The notes under the pieces: generated by a model
Told to the model about the DNA's origin: nothing
Database searches by the model: none
What the model saw: only the letters and a program-made list of their open reading frames with translations
Assembly (NCBI GenBank): GCA_964016885.1
Contig: OZ024740.1
Coordinates: 425,134,001-425,198,000, forward strand
Direction of reading: 5' to 3'
Length of the DNA stretch: 64,000 nucleotides
Source: Eledone cirrhosa
Lineage: Eukaryota
Program-made: the position numbers and the translations under genes
Shown: positions 1-64,000 of the stretch, piece after piece
How positions within the stretch are numbered: the stretch's first letter is position 1
How the letters are laid out: the number at the start of each line of letters is the position of its first letter

Positions 1-5
1 CTGGG

Positions 6-1061
6 ATGGAGCTCCTGATCCAAGCGGACCAAAAAAGCATTGAGGAGATCCCAGAGGTAATAGACCTCACTGACGGCAGCCACCTCACGGTAATTGTCGA
101 GGGCAGAAGACCTAGGTGTGTCGTTTGTGGTGAAGGAACCCACCTAAGGGCTTTCTGCCCTCAGGCTAAAAGGGTGAGGCCACCTCTCCTACCCACCCCA
201 GTGACACAACCATCAACACCACCAGTAGCAGAGATGGCAGCAACAACTGTAGCAGCAACAACAGAAGCAACTATAACAGCAACAACCCCAGCAACAGTAG
301 CAAAACACACACCACCACCACCACCAGCAAAACCAACACCACCACCACCACCCAACGCTTCAGAACTAGCACCAGCGCCTACACCATCCACCACGCCACA
401 ACCAAAACTAACGCCTGTGGAGGATTTTCCACTCCCCGGCCTATCACAACTGGAGACAGATTGTGACGACGAGGAGTGGGAAACGATATCCGGAAAAAAA
501 AAAGAATCCCAAAAAGAAAAAATTCTCTTCCTTCCCCCTCCAAACACAAAATACAGAGGGAAACAAATAAACTAAGAAACAAAAAAGTTAGGACAGATAT
601 GCCACCATCCACACCAGCATCACCAACCCTATCCAACCCAAACACCAACACCATCACCATCATTAACTCCAACACCACCATCACCTACACCACAAAAGTC
701 ACCAAAATGCGAAACAGAAACAAACCCACAACAAACGCAAACAAAACAAAACAACCAAAACGATACACACTACACAGCATTAAATTTGAACAACAAGCAA
801 TTATTACACTACATCCAACACAACACCAGCATCACAGAAAAAGACTACACAACAACCCCAAAATTCACACCACCTCCACACATACAAATCACTCGCATCA
901 CACAGAAAACGTACATGACACTAAAACAAAAATTCCCCAAAGACATCGGAGACATCCGACAAGCACTCTCCAGGAGGATTTATAAGGACATCCTTCCTGA
1001 GGAGGCCACAAGCAGTGAAAAGGATGGAAAAACCGTCCTTCCCATACGAGAAGTAAGGTAA
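6..1061 (+). pseudogene. Tx1-A ORF1 (gag-like), C-terminal part, frameshifted
   Basis: CVVCGEGTHLRAFC (CX2CX4HX4C) and a Pro/Thr-rich linker. Pieces 6-575, 476-985 and 786-1061 align in sequence with ORF1 of copies B and C. One frameshift is near the A-run at ~494-502. Confidence 0.85.
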
Positions 1062-1095
1062 GTGGTCTTTCCCATCTTTTTCACTCCTTTTCAAC

Positions 1096-4000
1096 ATGAC
1101 CTCACTCAGAATAGGCAGCATAAATGCGCGTGGCTTGGGGTCGTCATGGAAGCAGGGTCACCTTCTCAACGACCTCAGGTCACTAAACATAGATGTAGTG
1201 GCCATCAGCGAGACCAGAATCTCCGAAGCACGGGCCTTCGCACCGATCTTCGGCGGCTACGATGTGTACGCATCTCCCAGCCGTCCTGGATCGGGTGGAG
1301 GAGTTGCTGTGCTTTTTCGGAGAGGTTTGGATCTCGCCATACGGGCCATCTTCATGGACCCAGAGGGTAAGCTGGTGGTGCTGGACGTGACCAGCGGAGA
1401 CGGGCAAGCTTTCAGGCTAGTGGCCGTCTATGCCCCGACAGGAGCAGGGCGGCCTGATTTCTTCCGGCGTCTGGAGAACTTTCTTGGAACGTCCCGCTCT
1501 TTAGTGTTAGTGGGCGACTGGAACGGGATCTTAGATGCACGCTGGGACTGTGTGGGATTAGCGGATAGGGGTGGAGGGTGCAAGAGCCTCACCAACCTGC
1601 TCAGGCGTTTTGAACTGTCTGACAGGTACCGATTGGATTTCCTGAATGTGCCAATGTGGACTTGGACAAACCGCATAGGGTCATCCAGATCATATCTAGA
1701 TAGAGTATTTTGTAGGGAAATAGATAGGTCTAGCATAGGCTGTCCACAATTCAAGATAGTCAGCTACACGGATCACAAATTCGTGACCTGTGTGCTTGAC
1801 TTAGATAGGCTTCATAGACGAGGACCCGGTTACTGGAAGCTAAACGCGTCCTTACCAGCGCGCAAGGCCTACAGAGACCGGATTAGCGAACTAGTTAAGC
1901 GGGCGTTGACGGGGGCCATTGTCAACAACAAGTGGTGGTTTGCTTTGAAAAGAGCGATTAGAATAGAATCGATTAGGTTTAGTAAGGCTTTAGCAATAGA
2001 GAAAAATAGAGCAGAGGGAGAACTAGTTAGAAAATTAGACGAGGCGCTTAGCAAAGGCATTGCGACCGACGTGCTTGCGGCGAAATTGGCCCTTGACCAA
2101 TTCTTCAATGCAAAGCTCGAAGGCTGCGTTGTCAGAGCTAGGGTGCGTGCTCTCAGACACGAGGGGACGAAAGCCGGTCAATGGGCCCGTGTGGCGGAGG
2201 CGCGTCGTGGCAACAAAGCCACGATCCGGTCTTTGGTGGACCACGACGGGCGTATGCTACTCGATCCCGGGCAAATGTGTGAAGCTTTTCAGCGACACTT
2301 CGCTCAGCTGTTCGAGGGCAGCGGGGGGCCGGGTAGAGGGATGGACTTTAGTGTCTACCTCGACGGACTGCCGCGGCTCTCGGCCACTGAGGCGAAGTGT
2401 TGCGAAAAGCCGATAACAGCCGCTGAAGTAAGGGAGGCAATGACTGGCTGCACAAGGGGTAAATCGCCTGGTTTGGATGGTCTGCCCTATGAACTTTACG
2501 TACAGATGCCAGACTTGTTCGGAGGCCTCTTGGCGGACGTCTACTGCAACTGGCAACAGAACGGGAGAATTCCCAGTTCTGTGAGCCGAGGAGCGGTGGC
2601 ACTGCTGAGAAAGGATCCGAACAAGGGGGATAACATAGACAATTTCCGGCCCATAACTCTGCTAAACACAGAGTTCAAGATTTTGGCCAAGGTGCTAGCA
2701 AAGAGGTTGGCGCTTGTCGTTGGTGGTCTGGTGGGAGAGGCGCAGACATGCGCCATTCCCGACAGATCCATCCACGACAACCTCCACCTCATGCGATACA
2801 TCATAGAGAGGGTAGCTAAGGAACCTGGCACGGGTGGGTCCTTGATCAATTTAGATCAGTCGAAAGCTTTCGATAGGGTCGACCATCGTTACCTAGCGGC
2901 AGTCCTGAGGGCGGCTGGCTTTGGGCCCGTCTTCAGAGGCTGGATCGCTGCCATGCACAGCGACATCTGCTCTGTGGTGAGAGTGAACGGTCACCTGTCG
3001 GAACCGTTCAACATCATGCGCTCGGTCCGCCAAGGATGTCCCCCCTCGTCCCTCTTGTACGTATTGACTCTCGAGCCATTACTGCACAAACTGGAGACGT
3101 TGAGGGGAGTCCCGCGCGAACTAGGATGCGGAAGATCCGTGTCAGCATATGCGGACGATGTCACTGTAGTGGTGTCGAACGCCAAACACATCGAGGCGAT
3201 CGGCACTACACTAAGAGAATACGAAGCGGTGACAGGAGCAATGATCAACCAGGAAAAGTCAGTGGGCCTGCAGCTCGGCACCTGGAGAGGCATGTCCATG
3301 CCGTCCAACAGCGTCGTCGGGCGCTGGGCGGACGGACCGGTTAAATTGCTAGGGGTCTGGTTCGGTCCGGACCTCCAGACGGACAAAAACTGGGACGAGG
3401 TGACGAGCAGGGTGGCTTCTCTCACCCAGAAATGGGCCGATAGGAAGCTATCCCTGAAAGGTCGAGCGGAGGTGGCTAACGCGTACATCGCGTCTGTCAT
3501 CTGCTACCGCCTAACCGTCGTACCTTGTCCTAAGCCTCGCCTAACTGCGCTGGAGCGTTTGCTCTTCCGCTTTTTGAGGAAGGGACGCGCTCCGATTGTC
3601 AGGCGGTCCATCTGTTGTCAACACCCGCTACGTGGAGGGCTGGGCATGCCGTGGCTGATGATGCGCAGGCACGCGCTCAGGCTACGACATCTCCACCTCT
3701 TCCTCGACGGTGATCAGGTGTGGTCGCCGTTTGCTAGACGCGTTTTTCCCCAGCTCGTTTCCTTGACGGAGCTGCAGTCCTGGGTCAAGCGAAGATCGAG
3801 AGGGAGCGCCTGGAGACTGGAATGTCTTCAGGCGCTCACAGCCCTCGACCAATCGGGCAATGTGATCGGTGGAAACTCGACCTCGGCGTTCTATAGAGGA
3901 TTAGTGGAGGGGAAGAGCGACGACGTACTTGGGGAAACTCTAGGCGTCGACGAAAATCAACTAGCCAATCTCTTCGGAAGAACTTTCGGGCCAGGGCCTA

Positions 4001-4515
4001 TGGACAACTTCCAGAAATCTCTGGCCTGGCAGTGCTACCGAGGAGCCTTGCCAGTTCGGGATAAACTCTACAGGCATGGAGGTGCCGTCAGCCGGGCATG
4101 TCCGAGATGCGCGCAGGGCGACGAAACCGTCCTGCACGCACTCGTCCAGTGTCCGAAAATTGCTGACTTTTGGGTTTATGTCGAACACCTGCTGTCGCGT
4201 TTAGGACGGATCCGGCTATCATCTGAGTCCATCGTGAGGATTGCCCCGCCCTCCTCCTTTAGCCGGGAAGGGCAGGCAGTTTTTATCTGCCTGGTGGCCA
4301 TGGTGAAAGAGATAGTATGGTGGACACGTTTGAAAGGGCTGAAGACGAGCACTTACCTCTTCGGTGATGCTCTGATTGACTTTTTCAAATTTCATTTGAA
4401 AAGGAAAATCAGAGTAGAGAGGGAAGTGCTCTCTTCCCAGCATTTTGTTGAAAGATGGGTGAGAGAAGCAAGAATGGCCCGAGTGAATGGGCCTACTCTG
4501 AGTATATATCTGTAA
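1096..4515 (+). CDS. Tx1-A ORF2, intact 1139 aa: AP endonuclease, reverse transcriptase and C-terminal CCHC
   Basis: APE motifs SINARGL, SET, GDWN, SYLDRV, TDH; RT motifs KSPGLDG, FRPITLLN, DQSKAFD, QGCP, YADD; C-terminal CPRC..ETVLHALVQC. Confidence 0.95.
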   Translation: MTSLRIGSINARGLGSSWKQGHLLNDLRSLNIDVVAISETRISEARAFAPIFGGYDVYASPSRPGSGGGVAVLFRRGLDLAIRAIFMDPEGKLVVLDVTSGDGQAFRLVAVYAPTGAGRPDFFRRLENFLGTSRSLVLVGDWNGILDARWDCVGLADRGGGCKSLTNLLRRFELSDRYRLDFLNVPMWTWTNRIGSSRSYLDRVFCREIDRSSIGCPQFKIVSYTDHKFVTCVLDLDRLHRRGPGYWKLNASLPARKAYRDRISELVKRALTGAIVNNKWWFALKRAIRIESIRFSKALAIEKNRAEGELVRKLDEALSKGIATDVLAAKLALDQFFNAKLEGCVVRARVRALRHEGTKAGQWARVAEARRGNKATIRSLVDHDGRMLLDPGQMCEAFQRHFAQLFEGSGGPGRGMDFSVYLDGLPRLSATEAKCCEKPITAAEVREAMTGCTRGKSPGLDGLPYELYVQMPDLFGGLLADVYCNWQQNGRIPSSVSRGAVALLRKDPNKGDNIDNFRPITLLNTEFKILAKVLAKRLALVVGGLVGEAQTCAIPDRSIHDNLHLMRYIIERVAKEPGTGGSLINLDQSKAFDRVDHRYLAAVLRAAGFGPVFRGWIAAMHSDICSVVRVNGHLSEPFNIMRSVRQGCPPSSLLYVLTLEPLLHKLETLRGVPRELGCGRSVSAYADDVTVVVSNAKHIEAIGTTLREYEAVTGAMINQEKSVGLQLGTWRGMSMPSNSVVGRWADGPVKLLGVWFGPDLQTDKNWDEVTSRVASLTQKWADRKLSLKGRAEVANAYIASVICYRLTVVPCPKPRLTALERLLFRFLRKGRAPIVRRSICCQHPLRGGLGMPWLMMRRHALRLRHLHLFLDGDQVWSPFARRVFPQLVSLTELQSWVKRRSRGSAWRLECLQALTALDQSGNVIGGNSTSAFYRGLVEGKSDDVLGETLGVDENQLANLFGRTFGPGPMDNFQKSLAWQCYRGALPVRDKLYRHGGAVSRACPRCAQGDETVLHALVQCPKIADFWVYVEHLLSRLGRIRLSSESIVRIAPPSSFSREGQAVFICLVAMVKEIVWWTRLKGLKTSTYLFGDALIDFFKFHLKRKIRVEREVLSSQHFVERWVREARMARVNGPTLSIYL

Positions 4516-4765
4516 ATTAAAGGTGGAAAACTGGGAGAGGGCACTTGCCTTGGTGGTCAGGGTCATTGTGACTTTTTACTGGGCTTTCTCCACCAATGTC
4601 CCTCCGAAGTCTGCCCCCTATTGGGGAATTTTTCATTGTTATTTTTTGTTACATCCTCTGTTTTTGTTTTTTACACGCAGAAATGCCCATTTGTACCGTC
4701 CTGCATTGTCCTGCACTGTCCTTAATGTCTACTTTATGTAAACCCTTGTGGTTAATAAAGAAATC

Positions 4766-4788
4766 ATTATTATTATTATTATTATTAT
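4766..4788. repeat. (ATT)n microsatellite shared by the 3' ends of Tx1-A and the Dong/R4 element
   Basis: attattattattattattattat lies between two tail-to-tail elements. Confidence 0.9.
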
Positions 4789-6254
4789 TTGCATTTATCT
4801 TGCTTTATGTTTATACGAGTTATCACCAAGTCACAACCAGTGACCTCAAGAGACAACAAGGTCCGCCATGTTCAAGAAAGAACACACATATTCACACATG
4901 CATCCTTAGTGTTTAGACTTGTGATGTACTTATATTGACAGGATCTTCCTTAGTATATGGGCAGTTCCCATTAGTACTATCTTTTGTATTTCTCCTATAC
5001 GCGGGTTTCCTGGGATTTGCGATAAGTAGTCGTTAGACCCCTTAGGTATCATTCCCAGAGCGCCTACAACCACTGGTATTGTTTTAGTTCTCAATTTCCA
5101 CATTTTTCCAATTTCTATCTCCAGGTCCTTATACTTGCTCAATTTTTCAAATGTTTTTATAGATACATTCTTGTCTATTGGAACAGACATATCAATTAGC
5201 AGGCATACCCTCCTTTGAAAGTCCTTCAATATTATATCAGGTCTATTTGCATCTATTTTTCGGTCTGTTTGGATGCTAAAGTTCCACAAGATTGAGATGT
5301 GATCTTTTTCAAGTATGGGAAGTGGTTGATGCTCCCACCAATTCTTTTGATGGGGCAGGTCAAAATGCTTACACATTATCCAATGTATGTATTGTGCAGC
5401 TCTGTCATGCCTGTTTAGGTATTCGGTTGGAGCTATAGGACTGCACATTGAAATTATATGGTCAATGGTCTCTGGTTGTTTTTTGCATACACGGCATAAT
5501 GGGCTGCACCCATTTTTTATTATGTTGGCTTGGTAATTTTTTGTTGGCAGACACTGATCTTGTGCGGAGATAATCAGTCCTTCAGTCTCCGATTTCAGTC
5601 CAGAGGATGCCAACCACTGATGGGTTAAAGTTTTGTCAACATCAGGATTGTTAGCTCGCTCTGGGTATTTTCCATACAGAGGCTTTTCTTGCCATTTCTT
5701 AGCCAGTTTCTGTAGCAGTTCTTTCTTTGCAGTTACTTTTACCTGCTTTGCTTTTTCTGTGTTTTCCATTTCAGCAGTAAATGGGACTTCTGAAATTTGT
5801 AGTCCATTACTGTATCTTTGTGCATCTTTTGTAATGGAATATGATCTTTTGGTGCTTTCGTGTTTCAAAACGAGTTTGATCATCCAATCATGTGATTCCC
5901 TTAGATATGTGGATAATCCAATTGTTGCAGTTTTCAACGCAATGTCTAACTGGATTAACCCACGTCCTCCTTCTTTCCTAGGGAGATATATTCTATCTAT
6001 GTCTGCCTTAGGGTGATGCATTCTGTGCATGGTTAAGAATTTTCGGATTTTTGTATCGAGCCTACGGATCTCTGTGCTTGACCAGTTGATGACATTGTAA
6101 CTGTAGGTTACTACTGGTATGGCAAGCGTGTTTATGGCATCGATCCTATTCCTTGCATTCAATTCCGTTCTTAAGATTGCTCTGACTCTGCGGTAACATT
6201 CCTTCCTTATCCTTTCCCTCATTGTCGAGTGCTTGATTCCGTCTCCTTCACAAA

Positions 6255-6256
<2 letters not shown>
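4789..6256 (-). mobile_element. 5'-truncated R4/Dong-clade non-LTR retrotransposon inserted in (TAA)n
   Basis: Flanked on both sides by (TAA)n. Encodes RT thumb, CCHC and restriction-like endonuclease. Dong-type elements are known to target TAA repeats. Confidence 0.85.
4930..6256 (-). CDS. Dong/R4 C-terminal open frame: RT thumb, CCHC and PD-(D/E)xK endonuclease
   Basis: YLPRKEGGRGL, CRVC..ETIDHIISMC, YLNRHD, RPDIIL..LIDMSVP, KLSKY. The N-terminal M and poly-N of the called ORF come from the flank. Confidence 0.85.
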
Positions 6257-6302
<46 letters not shown>

Positions 6303-6316
6303 ACATATATATATAT

Positions 6317-6908
6317 GGTGGCTGCCAACTCGTTTTCGAGTACGGCCACTACTTTATATCCATGTAGGAGAACCCCTACCGATGCGCTGAACGAGTGTGA
6401 CTTTTTAGTCCAGCCAGCGACTTGAAAACTCTGGTACAAACACTACACTTGTGACAATTATTGATACATAGTGCTGGGCCCATGGTACCATGTGACAACA
6501 AGTGCAGAGAGCTCTCCAGATATAAAGCAATGCCTGCGCCGGGAAGCTTTTATAGTGAGCAAAGGCACTGCACAAAGCCAGTCCCACTCTCTTAACCAAG
6601 ATGATATTTACCAAAAAGAAGAACAAGTCAACATCATTGGATACCATCAGGGTTGCAGGTGTTATATCAGAGTTTTCCTTCTCCTAGAATTCTGCCTTGA
6701 CAAAGGCTAAGGGGTCATCTATCCCGGTGATTTTGGATGGCCATTGACTCTTAAGAGCTCCTTTGCCTTTATACAGGTTTTGTTTTTAGTTCTGCAGGAT
6801 GTCCAAACTCAGCCTCCTCACCAAGAAACCTTGGTGGGGTTGTCAGTTTAGTCGCCAACGACCCGACCATGAGACAGGTTGTACTGGGTTACATGTTACC
6901 AGTAGCAC

Positions 6909-6913
<5 letters not shown>
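6317..6913 (-). mobile_element. Unclassified ~600-bp repeat between TA tracts, possibly the 5' UTR of an RTE-like LINE
   Basis: Higher-GC block bounded by (TA)n. The minus strand has hairpins and AGGAGAAGGAAAACTCTGA, reminiscent of RTE 5' regions. No protein homology recognised. Confidence 0.3.

Positions 6914-7005
<92 letters not shown>
6914..7005. repeat. (TA)n plus (GATA)n microsatellite at the 3' junction of Tx1-B
   Basis: Read directly. Confidence 0.95.
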
Positions 7006-7006
<1 letters not shown>

Positions 7007-7270
7007 TGTTTCTTTTATTTGCCACCAGGGCATCAAAAGTGGGACAAGTACAATCGGGGGAGTTTACAAAACAAGGCGTCCTCAATAAGGAGGAGGCAAT
7101 AACAATATATAAAAATAAAATAAAATATAACAAAAAATAAAATTTATAACAAAGTCCTCAATAGAGAGGAGGCGCCTTTTGGGGTCGCACACACCCCCGA
7201 AAAAAGTGTGCAACCCTTCTCCTCAGGAGCACAGAGAAGGGGTGCTCCCTTGGTCTTTCATCTTCCTCAC

Positions 7271-10200
7271 CTATAGTCTGATGTAGAGTGAAGGCCCATT
7301 CACACGGGCCAATCTCGCCACTTCCACCCATCTTTCATAGAAACGGCTGGGGTGCAGCATCTCTCTCTCCATCCTTATCCTTCTTCCGAAATGATATCGG
7401 AAGAAACGGACCAGTTGTTGGCCAGAGAGAAAGGTGTCTGACCTCAGTCCTTTCAGACGCGTCCACCATACAACCTCTTTCGCCATGGCTATTACGCACA
7501 GAAACACCGCCTCTCCTTCGTTTTTGAAGAGGGGAGGCGGCTTGATCGTTACAATAGCTTCGGTGGTCAACCGGATTGGTCCCACCCTTGACAGCAGTTG
7601 TTCGACATAGCTCCACAGATCGGCAATGCCCGAGCAGTGTACCAATGCGTGTGCAACGGTTTCCTCGTCGCACACGCATCTGGGACAGATCTTTTTCGAT
7701 GGGTCCCTACCCGGGCGCCCGTGTCTGTAGAGCCTTTCTCGAACGGGCAGAGCCCTTCTGTAGCATTGCCAGGCCAGGGACCTCTGGAAGTTATCCATGG
7801 GTCCCGGGCTGAATGTCCTACCGAACAGGTTGGCCAGTTCGTCTTCCTCCATGCCTAGGGCTTCTCCGAGGGCGTCGTCGCACCTGCTAACCACCAGCCC
7901 TCTATAGAATGACGAGGTGGATTCTCCACTGACAGCCGGGTCCGCCTGCCAGAGAGCCGTGAGCGCCTGGGCACACTCGGTGTGCCAGGCGCCCAGTTTT
8001 CTCGGTCTTTGCTTGACCCAGGACTGCAGCTCGGTGAGTGAGACGAGTCTGGGAAAGGCTCGCCTCACAAACGGGGCCCACACCGGTTGACCGGAGAGGA
8101 ATACCTGAAGGTGCCGTAGCCTTAATGCGTGTTTGCGTATCATTATCCACGGCATCCCCAGCCCTCCTTTCGAAGGGTGTTGACAGCAGATGGATCTCCT
8201 CACCATAGGAGCCCGCTTCTTTCAAAGGAATTGGAAGAGTGCGCGCTCCATTTTGGCGAGCGTTTCCCTTGGGCAAGGCACAACGGTCAGGCGGTAGTAG
8301 ATGACGGACGCTATATAAGTGTTCGCCACCTCCGTCCGTCCTTTCAGGGACAGTTTGCACTCGGCCCACTTCTGGGTCAGTGCAAACACCCTGTTCGTCA
8401 CCTCACCCCAGTTCTTCTCCACCTGGAGGTCTGGTCCGAACCAGACCCCGAGCAACTTCACCGGGCTCTCCGTCCAGCGCCCGACGACGCCATCGGAGGG
8501 CATCGATCTGCCCCTCCACGTGCCGAGTTGCAGACCGATCGACTTGTCCCGGTTCAGCTTAGCCCCTGTAAACCTTTCGTACTCCTCCAGTAAGGTGCCG
8601 ATTGACCTGATTTCCGAGGCCGTCGACACCATTACTGTTACGTCATCGGCGTAGGCTGACACCGCTTTCCGCAATCCCGGTTCCAACGGGATGCCCTGCA
8701 ACAACTCCAACTTCCGCAGCAGTGGCTCTAGAGTCATTACATACAGAAGGGAGGAGAGAGGGCACCCCTGTCGGATGGACCGCGCGATTTCGAACGGCTC
8801 CGAGAGGTAGCCGTTCACCTTGACTCTAGAGCAGATGCGGCTGCTGTGCATGGCATTGATCCAGCCCCTGAAAACGGGTCCGAAGCCTGCCGCCGCTAGC
8901 ACCGCATCCAGGTAAACATGGTCGACCCTATCGAATGCCTTAGATTGATCCAAGTTGATCAGGGCCCCACCAAAGCCGGGTTCGTTCCCAACCCTCTCTA
9001 TGATGTATCGCATGAGGTGGAGGTTATCGTGGATGGACCTGGACGGGATAGCACATGTCTGCGCATCTCCCACCAGGTTGCCCACGACAAGCGCCAACCT
9101 CTTTGCTAGCACCTTGGCCAAAATCTGTAACTCTGTATTTAGCAGAGTTATGGGCCTGAAATTATTTATATCGTCCCCCTTGTTCTCGTCCTTCCTCACT
9201 AGCGTGACTACGCCCTTGGTCACAGCACAGGCAATTCTCCCGTTCTGTTGCCAGTTGCAGTAGACCACCTCGAGGAGTTCGGGGAACAAGTCCGGTATAA
9301 CTAGATATAGTTCGTATGGAAGACCATCGAGACTAGGGGATTTGCGTTTGCCGCATTGGCTCAGCACGTCCTCTATCTCAGCGGCTGAAATCGGCTCCTC
9401 GCAGGACTTCGCCTCCCTGTCCGAGAGACGCGGCAGGCCGTCGAGGTATGGACCGAAGTCCACGTCCCCAACCGGCCCCCCGCCCCTTCCGAACAATCCG
9501 GCAAAGTGCTTTTGAAAAGCGTCGCACATCTGCTTAGGTTCAAGGATCACCCGTCCATCCTGGTCTCGCAAAGACCGGATAGTGGATCTGCTCCCTGTTT
9601 TGGCTTCTGTCACGCGGGCCCAGCTAACAGCTTTGGTCCCCTCGTTTCCCAGAGCACGTATTTTGCTTCGGACGATGCAGCCTTCGTGTTTCGCGTCGAA
9701 GAACTGGCCCAGGGCCGTTCTCGACGCTAGCACTCTGGCCACGTCGCCGCTTCTAATTGCCTCTTCTACACTATCTACCAACTCCCTTTCCTTCCTATTT
9801 CTATTTGAGGCTAACTCCTTACTAAATTCTATAGAGACTACTCTAATCTCTCTTTTGAGAGATCCCCACCACCTGCTGTTGACGATGGCGCCCGTCAACC
9901 GCTCATTAACTAAATTGCTAATCCGGTTCCTGTAAGCCTTACTTGCCGGTAAGGACAAGTTGAGCTTCCAGTAACCGGGTCCCTGTCTATGAGTTCTGTC
10001 AAGGTTGACCATGCAGGTCACTAATTTGTGGTCTGAATAGCCAACCATGCGCATTTTTGGACAACTTAAAACGTCCTTATCCTTAATTCTAACTAAGAAC
10101 CTATCTAGGTACGACCTAGATGATCAGCTACGATTTGCCCAAGTCCAGGTTGGCGCAGTCGGAAAATCTAGTCGATATCTATCGGCCAGGTCAAATCGAC

Positions 10201-10707
10201 CGATTAACCCTTTGAGGCTATTACACCCCTCTCTATCGGGGCAGGCCCCTACGTAGTCCCAGCGTGCATCTAGGATACCATTCCAGTCCCCCACTAATAG
10301 CAAGGAGCGGGACGTCCCTAGAAAAGTCTCCAGACGATGGAAGAAGTCCGGCCGCATTGACCCGAAAGGGCCGTAGGCGGCTACCAACCTAAACGCTCCG
10401 CCTTTACCACTGCCAAGGTCCAGAACCACTAGTCGACCCTCCGGGTCCAAATGTACCATCTGTGTTGCGAGACCCAGATGTTTTTGCAGCAGAACGACAA
10501 CTCCACCCCCACCTCCGGGCTGACAGAGAGATGCGTGCATTCAAAGTCATCAAAGGTGGGGGCCAGCTGTCGCACGTTGCTGATCCGGGCCTCGCAAATA
10601 ACCATCACATCTATACGTTGTGACCTGAGGTCATTTAGAAGCATTGCTTGCTTCCAAGTTGAGCCCAGGCCACGCGCATTTAAACAGCCTACTCTTAGCA
10701 TAGCCAT
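7271..10707 (-). pseudogene. Tx1-B ORF2 (APE-RT-CCHC), disrupted
   Basis: ORF pieces 10429-10731, 10124-10540, 8222-10054 and 7271-8206 are collinear with Tx1-A ORF2. There is a frameshift at ~10530 and stops at ~10125 and ~8223. Confidence 0.9.
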
Positions 10708-10731
10708 GTTGGTGGTGAAGAGAAAAGGCAC

Positions 10732-12512
10732 TTACCTCTCTGCGTCCCGGGTATCGGGCTGCACAATTTCCATTAGGGTGGGGGATAGGTTGTTGGGTGG
10801 GGTGGTGGTTTGTGGAAGTGTAGGGGCATCAGTGTGTTGTGTGGTTGGGGAGCTTGGAGTAGTGTGGGTGTTTGGGAGGGGGTGGGGTAGTTTTTTTAGG
10901 AGGACACGGTTAATGGGCCCGACGCAGGGGGGACCCACGTCCTCTTTAAAATTGTTTTTTAAAGTTTTATAGGTGTCCTGTGGGGCCTTAATCATTTTGA
11001 GGTGGGGGAAATCCCCTGCCTGGGTGAAGTTAGGCCCTTGTGTTTTTATTAGATTGTTGTTGTACACAATGTTTAACAGTTTTTTGTTTCTTGTGTTTAT
11101 GTATGAGTATGCATGTTTTTGTTTTTGTGTGGTGTTTTTTGTTTGCTGTTGTTGTGAGCTCTTTTGTGTTGGTGTCAGTGTCATGTTTTGGGGAGGGGTT
11201 GTTTTCATTTGTGTGTCTGAGGTGTGTTTTCTTTTTTTTCTTTTGATTGTGTGGAAGTGCTCCTCCTCGTCTGACGACGAACTAGGGTCATCTTCCGCGT
11301 TGGAGGGGAGGGGTATATTTTCGGGTTGTGTTTGCGGTGCGGGTGTTTTGGAAATTGTTTTTGTTTTTTGAGTGGAGGGGATGGGTTGGACATTGTTTTG
11401 TTTTGGTTTGAGCTGTGGTGGTTGTTTTTGTAGTGGTAGTTTTGGTGATTGTGTTGGTTGTGCAGTTGTTGGTGGTGTAGGCAGGATTGGGGTTTTCTTA
11501 TTAAGTTGGGGACAGACAGCCCTCAGGTGACCTCTGGTTCCGCAGAGGTAACACGAGGGCCGTCTACCCTCAACGGTAATGTTGATGAAGGATAGATCAT
11601 CCAGTATGACGCGTTCAGGGATCTGGGCGATCCTTTCGGGCCTCATTTGAACTACAAGTTCGAGGCTCGTTCCACTGAACGCGTCACCCGATGCCTTTCC
11701 CATGGACACCAGCATGTCATCCTCCAGGTCCAGGAAACCTGTCAAAACCCACCATATGTCCATAATCGGCAGGATGGTGTGGATTTTTATTTTTTGTGTT
11801 CTTCTACCCATGTACGTAGGGTAGAAGGTGTATGCGGTGGATGTGATTGGTTTGATGGACAGTTTCACTGCTGTGTCCTTGTCCTTCATGAGAATGGATA
11901 GACTCCCGTAGAGTCTATCCTTCTGAATGAAGGTGATGTCCTTCATGACGTCTTTTAAAACCAGCTCTATCTCACTCTGTGATGGTTGAGCTGGCTTTTT
12001 ACTTTTGTTCGAGATTGTCCTAAACATGACCGTGTTTAGGAGTCTCTGGCTTTTTAGTTCCGGGGGGGGGGGGAATGAATTGTGAATGAACCATTTTCTC
12101 CGTACACTATATATTTTTTCGCATCTGCCAGTAGCTCCTTCGCTTTGGTTATATCTAATGGCAGATAGTCGAGGGTTTTCCTTGTCGTCTCGGCGAAGGA
12201 GAAATTTTGTTTGTTTGTGTTGTTGTTGTTATCATTGTTGTTGTTGTCACCGTTATTGGTCTTGTTGTTGTTGTTATTGTTATTGGTGTTGTTTTCGTCC
12301 GTCGCATTGTTGTTGTTGTTGCTGTTGCTGGTGCCGCTGGTTCTTTGGTTTGTTGCCATGGCAACGTCAAGTTGTCGGTTAACAGGTGGAGAGAATTCTT
12401 CCTCTGGCTGACCTTTCTTCTTGACCTCTGCTACTGTGACAGTGGCAGGGGGAAGCTGTAAGTTTATCTTCCCCTTTCCTCCTTCGAATTTTGGTGAAGA
12501 AGCTTCGGCCAT
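10732..12512 (-). pseudogene. Tx1-B ORF1, one frameshift at the G-run 12062-12073
   Basis: ORFs 12054-12512 and 10732-12027; knuckle CYLCGTRGHLRAVC. Confidence 0.88.
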
Positions 12513-12729
12513 TTAAAAAAAATATTGACTTTTCAACAAGAAAAAACTTTTTTTTTTTGGTTTAACTATTTCGCCTAAAGGCGTAGAATATTTTGAGAGA
12601 CTGACCAGATCAAAGTTTGACCTGGCAGTCCCTCTACAAAATGGTACAAAAATTAAAGTTAACAGACAAGAATTTCTATAGAAATTTAAACAGAACTTAC
12701 TCAGCAAGTTATACGCGTGTGTCCATCCC

Positions 12730-12737
12730 AGATAAAC

Positions 12738-12816
<79 letters not shown>

Positions 12817-12846
12817 CAGACAGATATGTATGTGTGTGTGTGTGTG
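12730..12846. repeat. (GATA)n/(GT)n microsatellite at the 5' junction of Tx1-B
   Basis: Read directly. Confidence 0.95.
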
Positions 12847-12884
12847 GATTATCGTACTGGCAACAGTGAGCAGTACAGTACATA

Positions 12885-13745
12885 TCCTACAGAGAAGTAA
12901 ATTCCGAAGCTGCTAGACGAATTAGTCGACTCAACCAAGATGAGTTTCAAACCAAAAAAATCCTCGAGACTCTAATTTCAGGCCCTAAATGTAGGTGAAA
13001 CAGTCATATTCCCTGTAATCAATGAGGCCATTTCAACAATATGAGAGGAACCAGTCAAGAATCTTGGAAGTTTGTATGATGATTGTGAAAAAATGCATGA
13101 AAGAGAAATGAAACTAAAAAACAGCGAAATATAAAAATGTCTTCAAGTAATAGACCATTTTGATCTCTCTGGTAAATGTAAAGCTTACAGCTTGAATTTC
13201 ATGTTGATCTCAAACTTCTCTGGTCACTGCCAATATACGATATCTGCACTAGTACAGTAATGTCTGCAAGTTATAGACCAGTGTGATCTCTCTGGTAAAT
13301 GTAACGTCTGAAGCCTGCAGTTCATGTTGATCTCAACTCTTTAATGGTCTCTTCCAATATACAATATCTACAGTAATGTCTGCAAGTAATAGTTCAGTGT
13401 GATCTCTGTATAACTTGAAGCTTGAAGTTCAGGTTTATCTGAAATCTTCTCTGGTCTCTGCCAAGATACACTATCAGCAATAATTCAGTAATAACGATGG
13501 AAGCAAACAAACATAAATGAGGAAATGGCTTCGTGTCCTACCTTATCTCGCCGATGTTGCACTCTACTACCATCGAACAATTCTTATTATACCACTAAAG
13601 TATATTGTAGAGGAGTATAATAAGATTGGAAAAGCAATCCTGGAGCATACTTAACGACTCAGGAAACTTGGTTGTGTGGTTAATCATGGCAAATTGAATA
13701 TTGGCAGAAAATGGAAAATGCTGCAAAGAAAAGCTGGAAATCAGA
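12885..13745 (+). mobile_element. Decayed RLE-type non-LTR RT fragment (HERO/NeSL-like) with an internal ~120-bp triplication
   Basis: Broken frames read MSFKPKKS, EEPVKNLG, LSGKCK, RKWLRV..LADVALY and KYIVEEY. The segment caagt..g(tg)atctctctggtaaatgtaa recurs at ~13145, ~13267 and ~13383. Confidence 0.55.
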
Positions 13746-13892
13746 GAAAGAACACGACACACACGCACCATCTACAGGCAGTAAGTTTAGTAATAATAGA
13801 AAGGTTGTGAAAGTGAACTGCCTTCCTCTTAGCTAGTTCTGCTTTAAGAGCAGCCTTTTCCTTAGTGCGAGCACTTTTCTTCTGGACGACAT

Positions 13893-14060
13893 TAGAGGGT
13901 CGGACGCCATGCTTACGCATAGAGTTACGGCCCTTGTCATTCTGAGTACAAATCCCGCGGAGGTTAACTTTGCCTTTCATCCTTACGGGGTCGATAAAAT
14001 AAAGTACCAGTAATGCACTGGGTAATTGCTGGTCTTGTGCCAAAAAGTAGAAACAATTAT
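13893..14060 (+). mobile_element. tRNA-derived SINE (family 1), 5'-truncated
   Basis: B-box-like GAGTACAAATCC, core GCCTTTCATCCTTACGGGGTCGATAAAATAAAGTACCAG and tail AAGTAGAAACAATTA. Confidence 0.85.
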
Positions 14061-15038
14061 ATTTTACTACTTGTCAAGAGACGAAACATTAGTATTATTT
14101 GTTTATGTCCTGTAATCTAACAATTTGCAAATAGAGATAAACGACATATGTGCTGGAGATGGAGTCCAGTAACTAAAAAGAAAAATATTCTGTTCTTGTC
14201 TAACTCTCTTAATTTACCCACTTTCCCTGTCGCACGATTCTGTTCCACATTTTTCGTTCTATTTTTCCATTGCAATCTTTTTCTTGTTTATCGTACTTAC
14301 CTGGTACTATTTCATAGCCGTGGTCCTGTGGGACAAGCGGCTCTGTTGCTTAAAGGGTTGAAACTGTGTTTGAGCCTCGTAAAATGACAGACAGGGACGT
14401 AGATGTCTCGTTGCTTTGTTTACATTGTCTGATAATGCAGTTTTGCATATTTATTCAACACGATGCAGATAAAACTCTTTCAACTTGCTGCTGATATAAG
14501 TTTGCACATCCACCCCCATGTGAGATTTGTAATCCTTTAACACTGCTCGTGTCTCTCTGCGATTCTTATCCGTTCTTTCTGCCTTTCTTTCTCACCCTTT
14601 CCGCCCCCCAACTTTCTATCCATCTCCCCTTTCTCATTTTCTCTGTTCCTGTCTCTTTCTTCATCTCTCTCCCTCTCTTTGACTACAATGTAATCTGCCA
14701 CAGGTGGGCCGCCCTTACCACCTGTGCCTTCTATCAGAGCTGCTTCTGCTATCTTCACTTCTTGTCTTTCTTTTGTCTGTGACAAGGAAAATGGGAAGAC
14801 GTGTATGATATGTTTTCTCCCTTACCAAATGTTCTAAATGTTCTTACACGTTATTGTAGTGCGTCTCTTCCATTGTTTCTCACTTGAAACACTAACGTTT
14901 TAGTTGCTTATCGTTTATTTGAGTATTGTTTTAACTTCAGTCACAATACGTTATTGTTTAAAATCTTTCTTGTTTACGTCCCTTGTTTCCCTTCCTTTCC
15001 CTGTCGAAGGATCCCTGTCTTATATTTTCTGCACAATT

Positions 15039-15332
15039 GAGGGCAGTGGATTAGCAGTAATTGGTAGAGCATCGGACATCATACTTTGTGGCATATAGTT
15101 ATGTTCTGAGTTCAAATCCTGCCGAGATTAGCTTTCCCTTTCATCCTTACATACTTAAGATAAAGTACCAGTCACGTACTGAGGTCGATTAAATCGCCCT
15201 CCCCCACCAAAAAAAAAGCGCTGCCTTGTCACTATAGTAGAAATCATTATCGCTAAAATAATTGTCGATAAAATGAAGTACCAGTAATACCCTGGGATAA
15301 TTGCTGGCCTTGTGCAAAAAGTAGAAACATAT
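15039..15332 (+). mobile_element. SINE family 1 copy plus a second 3' fragment
   Basis: Degenerate A box, GAGTTCAAATCC, core and tail. Confidence 0.8.
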
Positions 15333-15741
15333 TATTCCTGTTTATAAATTTCTAGTTGTTGAAAATAATCCACAAGTTTGTCGTCCACACTCTCTTCCTT
15401 TTGTCCTTAATCCGCCACCAAACACTTGAATTATTGTAGACGTTTTATATATTTCTGTTACACCTGAACAACTTAACAGGTATCTCCTCTAAAATTGTTA
15501 GCTTTGTGTCTAAATTGGAAAACAATATTTTCTGCCATATTTTCTATTCCCAATTATTTTTCTTCTTTGCTGGTGGCTATATCATAGCCATGGGCTATAC
15601 CATGGCCATGGGCTATATGATGCAAGGAAGTTCTATTGCTTAATAGACCTAAACACCGTTGATAACAGGGATGTACTAGTCTGTCCTTTTAGTTTACATT
15701 TTCCGATGAAGACGTTCTTTTACGCACACAGACACACACCC

Positions 15742-15775
<34 letters not shown>

Positions 15776-16056
15776 ATCTCTCTCTCTATATATATATATA
15801 GAGAGAGAGATAGAGAGATAGATAAATTTCTATTTATTTGCCACGAGGGCACAAAAGGAGGGGACATTTACACAGTGGGGGAGTTTACATAAATCGAGTA
15901 AAGAAAAAAGGAATAGCAATAATAATATAACAATAAAAAGTCCTCAAAAGGGAGGGGGCGTGTTGGGGATTGCACATACCCCCGAAAAGTGTGCAACTCT
16001 TTTCGCGGGGGAAGCCCAGAGAGGAGGCGCTCCCCCTTTCCTCTTCACTTCTTCAC

Positions 16057-19000
16057 CTACAGAACAATGTAGAGAGAAGGCCCATTTACACGGGCCATTC
16101 TCGCTTCTTTCACCCACCTTTCATAAAACTGTCTGGGACCAAGCACTTCTCTCTCCATCCTGATCCTTCTTCCGAAGTGGTATCGGAAGAAGTAAACCAG
16201 GTGATGGCCGGAGAGAAAGTCACCCGACCTCAGACCTTTCAGGCGCGTCCACCACACAACCTCTTTCATCATGGCTATTACGCACAGAAAGACCGCCTCT
16301 GCTTCATTTCTGAAGGGAGGAGGCGGCTTGATGTTCACCACAGACTCGACGGTTAATCGAATCGGCGCCACACGCGACAGCAGTCGTTCGACGTAGCCCC
16401 ACAGATCGGCAACGCCCGGGCAGTGTACCAGTGCATGCGCAACGGTTTCCTCGTCGCGCACGCATCTGGGACAGATCTTTTTCACGGGATCCCTGCCCGG
16501 GCGCCCGTGTCTGTTCTTTTACGCACACAGTTCTACCGAACAGGCTGGCCAGTTCGTCCTCCTCCATGCCTAGCGACTCTCCAAGGGTGTCGTCGCCCTT
16601 GCTAGCCACCAACCCTCTATAGAATGTCGAGGTGGATTCTCCACTGACAGTCGGGTCCGCTTGCCAGATAGCCGTGAGCGCCTGGGCACACTCGGTGTGC
16701 CAGTTGCCTAGTTTTCTCGGTCTTTGCTTCACCCAGGATTGCAGTTCGGTGAGCGAGACGAGCTGTGGGAAGGCTCGCCTCACAAACGGGGCCCACACCG
16801 GCTGACCGTTGAGGAATACCTGTAGATGCCGTAGCCTCAATGCGTGCCTACGCATCAACAGCCACGGCATACCCAGCCTCCTTTCGAAGGGTGCTGGCAG
16901 CAGATGGATCTCCTCACCATGGGAGGCCGCTTCTTCCAGAGGAACTGGAAGAGCATGCGTTCCATGATGGTGAGCTTTTCCTTGGGGCAAGGCACGACGG
17001 TCAGGCGGTAGTAGATGACGGACGCTATGTAAGCGTTCGTCACCTCCGCCCGACCTTTCAGTGATAGTTTGCACTTGGCCCACTTCTGGGTCAGCGCAAA
17101 CACCCTGCTCGTCACCTCGCCCCAATTCTTCTCCACCTGGAGGTCCGGTCCGAACCAGACCCCGAGCAGCTTCACTGGGCCCTCCGTCCACCGCCCGACG
17201 ACACCGTCTAACGGCATCGGTTTGCCCCTCCACGTTCCGAGTTGCAAACCGACTGACTTGTCCTGGTTCAGCTTAGCCCCCGTCAGCCTTTCGTATTCCT
17301 CCAGTAGGGTGGCGATCGCCCCGATTTCCGAGGCGTCCGCCACCATTACTGTTACGTCGTCGGCATAGGCCGAGACCGCTTTGTGCAATCCCAGTTCCAG
17401 GGGTATGCCCCGCAGCAACTCCAACTTCCGCAGCAGTGGCTCGAGAGTCAATACGTACAGAAGGGAGGAGAGGGGGCACCCCTGTCTGATGGATCGGGTG
17501 ATTTGAAACGGCTCCGAGAGGTAGCCGTTTACTTTAATCCTAGAGTAGATGTTGCCACTGTGCATGGCAGAAATCCAGCCCCTGAAAACGGGTCCGAAGC
17601 CCGCCGCCGCTAGCACCGCATCCAGGTAACCATGGTCGACCCTATCGAACGCCTTAGATTGATCCAAGTTGATCAGGGCCCCACCAAAGCCGGGTTCGTA
17701 GCCAACCCTCTCTATGATGTATCGCATGAGGTGGAGGTTGTCGTGAATGGACCTGGACGGGATAGCGCATGTCTGCGCGTCTCCCACCAAACCACCCACC
17801 ACAAGCGCCAACCTCTTCGCCAACACCTTGGCCAAAATCTGTAACTCTGCATTCAGCAGAGTTATGGGCCTAAAGTTACTTAAGTCGTCCCCCTTGCTCT
17901 CGTCCTTCCTCACTAGCGTGACCACGCCCTTGGTCACAGAACAGGGAATTCTCCCGTTCTGTTGCCAGTTGCAATAGACAGCCTCGAGGAGTTCGGAGAA
18001 CAAGACCGGCATAGCTAAATAAAGTTCGTATGGTAGACCATCGAGACCCGGGGATTTGCGTCTGCTGCATTGGCTGAGCGCTTCCCCGATTTCAGTGGCT
18101 GCGATTGGCCTTTCGCAGCACTCCGCTTCGCCGCTCGAAAGACGCGGTAGACCGTCGAGGTATGGACCGAAGTCCACATCCCCGTCCGGCCCCCCGCCAC
18201 GTCCGAACAGTCGAGCAAAGTGCCTTTGAAAGGTCTCGCACATTCGCTCAGGTTCAAGGATCACCCGTCCATCCTGGTCTCGCAAAGACCGAATGGTGGA
18301 TTTAATCCCACTCTTGGCTTCTGTCACGCGGGCCCAGCTAACAGCTTTGATCCCCTCGTTTCCTAAAGCACGTATTTTACTTCGGACAACGCAGCCTTCG
18401 TGCTTCGCGTCAAAGAACTGGCTCAACGCCGTTCTCGTCGCTAACACTCTGGCTACGTCTCCGCTCCTAATCGCCTCTTCTAGTTTATCTGTTAACTCCC
18501 TTTCCTTCCTATTTCTATTCGCCGCTAGTTCCTTACTGTAACCTATCGAACTTACTCTAATCTCTGTCTTTAGAGATACCCACCACCTCCTGTTGACGAT
18601 CGCTCCCGTCAACCGCATCTTAACTAAGCTACTAATCCGGTTTCTGTAATCTTTCTTTGTCGGTAAGGACAAGTTCATCTTCCAGTAACCGGGACCCTGT
18701 CTATGCGTTCTATCAAGGTTGACCACGCAGGTCACTAATTTGTGATCTGAATAGCCAACCATGATCAGTTCTGGACAACTAAATACGTCCCTATCCTTAC
18801 TCCTAACCAAAAACCTATCTAGGTACGATCTAGATTGTCCACTGCGGTTTGCCCAGGTCCAGGTTGGCGCAGTTGGACAATCTAGTCGAAATCTATCGAC
18901 CAGGTCGAATCGATCGAGTAACCCCTTGAGGCTGCTACACCCCCCTCTATCGGGACATGCCCCTGCATAGTCCCAACGCGCATCTAGGATTCCATTCCAG

Positions 19001-19432
19001 TCCCCCACTAAAAGCAGGGAACGCGACGTTCCTAGAAAAGTCTCCAGACGCTGGAAGAAGTCGGCTCTTTCCGCCCCGAAGGGAGCATAAAGACCGACCA
19101 GTCTGAAAGCCCCGCCTTCACCGCCTCCGACGTCCAGCACCAGTAATCGACCCCCCGGGTCCGAGTGAACAATCTGTACGTCGAGAGTCAGACGTTTATC
19201 CAGCAGTACGGCAACTCCCCCCCCCCCCCCCCCCGCCTCGGGGTTGACAGAGAGATGCGTGCATCTCAAAGTCATCGAAGGCGGGCGCCAGCTGTCTCAC
19301 GCTGCTGATCCGACTCTCGCAAACAACCATCACATCTATACTTTGTGACCTGAGGTCACTTAGAAGCTTTGCTTGCTTCCAAGCTGAGCCCAGGCCACGC
19401 GCGTTCAAACAGCCAACTCTCAATTGATCTAT
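16057..19432 (-). pseudogene. Tx1-C ORF2, disrupted
   Basis: ATA at the position where B has ATG. Frameshifts at ~19250 and ~16870, and an ~87-bp deletion with filler at ~16515-16530. RT motifs (YADD) intact in 16855-19275. Confidence 0.9.
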
Positions 19433-21265
19433 TTTGGTGTTGAAAGTGAAGAAAGAAAAGCACTTACCTCTCCGGGTTGCGTAATTTCCATGGCATCAGG
19501 TGTGTTAGGTGGAGGGATGTTTTGTGGTGGTGTGGGGGTACACGTGTGTGGTGGGGTTGGGGTATTTGGAGTTGTGTCAGGGAGAGGGGCGGTTATGGGG
19601 AAATCTTTCAAGAGGACGCGATTCAACGGTTTTAAACAGGGGGGGGGGGGGGCTCACGTCCCGTCTAAATTGTTCTTTTAAGGAACGATAAAGGTCCAGA
19701 GGGACCTTTATCATTTTTAAATGGGTGAAGTTCTCTGTTGAGATAAAGTTTGGCCCTTCGGTCTGCACCATAGGGTTATTGTTTATTAACTTAACCAGTT
19801 TTTTGTTTTCTTTATTTATATATGTGTATTGCAACGTCTTTTTTTGTGATGCTGTCAATGTTTCGGAGAGGGGAGGCGCAGATTTATTTTTGTTTGTTGA
19901 GGGTGGGGTGTTTTTGATTGGAGTTGGTGTTTGTGTGTGGGTTATTTGTGGTGTGCTGGGTGTGTGTTTTCTTTTTTTTCTTTTAACTTGTCTGAAGGCT
20001 TCTCCTCCTTCTTCTTCAGAAGTTGGGGGAAACTCTTCAGCGCTAGGTGGGAGGGACGTGTTGTGTGGTTGTTTTTTTTTTGCGGGAGGGGTAGATTTGT
20101 TACTGTTTTTTTAATTATTTGTTTGGAATGGGTTTTGTGGTGGTGGTGGTAATGTTTGTGTCGTGCTTGTGGTTGGTGATGGTGGTGTTTGTGTTGTGGT
20201 TGGTGGTGGTGATTTTTGTGTCGTGCTTGTGTTTGGTGCTGGTGGTGGTGATGTTTGTGTTGTGTTTGTGGTTGGTGGTGCCTGTATTTTGTTTGCTGTG
20301 TGTAGTATTAGTGTATTTTTGGAGATGGGTGGTGTTGGTGTACTATTTGTGGTGGGTGTGGGCAATAGTCCTTTTTGGAGGATACGTTTCGGGCAGTTAG
20401 CCTTAACGTGTCCCCTTTCCATGCATAAATAGCATGCTGGTCTTCTCCCCTCTACAATTATGTCTATTGGGGTAAGGTCATCCAGCCAGATGCGATCCGG
20501 GATTTGTGCTATTCTTTCGGGCCTCATTTGGACTAGTATGTCGAGGCCCATTCCCAGGAACGCATCTCCAGTTGCCTTCCCCATTGACAGCATTGTGTCT
20601 TCGCCCATATCAATGAAGCCAGCAATAGCCCACCAGAAGTCCATTGTGGGCAGCATTGTTTTTACTTTTACTCTCTGTGTTCTTCTACCCATGTAGGAGG
20701 GATAGAAGCTATATGTTGTCGATGAGAGTGGGCTTAGGGAAAGCTTCTCCGCCGTTTCCCTGTCTCTTGTTAGGACCGAAATGCTGCCATAGAGTCGGTC
20801 CTTTCGTATGAAGAGAATATTCTTCATATAGTCTTTTAGGACTAACTCTATTTCCATTTGGCTGGGCTGTGCTGGCTTTCTTGTCTGGTTCAGTATAGTT
20901 CTGTAGAGAACTGTGTTTTCTGCTCTGGCTTTCTTGAATTCTGGGGGGGGGGAGTTAATAGAAAACATTCCGTTCTCCCCCAAAACAATGTGTTTCTTTG
21001 CTTCGGCCAGTTTTTCTCTGGCGGCAGTTAGGTCAATTGGTGTGTATGTAATGGATTGTTTTGTTTTCTGGGCGAAAGTTGCCCTGTTGTTATTTGTATT
21101 ATTTTCTGTTTGTTTGTTTTCTGTTTGCTCATTTTCCTTAACATTTGTTTTTTCATTTTCTTTGTTTGTTTCATTGTCTTATTTTGTTGTAATTATTTTT
21201 TGTTCTTCAGACTTGGGGGGCGTGGCAGAGCTAATGGCAGACATGTCTGCCATCTTTTCCGCCAT
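19429..21265 (-). pseudogene. Tx1-C ORF1, frameshifted
   Basis: Start MAEKMADMSA at 21265 and knuckle CYLCMERGHVKANC. Pieces 20111-20983, 19577-19858 and 19429-19626 are homologous to B ORF1. Confidence 0.85.
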
Positions 21266-21466
21266 GCTGCCAAGAAAGAAATTTTTCGGCAAAAATAGAT
21301 ATTTATTTTACCCCCTAAAAAGGGGGTAAATGCAAAAATGTTTCCCTAAAAAACAGCGGTTAGTGTTCCAAATGTGTTGCACTGAAAAATTTATCCGGTA
21401 CTTACAATAGTAAGGGTAAATCCCGATGGAATAGCGGAGCCGATGTGAAGCGTGTCTTACTCTATC

Positions 21467-21497
<31 letters not shown>

Positions 21498-21510
21498 CAG
21501 TAATAATAAT

Positions 21511-21696
21511 AATAATTGTTTCTATTTTTGGCACAAGGCCAGCAATTATCCCAGTGTATTACTGGTACTTTATTTTATCGACCCTGTTAGGATGAAAGGC
21601 AAAGTTAACCTCGGCGGGATTTGAACTCAGACCATAAAAGGCCGTAACTCTTTGCTGCAAAGCATAGTGTCCGACCCTCTACCGATACTGCAAATC
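21511..21696 (-). mobile_element. SINE family 1
   Basis: Reverse complement of the SINE consensus. Confidence 0.88.
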
Positions 21697-21703
21697 AATA
21701 ATA

Positions 21704-21736
<33 letters not shown>

Positions 21737-22465
21737 GTGTGTGTGTGTGTGTTACGTAATTCCAAAGGAAAAGCTAAGGAAAAAAGAGTGCTCTATGTAT
21801 AGAACAGAGCTATTTAATGAGAAAGTGAACAACACAAAATATAACTACTTCAAAGGTTTCTGGATCACAGTCGACAATAATATACGTCTGGATTGTTCGT
21901 CAGACAGAGATGGTATAGATATAAGATATGAACCCCAGGAATATTTTGTAATGGAGTAGTTATATTTTCTGTTGTTCACTTTCTAACTATATATATATAT
22001 ATCAGTAATAATATATTCAAAGACCACAATCCAGAGAGAACACGTTGAGAGTTTTATATACATAATTATATATAAACCCGTAAAGCATATGTTTATTTTT
22101 AATACTGATTAAAAATTTAAGCAAGTTATTTCTGCTTTCATCTAAGTCGGTTCATACACTTACCTGGACGAAGATGTATAGAAGGAAGCGGTGTATATTT
22201 GGCTCACATCTTAGCTGAAAACCTTTTTTTGAAAACATTAAGGAGATAGCCGAAGTGTGCAATGATGTACTTTTCTGCTCTCTGTTAGAGAATATAATTA
22301 AATATAAGTAAACACAAGAAAACAAACGGATTACTGAACACAGCTTTTGTTTGGAAAGCTAGTGCGACAATGGGGAATGTTATAAGAACGGGAAATTAAT
22401 ATAAGGCTTGAATGTGTACACGGCTATATTTCTGGCGAATAAGGACTAAAAATACCGTAGTGAAT

Positions 22466-22658
22466 AATAATTGTTTCTACTCTTGGCACAAGGCCAGCAA
22501 TTACGCAGTGTTTTACTGGTACTTTATTTTATCGACCCCGTAAGGATGAAAGGCAAAGTTAATCTCGGCGGGATTTGAACTCAGAATGGAAAGGGCCGTA
22601 ACTCTTTGCGTCAAACCATGGCGTCCGACCCTCTACCGATACTGCCAATCCACCGCCA
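22466..22658 (-). mobile_element. SINE family 1, full length
   Basis: GGCGGTGGATTGGCAGTATCGG (A box) and GAGTTCAAATCC (B box) on the minus strand. Confidence 0.9.
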
Positions 22659-22719
22659 TTGAATAATAATAATTCAACGAGTGATGTAAGCACAGACAAG
22701 TTAACACACACAGACACAG

Positions 22720-23056
<337 letters not shown>

Positions 23057-23086
23057 GTATGTTTTGAAACAGTGAGCAGGTTTGAA

Positions 23087-23287
23087 ATTAGAAAATAGAA
23101 TAGCTTTCACCGTATTTTTGACTAAAGAAATTTTTAGACTGATAATGGGGTTTAGAACCCTGAGATAAATGGAAAAAGATGAGTATTGACGTACATCAAT
23201 ACTCATCTTTTTCCATTTATCTGAGGGTTCTAAACCCCATTATCAGTCTAAAAATGTCTTTAGTCAAAAATACGGTGAAAGCTATTC

Positions 23288-23298
<11 letters not shown>
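23087..23298. repeat. Near-perfect 212-bp palindrome centred on GTAC (23191-23194)
   Basis: The left arm ATTAGAAAATAGAATAGCTTTCACCG... is the reverse complement of the right arm ...CGGTGAAAGCTATTCTATTTTCTAAT, with few mismatches. Confidence 0.92.
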
Positions 23299-23332
<34 letters not shown>

Positions 23333-23338
<6 letters not shown>

Positions 23339-24062
23339 GACGTAAAATAAGAAAATTTAAAAAATTAAAAATTAACTTACTTACTAAAATTTTCACTCCA
23401 ACTAATTAGTTTCTGTAATGGGATAAAGATTGTTACGCAATGTAACCATCGAGAATTCATTACGTCATCAGGGAGTCTATTCTCAGCTAAGTCCCCAGCC
23501 AATGTGCGGACACTAGGGACTCATATAAAAATAATAATTCGGTGGATGGAACAGCTAGCGGGGACTGAATTCCATAGCACTGAAAAAGTTCACTGTCTCT
23601 GGTCAAGTGGCAGATTCTAAAGAATCAATCACGTGACACTGAGGCTAGTCAGTAGGAGTGGGATGGTATTATGACAAGAGCCTTCTACCACTACAATGAT
23701 TTAGCAGTGGATTTGGCAAGTTTGCTCAACAAATAAATAATTTGGAGATAAATATAGAGAATTAGTATATTTACCAACATATGCGTACAGATGTACACTA
23801 ATGCTAGCAAATACATAAGTTATGTCATAGTACCTAGGTGGTTCTATGCAGGGGGATGCAGAACTATTATATGAAAGACGTAAAATAAGAAAATTTTAAA
23901 AGTTAAAAATTAACTTACTTACTAAAATTTTCACTCCAACTAATTAGTTGTAATGGGATAAAGATAGTTACGCAATGTAACCATCGATAATTCATTACGT
24001 CATCAGGGAGCTAGCATTAGTGTACATCTGTACGCATATGTTGGTAAATATACTAATTCTCT
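23333..24062 (-). mobile_element. Non-coding hammerhead-bearing repeat with ~140-bp direct repeats (23333-23476, 23871-24010) and an inverted terminal piece; Penelope pLTR- or retrozyme-like
   Basis: Direct repeat period is ~538 bp. Segment 24011-24062 is an inverted copy of ~23755-23806. Confidence 0.6.
23395..23476 (-). ncRNA. Type I hammerhead ribozyme motif
   Basis: ACUCC-CUGAUGA-c GUAAUG[insert]CAUUAC a-GAAA-CUAAUUAG-UU-GGAGU. Stem I ACUCC/GGAGU; stem III is palindromic. Confidence 0.75.
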
Positions 24063-24087
24063 CTCTCGCTCTCTCTCTATATATATA

Positions 24088-24345
24088 AAGTCAGCTCAAA
24101 AGTGACACAGAGGAGACTGAGGTTAGCTGGACATGCTCACAGGCATCCAGAGTTGACATTGCACTCAGTGCTCCTGTGGGAGCCCCTACATGGACACACT
24201 GGAAGATGAAGACCAAGGTTAACATATGTTGATTCCCTAAGGACAGACACTGGTCTGTTGGAGACGCAGGACATGGCAGCGATAATGAGGAACAGAGACC
24301 GCTGGAGAGAACTCGTCCATGGATCTCGGGAATTTTACCCGCCCT
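24088..24345 (+). mobile_element. RTE-like LINE 3' fragment
   Basis: Translates [43 protein letters not shown]. Confidence 0.75.
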
Positions 24346-24349
24346 AGAT

Positions 24350-25127
<778 letters not shown>

Positions 25128-25140
25128 ATTATATTTAATA

Positions 25141-25520
25141 TTGGCAGTATCGGTAGAGGGTCGGACGCCATGTTTTCCAGCATAGTTACGTCCCTTTACG
25201 ATCTGAGTTCAAATCCCACCGAGGTTGACTTTGCCTTTCATCCTTACGGGGTCGATAAAATAAAGTACCAGTAATACACTGAGATAATTGCTGGCCTTGT
25301 GCCTAAAGTAGAAACAATTATATTTAATATGTAATTGGATTGGCAGTATCGGTAGAGGGTCGGATGACATGCTTTGCAGCACAGTAAAGTCCCTTTACGA
25401 ACTGAGTTCAAATCCTGCCGAGGTTAACTTTGCCTTTCATCTTTACGGGTCGATAAAATAAAGTACCTGTAATACAGTGGGATATTTGCTGGACTTGTGC
25501 CAAAAGTAGAAACAATCATT
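25141..25520 (+). mobile_element. Two tandem SINE family 1 copies (25141-25320, 25336-25520)
   Basis: A/B boxes, core and tail are present in each. Confidence 0.9.
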
Positions 25521-25586
25521 ATATTTAATGTGTAACTTATATATTCATATTTATTCTATTCTAATATCTTCCACACGCACACACTT

Positions 25587-25622
<36 letters not shown>

Positions 25623-25985
25623 GTATATATACACAAGAAAAACTGAAAGAGGTGTAAGATAGACGAGATTGTGGTTGTATGTACAAAGTCTATATGGAGC
25701 AGCAAAAGAATATTAGTAATCTGGTGGCGGTGTCGTTGATGCCGTTACCATTGGTCTTTGAAGTATTGGAGTTTAGTAATTGTTAACAACTCAACATGTT
25801 ACGGGCTCTCAAATGAGAATTCCTGAATAAAACATCTGTTTTTTTGAGCGGTAAGATCAACTATGTGACAAGGCGGAAGACACGCATATGTGAGTTCTTT
25901 GGAAACAGGAGTAGCGGATGTTGTTGTTAAATGGAGAATAGTTACTAAGTAGTCAGTACATTGCATGAGGTCTGAAACTGGTGTC

Positions 25986-26038
<53 letters not shown>

Positions 26039-26145
26039 GTAAGGTTGCATGGATGCGTCCATAGGCGGTATGCCAGTTGAGCATTCTCTCTTTCTCTCTC
26101 TCTATATATATATGTACACACACACCCACCCGCTCACACACACAA

Positions 26146-26201
<56 letters not shown>

Positions 26202-26259
26202 TATAAATATATGCTGGTTGAGGCATTAAATATACGTTAAAATATTTATATATATAGAT

Positions 26260-27401
26260 ATAGTAAACCAGATAGAAAAATGCGTACAGCAAAAAAAAGT
26301 AACATTGTTGGAATATAAGCCTTTAAAAATACAGGACAAGTAACTAAAATAAAACTTTAAAAGAATATGACAAGAAACTAAGATAAAACTTTAAAAGAAT
26401 AGGACAAGAAACTAAGATAAAACTTTAAAAGAATAGGACAAGAAACTAAGATAAAACTTTAAAGAATTGGACAAGAAATAAAAAAATTTACAATAATATT
26501 AGTGACAAAATTTTTATTGATAATAAATCGAGTTCCACATTCATAGGCTCTGGGTCCCACATTCAGAGGTCGTCGTCAGACCGGGGTGATCATTTGATCC
26601 TGGTTTGAACACCAATTGGGCCATAACCATACCCCTATTTCATCATTCGGCGACACGCCTCATGTGTCATGCATAATGTGAATGGACCCATGGGCCCATG
26701 CGCACAGATCTTGAGCAGCAGCGGACGGTCTTGTCGTCCCGCTCATCCTTGATCTTGACCAACCTGTCCATCTTCTCCTTGCATCTTGTCCTTGAGTTCA
26801 AGTCCAGCAGTCCAGATGAATGCGTGCCACAGCTTTCTGGTACAGGAAGGGGGAGCAGGAGGACTGGAGGGATGACGGGACAGAGGGAGGGAGGACCGGT
26901 GGTTGAGGGAGGTGCCGTAGTCGGTGGTCAGAGTCGATATCTTGTCCCGGTCGTATTTTCCATCTTCGTCTGGTGTTGCGGGACCAGAAGTGCATTCTTG
27001 GAGGAGACCTGCAGCTGCATCGGCCAATTCTTCTTGCAATGGTCATTCTGACGGAGCAGAACTGCTCAGCCAACCAACCCCAACCAGAACCAACCGCTCA
27101 GGGGCAACGCACAATGAGAGCATGACAATTATTATGCACTAATCAAGAAGATACTGGGGCATAGCACAGGAAACGAATAAAAAAATGTTGCCACTAATAT
27201 TATTGTAAAATTTTTTATTTCTTGTCCAATTCTTTAAAGTATTATCTTAGTTTCTTGTCCTATTCTTTTAAAGTTTTATTTTAGTTTCTTGTCCTATTCT
27301 TTTAAAGTTTTATTTTAGTTTCTTGTCCTGTATTTTTAAAGGTTTATTTTCCAACAATATTACTTTTTTTTGCTGTACGCATTTTTCTATCTGGTCTACT
27401 A
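26260..27401. mobile_element. Non-autonomous long-TIR (foldback-like) DNA transposon with GC-rich interior
   Basis: ~220-255-bp inverted arms starting ATAGTARACCAGATAGAAAAATGCGTACAGC, each with 34-bp subrepeats (AGGACAAGAAACTAAGATAAAACTTTAAAAGAAT). Confidence 0.8.
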
Positions 27402-28919
27402 TTTTTTAAGGCAATGCAAGCAACAACTATCTAATAATTAAATGATCATAGTGAATCGGTCCGACAAAGGTGTCAGTCAGACAGACAGTCAGACAGTGTC
27501 ACAGTCGGTGCGACAAAGCGATCGATGCGATTAAAACAAATTTAACTCACATGTTTACCTATATTTTCGCAAACTATTGATAGATTGGTACAAAAAATAG
27601 CTTTGATAATAAACATAAATTTTTAACGAAGTATTTAAAAAGCATTTTAGCAGTGAAAAGTGAAGTAATGTTTCACACTGACGCAAGTAGGGCCGTTCAG
27701 AAATGACGTAGTCAATTAGGAGGAGGGGATTCGGCGATTTGACTACATTTGACTAACGTAATCACAATTACAAGAGTTCCGCCGAAAAAAATGCGTCATT
27801 TCTGGATTACCTCTCCTAGCGTCACGCTTACTACTCACTCACTTGAACACAAGATTTATCAGCAAACTTTGATTATAAACTTTTTTCCCGCTGGACCAAA
27901 TTTCTAGATTTTTAAGCCAAAAGATGCGAAATGATCTACTGTTCATGCTCATATAAGTTTTATATCAGTTAAATAAAGGAGAGCCGCGCTGTACTGTCGT
28001 AAACAGACGATTGCCAACGAAAACACGACCACAACAATATTACTAAACGGACTACCGCCCGTTTAGGATATATACTCAAACCCATGCGTACACACATACA
28101 CACACACATATCTGTATTACTAAAACAGAGAATGTCTGTTTGTCTGTCTGTCTGACCAATCACTAAAACTCGAGAACCACCCAACCGATTGTTTTCAAAT
28201 TTTACACATGTAATACTTATGGTCCTATTGAGTGTTTTGAGCAAACAAATTCATGTTTTCAATACCCTAGGGACCGAATTAGGCGATTTAGCGATCTCTT
28301 TCACTCTCTCTTAGTCTTTCTCTTTTTAGACACATACATACATATTACGTCGCGCCATTATAATATCTATCTGTATGCCTTACTGTCTGCATTACGTCAT
28401 TATGACGCGATCAGTGTGTGTGTGTATATATGTATATATAGTGTGTATGTATATATATATATTCTTATGCCAGGGAACATCTTCAAGAACCAAAGTATCG
28501 TCTTCCTGTTTTCCTTCGGTAGCAACGTTTTTCGAAATATTTACTTCTGCGTTCACAGATTTATTATTTTAGTTTCAGAAGATCCCGTTAAGGATGAAAG
28601 CAGCGATTCTTTGCTTATACTTTAATCTGTTATTTTAATATATAGTAATAATAATAAATTTCAAGACTAAAATCCAAAGAGGGCTCGATAAGGATAAATA
28701 TATATCAAATATATAAGAACCGTAGAGCAAATATTTATTAAAATAACAGATTAAAGTTTAAGCAAAGAATCGCTGCTTTCACCCTTAACGGGATCTTCTG
28801 AAACTAATAAAGTCAATCTGTAAACGCAGAAGTGGATATTTCAAAAAACGTTGCAACCGGAGGAAGACAGGAAGACGATACTTTGGTTCGTGGGAACGTT
28901 CCCTGGCAAAGAACGGGAA

Positions 28920-29826
28920 AAAGCCGAATGATACGCTTAATTACATAAGTAAGCATTCCAACCATCCTGCCAGCATAACCAAGAACCTGGTAAGAAACGT
29001 TTCGTTGAGGCTTTCCCGTCTATCTACTAATGAGCATATTTTCAACGACCATTCCACTTATTACAATGAAGCTCTTGCTCGGAGTGGATTTGTCGATAAG
29101 GTAGCATATACAGAGTACAAAAATCGACCTAGAAGAAATAGATCCCGTCGCATTTATGGGTATAACCCACCATATAATATGGAGGTGGCCACACCATTAG
29201 CTAAGAGCTTTCTTTCCCTTATTACGAAGCATTTTCCCCCTACACATAAATATAGTAAAATTTTTAATAGAAATACTATTAAAATTTCTTACTCTACGAC
29301 TCCTAACCTTGCACATAACATCACAGCTTCAAATTTAGCTAAACTACCTAGCCGTAGGAACACGTGCAACCCTGTAGTTAGTACTAACTGTAATTGTAGG
29401 AATCGGGTTGATTGCCCCCTATCCGGGAAATGCCTCTCTAATAACATTGTCTACAAATGTAAGGTTGAAACACCCACGTCCCGTAGGGCCTACATAGGGT
29501 TAACCGCCAATAGATTCAAGCAGCGTCTTTACATGCATACCCATTCTTTTCGTTACCCTCTAAGAAGGAATATGACGTCACTTTCAGCTTATATCTGGAG
29601 TCTAAAAGACAACCTCACCCAAAATAAGTTACACTGGGAGATCCTGGCTAGGGCTAGATCGTATAACGGAAATAAAAGACCATGTGACCTCTGCGCCGCT
29701 GAGGCCCTGGAAATACTCTACGCCGCAGTCCACATCTTAAACAAAAAATCTGAGGCAATTTCGGCTTGTAAACATAAATTGCACAAAACTTTCCTGTATT
29801 ACAGCCCCCCCCCCATTATACCCTAA
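28920..29826 (+). CDS. Penelope RT thumb plus GIY-YIG endonuclease (truncated)
   Basis: KPND..YISKHSNHP, YNPPYN, KISYSTTPN, CNCR...CPLSGKC..NIVYKC...YIGLT..FKQR...H...CDLC..E. Confidence 0.9.
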
Positions 29827-30235
29827 CGGATAGCACGATCTATACGTGCATATTTTACGTCTTGATGTGGTAGCTAAGTATATGTTATGTTTATACCATT
29901 ACTTATTTGCATAGGTAAGTATATATTACCTGTATATTTTGTGAGGGTACGTATACTTTCTCGTACGTATATTTGATTGTATATGTTATGGCGTATAATT
30001 TTATGTATTCTGGTACATATGGTTTGGTTATGTGTATACGGCAGTTTTTCGTCTGCGTGAGTATGCAGGTTCGTACGTATGTAGGGTGTGTGTATATGTG
30101 TACTTCATGTTTTTTTTGACGTACGTATCCGAACATTTGTGTATTTACATGTAGGTATGTGTGTGCGCTTGTTATATACGTATTTATTTATTTATATACA
30201 TTTATTTATTTATTTATTTATTTGTATACACGCAC

Positions 30236-30325
<90 letters not shown>

Positions 30326-30845
30326 TTATATGTGCGTGGTTTTGTATACCTATGGCAAGTGTTTTCGCGTATGTTTGTGTATGTACGTATTTGCATGCGT
30401 GTATGTATTTATTTAATTTCTATTACCTCTGTATTGTATTTTTTAACTTTATTCTTAACTCTGAAGCGGGGATTCTTTCGGTTTCCTAGTTAGAATTTTA
30501 GTCTACGACTTCAGCTATACCGTTTACGTGGTTTTGTCTTTGCGTGCAATTGTTCTCCACGCTCCACATATGACGTATTATCTTCGTTTTTTCCGTTCTT
30601 TGCAAGAGAACGTCTCTATGAACCACCTAAGAGAACATTCGTCTACGACTTTTTTATATCATAAACGTGGTTCTGTTTTTGCGCGTAATTGTTTTTCACC
30701 GCTCCTATTAATGACGTATCATATTCGTTTTTTCCCGTTCTTTGCCAGGGAACGTTTCCACGAACCAAAGTACCGTCTTCCTGTCTTCCTCCGGCTGCAA
30801 CTTTTTTTGAAATATCCACTTCTGCGTTTACAGATTGACTTTGTT

Positions 30846-30896
30846 AGTTTCAGAAGATCCCGTTAAGGGTGAAAGCAGCGATTCTTTGCTTAAACT
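30846..30896 (+). ncRNA. Variant type I hammerhead motif in Penelope pLTR (core CAGAAGA)
   Basis: AGUUU-CAGAAGA-uCCC guuaa GGGu-GAAA-GCA..UGC-UU-AAACU. Copies at ~28571 (+), ~28755-28805 (-) and a deleted copy at ~31015 (-). Confidence 0.55.
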
Positions 30897-30911
30897 TTAA
30901 TCTGTTATTTT

Positions 30912-30998
<87 letters not shown>

Positions 30999-31154
30999 AA
31001 AATAACAGATTAAAGTTTTAGCAAAGAATCGCTTAACGGGATCTTCTGAAACTAAAAGAGTCAATCTGTAAATATTTATCCTTATCGAACCCTCTTTGGA
31101 TTTTAGTCTTCAAATTTATTATTATTACTATATATATATATATATATATATATA

Positions 31155-31821
31155 TGATAAACACGAAATGTGTTTACATTGCAACAGACAAAGTTAGCTA
31201 TTAATGAAATAAACTAATTAAAGTGAATACAATTTGTCTGTCTCGATATAAGTCAATAAAGACAAGCTTATATTGGCAACGGCCATGATTCCTGGACAGA
31301 TTTAAATTTCAAAATTCAAACCTGTTCTGTAGACGAATTTGAACCTCGAAACCCAAATCAGTTTCGCAATGGTAGTATGTGAATTGAAAAATAAAGAGAA
31401 TCGAAATGGAATAGAAATAAAAAGTGAAATATCCAAATCTTCTGTGCTTATCAACAGGAATCCAGTAAAATTAGTACACCTCACATCAAAAATTTTGCAG
31501 GTCTGACTACACGTGCGTAGGCAGGCCAAACTAGCCGTCCCACATTCACGGTGCTAGAAATAACAGCCGCTTATGCAGGATTAAGGATCAGCTCTACAAT
31601 AAAGGAGCCATACACTATATTATATTTTGAGAATAAACTCTCAGTCGTTTACAATAATTAAGCTCCAGGAAAAGGGGCTCTTCCGAGCAGTTAAATACAT
31701 TAAAATATATGATAAACACGAAATGTGTTTACATTGCAACAGACAAAGTTAGCTATTAATGAAATAAACTAATTAAAGTGAATACAATTTGTCTGTCTCG
31801 ATATAAGTCAATAAAGACAAG
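31155..31821. repeat. ~112-bp direct duplication (31155-31266 and 31710-31821)
   Basis: TGATAAACACGAAATGTG...TCAATAAAGACAAGC occurs twice. Confidence 0.85.
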
Positions 31822-31854
31822 CATACCGTGGTGAACTAACTGTTGTGTAACCAC

Positions 31855-31899
<45 letters not shown>

Positions 31900-32659
31900 T
31901 ATATTCCTGTACAGATATTTTTGCATACACATATAAACAAAAGTATTTATTTCGCGATAAAGTATTGATTTTCTTCGAAAAAACCCTGGTAATGTACGAC
32001 GAACTTTTTTTTATAAGCACAAAATGTAGACACAAACCCGAGGCCGAGGTATTCCGTACTTCTCTGTACTGTTATTTATGTATTCGTGTACTGATATTTC
32101 TGCATACACAATAATAAAATATAAACAAACGTATTTACTTCACGAGGCTCGAGAAGGATAAATATATATCAAATATATAAGAACCCTAGCGCAAATCCCG
32201 ATCGACGCCGGGCCATTCTGCTAGTATTATGCTAAAATCTGTCACAAACCCATTTACCCAGTGGGTACCCCCAGTTTATTGTTGTTAAGCAACTAACAGT
32301 TAACATTTAGTTGCTGCTGATAATCATATTGAAATTGAAAAACATGAAAAAAAAATGAAACTCGGGAATAGAGATTGCGATGATAAGACCAACACCATAA
32401 CCACTGGGCCATTACGATCATACCTATCTATTAAAAGGTACAATCCATCAAATATGCTTCCGTCAACACACATTCACCTGCAAAGCTTATGGAAGGTATT
32501 TACTCAAATATAATGTTTTAGGTGTGGTGTTGTTGTTGGTGTAAATGGGACATTTAGTGTTGTGGATTATGATGTATGTTCCTATTGGTGGCGTAATCAG
32601 AAAAACCTATAACCAAACGCATTCCAGCTCTATTACCAAAGCGTGATTCAAAACCTTTG

Positions 32660-33135
32660 AAGGTCACAGGCTGGAAGAATGGGGGATATAAGAAGCAGTG
32701 CCAATACCCAAGAAAGGTAACCTTACTATCTGCACCAACTATAGAGACATCAATCTTACACAGATATACAATAGAATGATCCTAATTAGAATCAGACCAT
32801 TTATCGACAACATTCTACATTCCAGCCAACATGGATTTCAGCCATCTTGCTCTACTACCTCACATATTGTGGCTCTAAGAAATATTGTTGAGGAGCTACG
32901 GACTCACAAAAAGGAGGCAGCCATTATATTCATAGATTTCAAGAAGGCTTTTGATTCGGTCGATCGAAAGATGCGCAAAATTCCTCTTGCGTATGGGATG
33001 CCTCATCAGATCATGAATATAATTACAGTCAAGTACGAGAATATGTTTGCACTTGTAATGACAACCGAAAAAAACTCAAATCTATTCTCCATTGATACCG
33101 GAGTCGTCCAGGTAGATCCTCTGACCCATTTCAGA
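32660..33135 (+). mobile_element. RTE-like reverse transcriptase fragment
   Basis: PIPKKGNL..CTNYR..IYNRMIL..QHGF..FIDFKKAFDSVDR..TGVVQ. Confidence 0.85.
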
Positions 33136-33294
33136 TCCCTGGTGATAGGCGGACACATATATATCATACACAAAACGCCAGCACTAACAGTTTTCCAAGC
33201 GATATCAACATGAATGGACCTGTTATTTTTATCTAAAGACATTTTTTACAACTCCAGCCACCCGTCCCCTCAATCTATCCTATTTCTCATTCTT

Positions 33295-33375
33295 TCTTCT
33301 GATGAAGGAATAGCGTCCGAAACGTTAAGTCCCTCTTCCTGCTATATCAAGAGTTAACCTAATATATCCTTCCAT
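33295..33375 (+). repeat. Penelope-pLTR-like remnant with minimal hammerhead-like core; related copy at ~61018-61095
   Basis: CTGATGA-a-GGA atagcg TCC-GAAACGTTA. Downstream sequence is shared with the 61021 copy. Stem I is weak. Confidence 0.45.
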
Positions 33376-33429
33376 ATACTGTACCGATTGTGTTGTTACT
33401 TCTATTTACCTTTTACATGTATATATATT

Positions 33430-33461
<32 letters not shown>

Positions 33462-33501
33462 CAGCTCTTGGAAAATTGTTGGTGCTGGCGTTTTGTGTAT
33501 G

Positions 33502-33552
<51 letters not shown>

Positions 33553-33702
33553 TTATGTCCTTGAGCAAGACACTTTATTTCACGTTGCTCCTTCTACCTG
33601 GAGTTGTGACCGACAGATAGTATTAGCAATTGGAAAGACCAATGGAAACATTGATTCATCTGTCCGACTTGACGGAAGTCGATCGTCTCTCGATATATAT
33701 TC

Positions 33703-33780
<78 letters not shown>

Positions 33781-34149
33781 GCGGTAGGACTGCCGACTGC
33801 TATATCTAATTTGCTAAGCTGTCTGAACATAATGTTATACTCTGGGGTCTTACCTCATCTGAGTGCTAAACCTACAAACCGAATAAGCATACACGCTAGC
33901 TTGGCCGTATACTAGAGCTTCGTCTATGCTGTACTAAAATTTATATATATATATGAAAAAGTGAGTCCTTCATCAGTGACCCTCCAACCGTCCTCGGCAT
34001 TTCATCGCTTTAAGGGCCATATGCCTCAGGTTGGTGCGAACAACGGCTAAAAAAAGTCGTTGGGACACGTAAATAAAGGGGGACGCTAGAGTAACAACAA
34101 AAAGGTTTAAGCAACGGAAAGTGAGTAGTATATATATGTATACATATAC

Positions 34150-34250
<101 letters not shown>

Positions 34251-34948
34251 CACATACACATATATATGTATACGTATATATATAATTGGTCCGATGCACT
34301 TTTGTTTTCTGTAAACATGAAACCAACGTTAAAATGTGCAGCAGAGAGCAGAGATAATGAAATAATTCAAACACTATTGCTGTCTGAATCAAAATTCTTT
34401 TGACAACTTATCGACAATAATACTATTGTAAAAGCTTTGTTAGGTGAGATGAAGCAGAGTGTGTGTGGCGGAAAACATCATGGCGTACTGCTGTGAATAA
34501 TGATGAATGAAGAAAATATAAAGCACCCACAGGAGTGAAATTTATTTCAGTATAAAACATCTTCCTGTGTCAATTAGTCGACATGAATGATCGGTGTTGG
34601 CATTGGTAAGAGTTTCGAGTGAGGTTTGGGGGTTTAGGTAGAGAGAAATGGAATATGATGTCTGGCAGAGGAGATAGTAGTCTTGGCGAATGGTTCCATG
34701 TATTCTTTAGAACGATATTGATCATACTTTTATTATATATATTTATTTATTTATTTTACGATGTTCCACGGTAGAGGAGAGTAAAAAGAGATGTTTGTTT
34801 TGACACTAACTTGAAGTTTTATAAGCAAGCAGAAAAACTCCAGATGTCGCCAGCGATTTGCTTTAATAATTAGAATGTGTTAGCAAGCTGCTGGGGCACT
34901 GCAAGACCGAAATATATGCAGTGAGAGGAGCTGTTCTCTCTCTTTTCT

Positions 34949-35963
<1,015 letters not shown>

Positions 35964-37071
35964 TCTGTTATAATCGCTGGGAGCTTCTACACGCGTCAGT
36001 GCAATCGAATTAAAAGTTGAATTATAAGGGTAAGTGGGCTAGAAAATGCTAAACTATCACCACCACCGCCAACACCAACATCACCAACACCACCATCACC
36101 AACACCAACAACAGCGATAAGAACATCATCATCAACAACAACAACAACCGCGACAACAAGAACATCAGCATGAAAACAACAGCAACATCATCTAATGCAT
36201 AATTTAATGATTTAAAATCTCCAAAAGGGCAATCGGTAATATATTTCGATATCCACCATCTTTGCTGTGAGAAGCCAAATACCAAGAAACAAGCAAATAT
36301 TGAATGCATAAATAAATAAATTAACAAATAAATAAATGAATAAATAAATAAATAGATAAATAAATAAATTAATTAACAAATGAATAAATAAGCAAATTAA
36401 TAAAAAAGAAATCAACAAATAAATAAATTCGAATGAAATAAAATAAATTGCAATCGATAAGCTGTAAAAATACATTTTTTTTATCGATATGCCAGAATAA
36501 AAGCAGTATCTATGACCTGTTCTGGGTTTGGAGATTATTGGGAAGTGGGTGGGGGGGGGGGGGGTATCTACAACCAGATCATTGGTCCGAACGCAGCTGG
36601 GGCAATTTCGCTTAAGGTCCCTATGGATGTTAAACCGGTTGACGGAATAAGTTTATCATCCAAGAGTCAGAATATATATTGTAAAGCTGGTAATTTAAGG
36701 ACTCCACCTGTTTGCGGTCACAAATTGGTATATATTTATCAAATCCGGAAGGATAGAAGCTAAAGTTGGACCCATGGGATTTGAACTCAGAACATTGGTG
36801 CAAAATTCAAATATTTATCAGCACTCAATCAAGCGAAGGAGGCACCTACAGGATCACACGGCCTGCTAGAAATATCAGCTAAATTTTGTAAAGACATATT
36901 AGATGTTGTGCTATTGGATTCCCTGCACATTTGAAAAGTACTGAACATCTTTGATCATAGCGTTGCTAGAGAAGACAGACAAGGGCCCCAAGATGACAAC
37001 AGTATACCTCAGTACTGTGTCATAATAATCAGGAAAACTACATGAAACCAGAAACAAAATAATGGTTTCCG

Positions 37072-37393
37072 AGTGAGATACAAGGCCAACAGTTTTCTAG
37101 GAGAAAGTCGATTAAATCGACCCCAGTGCATCACTGGTACTTTCTTTTGCTGATACCGTAAGGATGAAAGGCAAAGCTAATCTCGACAGGATTTGAATAT
37201 CAAAATGTAGAGGGACGTAACTCTATGCCGCAAAGCAATACGCGTTACCAACACTGCCAATCTGCAGAAACAAAATAATTGTTTCTACTTTTGGCACAAT
37301 GCCAGCAATTATCCCAGTACATTACTGGTACTTTATTTTATCGACCCCGTCAGGATGAAAGGCAAAGTTAACCTCGGCGGGATTTGAACTCAG
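37072..37393 (-). mobile_element. Two SINE family 1 copies (one 5'-truncated)
   Basis: Core and B box on the minus strand. Confidence 0.8.
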
Positions 37394-38529
37394 ATCAGAA
37401 ACAAGATAATAAGTAAGAAACATAACTTCTGACATAGACACAAGCCCAGAATTTTGCATGCACGTGTGTGCATGTGTGTGCATATGTGTGTATGCGTGGG
37501 CATGTGTGTGCACGTGTGTGCATGTGTGCGTGGGTGTATCTATCAAATTGATCACAGTACTTGTCTAGTATTTTATTGTGTTAATTATGTAAGGATATAT
37601 GCGATGCTGACCTCTATAGTGTGTGGTCTATCGAACCTTTTGACGCCTGGCCTGCCGGTACCCAACATCTTAGATCATGGACGATGAGAAGGGATTGTAT
37701 CATACATCTCCTAGCAGATATCATACCATTCAATTATATTATTGAAAGACTTTCCCGTCAGAAGTCAGAACTACTTACAAAAACAACCATTTACGGTGAT
37801 TAGAGTATATCTGTCACAACGTTACACATAAGATTATCGACAACTAGAGTGTGGCTTAGAGAAAAGTACACCTCCAAAATCCCAACCCTCATCGTCTAAA
37901 TCCCTGGTTTGACTTAATTATCTTCGAAAAGAAGAATCAAGTTGTTATCTAGTATTCCCCCTAGTTGTTATATAGTATTCCCCACCAGCAAATTTTACTT
38001 CGTTAGTATAGATGGCATTTATATCTGCTCCAACCATCGTACATCGTACACATTTTACCAGTACGTTAGAATATTGAACGATTTCTTTGCTATTAGAGTC
38101 GCTACTGTGTTCATCTATGTATAAGGGTATATCAGTTACGAAACAACAAACAAAAGAAGGCACCAGTTTTTAAATTATGCACAAATTCAGATTGATGATA
38201 CCCGTATAATGGAAGAATACATCTCCCTTCCAGATAGAACGTAACATTTAGTGTGTTGTACCAGGATAGTAAAGTACATGTCTGAGCTCTGTATTTGCCG
38301 CTTCTATTGCATATTCAATTTTCTTGCGTGACAAGACTCTCATAGCCATGACAAGGCCCGATTCTTGAGATGCGCCTAGAAGTTTGTTTTCATGGAAAAT
38401 TGGTCTCAATTTTCTTTGTCAGAGGGAAAACTATGTTAATACTGACGTTCTCTTTGAACTTTTGAACTTTAGAATGGAACTTTAGAATGGAACTAATTTT
38501 TGTATTCACTCCTTTCTCTCTCTCACACA

Positions 38530-38608
<79 letters not shown>

Positions 38609-39003
38609 GCACACACACACACTCTCTCCCTTTAAGGTTTAGATTTTGCGTACCTTAGATTCAACTGGCGGATTATTTATCATAAACTGTTTTTGGCGAG
38701 GCACAAGTGAATATGTTCGAATTTAAATAGGAAATATCTCCTCGTACCCACCGTTGCTGTTTCCCACAGTCCAGCTTGGGATTGGTAAATCATAAAAAAA
38801 GATATATTTTCCCGGCTCTGCAAGAAAAAATTCAGCCTTCGTAATAACGACAAGTGCCTATTTTCCAATCCTTTTCCTTGGGGATAGTAATGGTAACCGT
38901 CCAGTTGAATTCTAAAAGAAATAAAGAAACATAGTTATGGGGTTCTGGTGAGGGGGTGATATTAATATTAAAATCTTTGCGGAATTTCCCTATAAATTTT
39001 CTT

Positions 39004-39034
<31 letters not shown>

Positions 39035-39639
39035 TTTTTTGCGGTTCTTCAGCCGTCTTCTACCAGTGCACTTCTTAATTCGTGCATAATATTTTTTCAC
39101 TTTTATTCTTGTTTTCTTTATGGTTCTTTTTGTGATTGGGTGTTGATGTGTTGTTGTTTTTTTAATTTTGTTATTTGATTCTTCCTCTCATCCACCACCT
39201 TCCTCCTCCTTCTTCCTCCTCCACCTTCCTTCTCCTCTTGTCGTTAACGTCTAGCTGAGTCAGTCTCCTTTCTACACATTTCCCACCAAAGTCTACTCGG
39301 TGACACATTTAAACATTACCTTCCCCCAACACATTCACTCGACATCTCATCACGCACTCTTCTCAGGCAGCTAGTAACATTGTTAAGCCAAACACGTTTC
39401 CTTTCTTTCACTTTTCTAAACAGCAGATAAACGGACACGAAGGTCTTTGCTGAGTTTTCCCCATTCTCTTACTCCGGATTATTGGTTTCTATCTGCACAA
39501 AATGAACTTTACTCCATATTTGCTCCAGTTTATCGTCTGCTTTCTGAAAAATAACGAAGCCGTCTTTGTTCTCTTTTCTACTTTATAATATATATATGCT
39601 ATGAAAAAATTGAATTTTTTCTTTTGTTCTCTGCTCTAA

Positions 39640-39918
39640 TTTACCGTCTGCTCACTGTAAACCAAGGTTTTCCACGCTTTCTGTTCCAGTTTATCGTCAG
39701 CTCACTGCAAACCAAGGTTTTCCACGTTTTCTCTTCCAGTTTAACGTCCACTCACTGCAAACGAAGGTTTTCTTCATTTTCTATTCCAGGTTATCGTCCT
39801 GTTCACTGCAAACCAAGGTTTTCCACGTTTTCTATTCCAGGTTATCGTCTGCTCACTGCAAACTAAGGTTTTCTTCATTTTCTATTCCAGTTTATCGTCT
39901 GCTCACTGCAAACGAAGA
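39640..39918. repeat. ~50-bp minisatellite, ~6 units
   Basis: (C/T)TCACTG(C/T)AAAC recurs at 39651, 39701, 39751, 39802, 39852 and 39902. Confidence 0.85.
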
Positions 39919-40783
39919 TTATTCCTCTACCAATTTTGATCTGATTTATGCAAATATGTCTTTTCTTGTTTTGTAAACCAATTTGTCGTGGTCCCTCTGC
40001 AAAAACAAACACTTTCTAGGCCTGCTGTTTAGAAAACTGACTTTACTACGTTTTTTAATCTAACGTATCACCATATCATCTGCTCCTTATAAAAACTGGT
40101 TTTCCCAGTCTGCTGCTGAATAGGACCCCCCCCCCCCCCCTGCAAGCAGTGAAAAGCGGACGTAAAATGATGATGATGATGATGATATATATATATATAT
40201 ATAACAACAGTTTTTCTCGTCCTTTGTTTTAATTTTTATTACAAAAAACTAATCTTCTATATTTTGAACTGAAGTTTATCGTTTACCTTCTGCAAAATTA
40301 AAACAGAAAAACAAAACAATACTGTCTTTCCAACAAATGATGTGTCAGTACATTGTGACACGGAGTGTAAGCCGATATCACAAATCCTAGTAAAATCCCC
40401 CCCCCCCCCAACTTTCATTCTCCCTCATTTGTTGGCAGAATACGTTGCCTTGGTAACTGCACTGAGGACATAACATATATTACCAACACGACCAACGACA
40501 TTTTCACCTTCTTTCCCTTGTTTCTGCTACCCTCCCCCCCCCTTATTCTTTGTCCTTACTTCTTCACTACTTTCTCTCATTTTCTGACTCCTTTGTATTT
40601 CTTCCTCCCTCATTGTTTTTTCTTCTTCTTCCTTCATTTCTCCCTCCCCCTCCTTTCTGCCCCCCTCTCCACTTTTATCATTTACCCCCCCCCCCCCGCA
40701 GCTTATTCTGTTTCATTTTTTTATATTAATCTTCTTTATTTTTAATATAACAATAATGTTTTTTTTTAGTATAGACACAAGGC

Positions 40784-41000
40784 AGGGTGGTGGATTGGTA
40801 TTATCGGTAGAGCGTCGGACAACATGCTTTACGGTATAGAGTTACGGCCCTTTACATTTTTAGTTCAAATCCCGCCGAGTTTAGCTTTGCCTTTCATCCT
40901 TACGGGGTCAATAAAATAACGCACCAGTGATGCATTGGGTTCGATGTGGTCGACTTTTCCTTCACTCAACAGTATTGGCCGTCTGCCTAAACCAGAAACC
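40784..41000 (+). mobile_element. SINE family 1
   Basis: A/B boxes and core. Confidence 0.8.
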
Positions 41001-41025
41001 AATAGAGACACAATGCCAACAATTT

Positions 41026-41065
<40 letters not shown>

Positions 41066-41066
<1 letters not shown>

Positions 41067-41634
41067 TAGCCGAATTACCTGCGCCTTGCTGCGTTTCACA
41101 TATTATCTTTTCAAGAAAATGATGATTGATTTTAAATCAGTGATATCATTTATGGAGAAAAACTCTTTATTTCAATATTACTCAATGTAAAATGTAATGC
41201 AGGAAAAATTGGAAAACATTATCTTTTGTAATATATCAAATCAAAATTACATTATTAAATCTTATTCTTATTTTGTTTCTTGTAAATATTGTTTTTCAAA
41301 ATATCAATTCAAAACTTGATCATTTCATTTTTGTGTAAAGCATTATTTTCAAATTAGAAATTCAAATTTCCAATACTCAAGTTATGGGCTTCCAAAATGT
41401 TCACTATAGGGGGTTTAACCCCCATTTATGGTATCTTAATATTGTTGAAATTTGCTGAAATTTTGTGAATAGACATCATATCTTGTTATTTACCTATGGT
41501 TTAAATTTCATATGCATCGAAGGGCAATGTAGTTTCAGAATATATATGGTTATGGGAGTCTATCTCCAAAACCATAGGAGGAGTTTGTGAACAAACAAAC
41601 AAACAGACAGGAACTACAAGTTTATATATATAGA
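41066..41634 (-). mobile_element. Non-autonomous Helitron
   Basis: Minus strand: A|TCTATATATATAAACTTG..(TTTG)n ... CGCAGCAAGGCGCAGG hairpin, CTAG|T. Confidence 0.7.
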
Positions 41635-42360
41635 TATATTTAATTATATATAATTAAGAGACTAAGCTTGATGAATAGAACGGATATTTATGTTGAACTA
41701 ATGAGGAATCTGCAGATACTCCAGACTATACCTTTAGATTTATACCTGTGATCATTGAGGCTGTGGGATATTTTACGAACTGCCTTAATACAAATCTTGA
41801 GGGACTGGCTTGTCAGAACAATGAAAGACAAGGCTATGTTGAACATGACATGAACAGTCCATTAATGGAACTGTAAAAATATGTAAAACATTTCAAAAAT
41901 CCAGCATGTAATAACTTTTGTTCAAAATATTTTCTGTTACACTCAATCACTTTCATTTCATCATTGTCAACATCCATAGCTTCTTTTTCCCTGATTTAGT
42001 TTCAATTTAGTTTCTTATAAATAATCATTTATAAATATTTTTCGTATACATCTCTCTCATCTTCGTGTTACTTAGTAAGATGATGTATTCACTCAGTTGT
42101 TTAATTTTGCTGATTATTTTGTAAGTTGATTTCTTAATCATGTGGTTTTTCATGTGGTTTTTCCAGCAGGGACTTCTGGTAATATAGCAAACTATTAGAT
42201 ATTTTCTTTTGTTTAGAAATAAGTCCATGATTGACTGTTAATTTGACAATGGTTTGAGAAATCTGTGAGTTAAAAGGTTTGACGAGCCGCATATATTCTA
42301 GTCATTGTTTCAGCTTTGATGGATGATCCAAGAAGAAGAAGAAGACAATAGAAGGTTGGG

Positions 42361-42718
42361 GTTTCTACTATTGACACAAGGCCAGGGATTATACCAGTGC
42401 ATCACTGGTACTTTATCTTATCGACTTGGTAAGGATGAAAGGCAAAGTTAATCTCGGCGGATTTGAACTCAGAACGCAAAGGACCATAACTATTCTGCAA
42501 AGCATGGTGTCTGACGCTCTACCGATACTGCCAAACCACCACCCTAGCATGGTGTCTGACGCTCTACCGATACTGCCAAACCACCACCCTAGCATGGTGT
42601 CTGACGCTCTACCGATACTGCCAAACCACCACCCTAGCATTATGTCTGACGCTCTACCGATACTGCCAAACCACCACCCTAGCATGGTGTCTGACGCTCT
42701 ACCGATACTGCCAAACCA
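42361..42718 (-). mobile_element. SINE family 1 with the 45-bp head (A box) repeated five times
   Basis: AGCATGGTGTCTGACGCTCTACCGATACTGCCAAACCACCACCCT at 42501, 42546, 42591, 42636 and 42681. Confidence 0.9.
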
Positions 42719-42759
42719 TAGAAGGTTGTCCAAACATCAGTAAAAGAATATAATCTACT

Positions 42760-43770
42760 TCGGTCTGATGGGAAATTATTTCAGCAATGGATTGTAGATT
42801 TTAACCTTTAAATGGCGGCTGAGAATTTAAATTATATTAGTTGTTTGACTTATATGAGGTATGAAGGGCATCTAAGAATTGGACAGTATGAAGGGCTTAC
42901 AGCTCAACTAACGTCTGTTGTCGGGGATGTAGGAACTCCTGTAATAGGCATTGTCATTTTGCCATCAAGGAATGGTGGATTGGCAATATCGGTAGAGCGT
43001 CGGAAAACATGCTTTGCGTTATTTAGTTACGACTTTCTACGTTGTGAGTTCAAATCTCGCAGATGTTAGTTTTGGCCTTCATCCTTACGGGGTCGATTTA
43101 ATCGACTCCCCCAACCAAAGAAAAAGAAAATGTTGGCTTTGTGCCTAAATCAGGGACTATTTCAAGGATCCCAAGTGATATGAAAATGGACTACCCTCAG
43201 GCAATATATATAGTGTCAACATTTGGAAAGTCAGATTTGTTTATAACTATGACCTATAATTCTTTATTGAACGACATTACAAGGAATCTCCTTCCTAGAC
43301 CAAACATCTCACGACAGACCTTATGTTGTTGCAAGAGTATTTCAGATGAAATTAACGGAGGCCTTGAATAGCGTACAATATTGTATTTTTTAAAAATAAA
43401 TAACTATTTCATTGATTTACAGAAACAAGGATTATCACATGTCCGTATTATCACATGTCCTTCATGGACGAAAAATATCAATTTAATGAACCAGGCAAAA
43501 AAGATGCTACAGTGACCGCTGAAATATCAGATCCCATAACTGGAACCTAAATTCACAAAACAGTTAGGAAATGTATGATTCGTGTCCCATGTGGCTATCA
43601 GAACCCGAATGCACCAAACACGGGGAATAACAAATATAGCAAAGGTTTTCCTAAGGATTGCAAGGAACTTGTATATATAGATATTGACGGATATCCAACA
43701 CATGGAAGAAGGTTTAACTGTCACATCAATGTAGACTTATTGTCTTCAGTGAAATCGTAGCCTTCATATA
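42760..43770 (+). pseudogene. Helitron Rep (HUH) domain remnant interrupted by a SINE (42971-43151)
   Basis: GKLFQQWIVD, VILPS, FGKSDLFITMT, DRPYVVARVF, LQKQGLSH, MIRVPCG..SKGFPK and HINVD match RepHel motifs. Confidence 0.85.
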
Positions 43771-43959
43771 TCTATATATATTTGATGATGTATTTACAAT
43801 TGCGTAAATGGTCAAATTAATGAGATATATATTGACCAAGGATTTGTTCCCAGTGACGTATGGAAATACTTGAATACCAGATACAGTGATCCTGAAGGAA
43901 TGCGGTGACTACTGGAATAGAAAATACATAACAAATCACATTCAATAGTATTGTTGGAT

Positions 43960-44395
43960 GGTCATATGGAAAGACAACAGTGTAAGTAGTTCACAGGAGG
44001 TAAAGAGAGACAATCATTACAAAGATATGACCAGAGACATACACACCAGACAGGGTGGTTTCTTCTGAACGAACAATAGTAGGCCCATTCATCACGCCAA
44101 ACTCTCATACAGCGTTTAACAAATACATTGTGGAGCAGCACTTCCCCCTCGCACTTCACCCTAATTTCCAATATATTCTTGAAATGGTTGATAGGGATTG
44201 ACTTAATAACAATGCGTCAGTCTTCAGTTATTTCAGCCTCCTCCAACACACAACCTATTTTGCCACAGGTGCCAGAAAAAGGAAAACTGTCTACCCTTCC
44301 CCACCAAAGGATAGCAGTGGGGCGATCTTCACGATAGATTCGGCTGAAAGCCGAATCCATCCCACACTCACCACACGTTCGACAAAGCTCCACTA
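43960..44395 (-). mobile_element. Old Tx1-family 3' fragment (ORF2 C-terminus)
   Basis: WSFVERV..IRLSAESIVKIAP..EG..VF..FVKR..MNGPT aligns with the Tx1-A ORF2 C-terminus. Confidence 0.75.
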
Positions 44396-44404
44396 ATCAG
44401 TGTA

Positions 44405-44547
44405 TAATAATTGTTTCTACTTTTGACCCCGTAAGGATGAAAGGCAAAGTTAACCTCGACGGAATTTAACTCTGACCGTAAAGGGACGTAACTATGCTAG
44501 AAAACATGGCTTCCAACCTTCTTCCGATACTGCCAATTCACCGCCCT
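44405..44547 (-). mobile_element. SINE family 1 with internal deletion
   Basis: Head and part of the core on the minus strand. Confidence 0.8.
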
Positions 44548-44659
44548 AATCAGTGGATAATAATAACAGATACATACGTGTAGAGTTTGCCACGAACTAG
44601 CAAAACTCTTTCCAAAAATTTATCATTAGTTCCGAACTTGAAACTTCTTCGGAACAGAT

Positions 44660-47600
44660 CAGAAGTGTGATCTTCGTTGACCAGATTAACCCAGAAGTGT
44701 GATCTTCGTTGACCGGATTAACCCAGAAATGTCATCTTCGTTGACCAGATTAACCCAGAAGTGTGATCTTCGTTGACCAGATTAACCCAGAAATGTGATC
44801 TTCGTTGACCAGATTAACCCAGAAGTGTGATCTTCGTTGACCAGATTAACCCAGAAATGTGATCTTCGTTGACCGGATTAACCCAGAAATGTCATCTTCG
44901 TTGACTAGATTAACCCAGAAGTGTGATCTTCGTTGACCAGATTAACCCAGAAGTGTGATCTTCGTTGACCAGATTAACCCAGAAATGTGATCTTCGTTGA
45001 CCGGATTAAGCCAGAAATGTGATCTTCGTTGACCGGATTAACCCAGAAATGTCATCTTCGTTGACCAGATTAACCCAGAAGTGTGATCTTCGTTGACCAG
45101 ATTAACCCAGAAATGTCATCTTCGTTGACCAGATTAACCCAGAAGTGTGATCTTCGTTGACCAGATTAACCCAGAAATGTGATCTTCGTTGACCGGATTA
45201 ACCCAGAAATGTGATCTTCGTTGACCAGATTAACCCAGAAGTGTGATCTTCGTTGACCAGATTAACCCTGAAATGTCATCTTCGTCGACCAGATTAACCC
45301 AGAAATGAGATCTTCGTTGACCGGATTAACCCAGAAATGTGATCTTCGTTGACCAGATTAACCCAGAAGTGTGATCTTCGTTGACCAGATTATCCCAGAA
45401 GTGTGATCTTCGTTGACCAGATTAACCCAGAAATGTGATCTTCGTTGACCAGATTAACCCAGAAATGTGATCTTCGTTGACCAGATTAACCCAGAAGTGT
45501 GATCTTCGTTGACCAGATTAACCCAGAAATGTGATCTTCGTTGACCAGATTAACCCAGAAGTGTGATCTTCGTTTACCAGATTAACCCAGAAATGTGATC
45601 TTCGTTGACCAGATTAACCTAGAAGTGTGATCTTCGTTGACCAGATTAACCCAGAAATGTGATCTTCGTTGACCGGATTAACCCAGAAATGTCATCTTCG
45701 TTGACTAGATTAACCCAGAAGTGTGATCTTCGTTGACCAGATTAACCCAGAAGTGTGATCTTCGTTGACCAGATTAACCCAGAAATGTGATCTTCGTTGA
45801 CCGGATTAAGCCAGAAATGTGATCTTCGTTGACCGGATTAACCCAGAAATGTCATCTTCGTTGACCAGATTAACCCAGAAGTGTGATCTTCGTTGACCAG
45901 ATTAACCCAGAAATGTCATCTTCGTTGACCAGATTAACCCAGAAGTGTGATCTTCGTTGACCAGATTAACCCAGAAATGTGATCTTCGTTGACCGGATTA
46001 ACCCAGAAATGTGATCTTCGTTGACCAGATTAACCCAGAAGTGTGATCTTCGTTGACCAGATTAACCCTGAAATGTCATCTTCGTCGACCAGATTAACCC
46101 AGAAATGAGATCTTCGTTGACCGGATTAACCCAGAAATGTGATCTTCGTTGACCAGATTAACCCAGAAGTGTGATCTTCGTTGACCAGATTATCCCAGAA
46201 GTGTGATCTTCGTTGACCAGATTAACCCAGAAATGTGATCTTCGTTGACCAGATTAACCCAGAAATGTGATCTTCGTTGACCAGATTAACCCAGAAGTGT
46301 GATCTTCGTTGACCAGATTAACCCAGAAATGTGATCTTCGTTGACCAGATTAACCCAGAAGTGTGATCTTCGTTTACCAGATTAACCCAGAAATGTGATC
46401 TTCGTTGACCAGATTAACCTAGAAGTGTGATCTTCGTTGACCAGATTAACCCAGAAATGTGATCTTCGTTGACCAGATTAACCTAGAAGTGTGATCTTCG
46501 TTGACCAGATTAACCCAGAAATGTGATCTTCGTTGACCAGATTAACCCAGAAATGTGATCCTCGTTGACCGGATTAACCCAGAAATGTGATCTTCGTTGA
46601 CCAGATTAACCCAGAAGTGTGATCTTCGTTGACCGGATTAACCCAGAAATGTCATCTTCGTTGACCAGATTAACCCAGAAGTGTGATCTTCGTTGACCAG
46701 ATTAACCCAGAAATGTGATCTTCGTTGACCAGATTAACCCAGAAGTGTGATCTTCGTTGACCAGATTAACCCAGAAATGTGATCTTCGTTGACCGGATTA
46801 ACCCAGAAATGTCATCTTCGTTGACCAGATTAACCCAGAATTGTGATCTTCGTTGACCAGATTAACCCAGAAGTGTGATCTTCGTTGACCAGATTAACCC
46901 AGAAATGTGATCTTCGTTGACCGGATTAAGCCAGAAATGTGATCTTCGTTGACCGGATTAACCCAGAAATGTCATCTTCGTTGACCAGATTAACCCAGAA
47001 GTGTGATCTTCGTTGACCAGATTAACCCAGAAATGTCATCTTCGTTGACCAGATTAACCCAGAAGTGTGATCTTCGTTGACCAGATTAACCCAGAAATGT
47101 GATCTTCGTTGACCGGATTAACCCAGAAATGTCATCTTCGTTGACCAGATTAACCCAGAAGTGTGATCTTCGTTGACCAGATTAACCCAGAAATGTCATC
47201 TTCGTCGACCAGATTAACCCAGAAATGAGATCTTCGTTGACCGGATTAACCCAGAAATGTGATCTTCGTTGACCAGATTAACCCAGAAGTGTGATCTTCG
47301 TTGACCAGATTATCCCAGAAGTGTGATCTTCGTTGACCAGATTAACCCAGAAATGTGATCTTCGTTGACCAGATTAACCCAGAAATGTGATCTTCGTTGA
47401 CCAGATTAACCCAGAAGTGTGATCTTCGTTGACCAGATTAACCCAGAAATGTGATCTTCGTTGACCAGATTAACCCAGAAGTGTGATCTTCGTTTACCAG
47501 ATTAACCCAGAAATGTGATCTTCGTTGACCAGATTAACCTAGAAGTGTGATCTTCGTTGACCAGATTAACCCAGAAATGTGATCTTCGTTGACCAGATTA

Positions 47601-48063
47601 ACCCAGAAATGTGATCCTCGTTGACCGGATTAACCCAGAAATGTGATCTTCGTTGACCAGATTAACCCAGAAGTGTGATCTTCGTTGACCGGATTAACCC
47701 AGAAATGTGATCTTCGTTGACCGGATTAACCCAGAAGTGTGATCTTCGTTGACCAGATTAACCCAGAAGTGTGATCCTCGTTGACCGGATTAACCCAGAA
47801 ATGTGATCTTCGTTGACCGGATTAACCCAGAAGTGTGATCTTCGTTGACCGGATTAACCCAGAAATGTGATCTTCGTTGACCAGATTAACCCAGAAATGT
47901 GATCTTCGTTGACCAGATTAACCCAGAAGTGTGATCTTCGTTGACCAGATTAACCCAGAAATGTGATCTTCGTTGACCAGATTAACCCAGAAGTGTGATC
48001 TTCGCTGACCGGATTAACCCAGAAATGTGATCTTCGTTGACAGGATTAACCCAGAAATGTGAT
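44660..48063. repeat. 32-bp satellite array, ~106 monomers, with higher-order repeats
   Basis: Unit AGAA(A/G)TGT(G/C)ATCTTCGTTGACC(A/G)GATTAACCC. Diagnostic variants recur at 800 and 1120 bp. Confidence 0.97.
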
Positions 48064-48506
48064 TGTTCTTGCCGACCCCTACCCCGTAAAAGTTGCCAGA
48101 ACACACTAGATAATTGTCTTGTATTGATGCACCGTATGTCACTCCACAGACATTTAAGACATAATTCTGATTGAGTAAAGGACGGATTGTCAATCGTTTT
48201 ATTTTCTTTATTAACGTATTTATTATAGTCTTTGTTTTCGGTCCATCAACTACTCCTGGACGCATAAACTTTTTGTGAAGAGAAGAAGGATGAAGCAACA
48301 TTTGAATATTATTTAAAAAAAAACCCCTAAAATAAACAAAATGCTTTCAAACTTCTGCCTAAGAAACATAAGAAGCCAAATAAAGGTTTTTGGTTGGCTT
48401 AGCAGCAAACGAGAACTAAGAAGTTGACAATAACAACCCAGAAACGAGCAAAGTTTCAAGAAGAATTGTAACACTTTAATTCATGCCACATCATGTCAGA
48501 TGGTAG

Positions 48507-48561
<55 letters not shown>

Positions 48562-48751
48562 TGTAATAAACAACATAAGGCAATTATTTCATTTACCAGT
48601 GGTTTCTTAAAAGCAAACAAATTTTGCTTTCAATCATCAGAATGAAAAAATCCTGGTGTATTTATTGGCATTGGATTTTAAAAACAAAAACTGTTACCTA
48701 CATAGAACACTCTTTTTTCCTGGACTTTTCCGACGGAATTACTTCATTCAA

Positions 48752-48789
<38 letters not shown>

Positions 48790-48892
48790 GGCGACCGGCT
48801 AAAGTGGAAGATGCTAGATGGTCGGTCGTCCTCGGGTCTATGATTTTCAGCCCCATGGATTTTATCTGTTACATTCATTTATTATATTTCGA

Positions 48893-48950
48893 ATACCTGA
48901 TGATATCACCGGATTCATACGGAACCCGGTCATTGAAATGATCATAGTAT
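48893..48950 (+). ncRNA. Type I minimal hammerhead motif followed by AATAAA
   Basis: AUAC-CUGAUGA-[stem II including ACCGG/CCGGU]-GAAA-UGAUCA-UA-GUAU. Confidence 0.7.
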
Positions 48951-48995
48951 AATAAACCTTTCATGGATTTACACAAGTCCAGCCTCTTGTTATTT

Positions 48996-49083
<88 letters not shown>

Positions 49084-49199
49084 CGAAGGAAATGTGGTAA
49101 GAAACCAGGTGGACCATAACGCACCAAAGTACTCAATACTTGAGGTAGTAGAGTGGGTAATAGGAACCAGTAAGACCCCAAATGTTGGGGTCTTACTGG

Positions 49200-49262
<63 letters not shown>

Positions 49263-49306
49263 ATGTATATATGTATGTATATGTATATATAAATATATAT
49301 ATACAT

Positions 49307-49472
49307 TATCGGTAGAGGGTCGGACGCCATGCTTTGCAGCATAGTTACGTCCCTTTACGGACTGAGTTCAAATCCCGCCGAGGTTAACTTTGCCTTTCAT
49401 CCTTACGGGGTCGATAAAATAAAGTACCAGTAATGCACTGGGTAATTGCTGGCCTTGTGCCTAAAGTAGAAA
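49307..49472 (+). mobile_element. SINE family 1
   Basis: Near-consensus copy. Confidence 0.9.
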
Positions 49473-50479
49473 AAAAAATTATCGTTCATCTACATATTCT
49501 TTCATACACAGAGCCTTGTTAACAATGCATATTACCAAATGCTTTCCCAGGGACCTCTATATGGCGGTGAGGTTGGCTTGGTCCCTTGTAACATTTACGG
49601 ACAGGAAAATAAACTCATTTTGACACTTCAAATCAACAACAACATCAACAACAACTACAACGACAACAACAATAATAATTTCTTTATAATAATAATAATA
49701 TACTTGTGGCCAATTTTTAATGCATTTTTCTTCTTAAATTCTCATATTTATTGATGAAGTATTCATATTTAAATATTCTTATGTCTATGTCAACATTTCT
49801 ATTTTACTTGACTCTCTAATCCCGATAGATGAATCTAAGTTGCATTATAGCTTTGGTTTCATGGGAATTGCTTTCTTTCAAGTGAATTCCGTATCAGTTG
49901 GATGATCGGCAAAATGAACTTAACAGAAATTTATGTTTTCCAAATTTGTATATGGGATTTGCTGGTTTGGCTAAATAAAAGAAAAAAGAAAAATAACCCT
50001 CCCAAGTTATTTAGAGATCAAAAATGATCAAGGCTGCTACCAATATTGACAAAAGAATTTGTAAAACACTAATATTTCATTATTATAAACGAGAAAAAAA
50101 TGTCTACTTTCAAGACAAAAAAAAAAGAAGCAGCAACTGACGTAAGAGATATGCAGATTAATTAAAATGTTTCTAGATGAACGATTAATAAATGCTCCGT
50201 AGTTATAACATATATTTTCTGACTGTTGATGAGCAATCAACTATTTTAAACTTATATGTTGGAGGCTAATCATTGACTGTTAACTTCGGTCTGTATAAAG
50301 AGTATTATATTCAGTAACATGAATAAATATATATCGAATTGTCTTCTCCAATAACTTTGATATATTATGGAAATATAAAGAAAAAAAAAGTGGGAAAAAA
50401 CTCTCGATTGCTTGCGTTAGTTTGAATGTACGTTGTGAAGTCCAAAAGCAACAGAGCTATCTCCCACCCCTCCTCATGT

Positions 50480-50510
<31 letters not shown>

Positions 50511-50527
50511 ATTTGTTATTATTACTA

Positions 50528-50648
<121 letters not shown>

Positions 50649-50787
50649 TTAATAATAAATACAAAGACCAAAATCCCAAATCCAGAGAGGACTCGTTAAG
50701 GGTTGTATATATACATAAGTATATATAAACCCGTAGAATAAAAGTTTAAGCAAATAAATTTCTGCTTTCACCTGAGTTTCAGATGAT

Positions 50788-51258
50788 CCCGCTCATCAAT
50801 TCGGTATTCATGCCAACCCTTACCTATAATGATGAATCTTGGGTAATGACCGAAAGAATACGATCGCAAATACAACTGGCGGCCGAAATGAGGTTTCACG
50901 GAAGGGTCTTTGGAGTAATGTTACTCGATAGAGCGCATAGTTTAGAGATCAGAGAGTCACCCCAGTACAACCCACTACATCTCTGAATTCAGAGATCACA
51001 GCCCCGATACTATGGACATGTGGTTAGAATGTCTCAGGAATGATTCGCTAGACAGATTTTACGAACAAAACCACCGACAGGAGACCCAGATCCCAAGCAA
51101 GATGGTTGGATAACATCCCTGAGCTTGGCTGGTCTCGTTTGGAGATCTGGTCAGATCAATTGGAGACAGTTGCTTCTGACAGGACCTACTGGAAGGAGTG
51201 TTTTAGGACTCGGCTCCCACAACCTTCCTAGGAACAAGTGGGCGAAGAAGAAGAAGAG
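50788..51258 (+). mobile_element. RTE-clade LINE 3' fragment ending in (AAG)n
   Basis: PTLTY.DESWVMTERIRSQIQ.AAEMRF..YYGHVVRM; tail GAAGAAGAAGAAG. Confidence 0.8.
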
Positions 51259-52121
51259 CACAAGTCTCGACATTCTGATATCCAGAGTGAAGAAAGAAAA
51301 AAGACGTTTATCCTAAAGATGATAAAAAAGAGTTGAAAGCAGAATATTTAAATCATCAACACCACTAAAGATGTATTTCGTATAACACTTACATATATGT
51401 ACTCGATAAACACTGGGTTATGTGTGATAGGTGCTGTTCAATAAATTCTATTATCTATATGTATGTAAATTAATAAATTATTATGTCTAATGAAATTAAT
51501 AGATTTCTGAATCTCATCAAACGACTGTTCATTAAACTAATTAGTCAAGCACACTATATGATCTTGAGAAGATTCTGCTTTATATGATGTAAGTAGTTGC
51601 GCAGATATTTTGCTGATATATAAAATATGAGGTTTCCTTTGTCTTTAATTATTCCGAGGTCGATGAAATAAAGTACCAGTTGATTTAATCAATTTTACCC
51701 TTCGCCTCAAATTTATAGATCTTGTGCCTAAATTAGAAATCAATATAAAAATATGTATTTCACGAACCAATCAGGGAGGAGAGCTCTACGAGTATACTCG
51801 AACTGCTAGAAATAGCAGTCAAGTCTCCTTCAAATCACATTCCTACTCTACCCATGATGGAATAATTATAAATGTATTGTAATTTATATATGGGATGATC
51901 ATGTCTTGAATGTCTTCTGAATTCAGGTTAAGTTCAACAATAACAAAAGTTACCTTAAATCTCTACAGTCACAGATCGCTCTCAAATATAACCTTTCTGT
52001 CCTTCTGGTTTTTAAAATTATTTTTATTGTTCTCCTAATTTGATCTCGCAATTTTTGAAGAAGACACCTAAATGGAACGGACTTAACCAACCGTTTACAA
52101 ACATATTTTCAAAGTGGTCAG

Positions 52122-52660
52122 TCAACATTTGAAGAAAATGGTAAACACCGCAACATATTTCTCGCATCCTCCTCCTCCAGCTCTGTGACAACAGAAACTT
52201 TTGAAATCAGCCAAGCCTGTCAACAAGACAACAATAATAACAATGATACAAATAAAACCCCAAGGATCTCCAGTGTATAGGAGACGAGAGAAAGGGGCTT
52301 TAGAACAATAAATAACAGTTTTAGATGTACAAGTAAAATGTTCTTGTTGTAACGTGTTCGGAACAAGAAAAGGATTAGGGTTGGGAGAATCTGAAGAGCT
52401 GCGGATTACGAGATCACGCGTATTGGGGACCTCTCTGAAGGAACATGGGGAGGTGATGGAGTCTAAGCGAAGGAAGCGGAAGGTACGTAGAATACGTGTG
52501 GAAACTGAGAAAGAAGGATAAGAAGTCAAGGGCAGGGCACGAGCCGGGAATGGAGCTGAAGTGCTATCAACGTTGCAGAAGAAAGGCGCTGTGAAGAATG
52601 ATCTGTGAGTAGCCTCTCCACACAAAATACACGGCACTTCGGTGGGACTAGGACTCAAAA
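52122..52660 (-). mobile_element. Decayed Penelope-like GIY-YIG region
   Basis: RALPLTSYP...NTRDLVIRS...FTCTSKTVIYC...LYTG. Confidence 0.6.
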
Positions 52661-52864
52661 TTTTGGCCCTTACTGTATATATTTATGATTCTGGATTTCC
52701 TTCTCAGCTTCCCTCCCTCTTGTCAGAAAGGCCCAGCAAAAATGTAATGGGCATTCATCTTTTTAATACACCAAGAATGTACTTTAACTTTTAACTTATT
52801 TTCTTTTTAAATTGCTTACGATAACTCTTTCTTTCGTTAAGAGTCAGCGAGGATGACTTTTATG

Positions 52865-53225
52865 TGGTTAGCTAGAAATAGCAGTCAAATCTCCCTCAGA
52901 TCTCATCATACCACCTTTAAAAAATACATTGAATGATGTAGTTGTAAGATGAACTCTATTTGGAAAAAAAAAAGAAAAACAAGACTGGATGGTCATGGTT
53001 GGCATAACCTTTATTATAGGTCTGTTTGCTCCAAAACAAAAGCAACAAGCCAAGTTTCCTCATGGTCATGCCATATGCTAGAAATAGCAGTTAAATATTC
53101 TTTAAACCACACCAAACCATATTTGAAAAAGGATGAACATCTTTGAATCAAATATGGGATGGTTATGGCTGGAAAACATTTCACTATAGGTCTCCTTTAT
53201 TAGAGCTAATTATAAATAAAACTAG
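52865..53225 (+). mobile_element. Two copies of an older SINE-like repeat (family 2); related copies at ~31550, ~36850 and ~51800
   Basis: Shared GCTAGAAATAGCAG(T/C)CAAATCTCCCTCA...GATGGTCATGG motif. Confidence 0.55.
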
Positions 53226-53940
53226 ACAATGACTTTTTTCCTCGCTCTTTACTATTTTCTCCATTTTCTCATTTCTCTTTCATTTTTACCGACTTCTTTT
53301 TCTTTCATTTTTCTTTCTTTCATCTTTACTCTCTCATTCTTCTTTTTCTTTCATTTTTCTTTCATTTTTCTTTCTTTCTTTCTTTCTTTCTTTTCTCTCT
53401 CTTTCTTTCACCATTGCTCTCTCACTCTTCTCTTTCTTTATTACTTTCTTTCTCTCTTTCTTTCACCTTTACTCATCCTTTCTTTCTCTTACCCACCCCT
53501 CTATCTCTCTCTTTCTCTCTTTCTTTCTTTCTTTCTTTCTCTTATTCTTATTTTTCTTTCATTTTCTCTCCTCCTAATATATTTTCCCCCCCTTTCCTTC
53601 CCCAGTTTTTAATATTTTAAATTGAATTTCATCGTATTTCTTTCCTCCATATTTTCATTCATTCTTTCTTTACTTTTTCTTCATTTCTATTTATTTCCTT
53701 TCTATCATCCTTTCTTTCTATCTTACAATTTTCTTCTTCCTTAATTTCCTTTTCTGCCTCCACTTCACATTTGACTATTATTTCGTTTCTTTCTTTCGCT
53801 TCTACAGTGTATCTAGTATTGAACTATGAGACTTTCGGGGGTGGGGATCAGATGAGAGAGCGTGTGTGTGTGTATCTGTGTGTCTGAGTGTGTTTATGTA
53901 TATGTACGAGAGAGGGAGAGAAAGAGAGTGAGATATCAAG

Positions 53941-53973
<33 letters not shown>

Positions 53974-54037
53974 CAGAGATAGAGAGAGAAAGAGATAGAT
54001 ACAAATAGAGATGGAGAGAGAAAGGGGGAGAGAGACA

Positions 54038-54120
<83 letters not shown>

Positions 54121-54511
54121 GGAGATAGAGGAGAGAGAGAGAGAAAGAGAGAGAGATAGAGATAGAAAGAGAGAGAGAAAGATATATACATATATATATA
54201 TATATGTATATATATAGAAAGAGATAGAGAGAGAGAGAGAGGGAGAGAGAGAGAGAGAGAGAGAGAGGAGGGGAGATAGAGAAATAGAGATAGGGAAAGA
54301 AAGGGAGAGTGGTGTTGGGCTGGAGGTATGTCATCATACACAGATGTTTATCACAGAAAAGCCGCTTCTATAAACAATGTGAATACTACTTCAACCTAAA
54401 CCCCACTCCCTTACATTATTTATCGAGTGTCAATCATTATCTCACACAACCATATCTCTCCCTACTTCTTTCTCTCCCTCCTTCAACTTACTCCCAGAAT
54501 TCACTTCTCTC

Positions 54512-54556
<45 letters not shown>

Positions 54557-54648
54557 AGTGTGTGAGTGTGTGTTTCAGTGTATATATATATATATATATA
54601 TATATCATTATATTTATATATACATTATAAATAAGTATATATATATAA

Positions 54649-54762
<114 letters not shown>

Positions 54763-54993
54763 ACATATATATATAACAATTAAATCGTGAGAAAGTCATT
54801 TCAACCATTGTAAAACATACACAAACTGTTAACTAGACTTTAAGTGTAAGGTACACTTAAGAGGTTTTGTGGGGTTCTTTAATGGCTAAAACGATACTTC
54901 CACGATATAATTGCATCACATCCACTATACAATCTCTGATCAAGTCACTTGCTAGACAGGTGCAACTCCGAAATATTATATATATATATATAT

Positions 54994-55184
54994 AGGGCGG
55001 TGGATTGGCAGTATCGGTAGAGGGTCGGGCAGCATGCTTTGCAGCAAAGACTTACGGCCCTTTATGATCTGAGTTCAAATCCCGCCGAGGTTAACTTTGC
55101 CTTTCATCCTTACGGGGTCGATAAAATAAAGTACTAGTAATGCACTGGTTAATTTCTGGCCTTGTGTCAAAAGTAAAAACAATT
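54994..55184 (+). mobile_element. SINE family 1, full length
   Basis: A box TGGCAGTATCGG, B box GAGTTCAAATCC, core and tail. Confidence 0.9.
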
Positions 55185-55241
55185 ATATATATATATGGAG
55201 AGGGTCATATCAAAAACCTCGTAAAACTAATTCATCGCCGT

Positions 55242-55273
<32 letters not shown>

Positions 55274-55309
55274 TATGTATTTATTTATTCATCTTCGTTA
55301 ATTTTAATC

Positions 55310-55362
55310 GGCACATGTTGAAGAAGTTGGTCCTCAGGACTAACGAAACGCGCGTCTGTAGC
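55310..55362 (+). ncRNA. Degenerate hammerhead-like motif
   Basis: UUGAAGA-a-GUUGGUCC uca GGACUAAC-GAAAC GCGC GUC. C3 is replaced by U and stem I is poor. Confidence 0.4.
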
Positions 55363-55952
55363 AACCAGCCTTAATAATTATATATATATATATATACTTG
55401 AAATATACTTTGAAACACTATACGCATTTCAATGGCTCAGTTACATCAATCGATCATGACGTAATACTGTGGATTGTAAGATTAGTTAATCGATAGAATC
55501 AATGACAGCTTGTGTTCTCTGTAAATGGGTAAGATCTGGCTTACTTCCCCTTTGATGTCATTCATCAGAGAGAGTTTAAGGTTTACTACTACATCACTTG
55601 TATTCAACAACCTGGTGTACTACATAATCATACGAAATGTTCCATGTTCCTGACTAATTACGTAATGTGTACTAACATTACCTAATATCTGCATATTGTG
55701 GCTCCATTCGGATCACCGCCGGCAGATGGGAATCGCAGAAAGGGTTGTATGTGTGAGTATATATAAAATACGTTGATAAAACAACAGTGAGGTGTTCAGA
55801 TGTTTGTTCAAAGCTCAAATGTGGTTTATTTAATATCCAGAATAACGAGAGATATTTCAGCGGTAAAGTTGGTTTAATTCCGGCCATCTTAGATTTAAAC
55901 CACAGAGCATATATTAATAATGAAATAATTCGCCAAAATCAAAAGTTAATAC

Positions 55953-56066
<114 letters not shown>

Positions 56067-56295
56067 TCTGTGTGTGTGTTTCTCGTAAACTTGCTACTTA
56101 GCTAAGGAAACCTTTTGTTGAGTCAAACAACGCCGTATGTTAAAACTATCCATAGAACAGAGTACTCACAACCTCTAACTGGATTACCTAAAACGATAAC
56201 TTGTTATCCCATATATATATATATATATATATGTCCCAAGGCTCTGATACCATCAACACTATACACACAGAGCTGGCATATCTAAGAACTGACTA

Positions 56296-56351
56296 ACTGC
56301 CTGATGAGGTCATAGCCATTCAATAGCTATCATCGAAATATATATAGCAGT
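56296..56351 (+). ncRNA. Type I minimal hammerhead motif followed by AATAAA
   Basis: ACUGC-CUGAUGA-GGUcAUAGC..GCUAUcAUC-GAAA-UAUAUA-UA-GCAGU. Confidence 0.78.
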
Positions 56352-56693
56352 AAATAAAGGATTCGGTCTTGTTAAATGTTTAATTTCTATTACCAACCCA
56401 CCTAAAAAATTTCCCTACTATATATCTGTTGAATTACTATTCTTGGGGTTTTTATTTATTTATTTTTTATTTATTTCTTTATTTATTTTATTTATTTATT
56501 TATTCATTTATTTATTTATTTACTTATTTATTTATTTCAATAACGCACTCTGGCTAATTGACCACTCCCCATAGAAAAAACGGCCTGTGCCATGAAGTGG
56601 TCCTGTGTATCTAAATACCCCCCCCCCCCCCATCCACCACCCCTCCCTTGCCACTACCTAAATGTATAAATACCAGAACTTAATATGACACCC

Positions 56694-56744
56694 AGCTTCC
56701 AGAAGATTTCATCTGAATGAAACAGTACTAGTCCTGTAGAAGCT
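56694..56744 (+). ncRNA. Variant type I hammerhead motif (core CAGAAGA)
   Basis: AGCUUC-CAGAAGA-uUUC aucu GAAu-GAAA-CAG uacuaguc CUG-UA-GAAGCU. Confidence 0.6.
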
Positions 56745-56854
56745 CCTTCTATAAAATAAAAAAAATTTTACTCTGCCATGTATTGAGTACCTTACTTACT
56801 GTGGTTATCCCCGACTCAACCCGGGACCTACGTATATATATATATGTGAATACG

Positions 56855-56886
<32 letters not shown>

Positions 56887-56915
56887 AATATATATATATA
56901 TATATATATATGTGA

Positions 56916-57061
<146 letters not shown>

Positions 57062-57157
57062 GTATTTATTTATTTATAACTACATATTTGAATATATATA
57101 TGTGCACATATATATATATATATGTATATATATATTTATTTATATACTCACACAGAC

Positions 57158-57188
<31 letters not shown>

Positions 57189-59019
57189 CATATATGTATG
57201 TATATATATGTATGTTTGTATGTGCAAAATAAACCAAATAAAAAATACTACTCATGGATGAATATACCAATAAAGAGAAATAATGTTGAGACGAAGATAA
57301 AAAGACATATAAGTGAATGAAAAAGAGATGAGGGAGGATTGACCGAGATAAAAAGACAAGTGGAAAACATGGAAGAAAGAGAGGAATATACTGGGAAGCA
57401 AAACTTCCGATGAGATAGTAATCCAGATTTAAAATACCATTAGTCTTTGAAACGATCAAAATGGTCTATTTGTACAGCCATTTTCTACAACCAACACCGT
57501 CGCCTCTCCCTGACAAAGCACTTGCTTGTGTTTCTTTAAAGAATAAGTAAATTTTCATGCCGTTATGATTCCATCTAGAAATGGGCTGTCTATTGTAAAT
57601 GATTACATGATAAATCGAAATTTGCTGAATTTTCATGCATTTTGTCAAACTGCAGTTTGAAACGAAACATAAACTGCGATTTGGATTTCTATGTAAAGGA
57701 AAATATAACACTAGTGTGAGATATATAGAAAAATGAGATTATAATGTGTGAAATATTGTGTGATAAGACAGAAAGAAAGAAAGGAGGAAATGAAAGAGAG
57801 AGAGTGACTGAGTGATAATGTGAATACTCATATTACTGTGATATATCAACTTTACAGTGAAAGATATATTAATGCTGGAATGATTTTACTGTAATGATAA
57901 TTTTACTGTATGTTGCTATGGTGATTCTATTACAGATGTGTTACTGTTGCGATGCTATTACTACGATACCAATTTGGTTTATTCCAATAAAATATGGTTT
58001 TCTTAAGACAGGCACAAGGTCTCAAAATTATGAAGGAAGGAACGAAACTGCTCTTCAGTAAAAGCAATAACGACATAAATGAAATCAAAAACTATTTGTG
58101 GAACCAAATCAGCAAATGCATTATCACTTCTGTACTCTTTGCACGTAGGTTTTGACGTTTATAAATCTGATCAATGAAAAAAAATCGATGTTCTTGAATA
58201 GACACGTATGACATTTGTGAAGGGATTCGCATTTAAGAATGTAAAATAAGATATGAAAAAAATTGTTCCTTTTTTTTTTGACTAGGTACAAATATTTTAT
58301 TGTCTGGTGAGAGACAGGGAAATATGAATTTAACGCTTACTTGTCATGTAAAAAATGTTGACATAAATCATCGTTTGATTCTCTGGAATATACCGAAAAA
58401 TATATAAAAGACATTAAGAGCGACGCGAATGGACATCGTTATAAAATAATAGGTATCATTGATGTGGCTTCCATGAATGACAATACAATTTTACTAAAAC
58501 TGGTCGGTAAATAGAGATTATAATAGCGAGAATATAGAATATAGACACCAGTATAGTTCCACTCGTTATATGAATTTCCAATACTTACAGAATGACACGG
58601 GATTGTTAAGCTTGGAATGGAACCCCAAAACACTGGATGGCTACCTTTCGTTCAGAAGAGATTACCCCCAAGAAGTCTGCAAACATTCAAAGAAAACAAG
58701 ATAAGCAACCTAAGCAGCGATGGAGTCTATTTAACAGGATAATAGTGATGGTGATTATTACGGATGAAAATGATAATAATTATAATAAAGTTGGTGACGA
58801 TAAGGACGATGATAATAGTAATCATAATGATATAAAACATTTATACTTACGAGGGTCGACTATAAAGTTCATAGGCTGAAGAGTTCATAGGCTGATTAAC
58901 ATTTTCTCGTGAAATATTTATTTTAAAAAAAGCTCATCCACAGCAAAAGTGAGTCAAAGCAACTGAAACACTTCACATCGCAAAATAATACCGAATTTTC
59001 TGTAAATACTTGTATAAGA

Positions 59020-59555
59020 GTTGTAGGACATATGGTGCTGATATCTTTCGTAAATACACGAAGATATAAGAGTTGTGGAACATGTGGTGGTGATATCTTT
59101 CGTATATATATGAAAATATAGCAGGTGTGGGACATATAGTGGTGATATCTTCCGTAAATATATGAAGAGATGGTAGGTGTGTGATATATAGTAATGATAT
59201 ATTTAGTAATACATGTAGATATAGCAGGTGTGGGACATATGGTGGTGATATCTTCCATAAATATACGAAGAGATGGTAGTTGTGGGATATATAGTGGTAA
59301 TATCTTTCGTAAGTACAAGAAAAGATAGCAGGTATTGGAGATAGTGGTGATATCTTTCGTAAATATGTGAACAGATAGTAGTTGTGGGATATATAGTGGT
59401 GATATCTTCCGTAAATATATGAACAGATAGTAATTGTGGGATATATAATGGTGATATCTTTCATAGATACATGAAGAATTATCAGTTGTGGGATTCCGTA
59501 AATATATGAAAAGATAGCAGTTGTGATATATTTGTTGTGATATAGTGGTGATAAC
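59020..59555. repeat. Degenerate ~52-bp minisatellite, ~10 units
   Basis: Recurring GTTGTGGGATATATAGTGGTGATATCTT(C/T)CGTAAATATATGAA. Confidence 0.8.
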
Positions 59556-59842
59556 TTTAACTGTCTTAGAACTGGTTTCGGGATAAAATTAAAAAGTAGA
59601 CAATTTCTTAAAATATAAGACGTCATGCAAGAAAAGGTTATGATGATGCACAACATGTCTCCTTTGCAGAGAATATAACACCAGCCAAAATAGAACTTAC
59701 TTCTGTGATCGAATCAGAATACAGAGAAATAGATGCTGAAAATGTATTGGGGGAACAATTATTTGCGGGAATAGTGGATTGGAAATATTTCCATCGTATA
59801 TATATATGTACATATTATACATATATATATTTATATTATTTA

Positions 59843-60300
59843 TAGAGGGTCGGACCCCATGCTTTGACGTATAGAGTTACGGCCCTTGCCATTCTGAGTT
59901 CAAATCCCGCCGAGGTTAACTTTGCCTATCATCCTTACGGGGTCGATAAAATAAAGTACCAGTAATGTACTGGTTAATTGCTGGCCTTGTGCCAATAGTA
60001 GAAACAATTATTTATTACATTATTTATTTATAAGGGCGGTGGATTGGCAGTATCGGTAGAGGGTCGGACGCCATGCTTTCCAGCATAGTTACGTCCCTTT
60101 ACGATCTGAGTTCAAATCCCGCCGAAGTTGACTTTGCCTTTCATCCTTACGGGGTCGATAAAATAAAGTACCAGTAATGCACTGGGTAATTGCTGGCCTT
60201 GTGCCTAAAGTAGAAACAATTATGACGGGGTCGATAAAATAAAGTACCAGTAATGTACTGGGATAATTGCTGGCCTTGTGCCAAAAGTAGAAACAATTAT
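59843..60300 (+). mobile_element. Tandem SINE family 1 cluster (two copies plus a duplicated 3' part)
   Basis: Copies at ~59843-60010, 60032-60222 and 60224-60300. Confidence 0.9.
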
Positions 60301-60463
60301 TTATTATATTAGAAGAAGAAGATATATGTACAAGAGACGATCCATAATACAGGAAATAAATGAAAAAAAAAGAAACATTTTATATGAAACCATAACAATT
60401 CTCTTTAATGAGATGCGAAAATATACATAAGGAACTTCCGGTTTGACCACTATTATAAAGACA

Positions 60464-60626
60464 ATAATTGCTTCTACTTTTGGCACAAGGCCAGCAATTA
60501 CTCCAGTACATTACTGGTACTTTATTTTATCAACCCCGTAAGGATGAAAGGTAAAGTTAACCTCGTCGAGATTTGAACTCAGACCGTAAAGGGACGTAAC
60601 TCTATGTAGGAAAGCATGGTGTCTGA
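60464..60626 (-). mobile_element. SINE family 1
   Basis: Core and tail on the minus strand. Confidence 0.85.
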
Positions 60627-60790
60627 TTTTCCTATCTGCTTCGTAGAATTAATACGTATGTGAGGACCTTGCGATTTTCAGAGTCAGGTTCGATCATCAC
60701 ATCGATCGTGCCTCGAGCTGGTCGCCAGAGAAACGATTGTAATATGTCCAATAAATTCCATTCGTTGCAACACTGATTCTCTTTTTTTCT

Positions 60791-60868
<78 letters not shown>

Positions 60869-61619
60869 GGGTGATTGAATACACACCTATTTTTCTGTGA
60901 TATATATATATATAATGGGTGATTGAATACACACCTATTTTTCTAAAAGAAAAGAGATTTCGTTTATTCCTCTTTTCACTCTCTATGTTTCTATTTCCCC
61001 TTTTATTTCTCATTTTATTTTCTGATGATAGACTACTGTCCGAAATGTTAAGACTCTTTTACTTCTATATCAAGTGTTAAACTAATATATTTCTACATTA
61101 TGCTGTGTCATTTGTTTTCATATTTCAGTTTATTTTTTGCACCCACCCCCTTATATATATAAATATATATATATTTATATATATATATGTATACATCGAG
61201 CAACCAACTCGCTAAAAAGCTGTTAACTCTTGATTCAAGCAGATATAATGTTAGTGCCTATAACTCGTGGTTCAATTTTCATATCTTCAGACATCACTGG
61301 TAGTAAATAAATCATAAACCATTAGGAGTGTATAAGACAAAATAAATGGTACGGTCTTCAATCTATTACCCTCATGTTGAGGTCCCTTCACAAATCAGGA
61401 ACCACGACTATTTGCAGTTTCCATTGCTATTTACATTTATATATACATTCACAGACATACATACACACACATACACGGAGACACATATATATGATATATA
61501 TATGATGTATATATATGTATGTATATATGCATGTATGTATGTATATATAAAGAGCAAAGGGCGCTTAACTCATGTAGTAATCGTTGTGAAAACGTCCTAA
61601 CATACAGTGTATGTGTGTG

Positions 61620-61703
<84 letters not shown>

Positions 61704-61833
61704 CTATACATATGTATATATATATACATATATATATGTATATATATATGTATATAAATCAAAAAATATATGTATATATATATACATGTACATACATATA
61801 TATATATATATATAATGTGTATGTATGTATATA

Positions 61834-61942
<109 letters not shown>

Positions 61943-62304
61943 GACACTAAGTGTGGTGATGTAAAGGTCTTTCTAGTGTTAGTACAAGTTTGATTTTCCT
62001 AGTGTTGATTACTTTTATGTTATTTTCTGTTTTTTATACAGTAGCGATTAAATGCCACAACATGATCCAGCCATTCGCAGTTCAGGAAATGATTTTTCTT
62101 GCTTTATTTCTATAGTTTTTGGCAGATCTTTGTTCAGTTTCTTTTTGGATATTTTGTTATTATTTTGTTAAACGAGAGTAGTTCTAACACGGTTTTATCC
62201 CATAATTCCAGGTTTCTGGATAATAAAGTTAAACAGCCAGAGGAGACAACGCAACAGAACATTTCTGTTGAGTTGTGCCCTCACTAATGGCTTTACGTGA
62301 TATG

Positions 62305-62398
<94 letters not shown>

Positions 62399-62429
62399 AG
62401 TATATATGTATATATATATATATATACAT

Positions 62430-62518
<89 letters not shown>

Positions 62519-62567
62519 CTTATATATATATATATATAAGTATTATATATATATATATATATATAAG

Positions 62568-62598
<31 letters not shown>

Positions 62599-62600
62599 AG

Positions 62601-62637
<37 letters not shown>

Positions 62638-63398
62638 GTATTATATATATATATATACATATATATAGATATATAAGTATATATATATATATATTTATAT
62701 ATAAGTATATGTATACACATATATATATCACTGTTACTTTAAATGCATAAATATACAGATGACATGTAAACTAGGCTGAGTGAAATGCATCTGCGATATA
62801 CAACAGAGAATATGGAGGACAAAAAAGAAAACAAACCCACCAATAATCCAAAACACAGAAAATATTCCTGCTAGCATCATATTTAGGAAAAAACAATCGC
62901 AAAAATTTTGTAATGATTTATTAAGAAGTTAATATTGAAACATGGCATGGCAGAAGAAGAATGGATGATATGAGAGAGACTTTAGAGAAAAAGAACAAAA
63001 AAATGGCTTCTGACATTTAGCTACGTTCGTTTATCTTTATAGATCAAATTGCATCGGGTCCACTTTGTCTGTTATGATTCTGGGGTGTTTCTACCCTTAT
63101 TGATCATATATCAACATCGTATGAACAGACATATAACCGAAGATTACATAATGTAATATGTCATTCAAGTTTTAACAAGAAAATGTATCATCCACGAGAC
63201 GTTTAGCTGCTATTTCTAACAGGTCGTTTCTTTTGTGTTTGCTAAATTAAGCAGTTGAGAAGTAATGAATTCGATTTAATTGATTGTATCCTACACCTAA
63301 ATAATTGATTGGTACTAATCAATATATACTTTTACCCTTTTCAATCAAGGAACTGTGGCCTGCATCTGTCAACTATTTAGTTGACACACACACAAAAG

Positions 63399-63460
<62 letters not shown>

Positions 63461-63470
63461 ATATAGAAAT

Positions 63471-63522
63471 GGCTTCTACAGGACTAGAACTGTTTCATTC
63501 GGAAGAAATCATCAGGAAAGCC
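63471..63522 (-). ncRNA. Type I hammerhead motif with canonical core, homologous to the 56694 copy
   Basis: GGCUUUC-CUGAUGA-uUUC uucc GAAu-GAAA-CAG uucuaguc CUG-UA-GAAGCC. Confidence 0.7.
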
Positions 63523-63721
63523 GACTGTCAATGTAATATGGTAGTATATATACATACATATATATATATACATACATATATATATATATGGAACTATAAC
63601 GGTTATATGCCCCCTATCATAAATGCAAACAAGGTGACTTCAAACGCTAGACATGAGTCAAACATTTACCGTCCATACACTTAAACCCGGCGTTACCTGT
63701 AATATAAATACCACATAAATA

Positions 63722-63975
63722 CCAAAGTTAACCTCGGCAGGATTTGAAGTCAGACCATAAAGGGCCGTAACTCTTTGCTGCAAAGCATGGCATCCGGCCC
63801 TCTACAGATACTGCCAATCCACCGCCCTAGTAGATAATGGTTTCTGATTTAGACAGAAGGCCAACAATTGCGGGAGGTAGGGAAAGTCGATTACAGCGAA
63901 CCCGGTAAGTGACTGGTACTTTATTTTATTGACCCCGGAGGGATGAAATGCAAAGCTATCCTCGGTGGGTTGAAC
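63722..63975 (-). mobile_element. Two SINE family 1 pieces
   Basis: Head at 63722-63828; core and tail at 63836-63975. Confidence 0.8.
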
Positions 63976-64000
63976 TACTTCTTAAATAAATAATGATTTC

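Follow-up and report, generated by a model that had tools for sequence, protein, structure and literature searches.

A constrained 5' splice-site motif at the end of ORF1, and a predicted long-range helix around ORF2, in Tx1-like LINEs of Eledone cirrhosa

Introduction

Among the closest described systems are Kibi and Koshi, non-LTR retrotransposons of the Tx1 clade that target microsatellites (PMC4494074). They share with the element analysed here two ORFs, an APE-RT-zf ORF2 and insertion into microsatellites, but differ in the repeat units, and neither a conserved donor nor an ORF2-enclosing helix is seen in the available part of that account (PMC4494074). As regards the donor itself, the Arabidopsis Ty1/copia element EVD also carries a conserved U1-type site at the boundary of its structural and enzyme genes and U1 protects its unspliced full-length RNA by blocking premature termination (PMC5580714). 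EVD, however, belongs to the LTR elements; its short intron is proven, and it has a proximal poly(A) site (PMC5580714). The Eledone element is a LINE for which no splicing is shown and a helix spanning 3.4 kb is predicted over the donor. Human L1 likewise has splice sites within a LINE of the L1 group, and its spliced RNAs (SpIREs) can leave genomic copies; that splicing takes place in the 5'UTR/ORF1 and gives products called dead ends that do leave copies (PMC5860796). In the Eledone element, by contrast, a donor under selection marks the end of ORF1, and the search described below gave no spliced copy. Finally, an unspliced RNA bearing a consensus 5' splice-site motif undergoes nuclear retention in human cells, where the motif is presented as a quality-control mark on misprocessed mRNA (PMC4380460). 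The Eledone element bears the same kind of motif on an RNA that it must export, and masking in cis is predicted.

LINE RNAs must stay unspliced, exit the nucleus and yield far more ORF1 than ORF2 protein. In the literature searched (titles and beginnings of abstracts, outside subscription papers and Repbase reports), neither a conserved donor nor an ORF2-flanking helix is described in a LINE. We have analysed one such element, copy C, together with its relatives; "the window" refers to the whole 64,000-nt stretch of the E. cirrhosa genome in which it lies.

Copy C and its family

Copy C, a broken element, belongs to a young subfamily of microsatellite-targeting Tx1-like LINEs (Table 1). Its donor-side 22-mer is carried by 379 genome copies, and the whole family exceeds 8,000 copies. 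As in the L1 group/Tx1 clade, an APE endonuclease, an RT and a C-terminal zinc-binding region (PF03372, PF00078 and PF13966) were found in ORF2 of copy A and of locus L176, and the best PDB match of ORF2 is human L1 ORF2p (E 3e-48, residues 5-854). A separate upstream ORF1 with a CCHC knuckle (C-x2-C-x4-H-x4-C) is present in L176 (589 aa), the zf-CCHC match having an E of 0.017, which does not reach Pfam's cut-off. In most of the 43 loci inspected, the ends adjoin subfamily-specific microsatellites, namely (ATT)n, (TATC)n, (TGTC)n or (TACC)n. The Tx1-like placement is based on ORF layout, ORF2 domains and target preference. A lineage of 42% identity (P0002-P0012) was not found in the present genome, and no Rfam family matched above its gathering score, the single match lying in ORF1 (E 0.068; 23.5 bits vs. 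a threshold of 80).

Table 1. Features of copy C, in positions of the window
Feature	Positions	Strand	Remarks
Copy C, full-length but broken Tx1-like non-LTR retrotransposon inserted in (TATC)n	15824..21468	minus	from sequence and 379 copies sharing a 22-mer
(TATC)n target microsatellite, 5' side	21469..21497	minus	
ORF1, one CCHC knuckle, Pro/Thr-rich C-half	19429..21265	minus	stop near 20111 and homopolymer frameshifts in copy C
5' arm of predicted helix (ORF1 end, donor, spacer, ORF2 start)	19418..19476	minus	
5' splice-site consensus GAG/GTAAGT	19462..19470	minus	first intron base 19467; likely U1 snRNP site (putative)
Pyrimidine-rich stretch, donor to ORF2 start	19433..19461	minus	inter-ORF spacer elsewhere, last ORF1 codons in C
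ORF2, APE endonuclease, RT and zf-RVT	16057..19432	minus	frameshifted in copy C
Predicted local hairpin at ORF2 end	16074..16101	minus	adjoins and partly competes with the 3' arm
Acceptor-like ORF2 end (pyrimidine tract in last codons, stop TAG)	16057..16080	minus	
3' arm of predicted helix (last codons of ORF2 with the stop, and the first ~42 nt of the 3'UTR)	16015..16073	minus	
3'UTR	15824..16056	minus	AATAAA at 15838-15833, then microsatellite, without poly(A) tail

The copy C ORF1 crosses the donor in phase 0 and ends at a TAG (19431-19429), the unspliced C-terminus being PGE-VSAFLSSLSTPK-stop. In the top-scoring C copies, a long open ORF1 frame passes the donor in phase 0 (478-563 codons open in 15 of 30 loci), and in L176 and L177 the whole ORF1 is open in this way. 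ORF2 starts with ATA in the C subfamily vs. ATG in the others, and the ATA of C overlaps the ORF1 stop. ORF1 is A-rich, and AATAAA recurs ~315-350 nt upstream of the donor.

The donor motif at the end of ORF1

The donor CCC GGA GAG/GTAAGT given in the preliminary description was found at its place on the minus strand, and the 14-nt indel relative to copy B is real, the distance from the upstream ATGGAAATT to the donor being 24 vs. 38 nt. Of the 261 GTs in the element, this one scores highest; compared with 70 host donors it falls at the 97th percentile, and it matches the host consensus of a U2-type 5' splice site. Just 7 of 1173 other 65-nt windows contained a site that equals the weakest of the junction donors. 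The motif is kept in 28 of 30 loci sampled in order along the genome, in all 30 D-type loci and in 14 of 14 hand-picked subfamily representatives. The ORF1 phase at the donor is 2 in A, B, F and G, 1 in D and E, and 0 in C and D2; because the motif is kept across representatives in all three phases, it is constrained at the RNA level, independently of the reading frame. Between positions -2 and +6, four parsimony changes were counted vs. 13.6 expected from fourfold sites (P ~0.004, or 0.03 when the anchoring GT is excluded), and all four fall at positions tolerated in host donors.

Beyond the family, none of 27 distant L1/Tx1 loci on metagenome contigs had a donor match of at least 7/9 within 100 nt upstream of ORF2, and a first metagenome scan gave no match. 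No second conserved 5' donor was evident among the subfamily representatives. Most of them are predicted to fold into a local hairpin that covers the donor, with a z below -2 in only 2 of 14.

A predicted helix around ORF2

At the level of sequence, the flanks of ORF2 are complementary in a lineage-specific manner: the two arms, 3.4 kb apart, can pair over about 45-90 bases and carry lineage-matched changes. When the donor-spacer segment was compared with ~500-770 windows of the same element, its best partner lay at the ORF2 stop in 10 of 12 representatives (D3, L163, and B4, L076, which are without 3' ends, are not among the 12). When cognate and non-cognate arms of seven lineages were compared, cognate pairing in the outer part ranked 12 and 3 of 5040 permutations, and that in the inner part 17 of 5040, ranks that are not true probabilities since purine- and pyrimidine-rich strands pair easily and the seven lineages are related. 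The inner consensus has 171 of 204 cells paired and 5 of 17 pairs changed on both sides; one of these two-sided changes, C-G to U-A, was seen in A and A2, the lineages that lost the AG, and concerns the first base beyond the stop. In this consensus, the ORF2 start codon sits opposite the stop codon, and the ORF1 stop always lies within the 5' arm. The ORF2 start of C is predicted to pair with its own 3' arm at -25.1 kcal/mol vs. -8.9 to -17.5 with the arms of six other lineages.

With local structure allowed, no background window of ORF2 binds as well as the arm in 10 of 12 representatives. The outer duplex reaches a z of -2.8 or lower against shuffled partners in only 6 of 12, being weak in B, B2, B3 and G. 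Whole-RNA folding produced the helix unprompted in A, D and E (3/6); the minimum-energy folds of C, C2 and B2 (3/6) did not form it, forcing it in copy C costing 16.5 of ~1650 kcal/mol. Donor positions +2 to +4 stay unpaired in the helix as predicted for B, C and D. As for the distant L1/Tx1 loci, the helix was found in 0 of the 21 used (2 of 23 were skipped), the best rank being 10 of 348.

The acceptor-like end of ORF2

An acceptor, CCTTCTCTCTACATTGTTCTGTAG/GTGAAGAAGTGA, in which the ORF2 stop TAG (16059-16057) supplies the AG, is present in copy C as claimed. It had been called strong, and it does rank first of 260 AGs downstream of the donor, but the word is overstated for a site at the 24th percentile of 70 host acceptors; seven other representatives lie at the 2nd-10th. 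In C, G, B2 and B3, few or no AGs downstream of the donor outscore the AG of the stop codon as an acceptor (rank 1-3 of ~260). A competing AG occurs just upstream in B, B2 and B3, and the stop-codon AG is lost in A and A2. The acceptor is absent from the commonest subfamily. Taken together, it is not a U2-type 3' splice site of host quality throughout the family. (In the splice-site scoring, winB was not caught by the 3' pattern.) The ORF2-as-intron architecture that the preliminary description gave for C does not extend to copy A, whose ORF2 ends in TAA.

The acceptor of C scores better than synonymous recodings of PSLYIVL (P=0.008); in all, just 1 of the 9 TAG-ending representatives outscores its synonymous recodings. 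Over the 12 representatives, third codon positions changed 1-5 times, the third base of the stop once, and positions +1 to +3 twice each, vs. a neutral yardstick of 1.7 parsimony changes on average at fourfold sites. The acceptor therefore evolves at about the neutral rate, without constraint. Thus, of the earlier idea that the site is kept for splicing and not for protein, the RNA-level constraint is borne out at the donor, but not at an acceptor that drifts and disappears in A and A2. The pyrimidine tract of C is predicted to pair with the purine-rich start of its own ORF2, a pairing that accounts for the tract without splicing, and better than splicing does.

Search for spliced copies and products

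Spliced, ORF2-less genomic copies were not found in six subfamilies, using patterns that left out A2, F, B3-like variants and junctions starting with GTA. Among the 379 copies of the C subfamily, the exact junction and a third base other than A both occurred 0 times (the C copies among the matches listed, the first 100 of 379, all read GTA), and the acceptor-side search gave 4 matches, all point changes. The A subfamily gave 2351 canonical matches and 58 others (55 read whole and 3 by three letters), none of them spliced, and neither were the matches obtained for B (7), D (7), E (11) and G (8), whose subfamily totals were not counted. The deviant matches had arisen through point changes, through deletions that were small or internal, or through inversions. 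Two loci considered as spliced copies were rejected, L100 being a chance match within another repeat and L361 a double point change. This absence is weak evidence if an ORF2-less RNA is poorly mobilised in trans.

A protein search with ORF1, aimed at spliced C-termini, found no relative. Contigs from four runs of unrecorded kind (one study) were compared with positions 15835-21050, and none of the 15 joints shown, of 93, had the proposed ends. In run X4, which is not on record as RNA, one contig runs across the donor (19247-19593) and one across the acceptor (15937-16425). Depth in X4 relative to X1 is ~20-fold higher over ORF1 bins than over ORF2 bins; since contig depth cannot rank the parts and X4 is not recorded as RNA, these run data weigh neither for nor against splicing.

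Discussion

We favour, at a probability of about 0.5, the reading that the donor is a putative U1-binding site which the long-range helix masks in the finished RNA, ORF2 being likely kept and not spliced out. During transcription of ORF2, U1 snRNP would bind the exposed donor, shield the long transcript from premature cleavage and mark unfinished transcripts for nuclear retention. Once the 3'UTR is transcribed, the helix could form and would likely mask the donor, covering it together with the exon side of the stop-codon AG, so that full-length unspliced RNA may escape both splicing and retention. That C seems to have an acceptor would then be a by-product of its stop being TAG and of the pairing of this region with the purine-rich start of ORF2. 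Since ORF2 holds just 0-1 AATAAA in three intact copies, it is not obvious why the RNA should need protection from premature polyadenylation. Splicing-out of the whole ORF2 enzyme gene is unsupported so far.

It is possible, though doubtful, that ORF2 is a regulated intron. Some transcripts would then be spliced from the donor to the stop AG or, in lineages in which this AG is weak or missing, to an acceptor in the 3'UTR; the result would be an ORF1-only mRNA, in a ratio set by the helix. The donor is placed exactly so that splicing spares nearly all of ORF1, and the product would stop within 1-3 codons in C, E, G and D2, each in its own phase. In copy C, it would end at once in PGE-VKK-stop (3 codons), as had been predicted, because the long ORF1 frame crosses the donor in phase 0. 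The rank of the stop-codon AG (1-3 of ~260) in the B/C/G clade, 3'UTR acceptors of 9.8-14.7 bits in A, F and D2, and the GAG-only mRNA that Ty1/copia elements make by splicing (PMC5580714) speak in the same direction. Against these stand an acceptor that is neutral, lost in A and confined to the 2nd-24th host percentile, a product that in B2, B3 and F would run on past 50 codons, and a helix that links the 5' end of the intron to the downstream exon, a geometry that hides the sites rather than bridging them; no spliced retrocopy appeared in 379 C and ~2,400 A copies, though spliced RNA would retain the whole 3'UTR. Accordingly tentative is the broader proposal that a LINE treats its whole RT gene as a switchable intron, with a self-encoded RNA clamp of 3.4-kb range setting spliced ORF1-only mRNA vs. 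full-length template; if true, this would be a retrovirus-like expression strategy, which was not found for LINEs in the literature searched. Splicing over shorter distances looks improbable in an EVD-like form, where splicing to an acceptor in the early part of ORF2 and subsequent premature polyadenylation would yield ORF1-only RNA. EVD is a direct precedent (PMC5580714), and A, A2, D, D2, E and C2 have a site near +660 to +715 with a score of 4.5-8.1 bits. This site does not exceed the 10th host percentile, however; recoded controls contain acceptor-like sites as often as ORF2 does or more often, and ORF2 has almost no AATAAA. A mini-intron of 30-53 nt that begins at the donor and ends at an AG close to the ORF2 start would fuse ORF1 to ORF2, for which the AG in the fifth ORF2 codon gives an in-frame join in phase-2 lineages and F offers a 47-nt candidate of 10 bits. 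We hold it to be very improbable: neither nearby AG is in frame in C (phase 0), the spacer varies in length, and an RNA that keeps ORF2 should retrotranspose, yet no such copy was among the matches read.

Rather unlikely in our view, as the sole explanation, is a helix acting in translation, which would hold the ORF2 start beside the stop, be unwound by ribosomes ending ORF1 and govern reinitiation or recycling at ORF2; the donor-like motif would be conserved as part of this element and need not bind U1. The consensus position of the ORF2 start opposite the stop, the constant location of the ORF1 stop in the 5' arm, and the overlap of this stop with ATA in C, which lacks an ATG, as in termination-reinitiation, are in keeping with it, and SART1 and L1 ORF2 use such mechanisms (PMC5972666). 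However, it is the partner that varies, through wobbles and mismatches, and the donor side that keeps to the U1 consensus; C has GTAAGT vs. GTAGGT in its sisters G and C2, which costs a pair, and a consensus held at such a cost points to a partner in trans. The two can coexist, the translation model being compatible with the masked donor.

A donor under selection, together with a co-evolving helix around ORF2, offers a small, mutable switch for the study of U1 protection, of export licensing of complete transcripts, or of a subgenomic ORF1 mRNA. The terminal amino acids of ORF2 can be dictated by RNA pairing, and strong donors have been seeded by the thousands across the Eledone genome.

Splice-like sites at the two ends of ORF2

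The preliminary description of copy C, a minus-strand Tx1-like LINE related to copies A and B of the window, had placed a donor (GAG/GTAAGT) at the end of ORF1 and an acceptor in the ORF2 stop TAG, the whole of ORF2 forming the intron. This account proved largely right, and both sites were found at those positions. A strong acceptor kept for splicing was not supported, and what underlies the pattern is a richer RNA element. Of the 30 loci picked in order along the genome, 28 keep the donor, as do all 30 D-type loci and all 14 chosen representatives; it shows four changes across its eight positions vs. 13.6 expected, and is absent from distant L1/Tx1 elements (0/27). As ORF1 reaches it in all three phases across lineages, it cannot be explained by the need for a stop codon or for a particular residue, and the donor is under RNA-level selection.

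Both sites were scored with host splice models, for which motifs were sampled in the surroundings of 70 myosin-head exons; the models converged on canonical GT-AG motifs. The donor of copy C falls at the 97th host percentile, and the junction donor is the top GT in 10 of the 12 subfamily representatives (second or third in the remaining ones). The acceptor of copy C, described as strong, only attains the 24th percentile, with the 7th to 10th in B2, B3 and G and the 2nd to 5th in D, D2, E and F, while the ORF2 of A and A2, the commonest type, terminates in TAA, without the AG. Its synonymous positions and flanking bases evolve at a neutral rate, and it exceeds synonymous recoding in C only (1/9). 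All this leaves its maintenance for splicing unsupported, although in copy C no other AG downstream of the donor scores higher than this one, a point for ORF2 as an intron.

Predicted helix across ORF2

In 10 of the 12 representatives, the best partner of the donor-spacer region within its own element is the ORF2 stop region. When the two fragments are folded together, 45-88 pairs are predicted in a shared register. Here the ORF2 start faces the ORF2 stop, and the predicted partners of the bases preceding the start are the G of TAG and the following base. Among the 5040 permutations of arms between lineages, the cognate matching takes ranks 12 and 3 in the outer part of the helix and rank 17 in the inner part, ranks which are inflated by the relatedness of the lineages. 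In A and A2, the loss of the AG is accompanied by a joint change on both sides, and the pyrimidine tract of C pairs much more strongly with the ORF2 start of C itself than with the arm of any other lineage. No such partner was found in 21 distant loci. Whole-RNA folds form the helix in A, D and E; against it count its failure to form in B2, C2 and C, and the weak shuffle z-scores of half the representatives.

Copies A (in the window) and A2 (locus L062) have near-identical ORF2s (4% at fourfold sites) and different ORF1 types. Their identity starts ~50 nt upstream of the donor, close to the helix arm's outer boundary and not at the splice point.

Proposed donor masking and alternative explanations

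Whereas the strand opposite the donor drifts, the donor itself keeps to the U1 consensus. This points to a partner acting in trans, the simplest candidate being U1. The donor is exposed during transcription of the 3.4 kb of ORF2, and can be covered only once the 3'UTR emerges. U1 would load on it during elongation, by analogy with EVD, for which such loading is shown (PMC5580714). The helix would then mask the donor, so that only complete RNAs escape the retention caused by an exposed 5' splice-site motif (PMC4380460). Pairing the beginning of the intron with the exon that follows it, the helix would hide both sites rather than bridge them.

Two other roles are compatible with donor masking: the helix may act in ORF2 reinitiation (compare PMC5972666), and a regulated minor splice may yield an ORF1-only mRNA, both being less probable. 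Since spliced L1 RNAs (SpIREs) can be copied back into the genome (PMC5860796) and an ORF2-less RNA keeps its 3'UTR, such RNA might retrotranspose as well. Genomic exon ends lacking the following intron were thus searched for in six subfamilies. No spliced copy was found among the 379 of C; A gave 58 exceptions beside 2351 canonical copies, and B, D, E and G gave 7, 7, 11 and 8. The exceptions read all came down to mutations, deletions, inversions or chance matches, none being spliced. The missing copies are a moderate argument against a whole-ORF2 intron and a strong one against a mini-intron, since ORF2 would be retained in the product of the latter. In one F-lineage copy (L073), the spacer from the donor to +47 resembles an entire 47-nt intron: it contains a branch-like motif, and a 10-bit acceptor stands right before the ORF2 ATG.

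Copies of the element and other features of the window

Copies A, B and C are 71-81% identical to one another. Copy C is full-length but broken and belongs to a young subfamily: all 40 matches scored against its donor region reach ~100% identity, and its donor-side 22-mer is present at 379 genomic places. ORF1 carries a single CCHC knuckle; ORF2 has APE, RT and zf-RVT domains, human L1 ORF2p being the nearest solved structure. In the 3-Gb genome, whose composition suggests that the host may be a cephalopod, 8,366 occurrences of an ORF2 start motif were counted, and three clades differ by 43-51% at fourfold sites. Subfamilies terminate in AATAAA plus a lineage-specific microsatellite, like the Tx1-clade Kibi and Koshi (PMC4494074). 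Full-length elements also form head-to-tail arrays at ~5.84-kb spacing, with at least eight in one run (e.g. G000:C1:423365110-423418069, and many others), likely because each insertion terminates in its own target repeat.

In open-frame C copies, ORF1 crosses the donor in phase 0 and terminates 13 codons further on, its TAG overlapping an ATA at the position of the other subfamilies' ORF2 ATG (as in loci L176 and L177). This ATG is missing throughout the C lineage, though some copies have both frames open, and the overlap suggests non-AUG termination-reinitiation. C copies that are otherwise near-identical have poly-C/poly-G runs of very different lengths, as a result of slippage or assembly error, and these disrupt many reading frames. 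The 18-nt filler of the ORF2 deletion in copy C is a templated insertion.

The contig depth ratio between X4 and X1, two sequencing runs of unrecorded kind, is far higher over ORF1, maximal in its A-rich 3' part, and drops ~75-170 nt before the donor; possible causes are truncation of the ORF1 RNA and oligo-dT capture at internal sites, between which contigs cannot discriminate.

Positions of features in the window
Feature	Position	Strand	Remarks
Copy C	15824-21468	-	ORF1 and ORF2
Donor of copy C	19467	-	first intron base
Acceptor-like TAG of copy C	16059-16057	-	ORF2 stop
ATA/TAG overlap	19432-19429	-	ORF1 stop
Filler in ORF2 deletion	16530-16513	-	18 nt identical to 15731-15714, ~100 nt beyond the 3' end of copy C
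Poly-C/poly-G runs	21259-20930, 19654-19641, 19234-19217	-	ORF1, early ORF2
High X4/X1 depth ratio	19489-20184		A-rich 3' part of ORF1
472-codon open frame	4930-6348	-	between copies A and B; resembles the C-terminal region of ORF2 in a different LINE, with a weak zf-RVT
345-codon open frame	28789-29826	+	no Pfam match; presumably resembles a Penelope-type GIY-YIG region
32-bp tandem unit	44660-48063		106 copies, 94% match
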